Assembly (NCBI GenBank): GCA_963676565.1
Contig: OY781089.1
Span: forward strand, 1,152,001 to 1,216,000
From: Halarcobacter sp.
GTDB lineage: Bacteria; Campylobacterota; Campylobacteria; Campylobacterales; Arcobacteraceae
DNA length: 64,000 bases
Direction of reading: 5' to 3'
In this document: positions 1-64,000 of the stretch, piece by piece
Layout: each line of letters starts with the position of its first letter
Numbering within the stretch: the stretch's first letter is position 1
Notes under the pieces: generated by a model
What the model was told of the DNA's origin: nothing
The model's input: the letters and a program-made list of their open reading frames with translations, nothing else
The model's database searches: none
Program-made: the position numbers and the translations under genes

Positions 1-494
1 TTGTAGTGGTGATTAAAGCTATTTGCAATATCTCTTGTCATTTCAACATGTTGAATTTGATCTTTCCCAACAGGAACAATATTTGAATCATAAAGTAAAA
101 TATCTGCAGCCATTAGTACAGGATAAGAAAAAAGCCCATGATTTGTCTGAAAGCCACGAGCTGTTTTATCTTTATAAGAGTGTGCACGTTCAAGTAATCC
201 CATTGAAGTATGGTTTGATAAAATCCAATATAATTCTAATACTTCTTTTACATCACTTTGAACCCAGAATGTAGACTTTTCTGGATCCATTCCTAATGCT
301 AAAAAATTCACTGCAGCTTCAAAAATATTTTTTTCTAGAAGCTCTTTTTCTTTTACTGTTGTTAATGCATGATATGAAGCTATAAAGGCAAAAAGCTCAC
401 CATCATCTTGTGCTTCAACCATCTTCTTTATCATTCCAAAATAGTTACCAATATGAATAGTCCCACTTGGTTGAATTCCCGATAATATTCTCAA
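1..494 (-). CDS. trpS: Tryptophan--tRNA ligase (5' part; runs off the left edge)
   Basis: Not in ORF track. Minus strand from TTG at 494 reads MRILSGIQPSGTIHIGNYFG (HIGH-type motif) ... YPVLMAADILLY ... VPVGKDQIQHVEMTRDIA. AAGGA SD upstream. Confidence 0.95.
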   Translation of the reverse strand, partial: MRILSGIQPSGTIHIGNYFGMIKKMVEAQDDGELFAFIASYHALTTVKEKELLEKNIFEAAVNFLALGMDPEKSTFWVQSDVKEVLELYWILSNHTSMGLLERAHSYKDKTARGFQTNHGLFSYPVLMAADILLYDSNIVPVGKDQIQHVEMTRDIANSFNHHY

Positions 495-588
495 AATATA
501 ATTCCTTATAAAGCTCCCCATTAATAGGGAAATTATTTTTTTGCGAAATTATATCTAAAATTAGTAAAATAGCTTTTTAAACAAGTCC

Positions 589-1878
589 TTATATAGCTTT
601 TTCAATCTTATTTATAACATGGTCAATATGAAGTTGAAGATTATAGTATTCCCCCATAAATGATAAAGGAACTTTTGTTTCATTACTAATTTCAATTCTT
701 AACTTTTCAAGTTTCTCTAACTCTTCTTGATATTTTGTTTTATCGATATTTTCTAATTCTCTGTCGATAGCTTTAACTTCATCATACCATCTATAGATTT
801 TTGATCTCATTGACCAATTATAAAGTGGGAAGAAACCTTTAAATAGTGGGAATAATAAAGTGATTAAAGGGATTAATAAAATCTTTAATCTATCTATATT
901 TGAAGCTATCCAATAAGGAAAAATCTTCTCTAAAAATGTATCTCCATTTTCAAAATATCTTTGTGCCTCATCATCTAAATCAAGTTTCATATTTATTGTA
1001 TTTGGAAAATAATTAGCCTTTGAAAATAGGTCTTTTTTATTATGAACATCAACTATTTTTTTCAAGAATAATCTTTTTAATTCTTCCGGAAAGTTTTCAT
1101 TTACTACTAAATTTGCAGTTGTTGAAAGAAGATTTATATTTTGATCTGGAAGATTTCTATAAAGATCTAAAGTCCCTTCATATAGTGTTAAATCCTCTAA
1201 GAATGTATATTTTTGGCTATATGCCCTTGCTCTTTTAAAACTAAATACATTTACATTAGGAGAAGCTAAAAGTTCTTTTACTATTTCAGATTTGTGGGAA
1301 GATACAACAAACATAACATCAATATTCCCTTTTAGTAACTCATTTTTAGCTTCTTCATTAGTTAAATCTAGAATCTGAGAATTTGTGTTGTCTATGCCAT
1401 TATCTGTTAAGATATTTGATGCTAAATCTCTTGTTCCACTTCCTTGTTTACCAATTGATATTTTTTTTGAATAAAACTGTATTAAGTAATCAACATTAAA
1501 ACCTTCATTTTTATAAAATACCCAAAGTGGCTCATAATAGATTGAGGCAAGTGATTTTATACCTTCAGAAGTTTCATTACTAATTGTTCCATTTTGCATA
1601 AAAGCGATATCTGCTTTTTTCTCCTTTAGTAATTGAATATTTTCAATAGAACCAGCCGAATTGATTATGTTAACTGTAACATCCTCTTTTTCTAATAGTT
1701 TTTTATACTCTAATGCTGTTTTATAATAATTGCCAGTTTTCCCTCCTGTTGCAATTGTAATCTCTTTTTTTGGGCTTGGTTGTATAAACGATGCTGTAAA
1801 ATAAAAAGCACCAAAAATTAGAAGAATAAACGGTATTGTAACCGTGAAAAATTTGTATTTCATCCATAAAGCTTTCAT
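589..1878 (-). CDS. TAXI-family TRAP solute-binding protein with a C-terminal TM extension
   Basis: ITIATGGKTGNYY, SAGSIENIQLL, ADIAFMQ, LASIYYEPLW and GKQGSGT motifs; N-terminal TM and second hydrophobic segment near the C-terminus. Start moved to MKALW because the longer ORF overlaps serS. Confidence 0.8.
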   Translation of the reverse strand: MKALWMKYKFFTVTIPFILLIFGAFYFTASFIQPSPKKEITIATGGKTGNYYKTALEYKKLLEKEDVTVNIINSAGSIENIQLLKEKKADIAFMQNGTISNETSEGIKSLASIYYEPLWVFYKNEGFNVDYLIQFYSKKISIGKQGSGTRDLASNILTDNGIDNTNSQILDLTNEEAKNELLKGNIDVMFVVSSHKSEIVKELLASPNVNVFSFKRARAYSQKYTFLEDLTLYEGTLDLYRNLPDQNINLLSTTANLVVNENFPEELKRLFLKKIVDVHNKKDLFSKANYFPNTINMKLDLDDEAQRYFENGDTFLEKIFPYWIASNIDRLKILLIPLITLLFPLFKGFFPLYNWSMRSKIYRWYDEVKAIDRELENIDKTKYQEELEKLEKLRIEISNETKVPLSFMGEYYNLQLHIDHVINKIEKAI

Positions 1879-1974
1879 ATTGGTATAGTAACATATTTTA
1901 TTATAGAAGCCATTATAAAACACTAAAAAGTTAATTTTGGATATAATCAGCAAAAATTTATAAGAAAGATTGAA

Positions 1975-3213
1975 ATGATTGATGTAAAGCAACTACAAAA
2001 AGAATTTGAAAATATGGCGAATGCCTTAAAGAGAAAAGGTGTTGAACAATCTACTCTTGATAAGTTAAAAGACTTAACTGATGATGCAAAGCAAAAAAGA
2101 CAAGAGATGGAAAATGTTACAGCAGAGCAAAATAAGCTTTCAAAAGAGTTTGGAAGATATAAAAAAGAGGGTTTAGATATTGCTCCTTTGCAAGCTTCAA
2201 TTAATGAACTTAAATCAAAAAAACAATTAATGGAAGAGGAGGTTAAAACTTTAGAAGATGAGTTAACTTCTATTGCTTTAGGTATCCCAAATCTTCCAGA
2301 TGAAAATGTTCCTGATGGCGCTGATGAAAATGAAAATGTTATTTTAGAAATAATTGGTGAAAAACCTGAATTCTCTTTTGAGCCAAAAGAGCACTGGGAC
2401 TTAGATAATGGATGGTTAGACTTTGAAAGAGGTGTGAAGTTAGCAAAATCTAGATTCTCTGCAATTAAAGGACAGGGGGCAAGATTAGAGCGAGCACTTA
2501 TTAACTATATGCTTGATTTTAATAAAGAGCGAGGGTTTGAAGAGTGGTATGTTCCATTTATGGCAAATTCAAGTACACTTCAAGGAACAGGGCAATTACC
2601 AAAATTTGAAGATGATTTATTTAAAATTGAGGGTGAAGATTTATATTTAATCCCAACTGCTGAGGTTCAATTAACAAATCTTTACAATGATGAGATTATA
2701 CCTGCTGATGAGTTACCTTTATTAATGACTTCTTATACACCATGTTTTAGAAAAGAAGCTGGAAGTGCAGGACGTGATACAAGAGGATTAATTAGACAAC
2801 ACCAATTTGATAAAGTTGAGATGGTAGCAATTACTAAACAAGAAGAATCAGAAGAAGTTTTTGAGAAAATGGTAAATTGTGCAAGTGATTTATTAACTTC
2901 ACTTGGTCTTGCACACCAAAAAGTACAATTATGTACAGGAGATTTAGGATTTAGTGCTTCAACTACAATAGACTTAGAAGTTTGGCTTCCTGGTCAAGGA
3001 AAATATAGAGAAATCTCTTCTATTTCTAACACAAGAGAGTTTCAAGCAAGACGTGCAAAAATCAGATATAAAGATGGTAAAAAGAATATCTTAGCTCATA
3101 CTTTAAATGGTTCTTCACTTGCTGTTGGAAGAACTTTATTAGCAATAATGGAAAACTATCAACAAGAAGATGGTTCTGTTAAAATTCCTGAAGTTTTAGC
3201 GAAGTATATGTAA
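1975..3213 (+). CDS. serS: Serine--tRNA ligase
   Basis: N-terminal coiled coil; [36 protein letters not shown] motifs. Confidence 0.98.
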
Positions 3214-3225
3214 GAATATTTTTAA

Positions 3226-5301
3226 ATGCAAAAGTTTTTAATAAGTTCTATATCTTTATTAATTCTTATATTTTTATCTTATAAATTTTATTATTTAGAT
3301 AAAAAAAATGAATATGAAAAAGATATTTATAATAAAAAAAGTGAAGAGATTATAGCTTTTTTTAGGGATGAAGTTGAAAAGAAATTTGGGAAAACTTTTG
3401 CATTAACAAATCTTTTAAGTAAAGATAAAAATCTAATTGAAGCATTAGTCAAAAAAGACAACTCTTTATTAGATTATTCAAAAATTATTGAAGAGACTCA
3501 AAGATTTGGGGAATATAGAAATTTATGGATTCAAATTATTGATAAAGATGGCTATAGCTTTTATAGAAGTTGGACAAATAGAATTGGAGACCATGCCGCA
3601 AGTGCTAGAATAGATATTGTTGATATGATAAAAAATCCCAGACCTATGAGAGGTATTAGTACGGGACGATTTGATATGACATTTAAAACAATGATTCCTT
3701 TATATGATAATGGTAAATTTATAGGGATTATTGAGATGATTTCTAAATTTAACTCAATAGCAAGAGTTCTTAAAAAATATGATATTGAACCATTAATGGT
3801 TCTTCATGAAGATTATACAACTAGATTTATAAAACCTTTTACTTCTTTGTTTATTGGTAATAATTATGTTGCAAATCTAAATGCATCTAAAAGTTTAATG
3901 AAGAAAGTTAAAATCTATGGTTTGAAAAAATTGATGTATTTAGAAAAACCTATACTTTTTGATAAATATTTAGTAACTACTACTCAAATTAAAGATATTC
4001 ATGGTGGTGAAATGGGCTTTTTTATCTTCTTTTTTGAGGAAAAAAAACTTGATAAATCAAAAATTTATAACTTTAGATTTGAATATTCATCACAAGTTAT
4101 TGTAGCTGTAGTAATCTATGTTCTTTTTATATTGTTTTTACTTAATAAAAATTATGTTGGAAGATTAAATAAAGAGGTTGAAAAAAAGACTCTTAAAATT
4201 GGTAGACAAAAGAAAAAGTTAAAAGAGTTATTAAATGTTTATGACAATAATGTAATTTTTTCAAAAACAGATTTAAAAGGTTACATAACTTATGTTAGTA
4301 AGGCTTTTTGTGAGATATCAGGTTATACAAAAGAGGAACTAATTGGTAAACCTCATAATATAATCAGACATCCTGATATGAAAAAAACTGTTTTTAAAGA
4401 ACTATGGACAACAATTCAAAGTGGGAAAGTTTGGGAAAATGAGGTTAAAAACCTTAAAAAAGATGGGGGATATTACTGGGTTTATTCAAGGGTAGAGCCT
4501 GTTTATAGCCAAGAAAATCAAATTATAGAGTATATTTCAACTAGAACTGATATAACTGCTAAAAAAAAGTATGAAGAACATCAATTAAAAATGTTAAATC
4601 AAACTAGAATGACTGCACTTGGTGAAATGTTAAGTAATATTGCTCACCAATGGAGACAACCTTTATCAATTATAACTTCTGTAGCTTCATCTGTTTCATT
4701 AAAACAAGAACTAAAAATGTTAAAAGAAGTTGATTTAGAAAAAGAGATGAGTAGCATTATGGATAGTGCAAATTATCTTTCTAATATAATAGAGTCTTTT
4801 AGAAATTTTATAAGAAATGATAAGGAGTTTAAAGCAGTTAGTATTAAAAAAAGCGTAGATGATGTACTTCAAATCCTAGATACAACAATAAAAAGTAATC
4901 ATATAAACATAATAAATAATATAGAAAAAAACGACATTGTTATTGGGATGATTTCAGGTGAATTAGAGCAAGTATTAATAAATATAATCAATAATGCTAA
5001 TGAAATCTTTATTGAAAGAAATATTCAAGATAAAAATATAATATTAGATTTAAAAGTTGAAAAAGAGACTATTACTATAACTTTAGAAGATAATGCAGGG
5101 GGAATTCCCGATGATGTTATCAATAAAATTTTTGATGCTTACTTTACAACAAAACATAAGTCTCAAGGTACTGGCTTAGGACTTTATATGAGTTATAGAA
5201 TTGTAACAGAAAGTCTAAAAGGTAATCTTTTTGTAAAAAATACTGATAAAGGTGCTAAGTTTTTTATAGAGATTCCAATAAAATATGATAGTTTAAAATA
5301 G
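3226..5301 (+). CDS. Membrane sensor histidine kinase (periplasmic Cache-like region, PAS, HisKA/HATPase)
   Basis: Two TMs; PAS with HNIIRHPDM; H-box [10 protein letters not shown]-box NIINNA; DNAGG; GTGLGL. Confidence 0.9.
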   Translation: MQKFLISSISLLILIFLSYKFYYLDKKNEYEKDIYNKKSEEIIAFFRDEVEKKFGKTFALTNLLSKDKNLIEALVKKDNSLLDYSKIIEETQRFGEYRNLWIQIIDKDGYSFYRSWTNRIGDHAASARIDIVDMIKNPRPMRGISTGRFDMTFKTMIPLYDNGKFIGIIEMISKFNSIARVLKKYDIEPLMVLHEDYTTRFIKPFTSLFIGNNYVANLNASKSLMKKVKIYGLKKLMYLEKPILFDKYLVTTTQIKDIHGGEMGFFIFFFEEKKLDKSKIYNFRFEYSSQVIVAVVIYVLFILFLLNKNYVGRLNKEVEKKTLKIGRQKKKLKELLNVYDNNVIFSKTDLKGYITYVSKAFCEISGYTKEELIGKPHNIIRHPDMKKTVFKELWTTIQSGKVWENEVKNLKKDGGYYWVYSRVEPVYSQENQIIEYISTRTDITAKKKYEEHQLKMLNQTRMTALGEMLSNIAHQWRQPLSIITSVASSVSLKQELKMLKEVDLEKEMSSIMDSANYLSNIIESFRNFIRNDKEFKAVSIKKSVDDVLQILDTTIKSNHINIINNIEKNDIVIGMISGELEQVLINIINNANEIFIERNIQDKNIILDLKVEKETITITLEDNAGGIPDDVINKIFDAYFTTKHKSQGTGLGLYMSYRIVTESLKGNLFVKNTDKGAKFFIEIPIKYDSLK

Positions 5302-5407
5302 ACTATTTTTGATAACTTACCTTAAAAAAAAATATATAAAAAAAATTTACTTTTTGATTAAATTTAAAAAATTAAAATATACTTAATAAAAACTCAAGGA
5401 GGCTATT

Positions 5408-5578
5408 ATGATTATCAAGATTATTGGTGCCTTAGTGTTAATAGGTTTTTTCTTTGTATTAAGTAAAGTTGGCATGGCAATGGTTGGAAAAGAGAATCCA
5501 TTATCAAAAGCTTTTCCTATTGGTTCAACTGTAATTGTATCATTTATAATAGGACTTATGTTTTTAGGTGAGCCTTAA
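5408..5578 (+). CDS. Small (56 aa) two-TM membrane protein
   Basis: Not in ORF track. AAGGAGG SD 5 nt before ATG; MIIKIIGALVLIGFFFVLSKVGMAMVGKENPLSKAFPIGSTVIVSFIIGLMFLGEP*; fills the intergenic gap exactly. Confidence 0.75.
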   Translation: MIIKIIGALVLIGFFFVLSKVGMAMVGKENPLSKAFPIGSTVIVSFIIGLMFLGEP

Positions 5579-5580
5579 AT

Positions 5581-5961
5581 TTATTTGACATAAACCTTAG
5601 AATCAAATATTCTATTTCTTAGGCTTACTTTAAGAAGTCCATTTTGGACATTTAAATGTTTATATGTTAACTCCTCACCGATTTTTATATTTCTTTTGTC
5701 ATAAATAGGTTTGGAGTTAACATAATGTCCAATTGAATTACCAATTGAAACATCTGGTTTTACATTAAATGCGTTTCCATATAAAAATATTTTTGTGTAA
5801 CATACTCCATTGTAATTATTTTTTGTTTTTCTTACATGTTGGATATTCTCTCCTCTACCTTGAGCATCAAAAATCCCAACTGCATAAATCCCTTTGATAT
5901 TTGATTTATAGGCATAAACACTTGTAAAAGCAATGATAAATAATATAAATATTTTTTTCAT
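5581..5961 (-). CDS. Hypothetical exported protein
   Basis: Signal-peptide-like start MKKIFILFIIAFTSVYA; basic, beta-rich remainder; no recognised family. Confidence 0.7.
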   Translation of the reverse strand: MKKIFILFIIAFTSVYAYKSNIKGIYAVGIFDAQGRGENIQHVRKTKNNYNGVCYTKIFLYGNAFNVKPDVSIGNSIGHYVNSKPIYDKRNIKIGEELTYKHLNVQNGLLKVSLRNRIFDSKVYVK

Positions 5962-6108
5962 ACTAAAATAGTAACATTTTTTTGTGTAGAAATTGCAAAT
6001 AAAAAACATTCAAATTTTTTTGATGATTTTTTAACAAATATTTCTAAGCACAGAAAGTGAAATTATGTTAATATAAATATAATTAATCAAAAACTTAGGA
6101 ATTAACCC

Positions 6109-7074
6109 ATGAATTTTTTTAAATATATTAAAGCAGTTGGAACTGGTCCAAAATCTAATCGTGATCTTACAAAAGAAGAGATTATTGAAGCTATCGATGG
6201 AATCTTACAAAATAAATGTGAGAGTGAACAAGCTGCAGCTTTTTTAATGCTTTTAAGAGTTAAATTAGAAAGTGATGAGGAGTTAGCTGGTTGTTTAGAA
6301 GCTTGTGAAAAATATATTAAAAAAGATGATATCCCTCAATCAGTTGAGCTTGGTTACTCTTTTGATGGTAAAACAGACCAACCTTATCTATTCCCTCTAT
6401 TTAGTTCAGTTTTAAATGATTTTTTCAAAGAACACAAAGAGATAGAACCTTTTAAACTTGTGATTAGTGGAGATAAATTACAACCTGCAAAAAGTGGGCT
6501 TTTTGTAAAGGAGTTAGCTCAAGCAATTGAACTTGATGATAATATCATAGCTTTTTATGATAGAAAAGATTATTTTGAGGAGTTATCTAATTTAACACAA
6601 TTAAGAAAAAAACTTTATATGAGAACTATTTTTAATACTGTTGAAAAACTTTTAAATCCTGCAAACTCTAAATATGCTATTACTTCAGCTTTCCATAGAC
6701 CTTATGTGGAAAAGTATACAAAACTATTTGGACATAATTATGAAAATCTTCTTATTTTAAAAGGTAGTGAAGGTTCAACTGAAGTTTTCTCAAACTCAAA
6801 ATATTGGATTAAAGAGGGTGAAGAGATTGTTGAAAAGCCAATTAAATTAGCTGACTTTGATATTAATTACACTGAAAAATATGAGAATATCACTTTAGAA
6901 GAGAATCTAAAAATATTAGAAAATCCAAGTGCAGAGCTTATGAAACTAGTTAAATTAAATGTAGCAATTATTCTTTTTACGGCAAAAAGAGTTGAATCTA
7001 TTGAAAAAGCATATGAGATGCTTAATAAAAAAGATTGTTGTATCGTTAGATTTTGGAAGTGGCTATTAAAATAG
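6109..7074 (+). CDS. Anthranilate phosphoribosyltransferase-like protein (glycosyl transferase family 3, YbiB/TrpD2-like)
   Basis: YIKAVGTGPKSNRDL, QAAAFLMLLRVKLES.EELAG, RTIFNTVEKLLNP, FHRPY, KGSEGSTE. Confidence 0.75.
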   Translation: MNFFKYIKAVGTGPKSNRDLTKEEIIEAIDGILQNKCESEQAAAFLMLLRVKLESDEELAGCLEACEKYIKKDDIPQSVELGYSFDGKTDQPYLFPLFSSVLNDFFKEHKEIEPFKLVISGDKLQPAKSGLFVKELAQAIELDDNIIAFYDRKDYFEELSNLTQLRKKLYMRTIFNTVEKLLNPANSKYAITSAFHRPYVEKYTKLFGHNYENLLILKGSEGSTEVFSNSKYWIKEGEEIVEKPIKLADFDINYTEKYENITLEENLKILENPSAELMKLVKLNVAIILFTAKRVESIEKAYEMLNKKDCCIVRFWKWLLK

Positions 7075-7075
7075 T

Positions 7076-7657
7076 TTAGAAAGAAACAGGAGTAATAGCC
7101 GAAATATAAGAAGCTTTTTCATTACTTCTGTTTTCAATTTTATGTGGTATTTCAGGATTAAACCTAATGCAATCCCCTTGAGATAAAACAAACTCTTTAT
7201 CATTTAATGTTACTACAATTTCACCGTTTAAAACATAATTACACTCTTCTCCACCCTTTGTATGAGGAATAATATCCTCTGTAACTCTTTGTGGTTCAAG
7301 ATTAACTAATACAAACTCAATATCACCTTGTAAATCTGGCACTAGTAGTTCACAGTTGTAAAGTGGATCAGGAAAAGATATTTTTTTTCTATTTTTACTT
7401 CTTACCACATAAAAAGATTCATCATTTATAGCTTTGTTTGTAATCTCTTCTTCATTTGTAAATAGTTGTGCTAATGTGGTATTTAAAACCTTTGCAATTT
7501 TTCTGAGCGTTTCAACTGAACCTTGTGTAGAGCCATTTTCTAATTGTGATAACATACCAACAGAAATTTGTGCATTATTTGCTAAATCTTTTGCACTCAT
7601 ATTAAGACTTGTTCTAAGCTCTTTTATCTTTGTTCCTACGAAAAATTCATTTTCCAT
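7076..7657 (-). CDS. XRE-family HTH regulator with C-terminal cupin domain
   Basis: IKELR...LANNAQISVGMLSQLENG HTH; H..GGEECNYVLNG and GDCIRF.PEIPHKIEN cupin motifs. Start at MENEFF. Confidence 0.9.
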   Translation of the reverse strand: MENEFFVGTKIKELRTSLNMSAKDLANNAQISVGMLSQLENGSTQGSVETLRKIAKVLNTTLAQLFTNEEEITNKAINDESFYVVRSKNRKKISFPDPLYNCELLVPDLQGDIEFVLVNLEPQRVTEDIIPHTKGGEECNYVLNGEIVVTLNDKEFVLSQGDCIRFNPEIPHKIENRSNEKASYISAITPVSF

Positions 7658-7688
7658 TATTTGCCTTTTTATAAATAAACACTGACAT

Positions 7689-7784
7689 TTTAACAAAACT
7701 AATATTAAGTTTAATAAAACTAAATTATTTAATATAATTAAACTTTATTTCAATAAAAAAGGGGTAAAATTTAATTTAATTAAA
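7689..7784. promoter_or_regulatory. Four copies of a TTTAAT-N3-ATTAAA-like palindrome (putative operators) between the XRE gene and ald
   Basis: 7689-7703 TTTAACAAAACTAAT, 7710-7724 TTTAATAAAACTAAA, 7728-7742 TTTAATATAATTAAA, 7770-7784 TTTAATTTAATTAAA. The AT-rich background weakens this call. Confidence 0.35.
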
Positions 7785-7802
7785 ATATCTAAAGGAAATT
7801 AA

Positions 7803-8909
7803 ATGAAAATTGGTTTAATCAAGGAAATTAAAGTACATGAATATAGAGTTGGTTTAACACCAGATTGTGTAAGTGCATATGTAAACGCAGGACATACAGT
7901 ATTTGTTGAAAAAGATGCGGGTATTGGTGCGGGTTTTGAAAATAGTGATTATGAAAAAGTTGGAGCTATTATAGAAGAGAATAAACAAAAAATCTTTGAT
8001 GATAGTGAAATGATTGTAAAAGTAAAAGAACCATTACCTGAAGAGTATGATTTTTTCCATGAGGGACAAATTTTATATACTTATTTACATATAGCTGCTG
8101 ATAAACCACAAGCACAAATGCTTTTAGACAAAAAAGTTAAAGCAGTTGCCTATGAAACTATTACTTCACCTGAGGGTGGACTTCCTTGTTTAACACCAAT
8201 GAGTGAAATTGCAGGTAGACTTGCTGCCCAAGAAGGTGCAAAATATCTAGAAAAACCTTTTGGTGGAAGAGGGGTATTACTTGGTGGTGTACCTGGAGTA
8301 CAAAGAGGAAATGTAGTAATTATTGGTGGAGGAATTGTTGGACTAAATGCTTGTAAAATGGCAGTAGGTCTTGGTGCAAATGTAACTGTTATGGATATTA
8401 GTGCTTCAAGACTTGCTTTTTACGATGATATTTTTGGTTCAAAGGTAACTACACTATTTTCAAATAGAACAAATATTATTAAAGCAATTAGTGAAGCTGA
8501 TTTAGTTATTGGTGCAGTTTTAATTCCAGGTGCAGCAGCTCCAAAACTAATCTCTAAAGATGATTTAAAACTTATGAAGAAAAACTCAGTTATTGTTGAT
8601 GTTGCTATTGATCAAGGTGGATGTTTTGAAACAAGTAAAGCTACATATCATAATAATCCAACATATGTTGTAAATGACGTAGTTCATTATTGTGTTGCAA
8701 ATATGCCTGGAGCAGTTTCTTTAACTTCAACTTTAGCTTTAACTGCAACAACATTAAGACATGGATTGGCAATTGCAAATAAAGGTTTAGAAAAAGCTTT
8801 AGCTGATGATAAGCACTTATTAAATGGTCTAAATACTTATGATGGAAAACTAACAAATGAAGCAGTGGCAAAAAGTTTAGATATTCCATTTGAAAAAATT
8901 ACATTTTAA
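7803..8909 (+). CDS. ald: Alanine dehydrogenase
   Basis: KEIKVHEYRVGLTP, VKVKEP, YLHIAA, PMSEIAGR, GGGIVG, DVAIDQGGCFETS, HYCVANMPGAV. Confidence 0.97.
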   Translation: MKIGLIKEIKVHEYRVGLTPDCVSAYVNAGHTVFVEKDAGIGAGFENSDYEKVGAIIEENKQKIFDDSEMIVKVKEPLPEEYDFFHEGQILYTYLHIAADKPQAQMLLDKKVKAVAYETITSPEGGLPCLTPMSEIAGRLAAQEGAKYLEKPFGGRGVLLGGVPGVQRGNVVIIGGGIVGLNACKMAVGLGANVTVMDISASRLAFYDDIFGSKVTTLFSNRTNIIKAISEADLVIGAVLIPGAAAPKLISKDDLKLMKKNSVIVDVAIDQGGCFETSKATYHNNPTYVVNDVVHYCVANMPGAVSLTSTLALTATTLRHGLAIANKGLEKALADDKHLLNGLNTYDGKLTNEAVAKSLDIPFEKITF

Positions 8910-8924
8910 TTTGATTAAAATTAT

Positions 8925-8953
8925 AAAGAAGGAAGAACTTTTCTCCTTCTTTT
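8925..8953 (+). terminator. Putative intrinsic terminator after ald
   Basis: AAAGAAGGA...TCCTTCTTTT hairpin with T tail, 15 nt after the stop. Confidence 0.6.
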
Positions 8954-8992
8954 AAATATATTTAAATATAATCCAATTTTAAAGGATTATTC

Positions 8993-9622
8993 TTGGACTT
9001 AATAAACATAACTTTACTTTTAGTTTTTATTCCTACTTTCTTTTTTGTATCAATTACCCCTGGAATGTGTATGACACTTGCCCTTAGTATGGGGATGAGT
9101 ATAGGATTAAAAAAAACTTTTTATATGATGTATGGAGAACTATTAGGGGTAGGCTTAGTAGCTACTTCTTCTGTTATTGGTGTTGCAACTATAATGTTAA
9201 AATATCCTACTATATTTCTTTTTTTGAAATATGGTGGAGGGGCTTATTTAGCCTATCTTGGTATTCAAATGTGGATGTCAAAGGGAAAAATGGCTTTAAA
9301 ACTTGATAATAGTTGTAGTTTTGAAATCTCAAAAAAATCTCTTGCAATGCAAGGGTTTGTTACAGCTATTGCAAATCCAAAGGGTTGGGCATTTTTCATA
9401 GCATTGTTACCACCTTTTATAGATGATTCTTTACCTATGATATCCCAATTACCAATATTGATTTTTATGATTTTATCTTTAGAGTTTTTGTGTTTGATAA
9501 TCTATGCATCAGGTGGAAGTACCCTTAGAAAGATTTTACAAGATAGTTCAAATGTAAGATTAATAAATAAAATTGCTGGAACTCTAATGATGGGAATTGG
9601 AGTTTGGTTGGCAAGTAGTTAA
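8993..9622 (+). CDS. LysE/RhtB-family amino-acid exporter
   Basis: SITPG, LKYGGGAYLAYLG, GFVTAIANPKG.AFFIALLPPF; multi-TM; TTG start with AAGGA SD. Confidence 0.9.
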   Translation: MDLINITLLLVFIPTFFFVSITPGMCMTLALSMGMSIGLKKTFYMMYGELLGVGLVATSSVIGVATIMLKYPTIFLFLKYGGGAYLAYLGIQMWMSKGKMALKLDNSCSFEISKKSLAMQGFVTAIANPKGWAFFIALLPPFIDDSLPMISQLPILIFMILSLEFLCLIIYASGGSTLRKILQDSSNVRLINKIAGTLMMGIGVWLASS

Positions 9623-9643
9623 AAGCAAATAAGTAGCTTTTAA

Positions 9644-11881
9644 CTATTTTTTACCTATAAAATCACTTTCATTTGCATTTTGAACAACTTTTGATGCAAT
9701 AGAATTTGTATTTCTTGCTATCTCATTTGTTTTTTCCGCAACTAGCGCATTTTCTTGTGTAAATTTATCCAAGTTATTAATTGTATCACTAATATGTAAC
9801 ATAACTTCTGTTTGCTCTTTTGCTGCATAAGCTACATCATTTATCATTTGATTTGTTTCATTTATCTTCTCTTCTAACTCTTCAAAACCATTAATCATAT
9901 TAGAACTAATTGTTTTCCCTTCTTGGGTTTGAATTGTTGCAGATTCTACTAATTGTTTAATCTCACTTGCTGCTTCGGCTGATCTTGCTGCAAGATTTCT
10001 AACCTCTTGGGCAACAACTGCAAAACCTTTACCTGCTTCTCCTGCTGTTGCTGCTTCAACTGCTGCATTTAAAGATAAGATATTTGTTTGAAATGCAATT
10101 TGGTCAATAACATTAATAGATTCATTTATGGTTTGTACTTTTTCATTTATCTCATCCATAGAACTAACTGTTTTGGATGCTAGCTCTTTACCTTTTGATG
10201 AAGATTCTTTTGTCGTTGAAGAAAGGTTAAACATATTTTGTGCTTTTTGACTTGTATTATTAATATTTTCAGTAACTTCTGTAATAGATGCAGCCACTTC
10301 CTCTAATGATGCAGCTTGGTTTGTTGCATTTGCTGATAGGGTACTAACATTAGTTGAAAGTTCTTTTGAAGTTTTTTCTAAAGTTATACCATCATTTTGG
10401 CTTGATATTAACATTTGAGTTATAATATTATTCATATTACTTATCTCTTTACCAATAATTCCAGCTTTATCTTTATCAAGTTGTTTTGTAAAGTCTCTTT
10501 TTCCATATGAATCTAAAACTGCAACCAAAGTATTTAAGTCATTACCAACAAATCTTTTAAGATTTGATAACATCTCATTGATTAAATCTTTAAGTTCATT
10601 TAACATCTCTGTAGAGGTTGTAGAGTTTATTCTTTTATCTAAATAACCTTTGTTTACCTCTTCAATAATAGTTTTAACTTCATTTATTAGAATGATATCT
10701 TCATTTATGGTTTTTTTGGTAAAGTTAATATTTTCATTAATAACTTTTGCCATTGTACCAATTTCATCATTTGAATTAATCTCTATTAGTTGAGCTTCCT
10801 TTGACTCTTTATTAACAAATTTAAAAAAGTTTAGAAGGCCATTTTCAAATTTTTCTAAAGGATTAGAAATAAGTTTGTTTACTAATACAAATATTATTGA
10901 TAAAAAGATTATTGTGAGAATTATTGAACCTATAATAAACAGGTTTCCAACTTTTTTTGATATATCTAAAAATTCATCTTCGTATGAGCTAAGAACAATT
11001 GTCCAACCCCATTTATCATATTTTTTAAAAGCTGCAATTTTTTCCCTTGATTTGTTGTTCTCAAGCATATCGTAGTGAATTACACCCTCTTTTTTTTCTA
11101 AAATCTCTTTTATATAATAGTTTCCATCTTTATCTTTGAAATTAGATACATTTTTCCCTTCCAATGTTTTGTGGACTATTAATTTACCTTTTTCATCTAA
11201 GATATAAATAAAACCAGTTTTCCCAATAACAACCTCTTTTAGTTTTTTCTCTACAGCTATTAATCCATCGGTAAATTTGTATCCAACAAATAATGCACCT
11301 ACAATCTCACCTTTTTGTTCAATAGGTTTATATGCTGAGATATAGCTCTCCCCTTCAAAATTCTCCAATGAGACATATTGTTCATTTTTTTCAAGGCTTT
11401 TATATATTTTACTATTAGGGGTAATTTTATGTAAAAGGTCTCTTTCTCCATTTTTTCTTATTAAAGATGAAGTAACACTTATAAATGCGTCATTTTCTTT
11501 TACATATACAGATGCCACAGCTTGAGTTTGTTCTGTAAATAAATCTACTGGATGAAAGTTGTTATTCAAACTAGCAAAACCATTATAGATATTTTTAACA
11601 GGCACACCATTAATCTTTGTAGTTAAATCACCTTTTATTTGTAGTTTTCTAAAGGATTTTTCAAAAATATTTATTAATGTAATTGAATTTTTTTCTAATG
11701 TATCATTATATAACTCTACTGTTTTATAATAACTTTGTGTCTGAGTTTGAAGATTTTTTTCAAGTTCTAATATAAGATTTTTATTTACTAGATTAATTAA
11801 AATAACTGCAAATATAGTGATTAATAAAAGTATAGTAACCCCAAATGCTAATAGAAATTTTTTATTAATTGTATTAAACAT
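9644..11881 (-). CDS. Methyl-accepting chemotaxis protein with Cache-type periplasmic domains
   Basis: Two TMs; GALFVG and [15 protein letters not shown] Cache signatures; [40 protein letters not shown] signalling tip. Confidence 0.95.
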
Positions 11882-11925
11882 TGTGTGCCTTTTTTATGGA
11901 AAGATTAAGTTCTAAATAATATTAT

Positions 11926-11952
11926 ACTTAAGAAGCTAAAGGCTTCTTAAGT
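11926..11952. repeat. Perfect 11-bp inverted repeat immediately after the aapP stop
   Basis: ACTTAAGAAGC-TAAAG-GCTTCTTAAGT; on the minus strand its last T begins a TATAAT box. Confidence 0.7.
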
Positions 11953-12699
11953 TTAGTGATCTAATATTTGTTCTAAGAACATTTTTAATCTATCGGATTG
12001 TGGATTTTCAAAGAATTCGATTGGTTCATTCTCTTCAACAATTTGTCCCGCATCCATAAATATTACTCTGTCTGCAACTTTTTTAGCAAATCCCATTTCG
12101 TGAGTTACACAAACCATAGTAATACCATCATTTGCTAGTTCAACCATTACATCAAGAACTTCACCAATCATTTCTGGGTCTAGTGCTGCAGTTGGTTCAT
12201 CAAACAACATAATATCAGGATTTGAACAAAGACATCTAGCAATTGCCACCCTTTGTTGTTGACCACCTGATAATTGATTTGGATATTTATCTGCCTGGTC
12301 TGCAATTTTTACTCTTTCTAGATAATGCATTGCAGTTTCAACAGCTTGTTTTCTAGGAACCTTTGATACCCAAGTAGGAGCAAGTACAAGATTTTCTAAA
12401 ATAGAAAGATGGGGGAAAAGATTAAAGTGTTGGAAAACCATACCAACGTGAGTTCTAACCTCTCTAATCCTTTTTACATCTTCTGTTAATTGTAAACCTT
12501 TTACAAAAATCTCACCCTCTTGGAAAGGTTCAAGTCTATTTATACATCTAATAGTTGTAGATTTACCAGAACCTGAAGGTCCACAAATAACAACCCTTTC
12601 CCCTTTTTTAACTTTTAAGTTAACATCTTTTAGTACGTGAAAATCCCCATACCATTTGTTAACATCGTTCATTTCTATCATATATTCTAATTCACTCAT
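11953..12699 (-). CDS. aapP: Polar amino-acid ABC transporter ATP-binding subunit (AapP/BztD-type)
   Basis: [31 protein letters not shown]. Start at MSELEY. Confidence 0.9.
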
Positions 12700-12712
12700 T
12701 CTATTTCCTATT

Positions 12713-13789
12713 TTATCTATGGTTTGTATTAAATTTATCTTCAATCGATTTTGCATATTTTGACATGCTAAAACAAATTACCCAATATACAAAGGTTATA
12801 AATACATAACCCTCTGTTTCAAATCCTAACCAATTTGCATCTGTTGTGGTTAACGTAACCATTGCAAGAAGGTCAAATAATCCAATAATCAATACTAGTG
12901 TTGTATCTTTAAATAATGAGATAAAAGCACCAACTATATTTGGAATTGAAATTTTAAGTGCTTGTGGTAAAATAATTAATCCCATTGATTGCCAATATGA
13001 TAATGCCATTGAATCGGCTGCTTCATATTGTCCTTTTGGAATTGCTTGTAAACCACCCCTTACAACTTCAGCAATATATGCTGCTTGGAAAAGTGTAATA
13101 CCAATAAGTGCTCTAAGTAATTTATCAAAATCAACACCTTCTGGAAAAAATAGGGGTAAAATAACTGAAGACATAAATAATAGTGTAATTAAAGGTACAC
13201 CTCTAATAAACTCAATATACATAATAGATATTGTTCTAATAATTGGCATTTTAGATTGTCTACCAAGGGCAAACAAAATACCAATAGGGAAAGATGCAAC
13301 AATACCAACAGAAGCAACTACTATTGTAAGTAAAAGTCCACCCCATTTAGTTGTAGGGATTACTTCTAATCCTAATCCTCCATATATTAAGAAAAATGAA
13401 ACAATAGGGAAAAATGCAATAACTACAAATTTTAAAATTGTTGGCATTTTTCTAAATGTAAAAATAGATACAAAAAATAGTACTAAGATTAAATTTGGTC
13501 TCCAGTATTGATCTTCTGGATAAAAACCATAAATAAACTGATTGAATTTTTCATAAATGAAAATCCATCTAGCACCATTACCTGTAATCTCCTCTTTTGT
13601 TCCACTCCATGTGGCATCAAAAATCAACCAATTTAATAGTGGCGGTAAAACTATATAAAGAACATAAAGAGATATTATTGTTAAAATTGAACTTGTTACA
13701 TTTGAAAATAAGTTCTCTTTAAACCAATGGATTAGTCCTTTTGTTCCAGAAGGAGCAGGTCTAGCTTCTTTTTTTTCATAAATAGCCAT
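12713..13789 (-). CDS. aapM: Amino-acid ABC transporter permease (AapM/BztC-type)
   Basis: [37 protein letters not shown] (EAA motif). Confidence 0.88.
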
Positions 13790-14973
13790 TATCTCTCCTT
13801 TATCTTCATTTTTTCATTAAAGTAGTTCATCACAACTGAAATGATAATACTTAATGTTAAATACACTGCCATTGTCATCAATATAATCTCAATTGCTTGC
13901 CCCACTTGATTTAGTGATGTACCTGCAAAAATAGTTACTAACTCTGGATAACCAATTGCTGTTGCAAGTGACGAGTTTTTTGTTAGGTTTAGATATTGAT
14001 TAATAACAGGTGGAATAATTACTCTAAGTGCTTGAGGTAAAACAACTTTTTTTAAGATTACAGAATCTTTTAAACCTAAAGATGCAGCAGCTTCCTTTTG
14101 CCCTTTTGGCACAGCTTCAATACCAGCTCTTACTGCTTCAGCTATATAAGTAGCAGTGTAAATACTTAGTGCAAATGCTAAAGCAAGAAGTTCTGGAATC
14201 ATTGTCCACCCACCTCTAAAGTTAAACCCTTTAAGTGCTGGATAATCTAAAGTTGCAGGCATCCCACTTACAAAAAATACAATTGTAGGAGCTAATACTA
14301 AAATAGCTATTGAAGTTGAAATAAGTGGAAACTCTTCACCTGTCTCATCATGTCTTTTCTTTGACCATCGTGAAAGATAAAATACTCCAACAATTGCTAA
14401 TATAAATGCAATAATTACAGAAATAAATCCACTTTCTAAAACAGGACTTGGGATATATAATCCTCTGTTGTTAAAGAAAATTGTATCAAAATAAGAGAAT
14501 GATTGTCGTGGACTAGGTAGTGAGGCTAATACAACATTATACCAAAACAGTATTTGTAATAAAATAGGAATATTTCTAAATGTTTCTACATAGACCATAG
14601 ATAATTTTGAAATCATCCAGTTCTTTGAAAGTCTTCCAATACCAACTAGTAAACCAATTATCGTAGCAAAAAATATACTAATTGAAGATACTAAGACTGT
14701 ATTTAGAAGTCCAACAAGAAAAACTTTTCCATGTGAATTTGATTCATCATATTCTATTAATGATTGAATAATACCAAATCCAGCTTCACTTCCTAAGAAG
14801 TCAAACCCTGTATTAATCCCACGTTTTTCGATGTTTATAAACATATTGTTTAAAACAAAATATGTAAATATAAAAATACCAGCTAGTGCTAAAACCTGAT
14901 AAATTATTGCCCTTTTTTCAGGGTTATTATAAAAAGCTACATTAGCTTGTGGCTTTTTTTTATGTTTTGTCAT
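13789..14973 (-). CDS. aapQ: Amino-acid ABC transporter permease (AapQ/BztB-type)
   Basis: GFDFL..EAGFGI, VGLLNT, FRNIP.LLQ, GFNFRGG, AEAVRAGIEAVPKGQKEAA. Confidence 0.88.
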   Translation of the reverse strand: MTKHKKKPQANVAFYNNPEKRAIIYQVLALAGIFIFTYFVLNNMFINIEKRGINTGFDFLGSEAGFGIIQSLIEYDESNSHGKVFLVGLLNTVLVSSISIFFATIIGLLVGIGRLSKNWMISKLSMVYVETFRNIPILLQILFWYNVVLASLPSPRQSFSYFDTIFFNNRGLYIPSPVLESGFISVIIAFILAIVGVFYLSRWSKKRHDETGEEFPLISTSIAILVLAPTIVFFVSGMPATLDYPALKGFNFRGGWTMIPELLALAFALSIYTATYIAEAVRAGIEAVPKGQKEAAASLGLKDSVILKKVVLPQALRVIIPPVINQYLNLTKNSSLATAIGYPELVTIFAGTSLNQVGQAIEIILMTMAVYLTLSIIISVVMNYFNEKMKIKER

Positions 14974-15041
14974 TTTTCAACCTTAAAACAATCCTTAACA
15001 AGGATCAAGTTTTTTAATTGTTTGGAATATTTACTTCCTAC

Positions 15042-15074
15042 AAAAAAAAAGGGAAGTAAGTCTTCCCCCTTTTT
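15042..15074 (-). terminator. Intrinsic terminator/hairpin between aapJ and aapQ
   Basis: Minus strand AAAAAGGGGGAAG-ACTTA-CTTCCC followed by T9. Confidence 0.75.
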
Positions 15075-15096
15075 ATTTAAATTAAATCAAGTTTAA

Positions 15097-16113
15097 TTAT
15101 CTAATTGGTGCTCCATATTGTAAACCACCATCTTTCCATAAGGCATTTAACCCTCTAGAAATTTTAAGTGGAGAACCCATACCAACATTTCTTTCGAATG
15201 CTTCACCATAATTTCCAACTTGTTTAATAATATTATATGCCCATTTTGGATCTAAACCTAAGTTTTTACCAATATCACCTGATTCACCAAGTAATCTTTT
15301 AATTGATGGGTTTGGAGATTTTAACATCTCGTCAACATTTGCAGAATTTACACCTAATTCTTCTGCATTTAACATTGCAATGTGAGTCCATTTTACAATA
15401 TTAAACCATTTGTCATCACCTTGTCTTACAACTGGTCCTAAAGGCTCTTTAGAGATAATTTCTGGTAATACCATTGCAGAATCTGGATCTTTTAAAGTTG
15501 TTCTTAATCCATATAATTGAGAAGCATCTGAAGTTAAAGCATCACATCTTCCTGCAGCAAAACCTTCAACAGTTTGTGCTGATGTATCATAAGTGATTGG
15601 TTTATACTCCATTTTATTAGCTTTGAAATAATCAGTTAAGTTAAGCTCAGTTGTTGTACCCGCTTGAATACAAAAAGTAGCTCCATCTAGTTCTTTAGCT
15701 GATTTTACTCCTAAATCTTTTTTTACTAAAAAACCTTGACCATCATAATAGTTTACACCTGTAAAGTTTAAACCTAATGATGTATCCCTTGTAGCAGTCC
15801 ACGTTGTATTTCTTGCTAAAACATCAACTTCACCACTTGCTAGTGCAGTAAATCTCTCTTTTGCATTTAAATGAGCGTATTTTACTTTTGAAGCATCACC
15901 TAACACTGCAGCGGCAACTGCTCTACACATATCAACATCTAAACCTTTCCAAACACCGTTTGAATCAGGAGATGCAAATCCTGGAAGTCCAGTATTTAGA
16001 CCACAACTTAGAACACCATTTTTCTTTGTAGTTTCTAAAGTATCAGCCATAGATACAGTAGCAGTCATTGCTAAAGCAGCAAGACTTAAAGAGGCAGTTT
16101 TTAGTAATTTCAT
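15097..16113 (-). CDS. aapJ: General L-amino-acid ABC transporter substrate-binding protein (AapJ/BztA-type)
   Basis: Signal peptide MKLLKTASLSLAALAMTATVSMA; GLDVDMCRAVAAA, RNTTWT.TRD, YYDGQGF, ISKEPLGP, VGNYGE.FERN. Confidence 0.92.
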   Translation of the reverse strand: MKLLKTASLSLAALAMTATVSMADTLETTKKNGVLSCGLNTGLPGFASPDSNGVWKGLDVDMCRAVAAAVLGDASKVKYAHLNAKERFTALASGEVDVLARNTTWTATRDTSLGLNFTGVNYYDGQGFLVKKDLGVKSAKELDGATFCIQAGTTTELNLTDYFKANKMEYKPITYDTSAQTVEGFAAGRCDALTSDASQLYGLRTTLKDPDSAMVLPEIISKEPLGPVVRQGDDKWFNIVKWTHIAMLNAEELGVNSANVDEMLKSPNPSIKRLLGESGDIGKNLGLDPKWAYNIIKQVGNYGEAFERNVGMGSPLKISRGLNALWKDGGLQYGAPIR

Positions 16114-16514
16114 ATTTTTTTCCTTATTATAGATTTGGATTACCATTATAAATACTGTAGATAGCAAATAAATAGCATTTGTGATTATATTACATAAAAT
16201 AGTTGCTTTTAATACAATATATGTATAATTTATATGCAATTTTTGATTTTAGTTTTATTGAAATTAAATTGCTTTTTGATGTAATAAAAAGGTCTAAATA
16301 TTGTTTTTATGGTGTATCTAGGAATATAACAATGAACTTATGATAATAAAATCTCGATAATTAGAAGAAGATAGATTAGATATAGAAAATTTACAAAATT
16401 TTAAGACTTTTTAAATAATATTAAGGTTATGGCTTCAAAAATCGATATAAATGTATATAGATTTTGTCAAGATAATAAAAGTTTTATTATATTTTGATTT
16501 ATGGAAGAGGTGGT

Positions 16515-17246
16515 TTAATCAAACCACCTTAACTCTTCCCTTAATTTTACAACTTCACCAACAATTATAATTGCAGGACTTACTGCTTCTTTAGATTTTT
16601 CTACAATATCTTTTAAAGTTCCAGTTATTACTTTTTGTTTGCTTGTTGTGCCATTTGAGATAATAGCACATGGATAATTTTCACCTTTTCCAACTTCAAG
16701 AAGTTTTGAAACAATCAAGTTTATGTTGTGTAAACCCATTAAAAAAACAATTGTCTCATCTTCGATAAAAGATTGCCAATTGATATTTGCAATATTGTCA
16801 CTAGATTTTCTATGACCTGTTACAACTCTAAATGATGGTGTAACTCCTCTGTTTGTAACTGGAATCCCTGCATAAGCTGGAACACTTATTGCCGAAGTTA
16901 CCCCTGGGATTATTTCAAATTTTATATCCCTTTGTTTTAGATATAAAGCCTCTTCCCCTCCACGTCCAAAAACAAAAGGATCTCCACCTTTTAATCTAAC
17001 TACGTTTTCATACTTTAAAGCACACTGGAAAATTAGTTCATTTATCTCATCTTGGGGAATTTTATGATTTCCTTTTTCTTTACCCACAAAAATAAGCTCT
17101 GCGTCTTTTCTTGCTTCTTTTAAGATTTCAGGGTTTGCTAATCTGTCATAAATTATTACATCGGCTTTTTGAATCGATTTTAAAGCTTTTATTGTTAAAA
17201 GTTCAACATCACCAGGCCCTGCACCTGTTAAATATACTTTACTCAT
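16515..17246 (-). CDS. cobA: Uroporphyrinogen-III C-methyltransferase
   Basis: GAGPGDVELLTIKA, YDRL, VVRLKGGDPFVFGRGGEE, PGVTSA, GIPVT.RG. Confidence 0.95.
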   Translation of the reverse strand: MSKVYLTGAGPGDVELLTIKALKSIQKADVIIYDRLANPEILKEARKDAELIFVGKEKGNHKIPQDEINELIFQCALKYENVVRLKGGDPFVFGRGGEEALYLKQRDIKFEIIPGVTSAISVPAYAGIPVTNRGVTPSFRVVTGHRKSSDNIANINWQSFIEDETIVFLMGLHNINLIVSKLLEVGKGENYPCAIISNGTTSKQKVITGTLKDIVEKSKEAVSPAIIIVGEVVKLREELRWFD

Positions 17247-17383
17247 GTCATATCTTTTTTTGGTGGAATTATAACCTATAAAAGTAGTATAAACCTTAAC
17301 ATTAAGGATAGTATTTATACATATTCTAGATTTAAGCTAGATTATAATAAGCTTCATAAATTTTAAAAGATAAGTAGGAAATT

Positions 17384-18352
17384 ATGTTAATTGATGGACA
17401 TGGTAGAAAAGTTGATTATCTAAGGGTTTCTGTAACAGAACGATGTAATTTTAGATGTCAATATTGTATGCCTGAAAAACCGTTTTCTTGGGTACCTAGA
17501 GAAAATTTACTATCATATGAAGATTTATTTAAATTTGTAAAAGTTTCAATAGATGAGGGTATTAGAAAAGTTAGAATTACAGGTGGGGAACCACTTTTAA
17601 GGGAAGGGCTTGAAAATTTTGTAAAAATGATTGCTGATTATAAAAGTGATATTGATTTAGCCCTTACAACAAATGCGTATTTATTACCTAAAGCTGCACA
17701 AAAATTAGCAGATGCTGGTTTAAAAAGAATAAATGTATCTTTAGATTCTCTAAATGATGAGGTTGCAGCAAAAATTGCACAAAAAGATGTTTTAAAAACA
17801 GTTTTAAAAGGTATTCAAGCCGCATCAGATGCTGGTTTAAAGGTAAAAGTTAATTGTGTCCCTATGAAAGGGATCAATGATGGTGAACTTGTTGAAATAA
17901 TGGACTTTTGTAAAGAAAAAGGTTATCCAATTAGATATATTGAATATATGGAAAACCAACATGCAAAAGATACTGCAAAGGGTTTAAATTCTGAAGAGAT
18001 TCAAGCAATAATTAGAGAAAAATACAATTTCAAGATGATTGAAAGGGAAGGAAGTTCCCCTTCTCAAAACTACCAGTTAGATGATGGGTATGTATTTGGG
18101 ATAATTGAACCTCATAAAGATGATTTTTGTGCTACATGTAATAGAATTAGATTAACTGCAAGTGGTGTTTTAATTCCATGTTTATATTTTGAAGATGCTC
18201 AAAGTATTAAAGAAGCAATTCAAGCTAATGATATAGATAAAGCTGCAGCAATTTTAAAAGATGTATTAGCAAAGAAACCTGAAAAAAATAAATGGGCAGA
18301 TGAAGAAGGAAATGAAACCTCTTCTAGAGCTTTTTACGAAACAGGTGGTTGA
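17384..18352 (+). CDS. moaA: GTP 3',8-cyclase (molybdenum cofactor biosynthesis)
   Basis: [16 protein letters not shown] radical-SAM motif; [11 protein letters not shown]...PCL second cluster; C-terminal GG. Confidence 0.97.
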
Positions 18353-18370
18353 TTTGAAAGTTTGATTGGA

Positions 18371-19189
18371 TTAAAATCCAATCTTCTTTCTATGACCCAT
18401 CTCTTTTAAGGTTTTAAACTCTTCAATTTTTGGCACATTATAGAGTTCTATAAATAAACCTATTGCATTTGATCTTAAATAAATAAAGCTATCTTTTTTA
18501 TCGTGATTTTCCACTAAATACTCATTGTTCCCATTTTTAACAATTTTTTTGTAATCAGTATACCTAGCTTCAATTTGAAGTCTTAAAGATAAAAACTCTT
18601 TTTTATTCTTTGACAAAAAACCATAATAATAAGACTTCCCATCTTTTTTTGTAAATTTAAAATCCTCTTTTGTTAAGTCTATATTTTTCTCTTTTACTAT
18701 TTTTGCAAATTTCACATCTTGGTCATGACCAATATCATTATCAAGTAAAAACCTACATAAATCTTCTGCTTTTTTTAATCCAAAATCATAAAAAATACCA
18801 TCAGTTAAAACTACCTCTTCTTTACCGTCTAAAATAAATGTCACTGAAAAACTTGAATAAAAATTTCCAGTTAAATAGTTTATTTCTGTTTTTACTTCTT
18901 TTATATCATCTCTATTTATATGTTTTTCACTAACTAATTTATTATTATCAAATATCTCCCATGATATATTTTTCTCATCAATATTTAACTTTACACTTCT
19001 TTTTACAAAAGTAACATAAATTGCTGATGCTATTTGAAAAGCACAAAGAGCTAATGCCCCAAAAAATAAAATTGAATAAATACCACCACTTTTTAAATGA
19101 CCTTGATACATAACAAGTGCGAAGATACCAAAAGCTAAAAGCATAAAAAGTTTATATGAAAACCCTTTATCTAAAATATATTTTTGCAA
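18371..19189 (-). CDS. Hypothetical protein with two N-terminal TM helices
   Basis: 272-aa ORF with TTG start and AAGG SD; two hydrophobic segments, then a soluble domain. Confidence 0.7.
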   Translation of the reverse strand: MQKYILDKGFSYKLFMLLAFGIFALVMYQGHLKSGGIYSILFFGALALCAFQIASAIYVTFVKRSVKLNIDEKNISWEIFDNNKLVSEKHINRDDIKEVKTEINYLTGNFYSSFSVTFILDGKEEVVLTDGIFYDFGLKKAEDLCRFLLDNDIGHDQDVKFAKIVKEKNIDLTKEDFKFTKKDGKSYYYGFLSKNKKEFLSLRLQIEARYTDYKKIVKNGNNEYLVENHDKKDSFIYLRSNAIGLFIELYNVPKIEEFKTLKEMGHRKKIGF

Positions 19190-19204
19190 ATTTAAACCTT
19201 AATA

Positions 19205-19861
19205 TTAAATATATGTGCTTAAAAGTTTATCATCTTTATCATTAGGGTTTAAGTTTTTCTCAAATAGTTTTACGCCAGATTGTAATAAAAGTTTTTGGTG
19301 TGTTGATGAGATACTATCATCAGTATCTACAGTATCGTCTCTTCTTCTTCCTGTAATCTCATTTTTTCTTCTATCATTTAGTTCTTGATTAGCTCTTTTA
19401 TCAATTTTAAAATTTTTTATAAATAGGTTTTTTTCCAATAAAAAAATTAATGAATATAATTCATCTTTTGAGATTTTAGATTCACTATTTTCATTGAATT
19501 CACTTTTCATCCAAAATAAGGTTGTAATTAAATCATGACTTACATGGTTTATTATCCCTAAAGTTTTTGCATATTCAATTAGATTATGTTCATTTATTTT
19601 TAACCATCGCTCTTTTAATTTTGATGATTGAAAGTTATATTCATCTGAATCTTTTAAAATTTTACTTATATTTTTTACTCCAAAAAATTCAATTCTTCTT
19701 TGAAGATTTATAATTACACAATCCCACAAAGTAAATAAAACAAAAGAAAACTTCTCTAAATCAATTAACTCCTTTGCCTCTTTTAATGAATAAATTTCGT
19801 TTTCTTCTAAATTATAAAGGGGATTATCTGGGTTATTTAATATATCAGGCGTATCACACAT
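19205..19861 (-). CDS. Hypothetical cytoplasmic protein with an Arg/Asp-rich C-terminal segment
   Basis: AAGGAG SD; 218 aa; DKR/DRR/GRRRDD segment. Confidence 0.75.
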   Translation of the reverse strand: MCDTPDILNNPDNPLYNLEENEIYSLKEAKELIDLEKFSFVLFTLWDCVIINLQRRIEFFGVKNISKILKDSDEYNFQSSKLKERWLKINEHNLIEYAKTLGIINHVSHDLITTLFWMKSEFNENSESKISKDELYSLIFLLEKNLFIKNFKIDKRANQELNDRRKNEITGRRRDDTVDTDDSISSTHQKLLLQSGVKLFEKNLNPNDKDDKLLSTYI

Positions 19862-19934
19862 AATCTCTCCTTTTCTTTATTTTAGATTAAATTATATCAT
19901 ATTTATTCTCTTTATGCAAGAAAAGTGAGTTTAA

Positions 19935-20723
19935 CTATTCAATTGACTTGATGTAATACCGTTGGTTTTCCTCTTCTAAGAGAATTTTTGATTCAAAAAT
20001 TTTAGACAAATTCTCTGAATTTAGAATCTGCTTTTTTTCACCTTGTTTAAAAATAGTTTTATTATAAAGCATTGCAATATGTGAAATTTCAGGAAAAATC
20101 TCTTCAATATGGTGTGTAACTAATATGATTGAGGCTTTAGCTGAAAGTTTTCTAACTATTTGTAAAAATGAGTTTTGAGCTTTTATATCAAGACCAACAG
20201 TTGGTTCGTCTAAAATAAAAGCCTTAGGTTCATGAATTAATGCACGACCTATAATACATCGTCTTAATTGACCTGTACTCATTTGATGAACTTTTTTATC
20301 TTTTATATGTGGAATTTCTAAAAACTCTAAAACCTCTAAAGCTTTTTGGTGTTGTATTTCAGTAAAGTCTTGGTGCTTAAATACTCCAATTGTGCTGTAG
20401 AAGCCACTTAAAATAACTTCATAAGCACTTAAGAAATTTCCATGTTTTTCAAAATAGTTATGTAAATCATTTGTGATAATCCCTAAATTTTTCTTTAAAT
20501 CAAAGATACTCCATCTCTCTTTACCAAAAATAAGTTTTTTAAATTTATATTTTGTATTTGGGTATAAATCATTTGAAAGAAGTTTAATTAAAGTAGATTT
20601 TCCACTCCCATTAGACCCTAAAATAGCCCAATGTTCTCCTTCTTTTATCTCTAAATTTATATTTTCTAACACAGGATTTACTTCATAACTTACATATATA
20701 TTGTTAAAATCTATTATTTTCAT
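19935..20723 (-). CDS. ABC transporter ATP-binding protein (ModF/YlmA-like), no adjacent permease
   Basis: HWAILGSNGSGKST, MSTGQLRR, ILDEPT.GLD, VTHHIEEI. Confidence 0.85.
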   Translation of the reverse strand: MKIIDFNNIYVSYEVNPVLENINLEIKEGEHWAILGSNGSGKSTLIKLLSNDLYPNTKYKFKKLIFGKERWSIFDLKKNLGIITNDLHNYFEKHGNFLSAYEVILSGFYSTIGVFKHQDFTEIQHQKALEVLEFLEIPHIKDKKVHQMSTGQLRRCIIGRALIHEPKAFILDEPTVGLDIKAQNSFLQIVRKLSAKASIILVTHHIEEIFPEISHIAMLYNKTIFKQGEKKQILNSENLSKIFESKILLEEENQRYYIKSIE

Positions 20724-20778
20724 TTCAATATCCTTAAAAAAACAATTTTACTTAAAGAATGTTTAAAGTTGTTTAATA

Positions 20779-20836
20779 TATAATTCGCGTCCACTTTGAA
20801 AAAAGTGAAATTCATATACCTATTAGGAGGTCAATC
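20779..20836 (+). promoter_or_regulatory. rpsO -10 box and structured leader
   Basis: TATAAT at 20779-20784; CACTTT-GAAA-AAAGTG hairpin at 20792-20807; AGGAGG SD. Confidence 0.5.
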
Positions 20837-21109
20837 ATGGCTTTAGATCAGGACGTAAAAGCAAATATTATTGCAAAATACAGAAGAGATGACAAAGACA
20901 CTGGTTCAGCAGAAGTTCAAATTGCTTTATTAACAGAGCAAGTAAAAGTTTTAACAGAGCATTTAAAAACTAATAAAAAAGATCACTCATCAAGATTAGG
21001 TCTTTTAAAAATGGTTGGTAAAAGAAAAAGACTTTTAAAATACCTTAGAAAAACTGATTATGAAAGATTTACTACGTTAGTAGCTGATTTAGGAATCAGA
21101 GCTAAATAG
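20837..21109 (+). CDS. rpsO: 30S ribosomal protein S15
   Basis: [40 protein letters not shown]. Confidence 0.99.
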
Positions 21110-21129
21110 ATTTGACATTAATTTGTTTT

Positions 21130-21168
21130 AAAAAAGGTTGCAAGAATTTCCTTGCAACCTTTTTTTTT
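21130..21168 (+). terminator. Intrinsic terminator after rpsO
   Basis: AAAAAAGGTTGCAAG-AATTTC-CTTGCAACCTTTTTTTTT. Confidence 0.9.
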
Positions 21169-21252
21169 GATAAACTAATAAATTAATTTACCAAGATAAA
21201 CTTATTTAATAGTTGTTTTTGTAAAATAATTTAAAAAAAGATTAGGAACACT

Positions 21253-21654
21253 ATGTTACTTACAAAAAAAAGTGAATATGCTTTACTTGCTTTGATATCA
21301 ATTGCTAAAAGTGAAGAGCTTAAAAATGTTGATGTTTTATCCCGTGAACTTAATATTCCTAAATCTTTTCTAGCAAAAATTATGCAAAATCTTGCAAAAA
21401 ATGATATTGTAGTTTCCCATAGGGGTGTAAATGGTGGATTTGTTTTAAAAAAACCATATGATGAGATTACAATTTTAGAAATTACAACTGTTGCTGAAGA
21501 AAAGATTCCTTCTGTATTTGAATGTTCTCCTTCTGTATCCTCTTGCCCTTCTGATATTGGAATGGTGTGTGGTTTATGGCCAGTTTTAAATAATCTTCAA
21601 ACAAGAATAAATGGCTTTTTAGAAGGATTAACATTAAAGGATATTGCTTCGTGA
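21253..21654 (+). CDS. Rrf2-family transcriptional regulator with three Cys (possible Fe-S ligands)
   Basis: MLLTKKSEYALLAL, IPKSFLAKIMQNL, SHRGVNGGFVL; C-x6-C-x7-C. Confidence 0.9.
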   Translation: MLLTKKSEYALLALISIAKSEELKNVDVLSRELNIPKSFLAKIMQNLAKNDIVVSHRGVNGGFVLKKPYDEITILEITTVAEEKIPSVFECSPSVSSCPSDIGMVCGLWPVLNNLQTRINGFLEGLTLKDIAS

Positions 21655-22700
21655 AACTTTTTCATTTGTCTCATACGGATTTAGATGGTTACTCTTGTCA
21701 ACTTTTGATAAAAGAGTATTTCAATGATGGATTTTATTTCAATGCCAATTATGGTTTAGAAGTAAAACTAAGTTTAAAGAAAATACTTCAAGATATTCAA
21801 GAGTATAAAGATGATGAGATTTTATTTTTTATTACTGATTTAAATCTTACTTTTAATGAAGCAAAAGATTTAGATAATGAAATAAACGATTTAAATGAAA
21901 ATGGCTTTAATATAAAACTTCAATTACTTGACCACCACGCAACTGGTCAAAAGAGTGCAGATACATTCAGCTGGTATTATTTGGATACTAAAAGATGTGC
22001 TACAAAAATAGTTTATGATTATCTAAATACTACATACAATGGTTTTTCAGATGAAAAAAAATTATGGATGAAACCCCTTGTAGATGCAATAAATGCAATT
22101 GATATTTGGGTAGATAAAGAGGTTAAAAACTTTGAGTTTGGTAAGGTTTTACTTAGAATGGTTTCTCAAGTAAGAGAGATAAATAATGTGCTTTTCCCAG
22201 ATTTAAATAGGGACTTTAGAATTTACCTACTAAAAGAATCAGCAAAATATATAAATGAAGAGAATGGAAATATTAAATTAGATAATGAAATCCATTTTTT
22301 AAAGAAAAACTTTCTTATGCAAGATGGATGTGATGACACTATTGATAATCTTAGTGCAAAATATTTAGTGTCTTGTTTAGATAAATTAAAAGAGAAATTA
22401 ACAGTAACATATAAAGGACATAAAGGACTTTTAACTTATACTTTAGGTTCTATTTCAATCCCTGCAAATGCTTTTTTAGTGGCTAATGAAGACTATGATT
22501 TTTTTATTGATATTAGTAAGAAAGGAAATGCCTCTTTTAGAGCAGATGGAAAAGTTGATGTATCTTTAATAGCACAAGCTTTAGCAAATGGAGGAGGGCA
22601 CCCAAATGCTTCTGGTTGTAAATTTGAAGACTTCAAAGAATCAATTGACTACAATGATATTAAATCTTATATCCAAGGGAAACTTGACAGCTTAGCATAA
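21651..22700 (+). CDS. DHH-family phosphoesterase (DHH/DHHA1-like)
   Basis: HTDLDG, ITDL, LDHH and GGGH motifs; GTGA overlap with the Rrf2 stop. Confidence 0.88.
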   Translation: MKLFHLSHTDLDGYSCQLLIKEYFNDGFYFNANYGLEVKLSLKKILQDIQEYKDDEILFFITDLNLTFNEAKDLDNEINDLNENGFNIKLQLLDHHATGQKSADTFSWYYLDTKRCATKIVYDYLNTTYNGFSDEKKLWMKPLVDAINAIDIWVDKEVKNFEFGKVLLRMVSQVREINNVLFPDLNRDFRIYLLKESAKYINEENGNIKLDNEIHFLKKNFLMQDGCDDTIDNLSAKYLVSCLDKLKEKLTVTYKGHKGLLTYTLGSISIPANAFLVANEDYDFFIDISKKGNASFRADGKVDVSLIAQALANGGGHPNASGCKFEDFKESIDYNDIKSYIQGKLDSLA

Positions 22701-23114
22701 TTCCTGAAATTTATTTTCTTTGGTATTATAAATCTCTATTCTTCCATCTTCAATTTTATAATACCAACCATGAATGTCCAGTGTTCCCTCTTTGATTTTT
22801 TTTGAACCTCAGGAAAAGTTAGCAGATTTTTAAGTTGATATTTTATAGAGCTTTTTTCAGTTTCTAAATCTAAATATAAAGATCTACATGCTCCATAATT
22901 AGAGTGACCACAAATTATTATGTGTTTTACATTTAAAACTGAAACAGCAAACTCAATAGCTGCTAATGTTCCATGGAAATCATTATCATTTTTATATGGA
23001 GGAACAAAGTTCCCCATATTTCTAATAATAAACATATCTCCTGGTCTTGATGAACTAATTAAATTTTGTATCTCTAAAAAGTTTATTTCCAATCTTTAAA
23101 TCTTCAATTGTTAT
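22692..23114 (-). pseudogene. Beta-class carbonic anhydrase pseudogene
   Basis: Three frames join as (I)TIEDLKIGNKLFRDTKF / NLISSSRPGDMFIIRNMGNFVPP...AAIEFAVSVLNVKHIIICGHSNYGAC...NLLTFPEVQK / KIKEGTLDIHGWYYKIEDGRIE. The CxDxR motif is missing, HxxC is HxxY, and the apparent start codon is ATA. Confidence 0.85.
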
Positions 23115-23115
23115 T

Positions 23116-24567
23116 TTAGTTCCTTACTTTTAATTTTTTTTCTTTTATATTATTAATTAATTTCATAATTCTTTGAACTTTTTCTTCTTCATCTTTTAAG
23201 TGGTCTTGAGCGCTTAGGGTAAATTGATCAAGTTTTGCATCTAAATAATTTGTTGTAAATCTTCCTGCCTGAAAATCTTCATCTCTAGTAATTTCTCTAT
23301 GTAATTGTATATTTGTAGGAAAACCTTCAAGTACAAATTCATCTAAAGCCCTTATTGCTTTTTTGACTGCTCCTTCCCAATCTAATGCCCAAACAATTAG
23401 TTTTCCTATCATTGAATCGTAATTTGCAGGAACTTTATATCCTGTGTAAGCACAAGAATCTAGTCTTACCCCTGGGCCATTTGGCGTTAAATATTGTGTA
23501 ATAGTTCCTGCTGATGGCATAAAGTTTTTTTGTGGATTTTCAGCATTAATTCTAAACTCAATTGCATATCCCCTAAATTTAACTTCTTCTTGCATATATT
23601 TTAATTTATCTCCTCCTGCAATTTCAATCATTCTTTGAATAATATCAACTCCACTTGTTATTTCTGTCACAGGATGTTCTACTTGAACTCTGGTATTCAT
23701 TTCTATAAAAAAGATATTGTCATTTTCATCAACTAAAAATTCAATTGTTCCTACACTTTCATATCCAAGTTTAAACATTGATTTAGTTGATATCCTAAAT
23801 AACTCTTTTCTTACTTCATTGTTAAGTAATGGAGATGGAGAGATTTCAATTACTTTTTGATGTCTTCTTTGAATAGAACAATCCCTTTCTCCTAAATGTA
23901 CAACATTCCCATGTTTATCTGCAATAATTTGAACTTCAATATGTCTTGGGTTTTCAACATACTTCTCTATAAAACAAGCGCCATTTCCAAAGAATTTTTT
24001 TGCTTCTGTTGTGGCAGCTTCAAACATAGAATCAAACTCTTTTTCTTTTTTGACAATTCTCATTCCTCTACCTCCACCACCAAAGGCAGCTTTGATAATC
24101 ACAGGAAATCCTATCTGTGATGCAACTTTTTTTGCTTCATTTTTATCTTCTATTGCTTCTTCTGTACCTTCTAAAATAGGAACGCCAACTTTTTTCATAG
24201 CATTTTTAGAAGCCATTTTATCTCCAAAAAGTGCAATATGTTCTGGCTTTGGACCAATAAATATAATACCTGCATCTTCACAAGCTTGAGCAAAATCCGC
24301 ATTTTCACTTAAAAATCCATACCCAGGATGAATAGCATCGCAATTTGCTTTTTTTGCAATAGATATGATAGTTTCATAGTTTAAATATGCTTGAATTACA
24401 TCACCTACAATTGGATAACATTCGTCAGCTTTTCTAACCCATAAACCCTCAACATCAATTTCTGAAAATATAGCTACGCTTGTTACATCTAATTCTTTAC
24501 ATGCCCTTATTATTCTAAGAGCTATTTCCCCTCTATTTGCTATTAAAACTTTTGATATTTTTTCCAT
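23116..24567 (-). CDS. pycA: Biotin carboxylase, probably pyruvate carboxylase subunit A
   Basis: KVLIANRGEIA, HPGYGFLSEN, GGGGRGMR, ERDCSIQRRHQK, EMNTRVQVEHP. The 483-aa length and absence of an adjacent accB favour PycA over AccC. Confidence 0.75.
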   Translation of the reverse strand: MEKISKVLIANRGEIALRIIRACKELDVTSVAIFSEIDVEGLWVRKADECYPIVGDVIQAYLNYETIISIAKKANCDAIHPGYGFLSENADFAQACEDAGIIFIGPKPEHIALFGDKMASKNAMKKVGVPILEGTEEAIEDKNEAKKVASQIGFPVIIKAAFGGGGRGMRIVKKEKEFDSMFEAATTEAKKFFGNGACFIEKYVENPRHIEVQIIADKHGNVVHLGERDCSIQRRHQKVIEISPSPLLNNEVRKELFRISTKSMFKLGYESVGTIEFLVDENDNIFFIEMNTRVQVEHPVTEITSGVDIIQRMIEIAGGDKLKYMQEEVKFRGYAIEFRINAENPQKNFMPSAGTITQYLTPNGPGVRLDSCAYTGYKVPANYDSMIGKLIVWALDWEGAVKKAIRALDEFVLEGFPTNIQLHREITRDEDFQAGRFTTNYLDAKLDQFTLSAQDHLKDEEEKVQRIMKLINNIKEKKLKVRN

Positions 24568-24717
24568 TATTTTCCCTTTTTCTTAATTAATTAGCTTATT
24601 GTATGATTTAAATAAGAAAAATTCTTTATTTTTTGTGCTGAATTTATTGTTAATTTATGTTCTAAAAATTGTTCAAAAATGCTAAAAATTTATTCCATTT
24701 TTGATAGAATTAACTTT

Positions 24718-25593
24718 ATGAAAAAAGAGACTTTAGAAAAAAATGTAAAAATTGCTAATAATATTATGTACTATATATACACACATATTGATACTACTAT
24801 TAATTTAGAAGAGTTAAGTTATGACTTAAATATTAGTAAATTTCATATGTATAGAATTTTTAAAGATGCTTTTGGAATAAATATTTATGAAAGTATTAAA
24901 TCAATAAGACTCCAAAAAGCTGCAAATCTACTCCTAACAAATAAGTACTCAACAATATCAAATATTGCAAATTTATGTGGATATAGCTCCCATTCCTCTT
25001 TTATAAAAGCATTTTCAAAAAGGTTTGAAATGTCGCCAAAGCAATGGCGAAAAGGTGGGTATAAAGAATATGCAGCAAAAATTTTGAAACAATCAAATAA
25101 AGCAATGAACTCAAAAGCAATTTTTTCTCATTTATTACCAACAATAGTAAAAATGCCTGAAATTGAAAGTTATTATATAAGAAATAAAGGTTATAACAAA
25201 AATATAAAACAAACTTGGCAAAAACTTCATACCTTGATTTTAAATAATGATATCAATGAATATAAACATATAGCATTACTTCATGATAATCCTGTTATTA
25301 CTCCACTAGATGAGTGTCAATATATTGCTTGCGTGCAGACATCACAAAAAGGTGAAGTTTTATCAAAAAGAGTTCCTAAGTTTAGAATTGCAAGTGGAGT
25401 ATATGCAAGGTTTGATTTAAAAGGTCATCAAGGGGATATTCTTAGATTTATTAATTGGGTATATCATGAATGGCTATTAAATAGTGATTATGAAACTACA
25501 ACAAAACCTTCGTATATCATTTATCATAAAAACAACTTTTTATCTGAAGATGATGAGTTTGATATTAGTTTTTATGTTTCTATAAATTACTAA
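24718..25593 (+). CDS. AraC-family regulator with GyrI-like effector domain
   Basis: Dual HTH (ISKFHMYRIFK...RLQKAANLL...CGYSSHSSFIKAF); C-terminal HDNP.IT...CQYIAC and GVYARF. Start at MKKET. Confidence 0.9.
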   Translation: MKKETLEKNVKIANNIMYYIYTHIDTTINLEELSYDLNISKFHMYRIFKDAFGINIYESIKSIRLQKAANLLLTNKYSTISNIANLCGYSSHSSFIKAFSKRFEMSPKQWRKGGYKEYAAKILKQSNKAMNSKAIFSHLLPTIVKMPEIESYYIRNKGYNKNIKQTWQKLHTLILNNDINEYKHIALLHDNPVITPLDECQYIACVQTSQKGEVLSKRVPKFRIASGVYARFDLKGHQGDILRFINWVYHEWLLNSDYETTTKPSYIIYHKNNFLSEDDEFDISFYVSINY

Positions 25594-25652
25594 ATTTATA
25601 AATTGATTAAAGAATTTTGATTATAATATAAGAAATATATAAAGGAGTAAAA

Positions 25653-26084
25653 ATGGAGTGTGAATTTCCATCAGTTAATAGTAATATTGAAGAGATTAAA
25701 GAGATTTTTGAAAATACAAAAACGATTGCAGTAATTGGTTGTTCTCCAGACCCAAGTAAAGCAAGTAATATGGTTGCAAACTATTTAAAAAATGCTGGGT
25801 TTAAAATGGTACCTGTTTATCCTAAAGAGGATGAAATTTTAGGGGAAAAGGTATATAGAAGTTTAAAAGAGATCCCTTTTAAAGTTGACATGGTTGATAT
25901 ATTTAGAAAACCTGATGTTATAGGACAAGTAGTTGATGCAGCTATTGAGCGTGGTGATGTTGATACAGTTTGGACTCAACTAGGACTTGTAAATAATGAA
26001 GCGGCAAAAAAAGCACAAGAAAAAGGTATGAAGGTAGTACAAAATAAGTGTACAAAGATAGAGCATAGAGCTATTTTTGAGTAG
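25653..26084 (+). CDS. CoA-binding protein (YccU-like)
   Basis: TIAVIGCS.DP.KAS, VDMVDIFR, WTQLG, VVQNKC.KIEH. Confidence 0.9.
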   Translation: MECEFPSVNSNIEEIKEIFENTKTIAVIGCSPDPSKASNMVANYLKNAGFKMVPVYPKEDEILGEKVYRSLKEIPFKVDMVDIFRKPDVIGQVVDAAIERGDVDTVWTQLGLVNNEAAKKAQEKGMKVVQNKCTKIEHRAIFE

Positions 26085-27399
26085 ACTCTTTTTTAGATTC
26101 TTTCTTTTTTGGTATGGTAGTGTTTGGCAATATTAATGTTGCCACACAACCGCTTTTATCATCTGTTCTATTTTTTAAACTTACAGTAGCTTCTAGTGAA
26201 TCTGCAGCATTTTTAGCCAAGAATAATCCCAATCCAGCACCACTTTCTTCTCCCATTCTTTTAAATGGAGCAAAAAGGTCTATTGACTCATCAATACCTA
26301 CACCATCATCAGTTACTGTTATTGTTGTTGTATCAGGCTCTTTTTCCATTCTAATGGCAATAGATTTTTCATCGGGTGTAAATTTAATAGCATTTTGAAC
26401 AAAGTTTTGAATTATTTGATTTAATAAAGTTGGTTGAACATAAATTTCATGGTGATTTACATTTGAAAAAAATGTAATTACTATTTTTTTCTTAGCACTA
26501 AGCATTCTGTAATCATTAGTTTTTCTTTGTAGATATTTTACTAAGTCAATCTCTTCAGGTTTTTCAAATTGAGCACCTTCTGCACGACCAATATCTAAAA
26601 TTGAACTAATCATTTTATTCATATCATTAATTTGTTCAACTGTTAATTTCATTGTTTCTTGATATTTTTCAGCTTCTCTTTTTTTCATAAGAGCAACTTC
26701 ATTTTTTAGTTTCATAACAGCAAGTGGCGTTTTTAATTCATGTGCAACACCAATAAACAACTCTTTTTTAAATTTTATATTAGTTTCAATTCTTGTCATT
26801 AAAGAGTTTATTGAGTTTGCAAGTGGATGGAACTCAATTGGTAAATTATCTTTTTTTATTTGTGATAAAAAGTTTTCATCCATATTTGATAATTTGTTTG
26901 TAATTTGAATAATAGGTCTTAAAAGTGTTTTTGAAACTGTAAATGCATATAAAACTACCATTATCAAACCTCCAAAAGAGATCAATAAAAGGTTATTAAA
27001 TATCTTATTTAACATCTCAATAGATGAATCTATATTTTTTACAATTTTTATATATTTATTTTTTGTTAAATCAAAGGGATAAAGAATTTGAATAAAATGT
27101 TTATTTCCTACTTTAAAGTATGTGTATCCGCTTTGTGGAACGTTAAGTAGTTCTACTATATCAACATTGATTCCATTACTTGTTATAAGATTAAAATTGT
27201 TTGTATTTACATCTGAAGTTTTACTAACTTCTAAAATCAACTGTGCATCAGCATACAGTGAATCTTGAATTTCATCAAAGATTGTTGATTTTGTATATCC
27301 ATAAAAAATAAAAGATAAAATAATGATTAGTATTGAAGTAGCAATTACAAGCTTTTGATGAAATTGCTTGTAAATGCTCTTTGGTTTTAGAATACTCAT
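26071..27399 (-). CDS. Sensor histidine kinase (HAMP-HisKA-HATPase) downstream of hsrA
   Basis: Two TMs; VAHELKTPL; NFVQNAIKF; DDGVG; GAGLGL. Confidence 0.92.
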   Translation of the reverse strand: MSILKPKSIYKQFHQKLVIATSILIIILSFIFYGYTKSTIFDEIQDSLYADAQLILEVSKTSDVNTNNFNLITSNGINVDIVELLNVPQSGYTYFKVGNKHFIQILYPFDLTKNKYIKIVKNIDSSIEMLNKIFNNLLLISFGGLIMVVLYAFTVSKTLLRPIIQITNKLSNMDENFLSQIKKDNLPIEFHPLANSINSLMTRIETNIKFKKELFIGVAHELKTPLAVMKLKNEVALMKKREAEKYQETMKLTVEQINDMNKMISSILDIGRAEGAQFEKPEEIDLVKYLQRKTNDYRMLSAKKKIVITFFSNVNHHEIYVQPTLLNQIIQNFVQNAIKFTPDEKSIAIRMEKEPDTTTITVTDDGVGIDESIDLFAPFKRMGEESGAGLGLFLAKNAADSLEATVSLKNRTDDKSGCVATLILPNTTIPKKKESKKESTQK

Positions 27400-27412
27400 T
27401 TTTTAAAAAATA

Positions 27413-28093
27413 TTATGCTTCTTCTTGAGTATCTGGATAACAGAATCTATAACCTCTTCTTCTGATTGTTTCAATAGTAGAGATATTTAATGGTTTATCC
27501 ATTTTTTGTCTAATTTGGTTAATAGCAACTTCAATTACATTTGGAGTTACTAATTCTGGCTCTTCCCAGATAGCATCTAGTAATTGCTCTTTAGAAACAA
27601 TTTGATCTCTGTGTCTTGCAAGGTGAGTTAATACTTCAAAAGGTTTACCTTTTAATTCAATCTCTTCACCATTGAATTCAATTTTTTCTTCATCAGGGTT
27701 AATTGATAACTCATCAATCTCAATTATATTTGTTCCACCAAATCTTAATCTTGCTTCAATTCTTGCAAGTAAGATATCAAAATCAAATGGTTTTTTAATA
27801 TAATCATCAGCTCCTGATTTTAATGCTTCAATTTCAGAATCTTTATCATCTCTTGCAGAAAGGATAACAACTGCTGTTCTTGAGCTTCTGTTTTTTACGA
27901 TTTTACATAATTCAATTCCATCACCATCTGGTAACATCCAGTCAGTTAGAACTAAATCATAATTTCTAATGTCGATAAAATATTCGGCATCTTTATAGTT
28001 TTCAGCAGCATCTACTTGGTAACCAAAATCAGTTAGTCCCTCTTGTAGTGTTCTATTTAATGTGATTTCATCTTCAATAATTAATATTCTCAT
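27413..28093 (-). CDS. hsrA: OmpR-family homeostatic response regulator (HsrA/HP1043/CosR orthologue)
   Basis: DIRNYDLVL, KGKPFEVLTHLARHRDQIVSKEQLLDAIWEEPELVTPNVIEVAINQIRQKMDKPL and ETIRRRGYRFCY are family signatures. Confidence 0.92.
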   Translation of the reverse strand: MRILIIEDEITLNRTLQEGLTDFGYQVDAAENYKDAEYFIDIRNYDLVLTDWMLPDGDGIELCKIVKNRSSRTAVVILSARDDKDSEIEALKSGADDYIKKPFDFDILLARIEARLRFGGTNIIEIDELSINPDEEKIEFNGEEIELKGKPFEVLTHLARHRDQIVSKEQLLDAIWEEPELVTPNVIEVAINQIRQKMDKPLNISTIETIRRRGYRFCYPDTQEEA

Positions 28094-28420
28094 TTAGACA
28101 TTCCTCTTATTAGTTTTTGTAAGCTTAAATTTAAGTTAAGTTTAAAATTGGTCGGCATTATAACACAAATTCAGTAAAATTTAAAGGTTTTCTAAGGTAA
28201 ATTTTGAAATTCTTTGAAATAATGTGCAAATTTTATATTATTTAGACAATATTTTTAGAAAACTATGAAAAATTATATTAAAATTGACTTAAAGTTTGAA
28301 GAAACAAGTTTTAAAGAACTCTTAATTTTGACATACTTTAATTAATTAAATACAACGTAGTTAACTTTTTATTAAATAAAAGAAGATAGAATATTGCCTA
28401 TTAAAAAAAGAAGGAAAATA

Positions 28421-29242
28421 ATGAGTTTATTTACAAAGAAAAGATTATTAACAAGTTTAATCGCATCATTGGCAATTTCGTCAATATCTTTAAATGCAGC
28501 AGATTATGGATCTGTAAATGGTGAGCAAATCACTAAAGAAGATATTGCAGTTGTGTTAAGAAATCCAAATGTAAAGTTTGATGATTTACCAAAAAAGAGT
28601 AAAGATAAGGTTTTAGAACAAGTTGTTGAGAAAAAACTATTAACACAAAATGCTGTAAAAAGTGGCGTTTCATCTGATGAAGAGTATAAAAAAGCATTAG
28701 AAAAACTAAAAGCAGATTTAGCTTTAGAAATTTGGATGCAAAAAGAGTTTAAAAAAGTTTCTGTTTCAGATAAAGATGCAAAAGATTTTTATAACAAAAA
28801 TAAAGCAAAATTCAAAGTTCCTGCAACACTAGAAGCTAGACATATTTTAACAAAAACTGAAAATGATGCAAAAGCTATCATTAAAGATTTAGATAAAGCA
28901 AAAGATAAAAAAGCAAAATTTGTTGAATTAGCAAAATCAAAATCAGTTGGTCCTTCAGGTCCAAAAGGTGGATATTTAGGTAAATTTACAGAAAATCAAA
29001 TGGTTCCAGAGTTTTCAAAAGCAGCAAAAGCTTTAGACAAAGGTAAATACTCTAAAGCTCCTGTTAAAACTCAATTTGGTTATCATGTAATTTATTTAGA
29101 AGATAAAAATCCTGCAAGTGATTTAGCCTATGATAAAGTAAAAGAAAAAATTAAACAAATGGTAGTTCAAGGTAAATTCCAAGAATATATTAAAAATAAA
29201 GTTGATGGCTTAAAAAGCAAAGCAAAAATTGTTATCAAGTAA
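28421..29242 (+). CDS. Periplasmic parvulin-type PPIase (PEB4/Cbf2-like)
   Basis: Signal peptide; ARHIL, F.ELAKSKS.GPS..KGG.LG.F...QMVPEF, PVKTQFGYHVI; directly upstream of fba. Start at MSLF. Confidence 0.9.
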   Translation: MSLFTKKRLLTSLIASLAISSISLNAADYGSVNGEQITKEDIAVVLRNPNVKFDDLPKKSKDKVLEQVVEKKLLTQNAVKSGVSSDEEYKKALEKLKADLALEIWMQKEFKKVSVSDKDAKDFYNKNKAKFKVPATLEARHILTKTENDAKAIIKDLDKAKDKKAKFVELAKSKSVGPSGPKGGYLGKFTENQMVPEFSKAAKALDKGKYSKAPVKTQFGYHVIYLEDKNPASDLAYDKVKEKIKQMVVQGKFQEYIKNKVDGLKSKAKIVIK

Positions 29243-29260
29243 TTTAATTAAGGAGAAGAG

Positions 29261-30328
29261 ATGGGTGTTTTAGAAGTTGTTAATGCAGGTGTATTAAGTG
29301 GTAGTGAAGCAAAAAAACTTTTTGCATATGCAAAAGAGAATAAATTTGCAATTCCTGCAGTAAATGTAGTTGGTACTGATTCAGTAAATGCAGTAATGGA
29401 AGCTGCAGCTAAAGTAAATTCACCGGTGATTATTCAGTTTTCAAATGGTGGAGCACAATTTTTTGCTGGTAAGGGATTAAAAACTGCCAATGCAGCTACA
29501 ATTGGAGCAATTTCTGGAGCTATGCATGTGCATGCATTAGCAGAATCATATGGTATTCCTGTAATTTTACATACAGACCATGCTGCAAGAAAACTTCTTC
29601 CTTGGATAGATGGTTTATTACAAGCTGGAGAAACTTTTTATGAAAAGCATGGTAAACCATTATTTACGTCACATATGCTTGATTTAAGTGAAGATACACT
29701 TGAAGAAAATGTAGGAACCTGTGTTGAGTTTTTTGAAAGAATGAATAAAATCGATATGATGATTGAGATTGAACTTGGTATTACTGGTGGTGAAGAAGAT
29801 GGTGTTGATAACTCTGATGTTGACAATGCATTGCTTTATACACAACCTGAAGAAGTATGTTATGCTTATGAGAAGTTAAGTAAAGTTGGAAAAAACTTTA
29901 CGATTGCTGCATCATTTGGAAATGTACATGGGGTTTATAAACCAGGTAATGTTGTTTTATCTCCAAAAATCTTAGATAATTCACAAAAATTTATTGAAGA
30001 AAAACATTCAACTGTTGCACAACCAGTTGATTTTGTATTCCATGGTGGATCAGGTTCTGCTCTTGAAGAGATTAGAGAAGCTATTGATTATGGTGTAATT
30101 AAAATGAATATTGACACAGATACTCAATGGGCAACTTGGGATGGTGTAAGAGAATATGTGGCTAAAAATCATGATTATTTACAAGGTCAAATTGGTAACC
30201 CTGAGGGTGAAGATAAACCAAATAAATCTTATTATGACCCAAGAAAATGGGTAAGAGCTGGACAAGAGTCTATGATTGCAAGACTTGAAGTTGCATTCTC
30301 TGACCTTTGTGCACTAAATAAAAACTAA
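29261..30328 (+). CDS. fbaA: Fructose-bisphosphate aldolase class II
   Basis: FAIPAVN, LHTDHAARKLLPWIDG, SHMLDLSE, GNVHGVYKPG, FHGGSGS, YYDPRKW. Confidence 0.98.
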   Translation: MGVLEVVNAGVLSGSEAKKLFAYAKENKFAIPAVNVVGTDSVNAVMEAAAKVNSPVIIQFSNGGAQFFAGKGLKTANAATIGAISGAMHVHALAESYGIPVILHTDHAARKLLPWIDGLLQAGETFYEKHGKPLFTSHMLDLSEDTLEENVGTCVEFFERMNKIDMMIEIELGITGGEEDGVDNSDVDNALLYTQPEEVCYAYEKLSKVGKNFTIAASFGNVHGVYKPGNVVLSPKILDNSQKFIEEKHSTVAQPVDFVFHGGSGSALEEIREAIDYGVIKMNIDTDTQWATWDGVREYVAKNHDYLQGQIGNPEGEDKPNKSYYDPRKWVRAGQESMIARLEVAFSDLCALNKN

Positions 30329-30337
30329 ATAATATTT

Positions 30338-30364
30338 ATAAAAGCGTGAATTTCACGCTTTTAT
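30338..30364. terminator. Bidirectional terminator between convergent fbaA and mgtE
   Basis: Perfect inverted repeat ATAAAAGCGTGAA-T-TTCACGCTTTTAT flanked by A/T tracts. Confidence 0.8.
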
Positions 30365-30370
30365 TTTTCT

Positions 30371-31738
30371 CTATAATAAAATTATTGTAGCTAAACCTAA
30401 AAAAGAAAAAAATCCAACTACATCTGTTACTGTTGTTAAAATTACCGTTGAACCAATGGCTGGGTCAATATCAAATTTTTCTAAAACAATAGGTATCACT
30501 GCTCCAAAAAATCCTGCACTTAAAAGATTTATCACCATTGATAAAGCAATTACAACACCTAAAAGTGGCATACTAAACCAAATAAAAGCAATTATTCCTA
30601 TAATAACTGCAAATAATAAACCATTAACAAGGGATATTAAAACCTCTTTTTTTATTGTTTTTTTTGCATCTGTATAAGATATCTCACCAAGTGCCATTTG
30701 TCTAACTGTTACAGTTAAGGTTTGAGTACCCGCATTTCCACCCATGGAAGCAACTATTGGCATAAGAACAGCTAAGGCAACTAAAGATTGTATTGTTGAA
30801 TCAAAAATACCAATTACAAGAGAAGCTAAGATTGCAGTTATTAAATTTATTCCTAACCAAAATGCTCTATTTTTTCCAATGATTACAATATCTTCTTCAT
30901 GTTCAGCTTCATCATTAACCCCAGCTAGTGAATAGATTTGTTTTGTATTTTGTTCTTGGATAATATCATGAATATCATCGTGTGTAATTCTACCTACAAG
31001 TTTTTCATTTTCGTCAATAACTGCTAGGGCACTTAAATTATAGTTTGTAAAAGTTTCAACAACATCAGAAATATCATCGTTATCTTTACAAGAATAGTTT
31101 TTGATTTTTTCTTTTGGTATATCTTCAAAATTTTGAGAATGTTCAAATAAGATAAGTTCTTCTAATCCTATTGTTCCAATAAATTTATCATCTTTATCAA
31201 TTAAATAGGCATGAAAAATATTATCTAATTCATTTACCTCTTTTAATTGTTTTAATCTTTTTAATGCAAGACCTATATTTTCATCTATTTTAGCACTGAA
31301 AAGCTCACTTTGCATATGGGAACCAGCAACATTATCTTCATAAGAATTTAGTTTTTCAATTACTTCTTTATCTTCATTATCAAGTTTAGAAAGAATAGTT
31401 TCAGCTGCATCCTCATGATCTTGAGCAATGTTATAAATAAGCATAGATGCATCATCACTATCCATTTTTGATACAATATTTGCAATTTTCTTTTCACTAA
31501 TTACTTCAGAAATCTCTTCTTGAACATAATTTGGCATTTCACAAAGTGTTTCAGCCAAAAGTTCACTTGGCATCTTTTTACAAATTGATTTATACTCTTC
31601 TTCATCAAGTTCTCTTAACTTTTCAAGTTCTTTAGCAATATCAAAAGGGTGAGGTGTCTCAATCTCATCTTTATAAGCAGAGATAATCTCTAAAAGATGG
31701 GATACTAACTCTTCAACACTCAAGTTTGTATCATTCAC
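30371..31738 (-). CDS. mgtE: Magnesium transporter MgtE
   Basis: HPFDIA N-domain, CBS pair, PIVASMGGNAGTQ, DPAIGS.VILTT.TD. GTG start at 31738 with AAGGAG SD, overlapping the exbD stop. Confidence 0.95.
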   Translation of the reverse strand: MNDTNLSVEELVSHLLEIISAYKDEIETPHPFDIAKELEKLRELDEEEYKSICKKMPSELLAETLCEMPNYVQEEISEVISEKKIANIVSKMDSDDASMLIYNIAQDHEDAAETILSKLDNEDKEVIEKLNSYEDNVAGSHMQSELFSAKIDENIGLALKRLKQLKEVNELDNIFHAYLIDKDDKFIGTIGLEELILFEHSQNFEDIPKEKIKNYSCKDNDDISDVVETFTNYNLSALAVIDENEKLVGRITHDDIHDIIQEQNTKQIYSLAGVNDEAEHEEDIVIIGKNRAFWLGINLITAILASLVIGIFDSTIQSLVALAVLMPIVASMGGNAGTQTLTVTVRQMALGEISYTDAKKTIKKEVLISLVNGLLFAVIIGIIAFIWFSMPLLGVVIALSMVINLLSAGFFGAVIPIVLEKFDIDPAIGSTVILTTVTDVVGFFSFLGLATIILL

Positions 31739-32129
31739 TTTTCTCTCCTTTTTCATTTGTAATTAGTGCAAGATTATTAAGATTATATTTTTGTAGAAGA
31801 TCTAAAATAGTTACAACTCTATCATATGTTACATTTTTATCAATTCTAACAATAACTGCTTTTTTCTTGTCTTTTATCACTTTTAAACTCTCTTCTAAAG
31901 ATACTAAATTTACTTCGACACCTCTAATTGCTATTTTTTCAGAACTTAGCTCTATAAATACTTGGTCTTCTTTTATTTGTGTTTCTTTTGCATTTGCTTC
32001 AGGTAAATCAAGCATTAAAGCTAATTGTTCTTTTTTAAAAACAGAAGTTACAATAAAAAATATTAATAGAATAAAAACAACATCAATAACAGGTGTTAAG
32101 TCAATTCCTAATTGTTCTCTTCTTTTCAT
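31731..32129 (-). CDS. exbD: ExbD/TolR-family biopolymer transport protein
   Basis: DLTPVIDVVFILLIFFIVTS, LDLPEA, VRIDK.V.Y. Confidence 0.9.
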   Translation of the reverse strand: MKRREQLGIDLTPVIDVVFILLIFFIVTSVFKKEQLALMLDLPEANAKETQIKEDQVFIELSSEKIAIRGVEVNLVSLEESLKVIKDKKKAVIVRIDKNVTYDRVVTILDLLQKYNLNNLALITNEKGEKSE

Positions 32130-32609
32130 CTAATCTATTAACTCTTTTTTCGCTTTTAATTCAATTGTATCAATCATCGAAATAAAATGATTGTATGCAA
32201 TATGGTGGGGAATAGCTACAATTAGACCAGCAATTGTTGTTATAAGTGCAATTGAGATCCCTCCTGAAAAGACTGTAGGATCACCTAAACCTTTTTGTGT
32301 TATCTCTTCAAAGGCTTTATATACTCCAAATACGGTTCCTAAAAGTCCTAATAGTGGAGCAACAGAAGCAATATTTTTAATATAAGTTAATCCAATTTCT
32401 AATTTTTTCACTTCATATTCAATCTCGATTTTTATATTGTGTTTGTTTTGTTCATTAAGTTTATCTTTTATTTTTTTTACCATTGCATTTTTTCTTGGAA
32501 TTGTTAAAAACTTCCAAATAATTATAGTAAAACCAATAATATTTAAAAAGATTAAAATATAAACTATCAAACCACCTTTATCAATATATTCCATTAAATT
32601 TAAATCCAT
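32130..32609 (-). CDS. exbB: MotA/TolQ/ExbB proton-channel protein
   Basis: IASVAPLLGLLGTVFG, GGISIALITTIAGLIVAIP. Confidence 0.88.
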   Translation of the reverse strand: MDLNLMEYIDKGGLIVYILIFLNIIGFTIIIWKFLTIPRKNAMVKKIKDKLNEQNKHNIKIEIEYEVKKLEIGLTYIKNIASVAPLLGLLGTVFGVYKAFEEITQKGLGDPTVFSGGISIALITTIAGLIVAIPHHIAYNHFISMIDTIELKAKKELID

Positions 32610-32655
32610 AATACCTCATTATAAAATTTTTGTTTATTTTAGTATAATAATTTTA

Positions 32656-33564
32656 ATGAATTATAAAAACTCTCCCATCACAAAAACAAAATTTAGAAAT
32701 AGAACTATATATGTCAAAAGAGACGACCTTTTAGATGAACAATTTTCTGGAAATAAAGCTAGAAAATTTTACTATTTTTTAGAAAATGAATTTCCAAATA
32801 TTAAAAAAATAGTAAGTTTTGGTTCTGCCCAAGCTAACTCTTTGTATTCTTTATCTGTTTTAGCAAAGTTAAAAAATCTAAAACTTGATTTTTATGTTAA
32901 TCATATTAGTTCATACTTGAAAGAAAATCCTTGTGGAAATTATAAGGCAAGTTTAGAAAATGGGGCAAATATTATTGAAAAAAATGATGAAAATATCCAA
33001 GGGTATATTGAAGAAAATCTATTAGATGAAAAGAGTTTATTTATAGAAGAGGGTGGAAGAGTTCAAGAAGCCCAATATGGAATAAAAATATTAGCTGATG
33101 AAATAAACTCATGGGTAAAGGAAAACTCTATAAAAGATTTAAAAATATTTTTACCAAGTGGTACAGGAACAACGGCTCTTTTTTTGCAAAAAAACTTATC
33201 TTTTGAAGTTTTAACTGTACCTTGTGTGGGTGGGGAAGAGTATTTAAAAAATCAGTTCTTTCATTTAGAAAAAGATGAAAAATACCATCCAAGTATAATA
33301 AAGCTTGAAAAAAAGTACCATTTTGGAAAACTTTATAAGGAGTTTTTTGAAATTTATGAAGAAGTTCTTAGTGATACAAATATTGAATTTGATTTATTAT
33401 ATGATCCTTTAGGTTTTATCTCAATGTATTCTTCACAATATTTTAATAAAAATATAACAATTTTATATATTCATCAAGGTGGAATTCTTGGAAATAAGAC
33501 TATGATTGATAGATATCAAAGAAAATATGAAAATAAAATTGACTTAAAAAATGGATTTAGATAA
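32656..33564 (+). CDS. PLP-dependent ACC deaminase/D-cysteine desulfhydrase family protein
   Basis: KRDDL...SGNKARK (PLP lysine), PSGTGTT, YIHQGG. Substrate cannot be assigned from sequence. Confidence 0.8.
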   Translation: MNYKNSPITKTKFRNRTIYVKRDDLLDEQFSGNKARKFYYFLENEFPNIKKIVSFGSAQANSLYSLSVLAKLKNLKLDFYVNHISSYLKENPCGNYKASLENGANIIEKNDENIQGYIEENLLDEKSLFIEEGGRVQEAQYGIKILADEINSWVKENSIKDLKIFLPSGTGTTALFLQKNLSFEVLTVPCVGGEEYLKNQFFHLEKDEKYHPSIIKLEKKYHFGKLYKEFFEIYEEVLSDTNIEFDLLYDPLGFISMYSSQYFNKNITILYIHQGGILGNKTMIDRYQRKYENKIDLKNGFR

Positions 33565-33595
33565 TATAATATATTTACATTATTAAGGTAAAACT

Positions 33596-36460
33596 TTGAA
33601 TATTATAAGATTAATAATCTTTTCTTTACTCCTTACCACTGAACTTTTCTCATCTCAAAACTTAGAAAAAGTAACTTTACAATTAAATTGGAAATATCAA
33701 TTTGAATTTGCAGGTTTTATTGCTGCAAAGGAAAAAGGTTTTTATGAAGATTTGGGTTTAGATGTTCAAATTAATGAGTTTGCTGGAGATATTAATGTAA
33801 TTGATGAAGTTAAAAATGATAGATCTACCTTTGGGATTTATGATACCTCATATTTAAATCTTTATGATCCCAAAAAGCCAATAGTATTAGTTGCTAATTA
33901 TTTCAAAAAATCTGCTTTAGTTTTCGTAACAAATCAAGATATTGTTGTTCCTGAAGATTTAAAGGGTAAAAAAGTAATGTATTTAAAAAATGAATTAAGA
34001 GATTCATTACTTGGAGAGCTATTAAAAAAACATAAAATAAAAGAAAGTGATCTTATCCCTATAGACCATGATTTTACAGGCGAAAAGTTTATAAATGGAG
34101 AGGTTGATGCTTTTTCTGCTTTTGTTTCAAATGAACTTTATCATGTAAAAAAATCACAAGTACCATACCGAATTATTGACCCTCAAAATTATGGGATTAT
34201 TGGCGGTGGTCTAAATCTATTTACTTCTTATAATAATGCCAAAAAAAATCCAATCATGGTACAAAAGTTTTTAGATGCAACTAACAAAGGATGGGATTAC
34301 GCCTTTGAAAATAAAGAAGAAATAATAGATATAATTTTTGAAAAATATTCAAAATTAAAGTCAAAGGATGCTTTATTATTTGAAGCAATTGAGACTGAAA
34401 AATTGATGATGACAGGTATTTATAAAATAGGTGAGGTTATTGAAAATGTTGTTAATCAAGATATTTTAAGATCACATGTTAATATCTCCATTTCCAAACT
34501 TCTTTTTAATAAGATTTTTACCTATGACAACATAGATTTTTCAGAAAAAGAAAAAAATTATATAAAAAAGAAAAAAGAGATTAAAGTATGTATTGATCCA
34601 AGTTGGATGCCATATGAAATGTTTAGTGAAGATGGGAAACATATTGGTATGACAGCTGATTTTCTTAAATTGATTTCTGAAAAAACAAACCTTGAAATAA
34701 ATACAGTTCTTACAAAGTCATGGTCTGAATCTTTAGAGTTTGCTAAACAAAGAAAATGTGATATTCTTTCCCTTGCACAAGAGACACCCTCAAGGTTAAA
34801 GTATATGAAGTTTACTAGTTCATATATTAACTTTCCAGTTGTAATTGCAACTTCAACAGAAAAACTTTTTTTGCCAAATCCTGAAGAGATTATAGAAAAA
34901 GAGAAAGTTGGTATTGTAAAGGGATATTCTATGGGAGAATATTTAAAAAATAAATACCCAAATAATAAAATTGTTGATGTAGATAATATAAAGCAAGGAC
35001 TTGAAAAGGTTCAGTCTGGTGAACTATATGGTTTTGTAGATTCTTTACCAACAATTGCCTATCTACTCCAGCAAGAATTTATTGAAAGTTTAAAAATTAC
35101 TGGTAAATTTGATAGAAAATTTGATTTAGGAATTGCTGTTAGAAATGATGATGAATTCTTATATGAAATAATTCAAAAAGCTGTGGATAGTATTCCTAAT
35201 TCAACTATGCAGGAGATTTTTAGTAGATATATTTCTGTAAAGGTTGAAGAATCAGATGATTATAAATATTTATTTGAGATTTTAGGAGTATTTTTTATTA
35301 TTATAATAATTGCTTATTTTAGAAACAGACAATTAAAAAAATATAATGATATACTAAGTAGAACTCAGAAGAAATTAGAAACCTCACTGGAAAGTTTTGA
35401 AAAACTTTTAGACTCAGTAAATGAAGGAGTCTTTGTATTTGATGAAAATGGAAAATGTTTACAGTCAAATAAAATCGCAGCTGAGCTTTTTGGTTTTGAA
35501 AATAAAGAACAAGTAACAGGACAACATATAAAAGATTTAGTTAGCCCTAAATCATATGCTTTAGTACTTGAAAATATAAAAAAAGACCTAGAAGAAGCCT
35601 ATGAAATTGTTGTACAAAAAAGAGATGGAGAAGAGTTTCATGTTCTTGCAAAAGGGAAAGATGCTATTTTAGATTCAAAAAAAGTGAGAATCTCATCTGT
35701 TCTTGATTTATCCGAGCTAAAACAAAAAGACAAACTTTTATCACAACAATCAAAAATGGCAGCTATGGGTGAGATGATTGAAAATATAGCCCACCAATGG
35801 AGACAACCTTTAAGTTTAGTTTCTAGTATCTCAACTGGAATAATTGTAAAAAAAGAGTTAGGTGTATCAGATTTTGATGATGAAAAGAAAGACTTAGAAA
35901 AAATTAATGACACTGCACAACATCTATCTCAAACTATTGAAGATTTTAGAAATTTTTTCAAATCAGACAAGGAGAAAAAAGAGTTTTCAATTTTAAAATC
36001 AATAGAAAAAAATCTTATGTTAATTGAGGGGATATTAAAAAGTAATAATATTCAAATCGTTCTTGGTCAAAAAGATGATTGTAAAATTAAAAGTTATGAA
36101 AATGAATTTACACAAGCTTTATTAAATATTTTTTATAACGCAAGAGATGTTTTAATAGAAAAAAGCTTAGAAGAAAAATTCATTTTTATTAATGTGCAAT
36201 CAAATAAAGAAAACATTGTTGTAACAGTATTAGATAATGGTGGTGGAATAGAAAACAGTATTATAGAAAAAATATTTGACCCATATTTTACAACTAAACA
36301 CCAAGCACAAGGTACTGGAATAGGTCTTTATATGACCCATCAAATTATTGAAAAACATATGGGTGGGAAGATTATTGTAGAAAATGAAAAATTTGAATAT
36401 AATAATATAAAATACAAAGGTGCAAAATTTAGTATTTATCTACCTACAAAAATGGAGTAA
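33596..36460 (+). CDS. Hybrid sensor histidine kinase (NMT1/THI5-like SBP, PBPb, TM, PAS, HisKA/HATPase)
   Basis: [23 protein letters not shown] (NMT1-like); [10 protein letters not shown] (PBPb); [23 protein letters not shown]. Confidence 0.9.
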
Positions 36461-36464
36461 AGAT

Positions 36465-39400
36465 TTAAATTTCAAATCCTATTAGAGCTATATCATCATT
36501 TCTTTCAAATTCACCTTGATACTCCATCATCTCATAAAGAAATATCTCTTGTTGTTTAGCTAATGGTAGTTCATAATTATTTTCTATAATTTTTTTAAAT
36601 CTTCTTTTTCCAAATGGAAATCCTTTTTCCCCTCCATTCTGATCTAAATACCCATCCGTTGTGATATAAAATCTCATCCCTTTAGTTGCTTCTATAGTAT
36701 ATTCTGTAAATTTATAGTTTTTATTAGATTTTTTATATCCAATAGATTGTCTATCCCCTTTTAAAACATTTATTACTCCATCTTCTTCATAGAAAAGAGC
36801 TATCTCTGCTCCTGCATATTTAACTATATTGTTTTTTCTATTGTAATATAAAATTCCTCCATCAAATCCAGCATTAGAAATAGATGATTCATCATCTTGT
36901 TTTAATAGATGTTTCATACTTTTGTTAAAAATTGATAATATTTTTGCAGGACTTACAATCTCATCAGTATTTTTTATATTCGATATAATTTGTCTTTCTA
37001 TTGCTTTTACTAACATTGTTACAAAAGCACCTGGAACTCCATGTCCTGTACAATCAATTACCATTAGAATACATTCATCTTCATCTCTTAGCTCTTCAAA
37101 TAAATATATATCTCCCCCTACAATGTCTTTTGGATGCCAAATTGCAAAATAATCATTAAAATAGTTTTTAAAAGAAGAGTTTTCAGGAATTAATGCATGT
37201 TGTATTAAAGAAGCATATTCAATACTATCTTTCATTTGTTTATTGATTAGCTTTATCTCCTTTTCGATATCTTTTTGTTTTGTAATATCAACAACCATTC
37301 CAATATATGCATCTTCATCTTTATATTTAATAGGTTTAACTGAAAGTAAAGCAATAAACTCTTTTCCTGAATTAGTTTTGTATCTTTGTTCTAAATTTTC
37401 AACATAACCATATTGTTGCATTTTAGATAAAATTTCATCTTTTTGATTTAAGTTTGTATACACAGTATCTATTGATTTTCCTATTAGTTTTTCAACAGCT
37501 ATTTCATATTGTATTGATGAGTATTCATTTGCATATAAAATTGTTCTATCTTTTTTTGAAGTTATCAACACAGGAAGCATTATATTTTCAAGAATAATCT
37601 CAATTTGTGCTTTCTGCTCTTCTAGTTCATATGTTCTTTCTTCAACTTTCAATTCTAGATTTTTACTTAAATCCTCAACAATTTTTCTATTAGTAATATC
37701 TTGACTTATTGCTTTATACCCTATATGATTTGAGTTGCTATCATAATCTAACTCTATTTTTGAATAAAGCCAATAAGCAGTACCATCTTTTTTTATATTT
37801 TTTATTTCACCTTCCCAAATCTCACCATTTTTTAAACTTTTCCAAAGTTCCTTAAATAGTTTTTGAGGCATATCAGGATGCCTTACAATATTGTGAGCTT
37901 TACCTACTAGCTCTTCATTAGAATAACCTGAGGTATTACAAAATGCGGTACTTACTTTTGTAATAATTCCTTTTTTATCAGTATTTGAGAAAATTACATT
38001 TTTATCTAAGGATATTAACGTATTTTCAAGTTGTTCTTTTTGTTTTTTTATGTCTGCAGTTTTTTTATCAACAAGTTGCCTTAATTTTTTATTCCAATAT
38101 ACGATAATTGATACGATAATTAAGATTATAATAATTACTGGTAATACATATGATAAAACTTTTTTAAGAGAAAAACCTTTGTTTTCTTCAACTTTTACTT
38201 TAACCCAGCCATTATAAATCTTTTCTCTATCTTTTTCAGATATTGTTTTAAAAACTTTATTTACTATGGAAAGCAATTCTGGCATTTTTGGATTTATTAG
38301 GTAGTGATGGTTAAAGTCTTTTCCTGTTTGACCAGTTAATTTAAGATTATCTTTTCCTATTTTCGAAATATTATAAAGTGCAGGAGCAATATGCCCTATA
38401 AATACATCTGCTTCATGGTTTGATACTTTTAATAAAGCTTCAAAGATACTTCTTGTTTCTATTATTTTAATATCAGGATATAAGTTTTTTAAATAATTAT
38501 AGCTTGTATAGTATTTTGGTATTGCAAATACTTTATCTTTAATCTTATTTAATGACTCAACATAGTCTATAGTATCATTTGTAACTATAACCATTGGATA
38601 AGAAGCATATTTATTTGAAATAAGTCCTAAAAGGACTTCTTCTTTTGAATCACCAATTCCAGGAACTAAATCTATTTCACCATTTTTAAATTTTTCGAGT
38701 ACATCAGGCCAAGAGTTAGAAGGTACAAATTTAAACTCAATACCTGTAGCTTCTGATACTAAATTTAAATAATCTCCCATAATACCTGACATTGAATCAT
38801 TTTCAATAATTGATAAAGGTTTCCAATTTATTTCACTATATTTAACTACTATTTTTTTATCTAGCCATTGATACTCTTTTTTACTAAAATCAATTTTTCT
38901 TTTTTTGTCAAACCATTTTAATTTAAGTTCATCAATATCTTGAATCGATATTTTTTTCATTGCTTTTTTTAATATAGAGTGTAATTCAGGTGCATCATTT
39001 CTAACTGCAATATATAAATTTTCCATCTCGGGATCATCAGCTTTTACATCAGCAGTATATTTTAATCCCTTAATCACATTTTCTTGCATAATATTGTCTA
39101 ATATGGCTGTTTTACCTAAAGTAGCATCGACTTCTCCATATACTACTGCTTTTATACTTTCTAAAGTGTCATTATATGTAAGAATTTCAATTTTGGGGTA
39201 TTTGTCTTTTAAATATTTTTCATATATAAAACCTTTTATAACAGATACTTTTTTGCCAAAAAGTGATTCAATATCTGTTATATCATTTCTATCATCTTTT
39301 GTTAATATTGAAGTTACATTTCTTGCATAAACACCTACATAAGAGAGTTTTTCTTCTCTGTCTTTAGTCCTTGCAATGTTCATCATAACATCAATTTCTT

Positions 39401-39977
39401 TGTTATATGCCTTATTTAGAGATTCATTCCATGTTCCAGTGATAAACTTTACTTTAAATCCCGCAATTTTAGATAGTAAGTTTATATAATCTATAGAGTA
39501 ACCAAGAGGTAGATTATTTTTATTAAAGTTAAAAGGAGCCCAATCGTATTCATTATGAACTTTTATTGTAGGGTGCTTGGTAAGCCAGTTTTTTTCTTCT
39601 TTTGTTAGTTCTATTCTAATGTTTTGTTTATTTGAACAAATATCCATTTTACCTATTAATTCATCTTTATGGGTAATTTCATATGTTTCTTTTTTACATT
39701 CTATTTGGAGATGTCCTTCATCAAAATTTTCTTGTACAATTTCATGTTCTCTATTTTTATATAAAAACAAAAATCTTTTGTTTGTCAAAGAATCATATAG
39801 CGTAATATATTTGATTTGATCATTTTTACTCATATGATTTTTTAAAATATTAATCACTTCATTTTCATCTAATACATAAAATGGACTAGCAATTTGATTA
39901 GCTATATCTTTGTTTGTAATTATGGCAAATGAGCTAGAAAATATAAGAATAATTGTTAAAAATATTTTGAGTATCAT
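36465..39977 (-). CDS. Membrane-bound SpoIIE/PP2C phosphatase with two PBPb and two PAS domains (SiaA-like)
   Basis: HNEYDWAPFN and SEINWKPLS PBPb domains; TM; PAS with HNIVRHPDMP; PP2C motifs PKDIVGGDIY, DCTGHGVPGA, TDGYLDQNGG, RNDDI. Confidence 0.88.
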   Translation of the reverse strand: MILKIFLTIILIFSSSFAIITNKDIANQIASPFYVLDENEVINILKNHMSKNDQIKYITLYDSLTNKRFLFLYKNREHEIVQENFDEGHLQIECKKETYEITHKDELIGKMDICSNKQNIRIELTKEEKNWLTKHPTIKVHNEYDWAPFNFNKNNLPLGYSIDYINLLSKIAGFKVKFITGTWNESLNKAYNKEIDVMMNIARTKDREEKLSYVGVYARNVTSILTKDDRNDITDIESLFGKKVSVIKGFIYEKYLKDKYPKIEILTYNDTLESIKAVVYGEVDATLGKTAILDNIMQENVIKGLKYTADVKADDPEMENLYIAVRNDAPELHSILKKAMKKISIQDIDELKLKWFDKKRKIDFSKKEYQWLDKKIVVKYSEINWKPLSIIENDSMSGIMGDYLNLVSEATGIEFKFVPSNSWPDVLEKFKNGEIDLVPGIGDSKEEVLLGLISNKYASYPMVIVTNDTIDYVESLNKIKDKVFAIPKYYTSYNYLKNLYPDIKIIETRSIFEALLKVSNHEADVFIGHIAPALYNISKIGKDNLKLTGQTGKDFNHHYLINPKMPELLSIVNKVFKTISEKDREKIYNGWVKVKVEENKGFSLKKVLSYVLPVIIIILIIVSIIVYWNKKLRQLVDKKTADIKKQKEQLENTLISLDKNVIFSNTDKKGIITKVSTAFCNTSGYSNEELVGKAHNIVRHPDMPQKLFKELWKSLKNGEIWEGEIKNIKKDGTAYWLYSKIELDYDSNSNHIGYKAISQDITNRKIVEDLSKNLELKVEERTYELEEQKAQIEIILENIMLPVLITSKKDRTILYANEYSSIQYEIAVEKLIGKSIDTVYTNLNQKDEILSKMQQYGYVENLEQRYKTNSGKEFIALLSVKPIKYKDEDAYIGMVVDITKQKDIEKEIKLINKQMKDSIEYASLIQHALIPENSSFKNYFNDYFAIWHPKDIVGGDIYLFEELRDEDECILMVIDCTGHGVPGAFVTMLVKAIERQIISNIKNTDEIVSPAKILSIFNKSMKHLLKQDDESSISNAGFDGGILYYNRKNNIVKYAGAEIALFYEEDGVINVLKGDRQSIGYKKSNKNYKFTEYTIEATKGMRFYITTDGYLDQNGGEKGFPFGKRRFKKIIENNYELPLAKQQEIFLYEMMEYQGEFERNDDIALIGFEI

Positions 39978-40687
39978 TTAAGAGGCTTTATATATTCGTT
40001 AATTAGTTTTATAGTTTCATCTGAAACATTTTTTGAACAAATTAGATATCGTTTATTTCCCTTTGGTATATTTTTTACACTAAAAAATTTTAGATCATTC
40101 ATTGCTTTATTATTCAATAAAATTTTTGCTTCTTCTTCTGAAATAAATAAATAATCAGCCCTTTTTGCAACAATCATTGAAAGCATTTTTTTATTATTAG
40201 TATAAACTTCTTTTTTTATTGTTTTAAAGTTTTTTATTTTTTCATCTAAAAAAGAACCATATGAGTAAGAAGCTTTAGAAAGTAAGCTTAAGTTTCTATT
40301 TTTCAATAACTTATCGATTGGAATATTTTTTAATATATTTTCATTCTCTTTTCTTGAGATTATTCCTAAAGGCATGTCTTGATATAAAGGAAGTGTGAAT
40401 TTTGCAAATTTTTCTCTTTGAGTATTTTTAAACCAGCCTACAGCACACATTTTATTTATATTAGCTTCTATCTCATACAAGTGTCTTTTTGATGGCTTTT
40501 CTTTTAATTCATATTTTATTTTAGAATATTGTAATGCTTTTATTATGGGAGTAGCTACTAGGCCTTTAATTGAATCTGAATATTTTTCTACATAGGGTAC
40601 TCTTTCTTCGTATGCAATAATTAAAGAGTCTTCTGCTTTTAGTAATGTTATAAAAAGTATTGTTAAAAAGAAAAATATTTTAAACAT
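39974..40687 (-). CDS. Periplasmic substrate-binding-type protein, coupled to the SpoIIE gene
   Basis: Signal peptide; YEERVPY, P.KR, GWFKN.QRE.FAKFT.PLYQD, RADY; ATGA overlap with the downstream start. Confidence 0.75.
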   Translation of the reverse strand: MFKIFFFLTILFITLLKAEDSLIIAYEERVPYVEKYSDSIKGLVATPIIKALQYSKIKYELKEKPSKRHLYEIEANINKMCAVGWFKNTQREKFAKFTLPLYQDMPLGIISRKENENILKNIPIDKLLKNRNLSLLSKASYSYGSFLDEKIKNFKTIKKEVYTNNKKMLSMIVAKRADYLFISEEEAKILLNNKAMNDLKFFSVKNIPKGNKRYLICSKNVSDETIKLINEYIKPLK

Positions 40688-40822
40688 ATTGAACCTTTAT
40701 TATGAAATCATATTATAAATTATATAAAAAGTAATTATAATATGATATTATTTATTATACAAAAGTTGAATTAAAGCTTACTTTTGTAATTATTAATTAT
40801 AAAAGTAAAAATAAGGTAGCTT

Positions 40823-41002
40823 GTGAAATTTTTAATTGTTGATGATTCAAAATTGCTAGAAAAAGTTTATTTTTATATTTAAATGAATTAAACTATATGA
40901 TTTTAAGTGAGCTAATTGATGGATATAATGCAATAAAAAAGTTATTATAAAACCCTTTTCAGTAGAAAATTAAAAGAATCTATTGATGAGATAAAAGGTT
41001 AA
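40823..41002 (+). pseudogene. Decayed CheY-like single-domain response regulator
   Basis: Not in ORF track. GTG start after AAGG; successive frames give MKFLIVDDSK / IARKSLFLYLNELNYMILSELIDGYNAIKK / VIIKPFSVE / KLKESIDEIKG*. The central half, including the phospho-Asp, is absent. Confidence 0.75.
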
Positions 41003-41005
41003 AAA

Positions 41006-41560
41006 ATGAATATAAAAATAATTCAAGATATAGTAGAAGAAGACGGTATTATTTTCTTAACGTATGGTGGTTTTCTTTCTCAATCATTAATCTCTTCAAT
41101 GATGGAAGCCTTGGAAAAAGAAGCAAAAGAACGTGACTTAAGTTTGGGTATTGCAAGTAATATATTTACTATTTTTATTGAATTAACACAAAATATGATG
41201 AATTATTCAAAGAGTAAAAGTATTGATTGTGAAGAATTAAAACCACAAGGTTTGATTGTGGTTACAAAAGATTTAGAAGAAAATTACTTTATACACAGTC
41301 AAAATATAATCACACAAAAAGATAAAGATAAAATTCAACCAAAATTAGAGGAATTGGTAAGTTTAACTAGAGATGAAGTTAAGAAAAAATATAGAGAATT
41401 AAGAAGAAGTGGTAAAGATAAACATGGTCAAGGGGGAGGAATTGGCTTTTATGAAATCGCAAAAAGAAGTGATGAAGTAAAGTTTAGTTTTAAGGAAATA
41501 AATAAAGATAAGTTTTATTTCCATTTTATTGCAAAAATTGTTACAAGTAAGGAGAAATAA
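41006..41560 (+). CDS. siaB: SiaB-family protein kinase (GHKL anti-sigma-like fold)
   Basis: LTYGGFLSQSL, IFIELTQNMMNYS (N-box), GGGIGFYEIAKRS (G-box); adjacent to siaC. Confidence 0.85.
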   Translation: MNIKIIQDIVEEDGIIFLTYGGFLSQSLISSMMEALEKEAKERDLSLGIASNIFTIFIELTQNMMNYSKSKSIDCEELKPQGLIVVTKDLEENYFIHSQNIITQKDKDKIQPKLEELVSLTRDEVKKKYRELRRSGKDKHGQGGGIGFYEIAKRSDEVKFSFKEINKDKFYFHFIAKIVTSKEK

Positions 41561-41563
41561 TTA

Positions 41564-41941
41564 ATGGAGAATTTAATAATTGAGGAGACGAAATATACAC
41601 CTTCTATAAAACTAGATGTTGAAAAAGGACTACTAGAGCTTGTTGGGAAATCATATCCTGAAAATACTTTTGAGTTTTATAAACCAATGTTAGAATGGGT
41701 TGAAAAATATTTTGAAATAAATGATAAAAAAACTGTTGTAAATATGGAAATTATTTACTTCAATTCAAGTAGTTCAAAACTATTTTTTGATTTTTTCGAC
41801 CTTTTAGAAGATGCACACAATAATGGTAAATCTATTGAGGTAAATTGGATTTATGATGCAGAAAATGAAAGTGCATTAGAAGCGGGAGAAGATTTTAAAG
41901 AAGATTTTGAAGAGTTAGAATTTAACTTAAAAGAAAAATAA
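41564..41941 (+). CDS. siaC: SiaC-family phospho-switch protein (DUF1987)
   Basis: IEETKYTPSI, GKSYPENTFEFYKP, YFNSSSSK, VNWIYD.EN, E.GEDF.ED. Confidence 0.9.
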   Translation: MENLIIEETKYTPSIKLDVEKGLLELVGKSYPENTFEFYKPMLEWVEKYFEINDKKTVVNMEIIYFNSSSSKLFFDFFDLLEDAHNNGKSIEVNWIYDAENESALEAGEDFKEDFEELEFNLKEK

Positions 41942-41955
41942 TTATTGGAAATAAA

Positions 41956-42750
41956 ATGCATGCAAATGAAAATAAATTAATTTTAGAACTCCACGAATTA
42001 CAAGATAATTTTAAAAAAACAACTGATAGGTTGATTAAAGATATTAATCGACATGATAAAATTATGGCTCAAAGTGACAAAAGACAAAAACAAGAGTATG
42101 ATGCCTTACAAGATAAATTAAAAGAGGTTGAAGCTTTAAGTAAAGAGATAGAAGAAACTCAAAGAGAAGTTGTCTTTACAATGGGTGCAATTGGAGAAAG
42201 TAGAAGTAAAGAAACAGGAAATCATGTAAAAAGAGTAGCAGAATACTCAAAATTATTAGCTTTATATTATGGATTAGATAAAGAAGAGGCTGAGATGTTA
42301 AAACAAGCTAGCCCTATGCATGATATAGGAAAAATTGCTATTCCTGATGCGGTTTTAAATAAACCAGGGAGATTTAATGAAGAGGAAAGAAAAATCATGG
42401 ATACCCATGCTCAATTGGGCTATGACATGTTAAAACACTCAAATAGACCTTTACTAAAATGTGCATCGATAGTTGCCTATGAACACCATGAAAAATGGGA
42501 TGGTTCAGGATATCCAAATAAATTAAAAGGTGAAGAGATTCATATTTATGGAAGAATTACGGCAATTGCTGATGTTTTTGATGCTTTAGGAAGTGATAGA
42601 TGTTATAAAAAAGCTTGGGAAGATGAAAGAATTTTTAATCTCTTTAAGGAAGAGAGAGGGAAACATTTTGATCCAAAATTAGTAGATATCTTCTTTGATA
42701 ATTTAAATGAATTCTTAAAAATTAGGGATGAATTAAAAGATGAGTTTTAG
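41956..42750 (+). CDS. HD-GYP c-di-GMP phosphodiesterase with N-terminal coiled coil
   Basis: ETGNHVKRV, MHDIGK.AIPDAVLNKPG, HHEKWDGSGYP, GRITAIADVFDAL.SDRCYKKAW, HFDP. Confidence 0.92.
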   Translation: MHANENKLILELHELQDNFKKTTDRLIKDINRHDKIMAQSDKRQKQEYDALQDKLKEVEALSKEIEETQREVVFTMGAIGESRSKETGNHVKRVAEYSKLLALYYGLDKEEAEMLKQASPMHDIGKIAIPDAVLNKPGRFNEEERKIMDTHAQLGYDMLKHSNRPLLKCASIVAYEHHEKWDGSGYPNKLKGEEIHIYGRITAIADVFDALGSDRCYKKAWEDERIFNLFKEERGKHFDPKLVDIFFDNLNEFLKIRDELKDEF

Positions 42751-42907
42751 AAAATAAAATCTTAAGTACTTTTTTTAATCTCTCCACTTTATCCCCACTA
42801 TTTTTTTATACACTTAAAAAGTATTTTACTCTGTTGATTTTGGTCATTTATACTTTTACTTTAATTTAGATATAATCTTACGATTTAATCATTTACAGGA
42901 AATTTCA

Positions 42908-43420
42908 TTGGAAAGAAAAAACAATATAATATTAATTGGATTTATGGGCGTTGGAAAGGGAACAACTGCTAGAGCATTAGTTAAAGCATCTGAGTATTTT
43001 GCTATCGATACAGATGATTTAATTGAAAGTCTTGAAAAAAGAGCTATTAAAAAGATTTTCAAAAAAGAGGGTGAAGCTTATTTTAGAAATCTTGAAAAAA
43101 AATGTGCTTTATGGCTTGAAAAAAATGTTGATAATACAATTATTTCAACTGGTGGAGGTTTCTTTAGACAAGAAAATATCCACAATATTGGAAAAGTAAT
43201 CTATCTTGAATCAAGTTTTGAAGGGATTTTAAGAAGAATCAATAAATCACCAAATGCAAAAGCAAAACTTAGGAAAAGACCACTTTTAAAAGATTTAAAA
43301 GAGGGTAAAAAACTTTATGAACAAAGAGTAGAAGATTATAAAAAAGTTGCCGATGTAATTGTAAATGTGGAAGATAAAGATATTGAAGATATCGTAAAAG
43401 ATATATTAGGAAAGATATAA
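42908..43420 (+). CDS. aroK: Shikimate kinase
   Basis: LIGFMGVGKGT, DTD.LIE, GEAYFRNLE, ISTGGG, RPLL. Confidence 0.95.
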   Translation: MERKNNIILIGFMGVGKGTTARALVKASEYFAIDTDDLIESLEKRAIKKIFKKEGEAYFRNLEKKCALWLEKNVDNTIISTGGGFFRQENIHNIGKVIYLESSFEGILRRINKSPNAKAKLRKRPLLKDLKEGKKLYEQRVEDYKKVADVIVNVEDKDIEDIVKDILGKI

Positions 43421-44718
43421 TGAAGATTATTAATACAAATGATGCAAATTTCAAAAGTGAATTTGAAAATATTTTAAGTAGAGCAAAAACAGATATTAAA
43501 CATGTTTCTGCAATTGTTACTGATATAATTGATGAGATTGTTGAAGAGGGAAATAAAGCAGTTAAAGCTCACATTGAAAAATTTGATAAATGGGAAGTTA
43601 AATCTGACGAGGATTTAATGATTTCTCAAGAAGATATGAAGAAAGCCTATGAAAATATCAATGATGATTTAAAAAAAGCTTTACATATTGCATACGATAG
43701 AATTAAATCTTACCATGAAAAACAACTACCAAAATCATGGATTGATTTTGAAAAAAACGGGACAGTTTTAGGACAAAAGGTATCTGCTGTTGATAAAGCT
43801 GGATTATATATTCCAGGTGGTAAAGCGGCATATCCAAGTTCACTTTTAATGAATGCAATTCCAGCTATTGTAGCAGGAGTTGAAGAGATTGTTGTTTGTA
43901 CACCAACTCCAAATGACGAAATAAATGAATTAGTTCTTGCTGCATGTTACATCTGTAATGTAAGTAAGGCATTTAAAGTTGGAGGAGCAAGTGCTATTGC
44001 TGCTATGGCATATGGAACTGAAACTATTCCAAAAGTTGATGTTATAACAGGACCTGGAAATATTTTTGTTGCTACTGCAAAAAAGCTAGTATTTGGTGAA
44101 GTAAACATTGATATGATTGCAGGACCTTCTGAGATTGGTATTTTAAGTGATGAAACTGCAAAGCCAAAATATTTAGCAATTGATCTTTTATCTCAAGCTG
44201 AACATGATGAGATGGCAAGTTCAATTATGATTACAACTTCAAGTGAAGTTGCATCTAAAACTTCAGATGAGGTTGAAGCTTATTTAAAAACTTTAAGTAG
44301 AGAAGAAATAGCTAGAAAATCTATTGAAGAAAGAGGTGCTATTATTGTTGCAAACAATATGGATGAAGCAATTGAACTTATGAATGAAATTGCTCCAGAA
44401 CACTTAGAAGTTATGACAACAAATGCCTTTGAATTATTACCGAAAATAAAACATGCTGGTGCAATTTTCTTAGGTGAAAATACACCTGAACCAATTGGTG
44501 ATTATATAGCTGGACCAAATCATACCCTTCCAACTGGAAGTACTGCTAAATTTTATAGTCCATTAAATGTTGAAAACTTTATGAAAAAAAGTTCAATTAT
44601 CAATTTCTCTAAACAAGCAATTGATGAACTAGGTGAAGCTTGTGCTATTTTAGCAGATACAGAAGGACTTACAGCTCACGCTGAATCAGTTAGAGTTAGA
44701 TTAAGAGAAGGCAAATAG
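43420..44718 (+). CDS. hisD: Histidinol dehydrogenase
   Basis: GLYIPGGKAAYPSS, GPGNIFV, IDMIAGPSE, LSQAEHD, APEHLE, GDYIAGPNHTLPT. Confidence 0.98.
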   Translation: MKIINTNDANFKSEFENILSRAKTDIKHVSAIVTDIIDEIVEEGNKAVKAHIEKFDKWEVKSDEDLMISQEDMKKAYENINDDLKKALHIAYDRIKSYHEKQLPKSWIDFEKNGTVLGQKVSAVDKAGLYIPGGKAAYPSSLLMNAIPAIVAGVEEIVVCTPTPNDEINELVLAACYICNVSKAFKVGGASAIAAMAYGTETIPKVDVITGPGNIFVATAKKLVFGEVNIDMIAGPSEIGILSDETAKPKYLAIDLLSQAEHDEMASSIMITTSSEVASKTSDEVEAYLKTLSREEIARKSIEERGAIIVANNMDEAIELMNEIAPEHLEVMTTNAFELLPKIKHAGAIFLGENTPEPIGDYIAGPNHTLPTGSTAKFYSPLNVENFMKKSSIINFSKQAIDELGEACAILADTEGLTAHAESVRVRLREGK

Positions 44719-44721
44719 TTT

Positions 44722-45018
44722 ATGTCAAAGGATTGGTTCTTAGAAGATGAAGATGATATCTTCGTAGGTAGTCCTAAATCAAAATATTTTGATGTGGCAA
44801 GAACTGCAAATAGTGAAATAGTAGAAGAGGAGTTTGATAAACTCCTTGAAAAAGTTGCAGTAATGGAGCTTCTTTTATCAAAAGATAAAGATTTAGATTT
44901 TGATATTAATGATGTGATAAAACAGTATGTTATACAAAACCTTGATGAAGTTGAGCAAATGAAAAAAGGTCTTTATGTAGAACTTACTGGAGATATAATT
45001 TGTAGATTAGATTCATAG
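44722..45018 (+). CDS. DUF2018-family protein
   Basis: EDEDDIF.GSPKSKYFD N-terminus; position upstream of the polyprenyl synthetase. Confidence 0.7.
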   Translation: MSKDWFLEDEDDIFVGSPKSKYFDVARTANSEIVEEEFDKLLEKVAVMELLLSKDKDLDFDINDVIKQYVIQNLDEVEQMKKGLYVELTGDIICRLDS

Positions 45019-45026
45019 AGGTTTTT

Positions 45027-45923
45027 GTGGAAGAGTTAGTAAAAGTTAAAGAGCAAATAAAAAAATTTGTAATCGAGTGTAATGATGAAAAAAGTTTAGA
45101 GCTTTTAGATTTACTTGCAACGGGAAAGATGTTAAGAAGTAAATTAGTATTAAAAATTGCAGGGGTAAATGAAGAGTCAATTAAACTTTGTGCAATCATT
45201 GAGATGATTCATGCGGCATCACTTCTTCATGATGATGTAATTGATGAAGCAGATACAAGAAGAGGAAAACCTTCTATAAACGCTATTTTTGATAATAAAA
45301 CTTCAATTATGTTTGGAGATGTTTTATATTCTAAAGCATTTACAGAATTAAGTCAAATGGATAGAGAAGTTGCTTATTGTGTTTCAAATGCAGTAACGCT
45401 ACTTAGTATTGGTGAGATGTTAGATGTAAATTTAACTGAAAACTTTAATACTTCATATGAAAAGTATCTTGATATGATTTATAAAAAAACTGCCTCGTTG
45501 ATTGAAGCTAGTGCTAAATCTGCAGCGATATTAGCAAATCTAGATAAAGAAAAATATGCTTTGTATGGGAAAAATCTTGGACTTGCCTTTCAAATGGTTG
45601 ATGATATTTTAGATATTACTCAAGATAGTCAAACTTTAGGAAAACCTGCTATGTTAGATTTTGTTGAAGGAAAAGTTACAATCCCTTATCTTTTACTACA
45701 TGAAAGAATTGAAGATAAACAAAAATTAGAGTCTTTATATAAAAAAGAATTAAGTTCTGAAGAATCAGCATGGCTAAAAGAGCAAATGATTAATACAAAA
45801 GCTTTAGAGGATTCAATTAATCAAGCAAAAGAATTAGGACTTGAAGCAATTGAAGCAGTAAAAGCTGAAGAAAATGAATCACTAGTTCAAATTATGAGTG
45901 CAATGATAAATAGACAATTTTAA
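45027..45923 (+). CDS. ispB: Polyprenyl (octaprenyl-type) diphosphate synthase
   Basis: GKMLR, EMIHAASLLHDDVID.ADTRRG, KKTASL, AFQMVDDILD, GKVTIP. Confidence 0.9.
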   Translation: MEELVKVKEQIKKFVIECNDEKSLELLDLLATGKMLRSKLVLKIAGVNEESIKLCAIIEMIHAASLLHDDVIDEADTRRGKPSINAIFDNKTSIMFGDVLYSKAFTELSQMDREVAYCVSNAVTLLSIGEMLDVNLTENFNTSYEKYLDMIYKKTASLIEASAKSAAILANLDKEKYALYGKNLGLAFQMVDDILDITQDSQTLGKPAMLDFVEGKVTIPYLLLHERIEDKQKLESLYKKELSSEESAWLKEQMINTKALEDSINQAKELGLEAIEAVKAEENESLVQIMSAMINRQF

Positions 45924-45961
45924 AAAAAATAATTAGATATGCGAAGAGAGAGTTACAAACT

Positions 45962-47251
45962 ATGAGTTATTTAAGTATTAGTTTTTCACACAAAAATACA
46001 GATATTCAAACAAGGGAAAAATTAGCATTTCCAAATGAAGAAAATAAAGATAGATTCCTAAAAAAAATTTTAGAAGATCAACATTTAAAAGAAGCAATTT
46101 TATTATCTACCTGTAATAGAGTTGAGATAATTGCTCGGGCTTCAAATCCTACAAAAGCAGCCAAGAATATTATAGAGAGATTATCAAAATATTCAGCTTT
46201 AGAATTTGATGATTTATATGAAAGAGCAGATATCTCTACAAATGATAGTGCAATACACCATATATTTTCAGTTGCATCAGCTCTTGACTCATTGGTAATT
46301 GGTGAAACTCAAATCGTAGGTCAGTTAAAAGATGCCTTTAGATTCTCTTTATCAAAGGGGTATTGTGACCAAGAATTAAGTAGAGCTTTACACTACTCTT
46401 TCAAGTGTGCAGCAGCAGTTAGAAATGCTACATCTTTAGGTACAGGATCTGTTTCAGTTGCCTCAACAGCAGTTGCAAAAGCAAAAGAGATTATTCGGGA
46501 TACAGCTGGTGTGAAAGCACTTGTAATTGGAGCAGGGGAGATGAGTGAATTAACTATTAAACATCTTCTTTCATCTGGTTTTGATGTTGTTTTAACATCA
46601 AGAGATAGAAAAAAAGCACAAATCTTAGCTGATACTTTTGAGGAATTTATCCAAATTGAGGATTATGTAAATCTACCTGAATTATTAAATGAAATTCCTG
46701 TAATGGTTACAGCAACATCAGCTCCATATCCAATTATTACACAAGATATTACTAAAAACTGCTCTTTTGAAAGGTTTTGGTTTGATATAGCAGTTCCTAG
46801 GGATATAGAAGAAATTGATTCTCCCAATTTGATGATTTATTCTGTTGATGATTTACAAGAAATAGTAAATGAAAACATGAGTTTAAGGGCAGAACAAGCA
46901 AAAACTGCATATCAAATTGTAAATAAAATGTCTTTAGAGTTTTTTGATTGGTTAAAGTCACTTGAAGTTGACCCTGTAATAAAAAACATGTATACAAGAG
47001 GTGATAATATAATTGACAAGAAAATCAAAAATGCTTTAAAAAAAGGTTTTATAGATAAAGAGAGTGAAGAAAATATTAGAAAACTTTGCCAAACTGTTTT
47101 AACTGAATATCTTCACCAACCACAAAAAAAGATAAAAAGTATCTCAAAAGATAACCAATGTGACATCGTTGTAAGTACAGTTCAATCTGTATTTGGGATA
47201 GATTCAGATACTAGTTTTTTATCTCATAATTGTAATAAAATAAATGAATAG
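45962..47251 (+). CDS. hemA: Glutamyl-tRNA reductase
   Basis: [42 protein letters not shown]. Confidence 0.97.
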
Positions 47252-47262
47252 GATTTAAATAT

Positions 47263-48969
47263 ATGAAATTTTCAAAAATGTTTATACCAACAACAAAAGA
47301 GACACCAAATGATGCAACACTGCCATCACACCAGTTTTTAGTAAGAGGTGGATTTATCTCTCAAACAGGTGCTGGTATTTATGATTATATGCCTTTAGGA
47401 AAAATTGTTCTTGATAAAATTAGAGCTATTGTAAAAGAAGAGATGGATAAATCTGGTGCAAATGAAGTTCAATTTGGTTTTGTAACACCACTTTCTCTTT
47501 GGGAAGAATCAGGACGAGCTACAACAATGGGAAATGAGCTTCTAAGATTTAAAGATAGAAAAAATGGTGATTATGTTTTATCTCCTACAAATGAAGAAGC
47601 TGTTGTAAATATGGTAAAAAATAGAATCACTTCTTATAAAGATTTACCAATTAACCTTTATCAAATTTATACAAAATTTAGAGATGAAGCAAGACCTAGA
47701 TTTGGACTTATGAGAGGTAGAGAGTTTCTTATGAAAGATGCTTATTCTTTCCATGATTCAAAAGAAGATTTAATAAGAGAATTTAATTTAATGGAAGAAA
47801 CATATAAAAATGTTTACAATAGATTAGGACTTGAATTTAGAGTTGTTGAAGCTGATAGTGGGGCTATTGGTGGTAGTGGTTCTAAAGAGTTTCATGTTTT
47901 AGCAAATAGTGGTGAAGATACAATTGTTGTATGTGATTCATGTGATTATGGTGCAAATATTGAAGCTGCAACTAGAAAAGCAAATAAAAAAGAAAAATTA
48001 GAAACAATTGCCCAAGAGAAAGTTGAAACTCCTAATTGTAAAACAATAGAAGAGGTTAGTAACTTTTTAAATGCTGATGCTTATTATTCAATGAAAGCAG
48101 TTATAAAAAAAGCAATTTTTGAAGAGAATAGTGAAATTGTAGTTTTCTTTGTAAGGGGAACTGATGAGCTTGAAGAGACAAAAGCTTGTAATGCAGTTGA
48201 TGCACTAGAGTTAGAAGATGCAAGTGAAGAAGAAGTTTCTAATGCTGGACTTTGTGCTGGATACTGTGGAATTGTAAATCTACCTGAAAACATAAAAGTT
48301 TTTGTTGACAATGAATTAAAAGAAGATAATAATTTAGTTTGTGGTGCAAATGAGGAAAATTACCATTTAAAAGGTGTTGATTTAACATCAATGGAAAACA
48401 TTGTATATAAAGATTTAGTTGCAGTACAAGAAGGTGATTTATGTTCTTGTTGTGGAGGGAAACTTTCTTATACAAAAGGGATTGAGGCTGGACATATTTT
48501 CCAATTGGGAACTAAATACTCACAAGCTATGGATGCAAAGTTTTTAGATTCAAATGGTAAGGCACAGCCTTTTGAAATGGGATGTTACGGAATTGGAGTT
48601 AGTAGATTAGTTGCTGCTGTAATTGAACAAAACCATGATGAAAAAGGGTGTATTTGGACAAAAGCAACTGCTCCTTATTTAGTTGATGTTATTGTTTCAA
48701 ATGCTAAAAAAGATGATGAACTTGAAGCTGGAATGAAAATTTATGAAGGCTTAAAAGATGCTGGTATTGATACTATTATCGATGATAGAACAAAAGAAAG
48801 ATTTGGTTTTAAAATGGGTGACTTTGAACTTCTTGGATTCCCATACGCAGTTGTAATTGGTAAGAAATTAAAAGATGGTATTGTTGAAATTGTTGATAGA
48901 AGAACATTAGAAAAAGAAGATGTTAGTCTTGATGAAGTTGTCGAAAAAATAGAAGAAAAACTTAAATAA
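47263..48969 (+). CDS. proS: Proline--tRNA ligase with editing domain
   Basis: [55 protein letters not shown]. Confidence 0.98.
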
Positions 48970-49016
48970 GTTGTTATAGTTTTTTGCTATAATTCTTAAA
49001 ATTATTAGGAGTGTAC

Positions 49017-49826
49017 ATGAATAGTGTTGAAACTGTTTCAGATATGATTGGCGTTTATGCTTTAAATATAGCAATAGCAATTGTTATATTTGTAATTGGT
49101 AAATGGGTAGCAAGAAAAATTGCTGATTTATGTTTTAAATTAATGATGAAAAATAGCAAGATTGATGAGACTCTTGCTAAATTTTTAGATGATATCATCT
49201 ACTATATTTTAATAGTAGTGGTTGTTTTAACTGCCTTAAAACAACTTGGGATTGATACTACATCATTCTTTGCAATTTTAGGTGCAGCTGGTTTAGCTAT
49301 TGGTTTAGCTTTAAAAGATTCTTTAGGGAACTTTGCATCAGGTGTGATGATTATTTTATTTAGACCATTTAAAGTTGGAGATTTTATTAATGCAGGTGGC
49401 GTTAGTGGTTCAGTTGAAGAGGTAACTATCTTCAATACAATTTTAAAAACGGGAGATAATCAAACTTTAATTGTTCCAAATGGAGCAATTACTGGTGGAA
49501 CTATCACAAATGTAAATGCTAAACCTGAAAGAAGAGTAGATTTAGTTGTTGGTATTGGATATGATGATGATATCAAAAAAGCTAAAGAAGTTTTAACATC
49601 TATTTTAAGTGCAGATGATAGAATTCTTCAAGAAAAAGGTTTAACTGTTGCAGTATCTGAATTAGCAGATTCTTCGGTAAATTTTGTTGTTAGAGCATGG
49701 GTTAAAACACCTGATTATTGGGCAGTGAAATTTGATTTAACAGAAAATATCAAATTAACATTTGATAAAGAGGGAATCTCAATTCCTTATCCTCAACAAG
49801 ATGTTCACCACTACAACAACGATTAA
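49017..49826 (+). CDS. mscS: Small-conductance mechanosensitive channel
   Basis: GAAGLAIGLALKDSLGNFASG, RPFKVGD, ELADSSVN, GISIPYPQ. ATG at 49017 follows AGGAG. Confidence 0.93.
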   Translation: MNSVETVSDMIGVYALNIAIAIVIFVIGKWVARKIADLCFKLMMKNSKIDETLAKFLDDIIYYILIVVVVLTALKQLGIDTTSFFAILGAAGLAIGLALKDSLGNFASGVMIILFRPFKVGDFINAGGVSGSVEEVTIFNTILKTGDNQTLIVPNGAITGGTITNVNAKPERRVDLVVGIGYDDDIKKAKEVLTSILSADDRILQEKGLTVAVSELADSSVNFVVRAWVKTPDYWAVKFDLTENIKLTFDKEGISIPYPQQDVHHYNND

Positions 49827-51207
49827 TCTACCCGTTGTTTTAGAAAATATTTTAGATGACCTACTTAAAATTGGAGTTACTCCAGTTTTAGTAGGTGGTT
49901 GCATAAGAGATTACTTTTTTAAAATTCCAAATAAAGATTATGATATTGAATTGTTTGGATTAAACTGCTTAGATACTATAGAAGAAACACTAAAAAAATT
50001 TGGCGATGTTAAACTTGTAGGAAAATCCTTTGGTGTGTTACTTTTAAAAACAAAAGATTATGAGTTTGACTTTGCATTACCTAGAACTGAAAAAAAAGTT
50101 GGTAATTCCCATACAGATTTTGAGATTATAAGTGATGGGAACTTAACTTTTGAAAAAGCAGCATTAAGAAGAGATTTTACAATAAATGCAATTGGATATA
50201 ACTACAAAGAAAAAAAGTTTCTAGACCCCTTTAATGGTTTAGAAGATATAAAAACTAAAACATTAAAACATATTGATGATAAAACATTTGTAGAAGATAG
50301 TTTGAGGGTTTATAGAGCTGTTCAGTTTGTCTCAAGATTTGCTTTAAATATTGATAATAAAACTAAAAAGTTGTGTAAACAAATAGTTGACAATGATGAG
50401 TGTAAATATCTTCCAAAAGAAAGAGTTTATGAAGAGTTTAAAAAACTATTTTTAAAATCGCCCAAACCTTCAATTGGCTTTGAAGTTTTAAAAGAGTTTG
50501 GTTTATTAAAGTATTTCCCAGAGTTAAAAAATTTAGTTGATTGTATTCAAGATAAAGAGTATCATCCTGAAGGTGATGTATGGGTTCATACTCTAATGAC
50601 AATAGATGAATTATCAAAAATCATAAAAGAGCAAAATATAAGAGATGAATATAGAAAGCTATATCTTTTTTATGGGATACTTTGTCATGATTTAGGAAAA
50701 CCCTTTTGTACCAAAGAGATAAATGGAAGAATAACTTCCCATAAACATGAAGCATTTGGTGTTGAACCTACAATTACTTTTTTAAAAAGATTGACTGATG
50801 AAAAAAAATTTATAGAAAAAATAGTCCCACTAGTTAAAAATCACCTTGCCCCATTTCAGTTATATAAAGCTGAGTCTAGTCTAAATGCAGTAAAAAGATT
50901 GTCTTTAAAATGTAATATAGAAGATTTATGTTTGATTTGTTTAGCTGACTGTAAAGGAAGAACAATTCCAGATAAAGACAAATGTGATAAAGCAGTTAAT
51001 TGGGTTTTAGAAAAAGCTAGAGAAATGAATATTTCAGAAGAGGGTGTAAAATCACTTGTTCAAGGAAGAGATTTAATATCCCTTGGAATGAAACCATCTA
51101 AAGAATTTAAAGAGATTTTAGAATTTGCCCTTAATCTTCAAATTGATGAACATTTAGAAAAAGAGCAAATTCTAATAAAAATAAAAGAAAATTATATTAA
51201 GGTCTAA
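49801..51207 (+). CDS. cca: CCA tRNA nucleotidyltransferase with HD domain
   Basis: VGGCIRD, DYDIE, RRDFTINA, EDSLRVYRA, YHPEGDV..H, HDLGK. Start at MFTTTT. Confidence 0.9.
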   Translation: MFTTTTTINLPVVLENILDDLLKIGVTPVLVGGCIRDYFFKIPNKDYDIELFGLNCLDTIEETLKKFGDVKLVGKSFGVLLLKTKDYEFDFALPRTEKKVGNSHTDFEIISDGNLTFEKAALRRDFTINAIGYNYKEKKFLDPFNGLEDIKTKTLKHIDDKTFVEDSLRVYRAVQFVSRFALNIDNKTKKLCKQIVDNDECKYLPKERVYEEFKKLFLKSPKPSIGFEVLKEFGLLKYFPELKNLVDCIQDKEYHPEGDVWVHTLMTIDELSKIIKEQNIRDEYRKLYLFYGILCHDLGKPFCTKEINGRITSHKHEAFGVEPTITFLKRLTDEKKFIEKIVPLVKNHLAPFQLYKAESSLNAVKRLSLKCNIEDLCLICLADCKGRTIPDKDKCDKAVNWVLEKAREMNISEEGVKSLVQGRDLISLGMKPSKEFKEILEFALNLQIDEHLEKEQILIKIKENYIKV

Positions 51208-52432
51208 TTATATAATTCTCACTTCCATTTATTTGATGGTAAATAGTTACTCCATACTTTTTTGCATAATATTTAAGTAATAGTTTTTGCAAAGTTGGCT
51301 CAATTGATGGTGTAAACCAAGCATTATTTGAAATTGCAATCATATATTTTGTATCTCCAAGATTTTCAAAAATCTTGTCACTTGTTGCCTCATAACATAT
51401 TGCATTTCTAAACTTTTCACCTTTTATTACAAAATCTGTTGGTTTTTCAGCTTTTTTGTAATCTTGTGCACCATCATAAAAAATCTCATTTATAATATCT
51501 ACTAAAAATTGTGGAAAAGGTATCTCTTCTCCAAAAGGGACTAAAACATATTTTTTTGCAATTTCTACTTTCCCTTTTGAAAAAAAGTATGTTGCATTAT
51601 AAAAATTATCCTCTTCATAAAATAAACTACCCACAATAATATCAATACTAAAGGATTTTTCTATCAATTTTTCCATTAGAAAATCATCATGATTTAACAA
51701 CATTGGAAAAACTGTTTCTGGTAAAATGATTAATTCATTTTTTTCTTTTATTGAATTATCTATGATCTTTAGATTTTGTTCAACAATCTTTGATAGATTA
51801 TGTTTTAACCATTTTTTGTCTTGTGAAACTTGATATTTTGGCATATCAATTTTAATATCAGGAAGCATATTCTTTGAATTAGTATTTGAGTTTAAAATCA
51901 CAAATATTAAAGGAAAAAGTGCCAGTAGCTTGTATCTTTTTAATTTATTAAACATCACTAAAGAAGCAATTATTACAGCAAAATATTCCTTTTCAATACT
52001 AAAATAAGTATCAATAAAAACAAGTTCTGGAACAAACCAATTAAAACCTAAAGGGTGAATAAATGAAAGACAGAATATAAATATTGCCCGAATGAAAATA
52101 TTATCAATAAAATTTATTAGATAAAAAATAAGAGCGAATCCCAGTCCAAAAAGAATTACAACTAGAGGTGCAAGAAAAGTAAGTTCATAATATTGTAAAG
52201 AGATACTTACCCAATAAAACCAAAAAACACCTATAAAAAAACCAATATAAAAGGCTACTTGCCTAGAAGATGTAAGAATAAAATATAGTGAAACAATAGC
52301 AAAAATAGAGTTAATTGTTTTATTGAAAATATCAAAGTAGGCAAGATATATAAAAGCACTAAACCCAAAGGCTATTATCAAGCCTTTTATTATATTAGTT
52401 TTGTTAAAATATTCGCGTTTTACTAAAAACAT
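51197..52432 (-). CDS. lnt: Apolipoprotein N-acyltransferase
   Basis: Multi-TM N-terminus; catalytic triad contexts LPET, KYVLVPFGE, AICYE; ISNNAWF. Confidence 0.92.
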   Translation of the reverse strand: MFLVKREYFNKTNIIKGLIIAFGFSAFIYLAYFDIFNKTINSIFAIVSLYFILTSSRQVAFYIGFFIGVFWFYWVSISLQYYELTFLAPLVVILFGLGFALIFYLINFIDNIFIRAIFIFCLSFIHPLGFNWFVPELVFIDTYFSIEKEYFAVIIASLVMFNKLKRYKLLALFPLIFVILNSNTNSKNMLPDIKIDMPKYQVSQDKKWLKHNLSKIVEQNLKIIDNSIKEKNELIILPETVFPMLLNHDDFLMEKLIEKSFSIDIIVGSLFYEEDNFYNATYFFSKGKVEIAKKYVLVPFGEEIPFPQFLVDIINEIFYDGAQDYKKAEKPTDFVIKGEKFRNAICYEATSDKIFENLGDTKYMIAISNNAWFTPSIEPTLQKLLLKYYAKKYGVTIYHQINGSENYIIRP

Positions 52433-52459
52433 AGAAAAAACTTTTTAAAAGGAAATTTG

Positions 52460-52732
52460 ATGGAAGGTCAAAGCGCTGATTTAATAAGCTCATTATTACC
52501 CCTAGTTGCATTATTCGCAATTTTTTACTTTTTAATTATCAGACCACAGCAAAAACAAGCTAAAAATCATAAGCAAATGATTGCTGAACTGAAAAAAGGC
52601 GATAAGATTGTAACTAATGGTGGCTTAATGGTAGAAATTACTAAAGTTGATGAAGATAACTTAATCGTAAAAAACCATGACAACACTGAAATGAAACTTG
52701 TAAAAGAGTTCGTTGCAAAAAAACTTGACTAA
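52460..52732 (+). CDS. yajC: Preprotein translocase subunit YajC
   Basis: FYFLIIRPQQKQ, LKKGDKIVTNGG. Confidence 0.97.
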   Translation: MEGQSADLISSLLPLVALFAIFYFLIIRPQQKQAKNHKQMIAELKKGDKIVTNGGLMVEITKVDEDNLIVKNHDNTEMKLVKEFVAKKLD

Positions 52733-52734
52733 TC

Positions 52735-52766
52735 TTTAAAACATGTAATTTTTTACATGTTTTAAA
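52735..52766. repeat. Perfect 14-bp inverted repeat between yajC and secD
   Basis: TTTAAAACATGTAA-TTTT-TTACATGTTTTAAA. Confidence 0.75.
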
Positions 52767-52800
52767 ATTCTATGTTTTACTTTCACTTAAGGACTAAGAT

Positions 52801-54366
52801 TTGAAAATCTTTAATTACAGAATGATTATATTCGCACTAAGTATTATTTTTGGAGTAGTATTCTCTATCCCTTCTTTTTTACAAACTGATTCAGGTAAAA
52901 AAATATCTCTAGGACTTGATTTACAAGGTGGACTTCATATGCTTTTAGGTGTAAAAACCGAAGAGGCTGTAACATCAAAAATTAAATCAATTGCCACATC
53001 TATAAAATATTTTACTGATGATGAAGATATTTTAATTGATGGTTTATCTATTAGAGAAAAAAGTATTGTTTTTACAGTGCTTGATAAAGATGAAATACCA
53101 AGAGTTGATAAAATGCTTGCAGAAATAAAAGGGCTTAATATCACAAAAAATGATCTTGAGTATAAGGTTGAAATTACTTCAAAAGAGGTAGCAGTAACAA
53201 AAGACTTAGCAGTTGCACAAGCTGTTGAAACTATAAGAAATAGACTTGATCAATTTGGTTTAGCCGAACCTAATGTTATTAGACAAGGGGAAACTGACAT
53301 TGTTGTTCAACTTCCAGGTATTAAAACTCAAGAAGATGAAAAAGCAGCTAGAGAACTTATCTCAAAACCTGCAAATCTTGAACTTATGGCTGTTGATGAA
53401 GAAAGAGCCGACCAAGTTTATACACTAAGTAGAGCACAAGCAGCAGAGTACGGTGATATTATTTTAGAAGATACTACTGATCCAAATAGAAAGTATCTTG
53501 TAAAAGAGATTCCAATTTTAAATGGTAGCCAAGTAGTTGATGCTCAAGTTGCCTTTGACCAAGGAAATCAACCAATTATTAATTTTACACTTAATGCTGC
53601 AGGTGCAAGAATTTTTGGTGATTTTACGGGTAAAAATGTTGGTAAAAGACTTGCTGTAGTATTAGATGGAAAAGTTTATTCAGCACCAAATATTAGAGAG
53701 AGAATTGGTGGTGGATCTGGACAAATTTCTGGTGGATTTACAACAGTTGAAGCTGGAAATGTTGCAATTGCTTTAAGATCAGGTGCACTTCCTGCAGGTG
53801 TAACTCTTCTTGAAAAAAGAAGTGTTGGACCATCTCTTGGAGCTGATTCAATTAAAGCTTCAACTATCGCACTTGTTTCTGGTTTTGCTTTAGTATTTAT
53901 TTTCATGATTGCTTATTATGGATATGCTGGAGTTATCGCAAATATTGCACTTGTTACAAACATATTTATTATTGTTGCTGTAATGGCAATGTTTGGAGCA
54001 ACATTAACACTTCCTGGTATGGCAGGTATTGTATTAACTGTTGGTATGGCAGTTGATGCGAATGTTATTATTAGTGAAAGGATTAGAGAACTTCTAAGAG
54101 CAGGAGCTTCTATTCCAAAAGCTGTTGAAGATGGTTATTCAAACGCAATGAGAGCAATTCTTGATGCAAATATTACAACACTATTAGTTGCTGTTATTCT
54201 TTACGCATATGGAACAGGACCAATTAAAGGTTTTGCTGTAACAATTTCTATTGGTATTTTAGCATCGATGTTAACAGCAATTTTAGGAACTCATGGTATT
54301 TATGAGGCAATTATGCCAAAAATATCAAGGGACAAAAACTTAAGAAAATGGTTTGGGATTAAGTAA
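52801..54366 (+). CDS. secD: Protein translocase subunit SecD
   Basis: LGLDLQGG, RNRLDQFGLAEP, ALRSGALP, VGPSLG, GMAVDANVII.ERI. Confidence 0.98.
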   Translation: MKIFNYRMIIFALSIIFGVVFSIPSFLQTDSGKKISLGLDLQGGLHMLLGVKTEEAVTSKIKSIATSIKYFTDDEDILIDGLSIREKSIVFTVLDKDEIPRVDKMLAEIKGLNITKNDLEYKVEITSKEVAVTKDLAVAQAVETIRNRLDQFGLAEPNVIRQGETDIVVQLPGIKTQEDEKAARELISKPANLELMAVDEERADQVYTLSRAQAAEYGDIILEDTTDPNRKYLVKEIPILNGSQVVDAQVAFDQGNQPIINFTLNAAGARIFGDFTGKNVGKRLAVVLDGKVYSAPNIRERIGGGSGQISGGFTTVEAGNVAIALRSGALPAGVTLLEKRSVGPSLGADSIKASTIALVSGFALVFIFMIAYYGYAGVIANIALVTNIFIIVAVMAMFGATLTLPGMAGIVLTVGMAVDANVIISERIRELLRAGASIPKAVEDGYSNAMRAILDANITTLLVAVILYAYGTGPIKGFAVTISIGILASMLTAILGTHGIYEAIMPKISRDKNLRKWFGIK

Positions 54367-55334
54367 TGGAAATATTTAAAAGCGAAAAAATATATGATTT
54401 TATGGGAAAAAGAATCCCATTCCTTGGACTTTCAGGCCTATTAGTTGCAGCGTCTATTGTATTACTACTTACTAAAGGTCTAAACTTTGGTATTGACTTT
54501 GCTGGTGGTACATTAGTTCAAGTAAAATATGAACAAAAAGCACCAATTGATAAAATTAGAGAAGTATTAAATGAAACTCAATATAAGGGTTCATCTATTA
54601 CTGAATTTGGTAGTCCTGAAGAAGTAGTAATTAGAATCACAGGAACTTCAACTGATTTAGCAACTGATATTGGTGACCAAATGCACAAAGTGCTTGATTC
54701 AACTGGAAACTTTGAAGTAAGAAGAGTTGATATGGTTGGACCAAAGGTTGGTGGAGAATTAAGAGAAAAAGGTCTTATGGCCCTTGGACTTTCTTTAGTT
54801 GTGATTTTAATTTATGTTTCATTTAGATTTGAATGGAGATTTGCAGTTGCATCTATTTTAGCTTTGGCACACGATGTTACTATAGCTATGGGTGCAATAT
54901 CTTTATTTAGTGTAGAAGTTAATCTTGATATATTAGCAGCAATTCTAACTATTTTAGGGTATTCATTAAACGATACAATTATTGTATTTGATAGGGTTAG
55001 AGAAGGTATTCAAAGTTCAAAAGAAACTGAGTTAGAATCTGTTGTAAATGATTCTGTTTCTAAAACACTTTCAAGAACAACTCTTACTTCATTAACAACT
55101 TTCTTTGTTGTAATAACACTATTTATGTTTGGTGGTGAGATTATTCATGGATTTGCCTTTACTTTACTTGTAGGTATTGTAGTTGGTACTTATTCATCTA
55201 TTTTTATTGCTGCATCATTCTTAGTTCAATTGAGATTTTCGATTGATAATTTTAGAGCTAAAGAAGCTGAGAAAATTAAAAGACAAAAAGAGAAAGATAA
55301 GATGAGAGCTATGTATGAGCAAGGAACTGTATAA
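54366..55334 (+). CDS. secF: Protein translocase subunit SecF
   Basis: GIDFAGG, VGPKVG.EL, RFEWRF, GYSLNDTIIVFDRVRE, GTYSSIFIA. Confidence 0.98.
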   Translation: MEIFKSEKIYDFMGKRIPFLGLSGLLVAASIVLLLTKGLNFGIDFAGGTLVQVKYEQKAPIDKIREVLNETQYKGSSITEFGSPEEVVIRITGTSTDLATDIGDQMHKVLDSTGNFEVRRVDMVGPKVGGELREKGLMALGLSLVVILIYVSFRFEWRFAVASILALAHDVTIAMGAISLFSVEVNLDILAAILTILGYSLNDTIIVFDRVREGIQSSKETELESVVNDSVSKTLSRTTLTSLTTFFVVITLFMFGGEIIHGFAFTLLVGIVVGTYSSIFIAASFLVQLRFSIDNFRAKEAEKIKRQKEKDKMRAMYEQGTV

Positions 55335-55475
55335 ACTGTTATAAAACAGTTCCTTTTTCAATAACTTTTCGTCATCAAGAAAAATTTAGTCGGTCATTTA
55401 CTTTATGTAAACTCCCTTCTAAATTTTGCTTTCTTCCTTAATTTCTTAAAAAAACTCCAATTTTCTAACAGTTTA
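55332..55475. mobile_element. 144-bp MITE-like palindromic element (RPE/ERIC-like architecture)
   Basis: Terminal IRs TAAACTGTTATAAAA (55332-55346) and TTTTCTAACAGTTTA (55461-55475), 14/15 match, TA at both ends. Nested IR AAAATTTAG/CTAAATTTT and central TTTAC-TTTAT-GTAAA. Confidence 0.65.
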
Positions 55476-55592
55476 TCTTTACTAAAAAATTAAAAAATAT
55501 AATTCAAAAGATAAAATTCATTAAGTTCCTTAAACTTTTCTTGACATATGTTCATATATAATTATTGATATTAATTATTTATCGAGGATATC

Positions 55593-56081
55593 ATGGCTAA
55601 TAATAGCAAATTAAAAACAGTAAAACATGGTTTTGATAAGATTACTTCAGCTCATTCTACAAACTGGAAATTGGTTTTTGTATGGATTATAGTTTTTGAG
55701 ATAATCGCCTCACTTATAGAGTTTTTTAATATAGAAAGCTCCTCAAAATATACAATTAAAATAGAACACACACTAACAACAGAGATTATATTAGGTATAT
55801 CAGTTACTTTATTTATTTGGTTTTGTGTTTATAATATTATTTTTACAAATAAAGTATATATAAATAGGCTTCTCTTTATTGGAGTTATTGCCTCATATTT
55901 TATATTAACTGGTGATTTTACTTTAGGTTTTTTACTTCAAAATTTAAATCCACTTCATTTTTTTGATTTAGAATTTGGCTTAATATTTATTATTGAAATT
56001 GTTTTAAAACTAGTGATATTATATTTAATCTACCAATTTGTAAAAACTCTTAAAAACAATAATATAATTAAAGACAATTAA
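55593..56081 (+). CDS. Hypothetical integral membrane protein (about 4 TMs)
   Basis: GAGG SD; four hydrophobic segments; upstream TTGACA and TATAAT-like boxes. Confidence 0.75.
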   Translation: MANNSKLKTVKHGFDKITSAHSTNWKLVFVWIIVFEIIASLIEFFNIESSSKYTIKIEHTLTTEIILGISVTLFIWFCVYNIIFTNKVYINRLLFIGVIASYFILTGDFTLGFLLQNLNPLHFFDLEFGLIFIIEIVLKLVILYLIYQFVKTLKNNNIIKDN

Positions 56082-56149
56082 AATTTACCTCAAAAGTGAT
56101 TTTTTAGCATTTCTTAGATAAAATCTAGCCTTAAAGAAACTTTAGAAGG

Positions 56150-56500
56150 ATGATCATGGATTGGGGTAAGGTAACTTATATATTCTTTTCACTTATGTCT
56201 CTAACGACTACTGCAGGATTTTTATATGAACCAAATGCTGTTGCACTATTTTTAGCAGCTGGGGTAAATGTAATTTCAACAATTTTAAAAATTGGGGTAA
56301 AAAATCTTCTAGCAGCAGAATTACTTGCAAGTTCACTAGTTGCAGACTTACACCTTATACCTGCGTTTATGGTTTTAACTTTTATTGGTGATGAACCAAT
56401 GGCTACATCTCTTGCAATTGGTGCAGTTGTAGCAAATATTTTCTCAATTGCTTTAGCTTTAATTGAGAGTGCAAAAAGTCAAGATAAGGATGATTATTAA
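56150..56500 (+). CDS. DUF6394-family small membrane protein
   Basis: [19 protein letters not shown] and [16 protein letters not shown]; position directly before leuS. Confidence 0.75.
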
Positions 56501-58965
56501 TGGAGTATAATCCAAAGAATATAGAAAATAAGTGGCAAAGCTATTGGAATGAAAACAATAGTTTTGAGCCAGATGATAGTTATAAAAAAGAAAAAAAATA
56601 TATTTTAAGTATGTTCCCATACCCAAGTGGTAGGATTCATATGGGGCATGTTAGAAACTATTGTTTAGGTGATGCTTTTGCTAGATATTTTAGAAAAGCT
56701 AATTATAATGTTTTACACCCAATTGGTTGGGATAGTTTTGGTATGCCAGCAGAAAATGCAGCAATTAAACATAAACTTCATCCAAAAAAATGGACTTATG
56801 AAAACATTGATTATATGAGAGATGAGTTAAAGGCATTAGGTCTTTCTTTTTCAAGTACAAGAGAATTCGCAACTTCTGACGAACTTTATACAAAGTGGGA
56901 ACAAGAATTCATTATTAAAATGTATGAAAAAGATCTTTTATATAGAAAATCTACAACTGTAAACTGGTGTGAACCATGCCATACTGTTTTAGCAAATGAA
57001 CAAGTTGAAGAGGGTTGTTGTTGGAGATGTGACACACCTGTTGAGCAAAAAGAGATGCCAGGATATTATGTGGCAATAACAAAATATGCTCAAGAATTAC
57101 TTGATGATTTAAAATCTTTAGAGGGAGAATGGCCTTCTCAAGTTTTAACTATGCAAGAAAACTGGATTGGAAGAAGTGAAGGTTTAGAGTTTACTTTTGA
57201 TTTATCAAAAGACTCGAGATACAAATTAAATAAAAACTTTACTTCATACAATGTATTTACAACAAGACCAGATACAATATACGGTGTTTCATATTCAGCT
57301 TTAGCTCCAGAACACCCAATTGTAAAATATATAGTTGATAACAAACTTTTATCTGAAGAGAAAATAAATAAAATCAAGGCTATGCAAAAGGTAAGTGAAA
57401 GGGATAGAGCAACTATGCCTAAGCAAGGGGTTTCATTAGAGATTGATGTTATTCATCCTTTGACAGCTGAAAAAATCCCTGTATGGGTTGCTAACTTTGT
57501 ATTAGCATCATATGGTGGTGGAGCAGTTATGGCAGTTCCAGCCCATGACCAAAGAGACTTTGAGTTTGCTAGAGAATATGATTTACCAATAAAACAAGTT
57601 ATTATAGGACCTGATGGTTTAATTGAAAGAATGTCTGAAGCATATACAGGTGAGGGTGAATTAATCAACTCTGAAAGCTTTACAGGCCTAAAAAATACAA
57701 AAGCAAAAAAAGCTATTATTTATCACTTTGAACAAAACTCTAATGGGGTAAAACAAATCAATTACAAACTAAGAGACTGGGGTGTTTCTAGACAAAGATA
57801 TTGGGGAGCACCAATCCCTTTTGTTCATTGTCCAGATTGTGGTTTAGTTCCAGAAAAAATTAAGAACTTGCCAATTGCACTTCCAGAAGATGTGGAGATT
57901 ACAGGTGAAGGAAATCCTCTTGATACACATCCTACTTGGAAACATTGTAAATGTCCAAATTGTGGTAAAGATGCAATAAGAGAAACTGATACATTAGATA
58001 CTTTTGTTCAATCATCTTGGTACTTCTTAAGATATGCAACAAATCCAAAAAAATGGAATAAAGAGGGAATTAACCAAGCTGATTCTGATTATTGGATGGA
58101 TGTTGATCAATATATTGGTGGAATCGAACATGCAATTTTACACCTTTTATATGCAAGATTTTTCACAAAAGTATTAAATGATTTAGAGTATACCAATTCT
58201 AGAGAACCATTTAAAAGATTACTTACTCAAGGTATGGTTTTAAAAGATGGTGCAAAAATGTCTAAATCAAAAGGTAATGTTGTAGATCCAGACTTAATTG
58301 TAGAAAAATACGGAGCAGATACAGCAAGATTATTTATTCTTTTCGCTGCACCACCTACAAAAGAGTTAGAATGGAATGATTCTGCCGTTGATGGAGCCTT
58401 TAGATTTATTAGAAAATTTGCAGAAAGAAGTTCTCATGTAAGCAAAGATGCTGCTGAAAACTTCTCAAATATTGACCACTCAACTTTAAATAAAGAAGAG
58501 AAAGAAGCTAGAAAAAAAGTTTATGAAGCTTTAGAAAAATCAAATGATGTATTTGCAAAAACTTATGCTTTTAATACTTTAATTGCTGCTTCAATGGAAG
58601 CAATGAATGCTCTTCAAGCTCAAGATAATGAACTTGTATGGGCAGAGGGTTATTATATTTTAACAAATATTTTAGAACCAATTATTCCTCACCTTTCTTG
58701 GGAATTAGCAGATAAACTTTTTGAAAGAAAGAATTTTGATGCTAAACTTGAAGTAAAACAAGAGGTATTTACTTTAGATTCAATTACACTTGCTGTTACA
58801 ATTAATGGTAAAAAAAGATGCGAAATTGAAGTTAGTCCAAGTGCTTCAAAAGATGAAATTCTATCAATTGCTAAAGAGAGTTCTTTAAAATGGATTGAAG
58901 GTAAAGAGATAATCAAAGAGATTGTTGTTCCAAATAAATTAGTTAACCTTGTTATAAAAGGATAG
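56500..58965 (+). CDS. leuS: Leucine--tRNA ligase
   Basis: [42 protein letters not shown]. Confidence 0.99.
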
Positions 58966-58967
58966 GT

Positions 58968-59477
58968 GTGAAGTTAAGTCAATTACTAGGTTCATTTTTT
59001 TTAGTAGTATTTTTAACTGCTTGTGGGTATAAACCATCAACTACATATGTAAAAAAAGAGTTGGGTGAAAAAATCTTTGTAAATCTTATTATTGATTTAA
59101 GAGACCCAAGAAATGCAGTATTGATAAAAGATGCTATGAATGAACTTTTAGTACATAGACTTGACTCAAAACTTGTTTATGATAGACGACTTGCTGATAC
59201 TATTATGGATTTAAAACTTTCATCTGTATCTTTGCAAGTTTTACAAGATGATGATTCGGGATATAACAAACTTTATAAAGCAGTTGTAAAAATTGCAGTG
59301 GATTATAATAATGGTTCAAATAAAAAATCATTTAGCGTTTCAGGGGATTATGACTTTTCAATCGACTCAGGAACTACAATTACAGATACAAGAAGATTTG
59401 AAGCAATTAAAAGTGCTGCTAGTGAAGCTTTAGAGGATGTAATCTCAACTATTGCTGTTCAATCTTTTAAAAAGTAA
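58968..59477 (+). CDS. lptE: LPS-assembly lipoprotein LptE
   Basis: Lipobox LTAC followed by GYKP; canonical position after leuS. Confidence 0.8.
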   Translation: MKLSQLLGSFFLVVFLTACGYKPSTTYVKKELGEKIFVNLIIDLRDPRNAVLIKDAMNELLVHRLDSKLVYDRRLADTIMDLKLSSVSLQVLQDDDSGYNKLYKAVVKIAVDYNNGSNKKSFSVSGDYDFSIDSGTTITDTRRFEAIKSAASEALEDVISTIAVQSFKK

Positions 59478-59480
59478 ACA

Positions 59481-60644
59481 ATGGATTTCAAAACTGCCTC
59501 GCTAGCAGAGGTCTTAAACCATAAAACAATGTATTATGAAAAGATAGATTTTTCTATAGTGAAAAAATCTTTTCATCTAATCTCAAAGTATATCAACTTA
59601 CCATATGTAATCCACATAGTTGGAACAAATGGTAAGGGAAGTACGGGAAGATTTTTAGCTCACTATTTAAATAAAAAATCATATAAAACACTTCATTATA
59701 GTTCTCCACATATTTTAAAATTTAATGAAAGAATATGGATAAATGGTAAAGATTCAAAGGATTTTGAACTTGAGTTTGCAAATAAGAAACTACAAGAATA
59801 TTTGCCAATTAATCTTTTAGAAAAACTAACATATTTTGAATATACAACTTTGTTAGCTTTTATTTTATGTGATGGGTTTGATTATATAGTTTTAGAAGCA
59901 GGACTTGGTGGAGAGTTTGATGCTACAAATGTTGTAAAAAGTGATTTATCTTTAATCACAACAATTGATTTAGACCATCAATCATTTTTAGGTAATACCA
60001 TTGAAGAAATTGCAAAAACAAAGATGCGTTCAGTGGATAGAAAAATGATTATTGGGTATCAAATTCATGAAGAAGTTTTTGAAGTTGCAAATAGTTTAAT
60101 TAAAGAATTAAAAGATGAGTTTGATAAAAAAATACTTATACAAAGTGTTAAACAATTTGATAAATATTCATTAAATGAAAAGTTTGCAAATTATTTAAAA
60201 CTAAATCTTCATTTAGTGATTGAAACATTAAATGAATTAAAAATTGATATAGATACAAAACTTTTTGATGATGTAAAACTTTTTGGAAGATGTCAAAGAA
60301 TTAAACCAAATATCACAATTGATGTTGGACATAATCCTTTAGCCGCAAAAGTTTTAGTAAAAGAGTTTGAAAATAAAAAAGTAAATTTAATTTATAACTC
60401 ATATAAAGATAAAGATTTTGAATCAGTTCTTACTATTCTCAAACCAATAATCTCTAAAATAACTATACTAGAACTTGATGATAAAAGAATAGTTGATAAA
60501 AATAATTTATTAGAAATTTGTAAAAATTTAAATATAATAATAAATAATAATCTAGAAATAAAAAAAGATGAAGAGTATTTAGTCTTTGGGTCTTTTTTAG
60601 TTGTAGAAAAATTTATTAAATATATGGGGTTTAATGAAAAATAG
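59481..60644 (+). CDS. folC: Folylpolyglutamate/dihydrofolate synthase
   Basis: HIVGTNGKGST, SSPHI..FNERI, TYFE, LEAGLGG.FDATN, DVGHNP. Confidence 0.95.
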   Translation: MDFKTASLAEVLNHKTMYYEKIDFSIVKKSFHLISKYINLPYVIHIVGTNGKGSTGRFLAHYLNKKSYKTLHYSSPHILKFNERIWINGKDSKDFELEFANKKLQEYLPINLLEKLTYFEYTTLLAFILCDGFDYIVLEAGLGGEFDATNVVKSDLSLITTIDLDHQSFLGNTIEEIAKTKMRSVDRKMIIGYQIHEEVFEVANSLIKELKDEFDKKILIQSVKQFDKYSLNEKFANYLKLNLHLVIETLNELKIDIDTKLFDDVKLFGRCQRIKPNITIDVGHNPLAAKVLVKEFENKKVNLIYNSYKDKDFESVLTILKPIISKITILELDDKRIVDKNNLLEICKNLNIIINNNLEIKKDEEYLVFGSFLVVEKFIKYMGFNEK

Positions 60645-61563
60645 ATTAATAATTACGATTTCAGATGTAAAAGGAACAAGAGCATTTAATATTCATCAAA
60701 TTGCAAAAAAACTTATTGTTGTTATTTTTCTTGTTATTGCTTTAATTATAGCAGGAGCATTTTGGTTTATTAAAGAATTAAATGAGCAAATGGATGATTT
60801 AAAAACTCAAAAAGAAAGAGAAATTGAGTTAAAAGAGATTGAGATTGATACACTTAATGAAAAAGAGAAAAAGCTCCAAGCCCAAAACCAATTTTATTCT
60901 ATGCAAATAAAAGGTAAAGTTGAAGATATTGAGGCTTTAAGTTCAAAGCTTGACCATATTGAAGAGATGATTGGTCTTAAAAATGAAGAAGATAAAAAAG
61001 AAGAGATATCAAAAGAAACATTAAATGCAATAAACCAAAAATTAAAACTATTTATGTTGACAACAATTCCAAGTGGGGCACCTTTAAAAGAATCAACTAT
61101 AACATCAAGATATGGATATAGAGTCCACCCAATTACAAAGAAAAAGACTTTTCATAAAGGGATTGATTTAAGGGCAAAAAGAAAAACCCCAGTTTATTCA
61201 ACTGCTGATGGCGTTGTAAGTTTTGTTCAGCCACAAGATAGAGGTGGGTTTGGTAGAGTTATAAAAATTCAACATAACTTTGGATTTCAAACGGTTTATG
61301 CTCATTTAAACAAGACAAATGTTAAAGTTGGTGATATAATAAGAAAAAATCAAGAGATTGGCTTAAGTGGTAATAGTGGAAGTAGTACAGCTCCACATCT
61401 ACATTATGAAATAAGATTTGGTTCAATGGTATTGAATCCAAGAGAATTTATAAGATGGGACTTTAAAACATATGAAACAATTTTCAAAAAAGAGAGGAGA
61501 ATTCAGTGGGAATCTTTGGTAAGGCTAATAAACGAACAGTACAGAATGGTGCAACAGTTATAG
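60634..61563 (+). CDS. M23 peptidoglycan endopeptidase (Csd1-like)
   Basis: N-terminal TM and coiled coil; HKGID, YAHL, SGNSGSSTAPHLHYE zinc motifs. Confidence 0.9.
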   Translation: MKNRLIITISDVKGTRAFNIHQIAKKLIVVIFLVIALIIAGAFWFIKELNEQMDDLKTQKEREIELKEIEIDTLNEKEKKLQAQNQFYSMQIKGKVEDIEALSSKLDHIEEMIGLKNEEDKKEEISKETLNAINQKLKLFMLTTIPSGAPLKESTITSRYGYRVHPITKKKTFHKGIDLRAKRKTPVYSTADGVVSFVQPQDRGGFGRVIKIQHNFGFQTVYAHLNKTNVKVGDIIRKNQEIGLSGNSGSSTAPHLHYEIRFGSMVLNPREFIRWDFKTYETIFKKERRIQWESLVRLINEQYRMVQQL

Positions 61564-61949
61564 CACAAGGGACATGTATCATTGGTGGGATTACCACTGA
61601 AGGAAGTGTTCATATTGATGGAAAATTTGAGGGTGTAATCCTTGAAGCTGATTTAATTTCAATTGGTAAAACAGGGGAAGTTATTGGTGATATAAAAGCT
61701 AATAACTTAATTGTAAGTGGACTTCTTGATGGAAAAATTGATTGTAATGAAGTACAAATTTTACCTGAGGGTAAGGTAATTGGAAACATGAAATATAATG
61801 AACTGATAATAGAAGAAAATGGAAAATTTGAAGGACAAGGTGTTAGAAAAGGTTCTAAACTTGAAAGTAGATATGATGAAGTTGAAAATAAAATCAATAA
61901 TATCATACTAAGTCCAGCTCATCAAATTAAGCATGATAAAAATTCATGA
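61506..61949 (+). CDS. Bactofilin (CcmA-like polymer-forming cytoskeletal protein)
   Basis: MGIFGK membrane-targeting start; TVIAQGT.I.G, VHIDG.FEG, IG.TG.V.GDI beta-helix repeats; GTG start with GAGGAG SD. Confidence 0.9.
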   Translation: MGIFGKANKRTVQNGATVIAQGTCIIGGITTEGSVHIDGKFEGVILEADLISIGKTGEVIGDIKANNLIVSGLLDGKIDCNEVQILPEGKVIGNMKYNELIIEENGKFEGQGVRKGSKLESRYDEVENKINNIILSPAHQIKHDKNS

Positions 61950-64000
61950 AAAATTAAAAAAGCTTTATTCTCAGAAACAACAAATAGAAGAAGAGATAAA
62001 GCTTCTTGAACAACAACTACATGAAAGTAAACCTTCAAAGCAATTAAACAAATTTGAAAAAATTGAACTTTTCAAAACTTTATTTATAAATAGAGAAGAT
62101 ATCTTTGCAAAAAAATGGATAAGTAAAGATGGACAAAAACAAAGTTTTTACCCAGTTACTAGAACTTTCAAAGGGAGTGATTATATTCCCATTTCAAATA
62201 AAGATATTGAAAGCCACTTAAGGGGACAAATACAATTAGCTTCATATTTAATTGATAGTGAAAATAGATCAAGTTATGTGGTTTTTGAAATTTTAGAAAA
62301 TGATATATCAAAAATTTTAGAGACTTTTTCTATGTTAAAAACAAATTTTTTATTTGAATATAGCTCTTACAACTCTTGCTTTTTATGGATATTTTTTGAA
62401 GAGAAAATTGAAACAAAAAATGTAAAAAACTTTGCGGAGTATATTTTAAAAAAAGCACATATTAGTGCGAGAATTTTACCCAATAATGAATTTGTTACAA
62501 ATGCTAATTTAGGTGATTATGTGGAATTACCTTTACATTTAAAATTTAGACAAGAGAATAAAACACTTTTTTTTGACCCACAAACAAAAAGTATATATAA
62601 AGACCAATGGGAAGTTTTACAGAAAATAAAAAAAGTTAGTAAAGATACTGTTTTGAAATATGTAGATTTTAAAAGGGTAAATAGTACAAGTTATATGTTT
62701 GAAGATATAGAATTTCCAAGTTTTAAATTACAAATCAGGCTTTATGACTTTGTTTATATCCCAACTAAAAACTTATCAAAAAGTTTAATAAACAAATTAA
62801 AAAGTTTTGCAACTTTTGATAATCCACAAGTAAAAGTCTTACTAAGTTTGAGAAAACCACTTTATAACACTCCAAGACAAATAAAAAGTTTCGAAGAGGA
62901 TGATGTTTATTTAAAACTTCCTAGAGGTTTAGTTTATAAAGTAAAAGAGTTTTTTGAAGAAAACAATGCAAATTTTATAATAGAAAATAAAACACAATTT
63001 GAAGAGTTTGAAACAAAAAAGATAAAATTTGAACTTAGGGAAGAACAAGAAAAAGCAATAAAAGAAATTAGCAAAAAAGATTTTTCTATTTGTGTCGCAC
63101 CTCCAGGTTTTGGGAAAACACTTCTTGGGGCAAAAATGTTTGAATTAAGAGCTTGTAAAACACTTATTATTGTAAATAAAAATATGTTGCTTACTCAATG
63201 GATAGATAGATTTGTTGATTATTTTGGCTATACAAAAAAAGATATAGGTTATTTAGGTAAGGGAAAAAATAAACTAAATGGTAATTTAGATGTTGCAACA
63301 ATGCAAAGTTTAAAAAACAATACAGATGTAATAAATAACTACTCTTTTGTAATTGTTGATGAGTGTCACCATATCCCTGCAATAACCTTTGAGCAAATTG
63401 TAAAGCAGTTTTTTGGAAAATATATTCTAGGTTTAAGTGCAACTCCAAGAAGAAAAGATGGGCTTGATCCAATTTTAATTGAGCAGTTAGGTGAAATAGC
63501 TTATGAGCATAAGAAAAAAAGAACTTTTAAAAATAAATTAGAAATAATACGAACAGAATTTGAAAGTACAGCAGATACTTATGCAGAGATGATAAATGAG
63601 CTTTCAAGGGACGAAAAAAGAAATAATCTTTTAATTGATCAAATAAAAATAAATAAAAACAGAAAAATTTTAGTTTTAACTGATAGAATTGAGCATATAA
63701 ATATATTAGAAGGTAAGCTTTTAGAAGAGAACTTAGATTTTGTTTCTATTCATGGAAGTTTAAATAAAAAAGAGCAAGAAGAAAAGATGGCTTTAGTTGA
63801 TAAAAGTTCTCTTATCTTAGCTACAACTTCATATTTTGGAGAGGGGATTGACTTTCCCCATCTAAATACGATTATTTTTGCTACTCCAATCTCTTATTAT
63901 GGAAGATTGGTTCAGTATTTAGGCAGAATTGGTAGAGGAAATCAAGAATGTTTAGCAATCGATTTTCTTGATAATAAAAATGCAATGTTGAACTCAGCTT
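61933..64000 (+). CDS. Degenerate AEP-primase-like domain fused to an SF2 DEAD/DEAH helicase (3' truncated by the window edge)
   Basis: Not in ORF track. Open from ATG 61933 to the edge: KIELFKTLFINREDIFAKKW, SHLRG, WIFFEE, ELPL, DQW; then APPGFGKT (~63097), DECHH (~63358), GLSATPRRKDG, GEGIDFP, QYLGRIGR. Confidence 0.88.
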   Translation, partial: MIKIHEKLKKLYSQKQQIEEEIKLLEQQLHESKPSKQLNKFEKIELFKTLFINREDIFAKKWISKDGQKQSFYPVTRTFKGSDYIPISNKDIESHLRGQIQLASYLIDSENRSSYVVFEILENDISKILETFSMLKTNFLFEYSSYNSCFLWIFFEEKIETKNVKNFAEYILKKAHISARILPNNEFVTNANLGDYVELPLHLKFRQENKTLFFDPQTKSIYKDQWEVLQKIKKVSKDTVLKYVDFKRVNSTSYMFEDIEFPSFKLQIRLYDFVYIPTKNLSKSLINKLKSFATFDNPQVKVLLSLRKPLYNTPRQIKSFEEDDVYLKLPRGLVYKVKEFFEENNANFIIENKTQFEEFETKKIKFELREEQEKAIKEISKKDFSICVAPPGFGKTLLGAKMFELRACKTLIIVNKNMLLTQWIDRFVDYFGYTKKDIGYLGKGKNKLNGNLDVATMQSLKNNTDVINNYSFVIVDECHHIPAITFEQIVKQFFGKYILGLSATPRRKDGLDPILIEQLGEIAYEHKKKRTFKNKLEIIRTEFESTADTYAEMINELSRDEKRNNLLIDQIKINKNRKILVLTDRIEHINILEGKLLEENLDFVSIHGSLNKKEQEEKMALVDKSSLILATTSYFGEGIDFPHLNTIIFATPISYYGRLVQYLGRIGRGNQECLAIDFLDNKNAMLNSA

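Follow-up and report, generated by a model that had tools for sequence, protein, structure and literature searches.

The closest described system is SiaABCD of Pseudomonas aeruginosa, in which a SiaA-type PP2C phosphatase, a SiaB-family kinase and the phosphoprotein SiaC serve the GGDEF cyclase SiaD, whose long N-terminal stalk helix is gripped by SiaC (6k4e for SiaA-PP2C, 6kko for SiaB-SiaC, 7e6g for SiaC-SiaD; PMC8457831). SiaD has two docking motifs; the stalk residues reported to contact SiaC are R74, K77, V78, R80, I81, S82, D83, R84, Y85, Q86, M88, R90 and D91, with S82 and Q86 hydrogen-bonding to SiaC T68, the phospho-acceptor (PMC8457831). DUF1987 proteins are suggested in the same paper to modulate adjacent proteins. 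It also cites two STAS-type partner switches with cyclases as their targets, HsbA-HsbD of P. aeruginosa and BgrV-BgrR of Sinorhizobium. There, as we propose for the locus described here, a kinase and a PP2C phosphatase toggle a small phosphoprotein, which binds a c-di-GMP enzyme rather than an anti-sigma factor; however, the phosphoproteins of those systems are canonical STAS proteins and their outputs are cyclases, whereas here a DUF1987/SiaC-family phosphoprotein is paired with a putative phosphodiesterase. The best solved match to that output, PmGH of Persephonella marina (4mcw), is a GAF-HD-GYP c-di-GMP phosphodiesterase with a tri-iron centre, in which a long helix ahead of the catalytic domain mediates dimerisation (PMC4159591).

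For Campylobacterota, a co-occurrence analysis (PMC9239204, mBio 2022) proposed that 'a c-di-GMP turnover enzyme' is controlled, via a STAS protein, by a STAS-type kinase together with a PP2C that has a periplasmic sensor, likened the clusters to SiaABCD and stated that experimental verification was lacking. The present locus belongs to the same phylum and cluster type, with a sensor PP2C, a kinase, a small phosphoprotein and a c-di-GMP enzyme. The passages of that paper on these clusters do not name the HD-GYP output, SiaC/DUF1987, the phosphosite or a docking motif, and its Fig. 4 and Table S6 may list the clusters. Our literature search found no experimental study of a SiaC-linked HD-GYP protein and no binding, phosphorylation or enzyme data on orthologues. 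The novelty suggested in the preliminary description is thus a narrower one, since the cluster type had already been described in general terms; the main new evidence is a SiaD-type docking motif on the HD-GYP stalk.

Gene content of the Halarcobacter locus

The locus, from a marine Halarcobacter, lies in a window of 64,000 nucleotides (C1:1152001-1216000), the whole stretch of DNA that was analysed (Table 1). The preliminary description read it as a Sia-type partner switch with an adjacent HD-GYP output in place of the SiaD cyclase, and both the family matches and the conserved linkage described below uphold this reading; models for SpoIIE, the SiaB family, SiaC/PF09345 (DUF1987) and HD_5 all found their counterparts. 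The siaB frame scores 129.7 bits against the SiaB-family kinase model NF038262 (cut-off 85) and 107.5 bits against DUF6272 (PF19788), and its product matches SiaB (6kko_A) at 5.9e-13. The siaC product scores 149.7 bits against PF09345 and aligns without gaps to 6kko_C (5.1e-25). The third frame reaches 120 bits with HD_5; its HD pair is residues 122-123 and its GYP triplet residues 185-187. The tight operon claimed for these three genes was confirmed, with gaps of 3 nt (siaB end 41560 to siaC start 41564) and 14 nt (siaC end 41941 to HD-GYP start 41956). Because the genome encodes exactly one SiaC, one SiaB and a single SpoIIE protein over the cut-off (the SiaA-like one; a further match falls below at 23.5 bits), the Sia genes do not stand together here by chance. 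The Halarcobacter SiaA, SiaB and SiaC all lie below the NCBIfam equivalog cut-offs.

Table 1. Features of the Sia/HD-GYP locus, in window positions.
Feature	Position	Strand	Basis or remark
siaA-like sensor phosphatase, 1170 aa	36465..39977	-	Pfam, NCBIfam
PP2C catalytic domain of the SiaA-like protein, residues about 903-1169	36471..37271	-	NF038263, 6k4e_A
Small SBP-like protein, 237 aa, TIGR02285 family	39974..40687	-	upstream of siaA, overlaps siaA start by 4 nt
Divergent intergenic region, 318 bp	40688..41005	.	separates the SBP-like gene and siaA from siaB-siaC-HD-GYP
siaB-family Ser/Thr kinase, 184 aa, DUF6272	41006..41560	+	NF038262, PF19788, 6kko_A
siaC phosphoprotein, 125 aa, DUF1987/SiaC	41564..41941	+	PF09345, 6kko_C
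Ser68 codon of siaC	41765..41767	+	aligns with phospho-acceptor T68 of P. aeruginosa SiaC (N67-S68-S69)
HD-GYP phosphodiesterase, 264 aa, N-terminal stalk helix and catalytic domain	41956..42750	+	HD_5, 4mcw_A, AlphaFold2
Stalk helix of the HD-GYP protein, residues 7-82 (76 residues)	41974..42201	+	single continuous helix, DSSP on AlphaFold2 model; block pLDDT 64-90
Proposed SiaC-docking motif, residues 32-49, RHDKIMAQSDKRQKQEYD	42049..42102	+	in register with SiaD stalk 74-91

The YFNSSSSK stretch noted earlier in the SiaC translation occupies residues 65-72 and contains the N-[T/S]-S phosphosite loop, which aligns without gaps to that of P. aeruginosa. With residue numbering checked against the contacts given in PMC8457831, Y31, Y65, N67, S69, D79 and D114 are retained, T68 is replaced by Ser and E110 by Asp, and R103, I71 and D29 become Ser, Ser and Lys. 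N67 and S68 are invariant in alignments A1 and A3. The Ser phosphosite thus stands as described, but it does not distinguish the HD-GYP form, since all 21 Campylobacterota SiaC proteins have it, including the two with GGDEF neighbours.

Three matches agree that the SiaA-like protein is a PP2C phosphatase with intact motifs: Pfam SpoIIE at residues 966-1168, NCBIfam SiaA (NF038263; 250 bits over residues 903-1169, model positions 399-656 of 658) and, for the last 271 residues, the solved SiaA PP2C domain 6k4e_A (7.3e-54). The stretches vGGDiy, iDCtGHGvPGA, tDGylDQ and nDDi have the same letters in aligned 6k4e_A, and their GGD, DCxGHG, DG and DD are what we take to be the metal-binding motifs of the family. 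Unlike in P. aeruginosa SiaA, the PP2C part, the only part that the SiaA model matches, is preceded by two periplasmic solute-binding domains (SBP_bac_3 in two stretches, and Phosphonate-bd), which follow an N-terminal hydrophobic segment, and, after a second hydrophobic segment near residue 610, by PAS domains (hydrophobic segments read by eye from the translation). The gene is on the opposite strand to siaB-siaC-HD-GYP, as stated earlier, but the two units are not direct neighbours: the SBP-like gene, which is transcribed with siaA, lies between siaA and siaB. This extra gene, whose product may be a periplasmic co-sensor, and the divergent siaA set the locus apart from SiaABCD; the SBP-like gene has counterparts in the same divergent position in two relatives (L004 and L006). 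A promoter scan of the divergent intergenic region gave 18 sites against 16.3 expected. With siaA divergent in this genome, its co-regulation with siaBC is deduced from relatives.

Linkage of siaC to HD-GYP genes

Within the genus, all 13 loci that hold a short HD-GYP orthologue (open frame of at most 290 aa) had siaC upstream on the same strand by tblastn, as against none of the 16 whose HD-GYP is a long paralogue (360-699 aa). In three relatives siaA itself is directly upstream on the same strand (L011, L013 and L024); in L011 and L013 siaB sits between siaA and siaC, giving the siaABCD gene order, and L024 gave no siaB match at the locus. Across a sample of 401 Campylobacterota genomes, SiaC occurred in 16, at 21 loci besides that in the window, and the commonest neighbour was an HD-GYP gene (adjacent at 11 of the 21; GGDEF at 2). 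Among the best 80 SiaC loci of a species-wide collection (genome_contigs), which include Gammaproteobacteria and Gallionellaceae, an HD-GYP gene is the next gene at 37, the second gene at 7 and upstream at 1, and a GGDEF gene is next at 4; at one locus (L098) the HD-GYP gene follows a SiaC match whose frame was not called. Thus, the adjacency of siaC and HD-GYP is conserved across families and phyla, and the arrangement is common rather than rare.

A SiaD-like motif on the HD-GYP stalk

The AlphaFold2 model of the HD-GYP protein (mean pLDDT 87) has a long helix before the catalytic domain, as PmGH does, but here it makes up the whole N-terminus, without a GAF sensor, and bears a SiaC-type motif. 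The SiaD stalk in 7e6g_A reads RLEKVARISDRYQQMMRD where residues 32-49 of the HD-GYP protein read RHDKIMAQSDKRQKQEYD, and the two share the pattern R..K[VI]...SD[RK].Q....D: they agree exactly at R, K, S, D, Q and the last D, and V/I and R/K are conservative replacements, whereas five of the 13 SiaD contact positions (R80, I81, Y85, M88 and R90) differ. The positions that match are also the conserved positions of the HD-GYP stalk. All of 42 orthologues have R32, I36 and D41, and conservation is 90% or higher at S40, Q44 and Y48. SiaD has two such motifs and the HD-GYP stalk has one.

A shorter pattern, [VILM]xxxSDxxQ, defined from SiaD, the short HD-GYP family and three GGDEF stalks, stands ahead of the catalytic domain in 52 of 58 SiaC-adjacent HD-GYPs (three of the other six have TDxxQ and three have neither), a frequency that is partly circular for the short HD-GYPs, since the pattern was written after that family had been seen. 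It occurs in 6 of 11 SiaC-adjacent GGDEFs, two of them with two copies, in 12 of 40 other downstream SiaC neighbours and in 0 of 12 SiaB proteins. Elsewhere in the best 80 SiaC loci it was found in 18 of 281 ORFs and in none of the remaining 263; ten of the 18 match HD-GYP, GGDEF or PP2C models, and the other eight are 310-331 aa long, four of them HATPase_c by Pfam. Long HD-GYPs, HATPase_c proteins and an adenylate cyclase had no part in defining the motif. In this genome only one of 54 GGDEF or HD-GYP ORFs, the HD-GYP in the window, carries the motif beside its domain, and a fuller pattern occurs once in 5131 ORFs.

A predicted assembly of two HD-GYP and two SiaC chains scored an ipSAE of 0.60 (0.60, 0.63 and 0.53 in three runs), against 0.07 for the best of three controls, with at least 92% of contacts agreeing between runs and partner pLDDT of at least 88. 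In the calibration, 116 of 157 solved complexes attained the ipSAE mark, as did 2 of 215 mismatched pairs; only 18 of those 157, and both mismatches that passed, scored 0.60 or below. The job differs from this calibration in using its own alignments and copies of each chain, and since a like complex (7e6g) is already solved, the predictor may have reproduced it. The 2:2 prediction weakly supports a SiaC:HD-GYP complex.

Proposed mechanism and its alternatives

We consider it probable that the locus encodes a SiaABC-type partner switch with an HD-GYP c-di-GMP phosphodiesterase as its output. In this scheme the SiaA-like protein, a membrane phosphatase, would sense a periplasmic ligand through its two solute-binding domains, perhaps aided by the small SBP-like protein, and a cytoplasmic cue through its PAS domains; its phosphatase would remove phosphate from SiaC Ser68, and the SiaB-family kinase would restore it. 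Unphosphorylated SiaC would dock on stalk residues 32-49, probably clamping a parallel stalk dimer as on SiaD, and thereby change phosphodiesterase activity, whereas phospho-Ser68 would prevent docking. The output of this phospho-switch would then degrade c-di-GMP instead of making it, yet carry the SiaC docking motif.

That SiaC acts elsewhere, on a GGDEF or other protein, with the HD-GYP gene merely co-transcribed, seems very improbable. The genome has 47 GGDEF matches and 46 GGDEF ORFs, several of them short, and 5 of 11 SiaC-adjacent GGDEFs in other genomes lack the strict motif, so its absence does not exclude a SiaC target. Against this stand the adjacency across families and phyla and the motif itself, which is beside no other GGDEF or HD-GYP catalytic domain of the genome (0 of 46 GGDEF ORFs, which bears on the earlier concern that a SiaD-like GGDEF might be the target); a stalk HMM search of the genome returned no protein besides the HD-GYP. 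In the closest paralogue type (L014), residues 49-262 are 82% identical and nothing before them is alike; it has neither the motif nor siaC nearby. As described earlier, no GGDEF gene lies in the window (0 of 47 matches; the nearest are at 1150209-1150667 and 1222185-1222613). It is somewhat less doubtful, though still quite unlikely, that the HD-GYP protein has a role other than, or besides, c-di-GMP hydrolysis, as a weak or inactive enzyme serving as an adaptor or as one preferring, for example, 3'3'-cGAMP. Its Ser84, invariant in 42 orthologues, replaces PmGH D183, the proposed general acid, whose D183A mutant is inactive (PMC4159591), and the cGAMP-specific V-cGAP3 (5z7c_A) likewise combines Ser at this position with an acidic residue three residues before it (E81 here). 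V-cGAP3, however, also shows that such a Ser is compatible with catalysis, and the protein keeps all eight metal ligands of PmGH, K225, GYP, D308 and the substrate-contact residues R314 and K317. It is nearer to PmGH (4mcw_A; 2.2e-65, ungapped over 204 residues) than to V-cGAP3 (3e-36), and with 47 GGDEF matches c-di-GMP is certainly made.

The alternative with most weight, though itself unlikely, keeps the architecture and the docking but has SiaC inhibit the phosphodiesterase, for example if docking held the dimeric stalk in a register that is inactive. The sequence leaves the sign of control free, all the docking evidence fits equally well, and dimerisation is not obviously required for HD-GYP catalysis, unlike that of a cyclase; SiaC could therefore activate or inhibit. 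As to physiological output, inhibition would mean that unphosphorylated SiaC raises c-di-GMP as in P. aeruginosa, with the logic preserved rather than inverted, whereas with a SiaC-activated phosphodiesterase, signals that activate the phosphatase would lower c-di-GMP. By analogy we lean slightly towards activation by SiaC: the sole solved precedent is activation by stalk stabilisation (PMC8457831). A weak argument against inhibition comes from two clusters (L070 and L120) that carry the motif on both an HD-GYP and a GGDEF protein, an arrangement that would be less sensible were SiaC to drive c-di-GMP the same way through both.

The sia locus and its putative output gene

The genome of the window is complete, a single 3.34-Mb contig of about 24-32% G+C, and is rich in c-di-GMP enzymes: 47 GGDEF and 9 HD_5 matches were found, and custom HMMs applied to its 5131 ORFs of at least 60 aa recovered 46 GGDEF and 8 HD-GYP ORFs. 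None of the GGDEF matches from the whole-genome search lies within the window, in agreement with the preliminary description, and the gene that follows siaC encodes an HD-GYP (HD_5) protein, not the GGDEF diguanylate cyclase SiaD. The coordinates also bear out the tight siaB-siaC-HD-GYP operon described earlier, with intergenic gaps of 3 and 14 nt. The divergent layout stands as well, with the phosphatase gene opposite these three genes, but an additional 237-aa SBP-like gene had been missed. Because this ORF overlaps the start of siaA, the divergent unit comprises both genes; a counterpart occupies the same divergent position at two loci of relatives (L004 and L006), and the product may bind a ligand in the periplasm and act together with the SiaA sensor. 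On its other side, siaA is convergent with a sensor histidine kinase gene, the two ORF ends lying 4 nt apart. A scan of positions 40500-43100 returned 18 promoter-like sites, with 16.3 expected, and zero terminator-like sites on the + strand, and says little in DNA of about 26% G+C.

Coordinates of features in the window and of ORFs at other loci discussed in the text
Feature	Location	Strand	Matches and remarks
Sensor histidine kinase, 954 aa	window 33596-36460	+	NMT1/THI5-like and SBP_bac_3 periplasmic domains, PAS, HisKA, HATPase_c
SiaA-like phosphatase, 1170 aa	window 36465-39977	-	SBP_bac_3 (two stretches), Phosphonate-bd, PAS, SpoIIE
SBP-like ORF, 237 aa	window 39974-40687	-	TIGR02285, 52.9 bits (below cut-off); weak SBP_bac_3; overlaps siaA start by 4 nt
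SiaB-family kinase	window 41006-41560	+	NF038262 (subfamily), 129.7 bits (cut-off 85)
SiaC (DUF1987)	window 41564-41941	+	PF09345, 149.7 bits (cut-off 24.5)
HD-GYP protein	window 41956-42750	+	HD_5/PF13487, 120 bits
HD-GYP paralogue, own genome	C1:533614-534258
HD-GYP paralogue, 525 aa	L014:574-2151
ORF between siaC and HD-GYP gene	L036:587-1486
ORF between siaC and HD-GYP gene	L053:3889-4788
ORF between siaC and HD-GYP gene	L054:3887-4786
ORF between siaC and HD-GYP gene	L009:530-1429
ORF between siaC and HD-GYP gene	L012:573-1505
siaD-like cyclase, then DUF3369 protein	L148:2516-3358		cut off by locus end
siaD-like cyclase, then DUF3369 protein	L161:2735-3349		cut off by locus end
Class III adenylate/guanylate cyclase	L115:3967-4992		directly after siaC; VTRVSDNQQ at residue 69
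PP2C of sia cluster, 471 aa	L065:1157-2569		VIRMSDKQQ at residue 50

The preliminary description had called for HMM confirmation of SpoIIE, the SiaB family, DUF1987 and HD-GYP, and all four were found over their Pfam or NCBIfam subfamily cut-offs. SiaB and SiaC miss the corresponding equivalog models (NF038264, 79.2 bits versus a cut-off of 225; NF038265, 127.9 versus 150). The phosphatase is indeed a membrane PP2C protein with intact motifs: its SpoIIE domain scores 61.4 bits, and its C-terminal part matches the solved SiaA PP2C domain (6k4e_A, 7.3e-54) with the GGD, DCxGHG, DG and DD stretches aligned. NCBIfam SiaA (NF038263) matches the C-terminal 267 residues with 250 bits over model positions 399-656 of 658, and the equivalog cut-off of 700 is missed because the sensor part differs; judged by sequence, this is a SiaA-like domain rather than a full-length SiaA equivalog. 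The genome holds one SiaC, one SiaB and one SpoIIE match over cut-off (plus one below, at 23.5 bits), so the pairing of the switch parts is unambiguous. These genome-wide counts rule out a second PP2C or SiaC system that might confuse it.

Among solved structures, the HD-GYP protein is best matched by the Persephonella marina c-di-GMP phosphodiesterase PmGH (4mcw_A, 2.2e-65, ungapped over 204 residues). The HD (H122-D123) and GYP (G185-Y186-P187) motifs are present, and all eight ligands of the PmGH tri-iron site, E185, H189, H221, D222, H250, H276, H277 and D305 (excerpt of PMC4159591; the 4mcw chain index is the native number plus 6), are kept as E86, H90, H122, D123, H151, H177, H178 and D206, each at least 90% conserved in 42 orthologues. 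PmGH K225 (= K126), GYP, I294, D308, R314 and K317 are also retained. The D183/K225 pair near the leaving group is incomplete, as K126 is kept and D183 is replaced by Ser84, which is invariant across the 42 orthologues; in PmGH, D183 is the proposed general acid and its alanine mutant is inactive (PMC4159591, excerpt). The cGAMP-specific HD-GYP V-cGAP3 (5z7c_A) likewise has Ser at the aligned position and an acidic residue three earlier, as do Ser84 and E81 here; Ser at this site is therefore compatible with an active enzyme. We classify the protein provisionally as an HD-GYP of the tri-metal PmGH type, with c-di-GMP hydrolysis as its predicted activity.

Linkage of siaC to HD-GYP genes

The HD-GYP protein was searched against 41 genomes (that of the window and 40 relatives), and the window's six proteins were run by tblastn on 31 loci from this survey. 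A same-strand upstream SiaC match was found at 13 of 13 loci with an open frame of at most 290 aa, the window's own excluded (L003-L013, L021, L024), and at 0 of 16 loci with long paralogues (360-699 aa), within 1.5-kb flanks. Three of the former (L011, L013 and L024) have a SiaA match directly upstream on the same strand, and L011 and L013 have a SiaB match between siaA and siaC; tblastn gave no SiaB match in L024. L011 and L013 thus share the gene order of P. aeruginosa siaABCD, with HD-GYP where siaD stands. The siaC and HD-GYP genes are ca. 1 kb apart in L009, L012 and L021, with an ORF of 300-311 aa between them in L009 and L012. ORFs of this kind, seen at five loci, are without the docking motif described below and, in the three scanned, without a Pfam match.

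SiaC is present in 16 of 401 sampled Campylobacterota genomes, the window's included. Pfam analysis of 96 ORFs from their 21 loci, the window's own not counted, showed an HD-GYP gene adjoining siaC or the siaB-siaC pair in 10 (L032, L034, L035, L038, L039, L042, L043, L047, L050 and L051) and one gene away in L036, for a total of 11/21. A PAS-GGDEF gene is the neighbor in two (L033 and L046), and the remaining eight have housekeeping or other signalling genes. In L032 and L047, which lie ca. 3 kb apart in one genome, and in L035, two siaC genes stand in tandem with two HD-GYP proteins of ca. 450 aa, in each of which a weak HD match comes before a full HD_5 match, a two-domain layout like that of V-cGAP3.

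With the 21-sequence SiaC alignment as its pattern, a scan that took a single genome for each species confirmed at least 551 relatives, of which the best 80, a set that leans towards SiaCs like the window's, were kept and their neighbors classed by custom HMMs built from Pfam-checked sequences. Among these best 80 of at least 551 loci, an HD-GYP gene directly follows siaC in 37, comes second after it in 7 and lies upstream of it in 1; the immediate follower is a GGDEF gene in 4 and some other gene in 24, a same-strand follower is absent or the contig ends in 5, and the SiaC ORF was uncalled in 2, in one of which (L098) a 265-aa HD-GYP ORF comes next. Carriers outside the Campylobacterota include Colwellia, Methylomarinum, Methylococcaceae, Marinobacterium, Oceanospirillaceae and Gallionellaceae. 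A Pseudomonadota sample centred on the genome of L098 had SiaC in 67 of 401 genomes; for 30 loci of its 91 matches, the neighbor is GGDEF in 8 and HD-GYP in 1 (L162), which may be an undercount. At five of the 30 (L143, L149, L152, L153 and L158) the gene after siaC, 491-496 aa, is cut by the locus end, and the three scanned are GAF proteins; at L148 and L161 a siaD-like cyclase precedes a DUF3369 protein that is cut short by the locus end.

With 11/21 loci in the Campylobacterota versus 1/30 in the Pseudomonadota, the HD-GYP arrangement is the usual form in the former phylum and a minority in the latter. In all, 80 + 21 + 30 loci were sampled, and the results suggest that in Campylobacterota the three-protein Sia switch is more commonly coupled to an enzyme that degrades c-di-GMP. 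The neighborhood survey proposed in the preliminary description found the linkage conserved in the genus, in the phylum and among the best SiaC loci. On a FastTree SiaC tree of 144 rows, with 20 of 134 branches starred, the label "HD-GYP next" changes 21 times, versus 45.4 when shuffled; it is clustered, in a pattern that fits one origin as well as many, and related genomes share labels.

A proposed SiaD-type docking motif on the HD-GYP stalk

The alignment of the window's SiaC with its P. aeruginosa counterpart (6kko_C, 5.1e-25) has no gaps. Residues 65-72 of the window's protein read YFNSSSSK, as had been described, and N67-S68-S69 faces N67-T68-S69, so that the acceptor Thr (T68) of the P. 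aeruginosa protein appears as Ser, a candidate hydroxyl phospho-acceptor. The contact residues I71, M75, D79, R103, L107, E110 and D114 (excerpt of PMC8457831) match the letters of the 6kko_C chain, and the numbering of the window's SiaC is therefore the native one. Neither N67 nor S68 varies among 21 Campylobacterota SiaCs, GGDEF-partnered ones included, or among 42 HD-GYP-linked SiaCs. Ser is thus the norm of the lineage whatever the partner, and we rejected it as a mark of the HD-GYP form, as GGDEF-partnered SiaCs have it too. Among SiaC-side contacts, Y31, Y65, N67, S69, D79 and D114 are retained, and E110 is replaced by Asp.

In P. aeruginosa, the stalk helices of the SiaD dimer run parallel and bear conserved motifs to which SiaC binds, through SiaD residues R74, K77, V78, R80, I81, S82, D83, R84, Y85, Q86, M88, R90 and D91; SiaC T68 reaches in between these helices, where it forms hydrogen bonds with S82 and Q86, and its phosphorylation prevents binding (PMC8457831, excerpt). 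AlphaFold2 models residues 7-82 of the HD-GYP protein as one continuous helix before the catalytic domain (mean pLDDT 87, pTM 0.72). Within it, the 42-sequence alignment shows no variation at R32, I36 and D41 and at least 90% conservation at S40, Q44 and Y48. SiaD residues 74-91 read RLEKVARISDRYQQMMRD (chain index is native number plus 1) and HD-GYP residues 32-49 read RHDKIMAQSDKRQKQEYD. In this register R74/R32, K77/K35, S82/S40, D83/D41, Q86/Q44 and D91/D49 are identical and V78/I36 and R84/K42 conservative; five SiaD contact positions differ. All six conserved stalk positions fall on SiaD contacts, five of them unchanged from SiaD or conservatively replaced; the sixth, Y48, stands opposite R90. 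By motif match, the HD-GYP output carries a SiaC-binding-type motif, a putative docking site, on its N-terminal stalk helix, and the wiring appears to run through the docking motif of the SiaC-SiaD crystal structure. When residues 1-80 alone of the HD-GYP protein, or of a SiaD-like cyclase, were searched against solved structures, nothing relevant came back; the SiaD stalk surfaced only with residues 30-120 of the L131 protein.

A complex of two HD-GYP and two SiaC chains, predicted from paired alignments of 42 rows, gave an ipSAE of 0.60 (three runs: 0.60, 0.63 and 0.53), with 0.07 for the best of three controls, a result graded as "weak support"; the complex job differs from the calibration, and its score may owe something to likeness, since the structure of a similar complex (7e6g) is available. 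Of 157 solved complexes, 116 reached the mark, as did 2 of 215 mismatched pairs; scores no higher than 0.60 come from only 18 of the 157 and from the two mismatches above the mark. Our runs share at least 92% of contacts, with a partner pLDDT of at least 88, and the prediction was reported as scores without a contact list.

The strict motif, [VILM]xxxSDxxQ, was drawn up with knowledge of SiaD, of the family of short HD-GYPs and of three stalks from cyclases encoded next to siaC, and its frequency in short HD-GYPs is therefore partly circular.

Occurrence of the strict motif
Protein set	With motif
Short HD-GYPs directly downstream of siaC	43/46
Long (about 450-aa) HD-GYPs downstream of siaC	9/12
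GGDEFs downstream of siaC	6/11
Other downstream neighbors of siaC	12/40
SiaB proteins downstream of siaC	0/12
Other ORFs of the 80 loci (at least 150 aa, N-terminus seen)	18/281
ORFs of the window's genome, motif anywhere	18/5131

Two GGDEF proteins (L146 and L154) have, as SiaD does, two motif copies, here ca. 32 residues apart. The 12 motif-bearing "other" neighbors include, by Pfam, five HATPase_c proteins of 314-355 aa, four of 691-718 aa and one class III nucleotide cyclase, which suggests that the motif also marks kinase-like and cyclase neighbors of SiaC in other genomes. The 18 positives among control ORFs are 7 HD-GYP, 2 GGDEF and 1 PP2C (custom models) and 8 proteins of 310-331 aa, of which the four scanned by Pfam are HATPase_c; the motif is absent from the remaining 263. 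Of the genome's 54 GGDEF or HD-GYP ORFs, the window's HD-GYP protein is the sole one with the motif beside its catalytic domain; in one cyclase, LPYDSDGSQ stands 137 residues ahead of the domain. A fuller pattern that includes the two basic positions has a single match in the genome, again this protein, and an HMM of stalk residues 1-62 found no second protein there at E <=10.

A natural control is offered by the closest paralogue type, a 525-aa HD-GYP (L014) that is 82% identical to the window enzyme over residues 49-262 (78% for the copy in the window's own genome). Before residue 49 there is no similarity, hence no motif; its ca. 310-aa N-terminal part has no Pfam domain, and siaC is absent nearby. 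SiaC-linked HD-GYP orthologues of other families are less similar (63-75% identity) than this paralogue, suggesting that the N-terminal module was exchanged recently in this lineage.

Direction of control and reach of the motif

To our knowledge, the Sia switch has been described in a single organism and with a single output, in which the cyclase is activated and aggregation promoted. The arrangement described here is a widespread, uncharacterised variant with a concrete candidate docking rule. The literature searched, with subscription papers outside it, yielded no experimental study of a SiaC switch with an HD-GYP output. The architecture in the preliminary description was largely right, but its reversed logic is unproven and its novelty smaller than supposed, as PMC9239204, in the part available, proposes this cluster type for Campylobacterota in general terms and likens it to SiaABCD. 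An HD-GYP architecture survey describes stand-alone HD-GYPs as rare, and the words "partner", "coiled" and "neighborhood" are absent from its accessible portion (bioRxiv 10.1101/2021.11.05.467447).

SiaC of P. aeruginosa is dephosphorylated by SiaA and phosphorylated by SiaB, and it binds only in its unphosphorylated form (PMC8457831, excerpt). By analogy, the SiaA-like phosphatase would strip phosphate from SiaC and SiaB would add it, and only unphosphorylated SiaC would bind the HD-GYP output, via a single SiaD-type motif on a dimerising stalk. The input to the switch is likely a periplasmic small molecule, as the phosphatase has two SBP domains and a further SBP-like protein is encoded beside it. 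SiaD catalysis requires dimerisation. In the PmGH dimer the HD-GYP domains do not touch (excerpt of PMC4159591), unlike dimerisation-dependent SiaD, so activation of the HD-GYP enzyme by SiaC, which we favor, is drawn by analogy and not by deduction; the rival reading is that SiaC inhibits the phosphodiesterase instead.

Beyond activation at this locus, we give an even chance to the idea that SiaC is a general plug-in regulator reading one portable stalk motif, grafted onto at least four kinds of enzyme (HD-GYP, GGDEF, histidine-kinase-like ATPases and class III cyclases) and here driving c-di-GMP breakdown. If so, the target of any SiaC switch would be legible from sequence, and the Halarcobacter switch would be the mirror image of the Pseudomonas biofilm switch. 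Confirmation would provide a simple rule for the targets of hundreds of uncharacterised SiaC modules and a natural make/break pair of one switch for studying stalk clamping and enzyme activity. The residues pinpointed for mutation are S68 of SiaC and R32, I36, S40, D41 and Q44 of the enzyme.

HATPase_c proteins of 313-355 aa with the motif II[KR]xSD[KR]QQ near residue 45 are encoded downstream of siaC in L071, L074, L081, L084 and L099 and between the PP2C gene and siaB in L072, L086, L094 and L101. Some sia clusters have two motif bearers, a kinase-like protein and an HD-GYP, suggesting branched outputs of one SiaC. The class III cyclase of L115 and the PP2C of L065 also carry the motif, and its presence in the latter indicates that the phosphatase may dock likewise in some systems.
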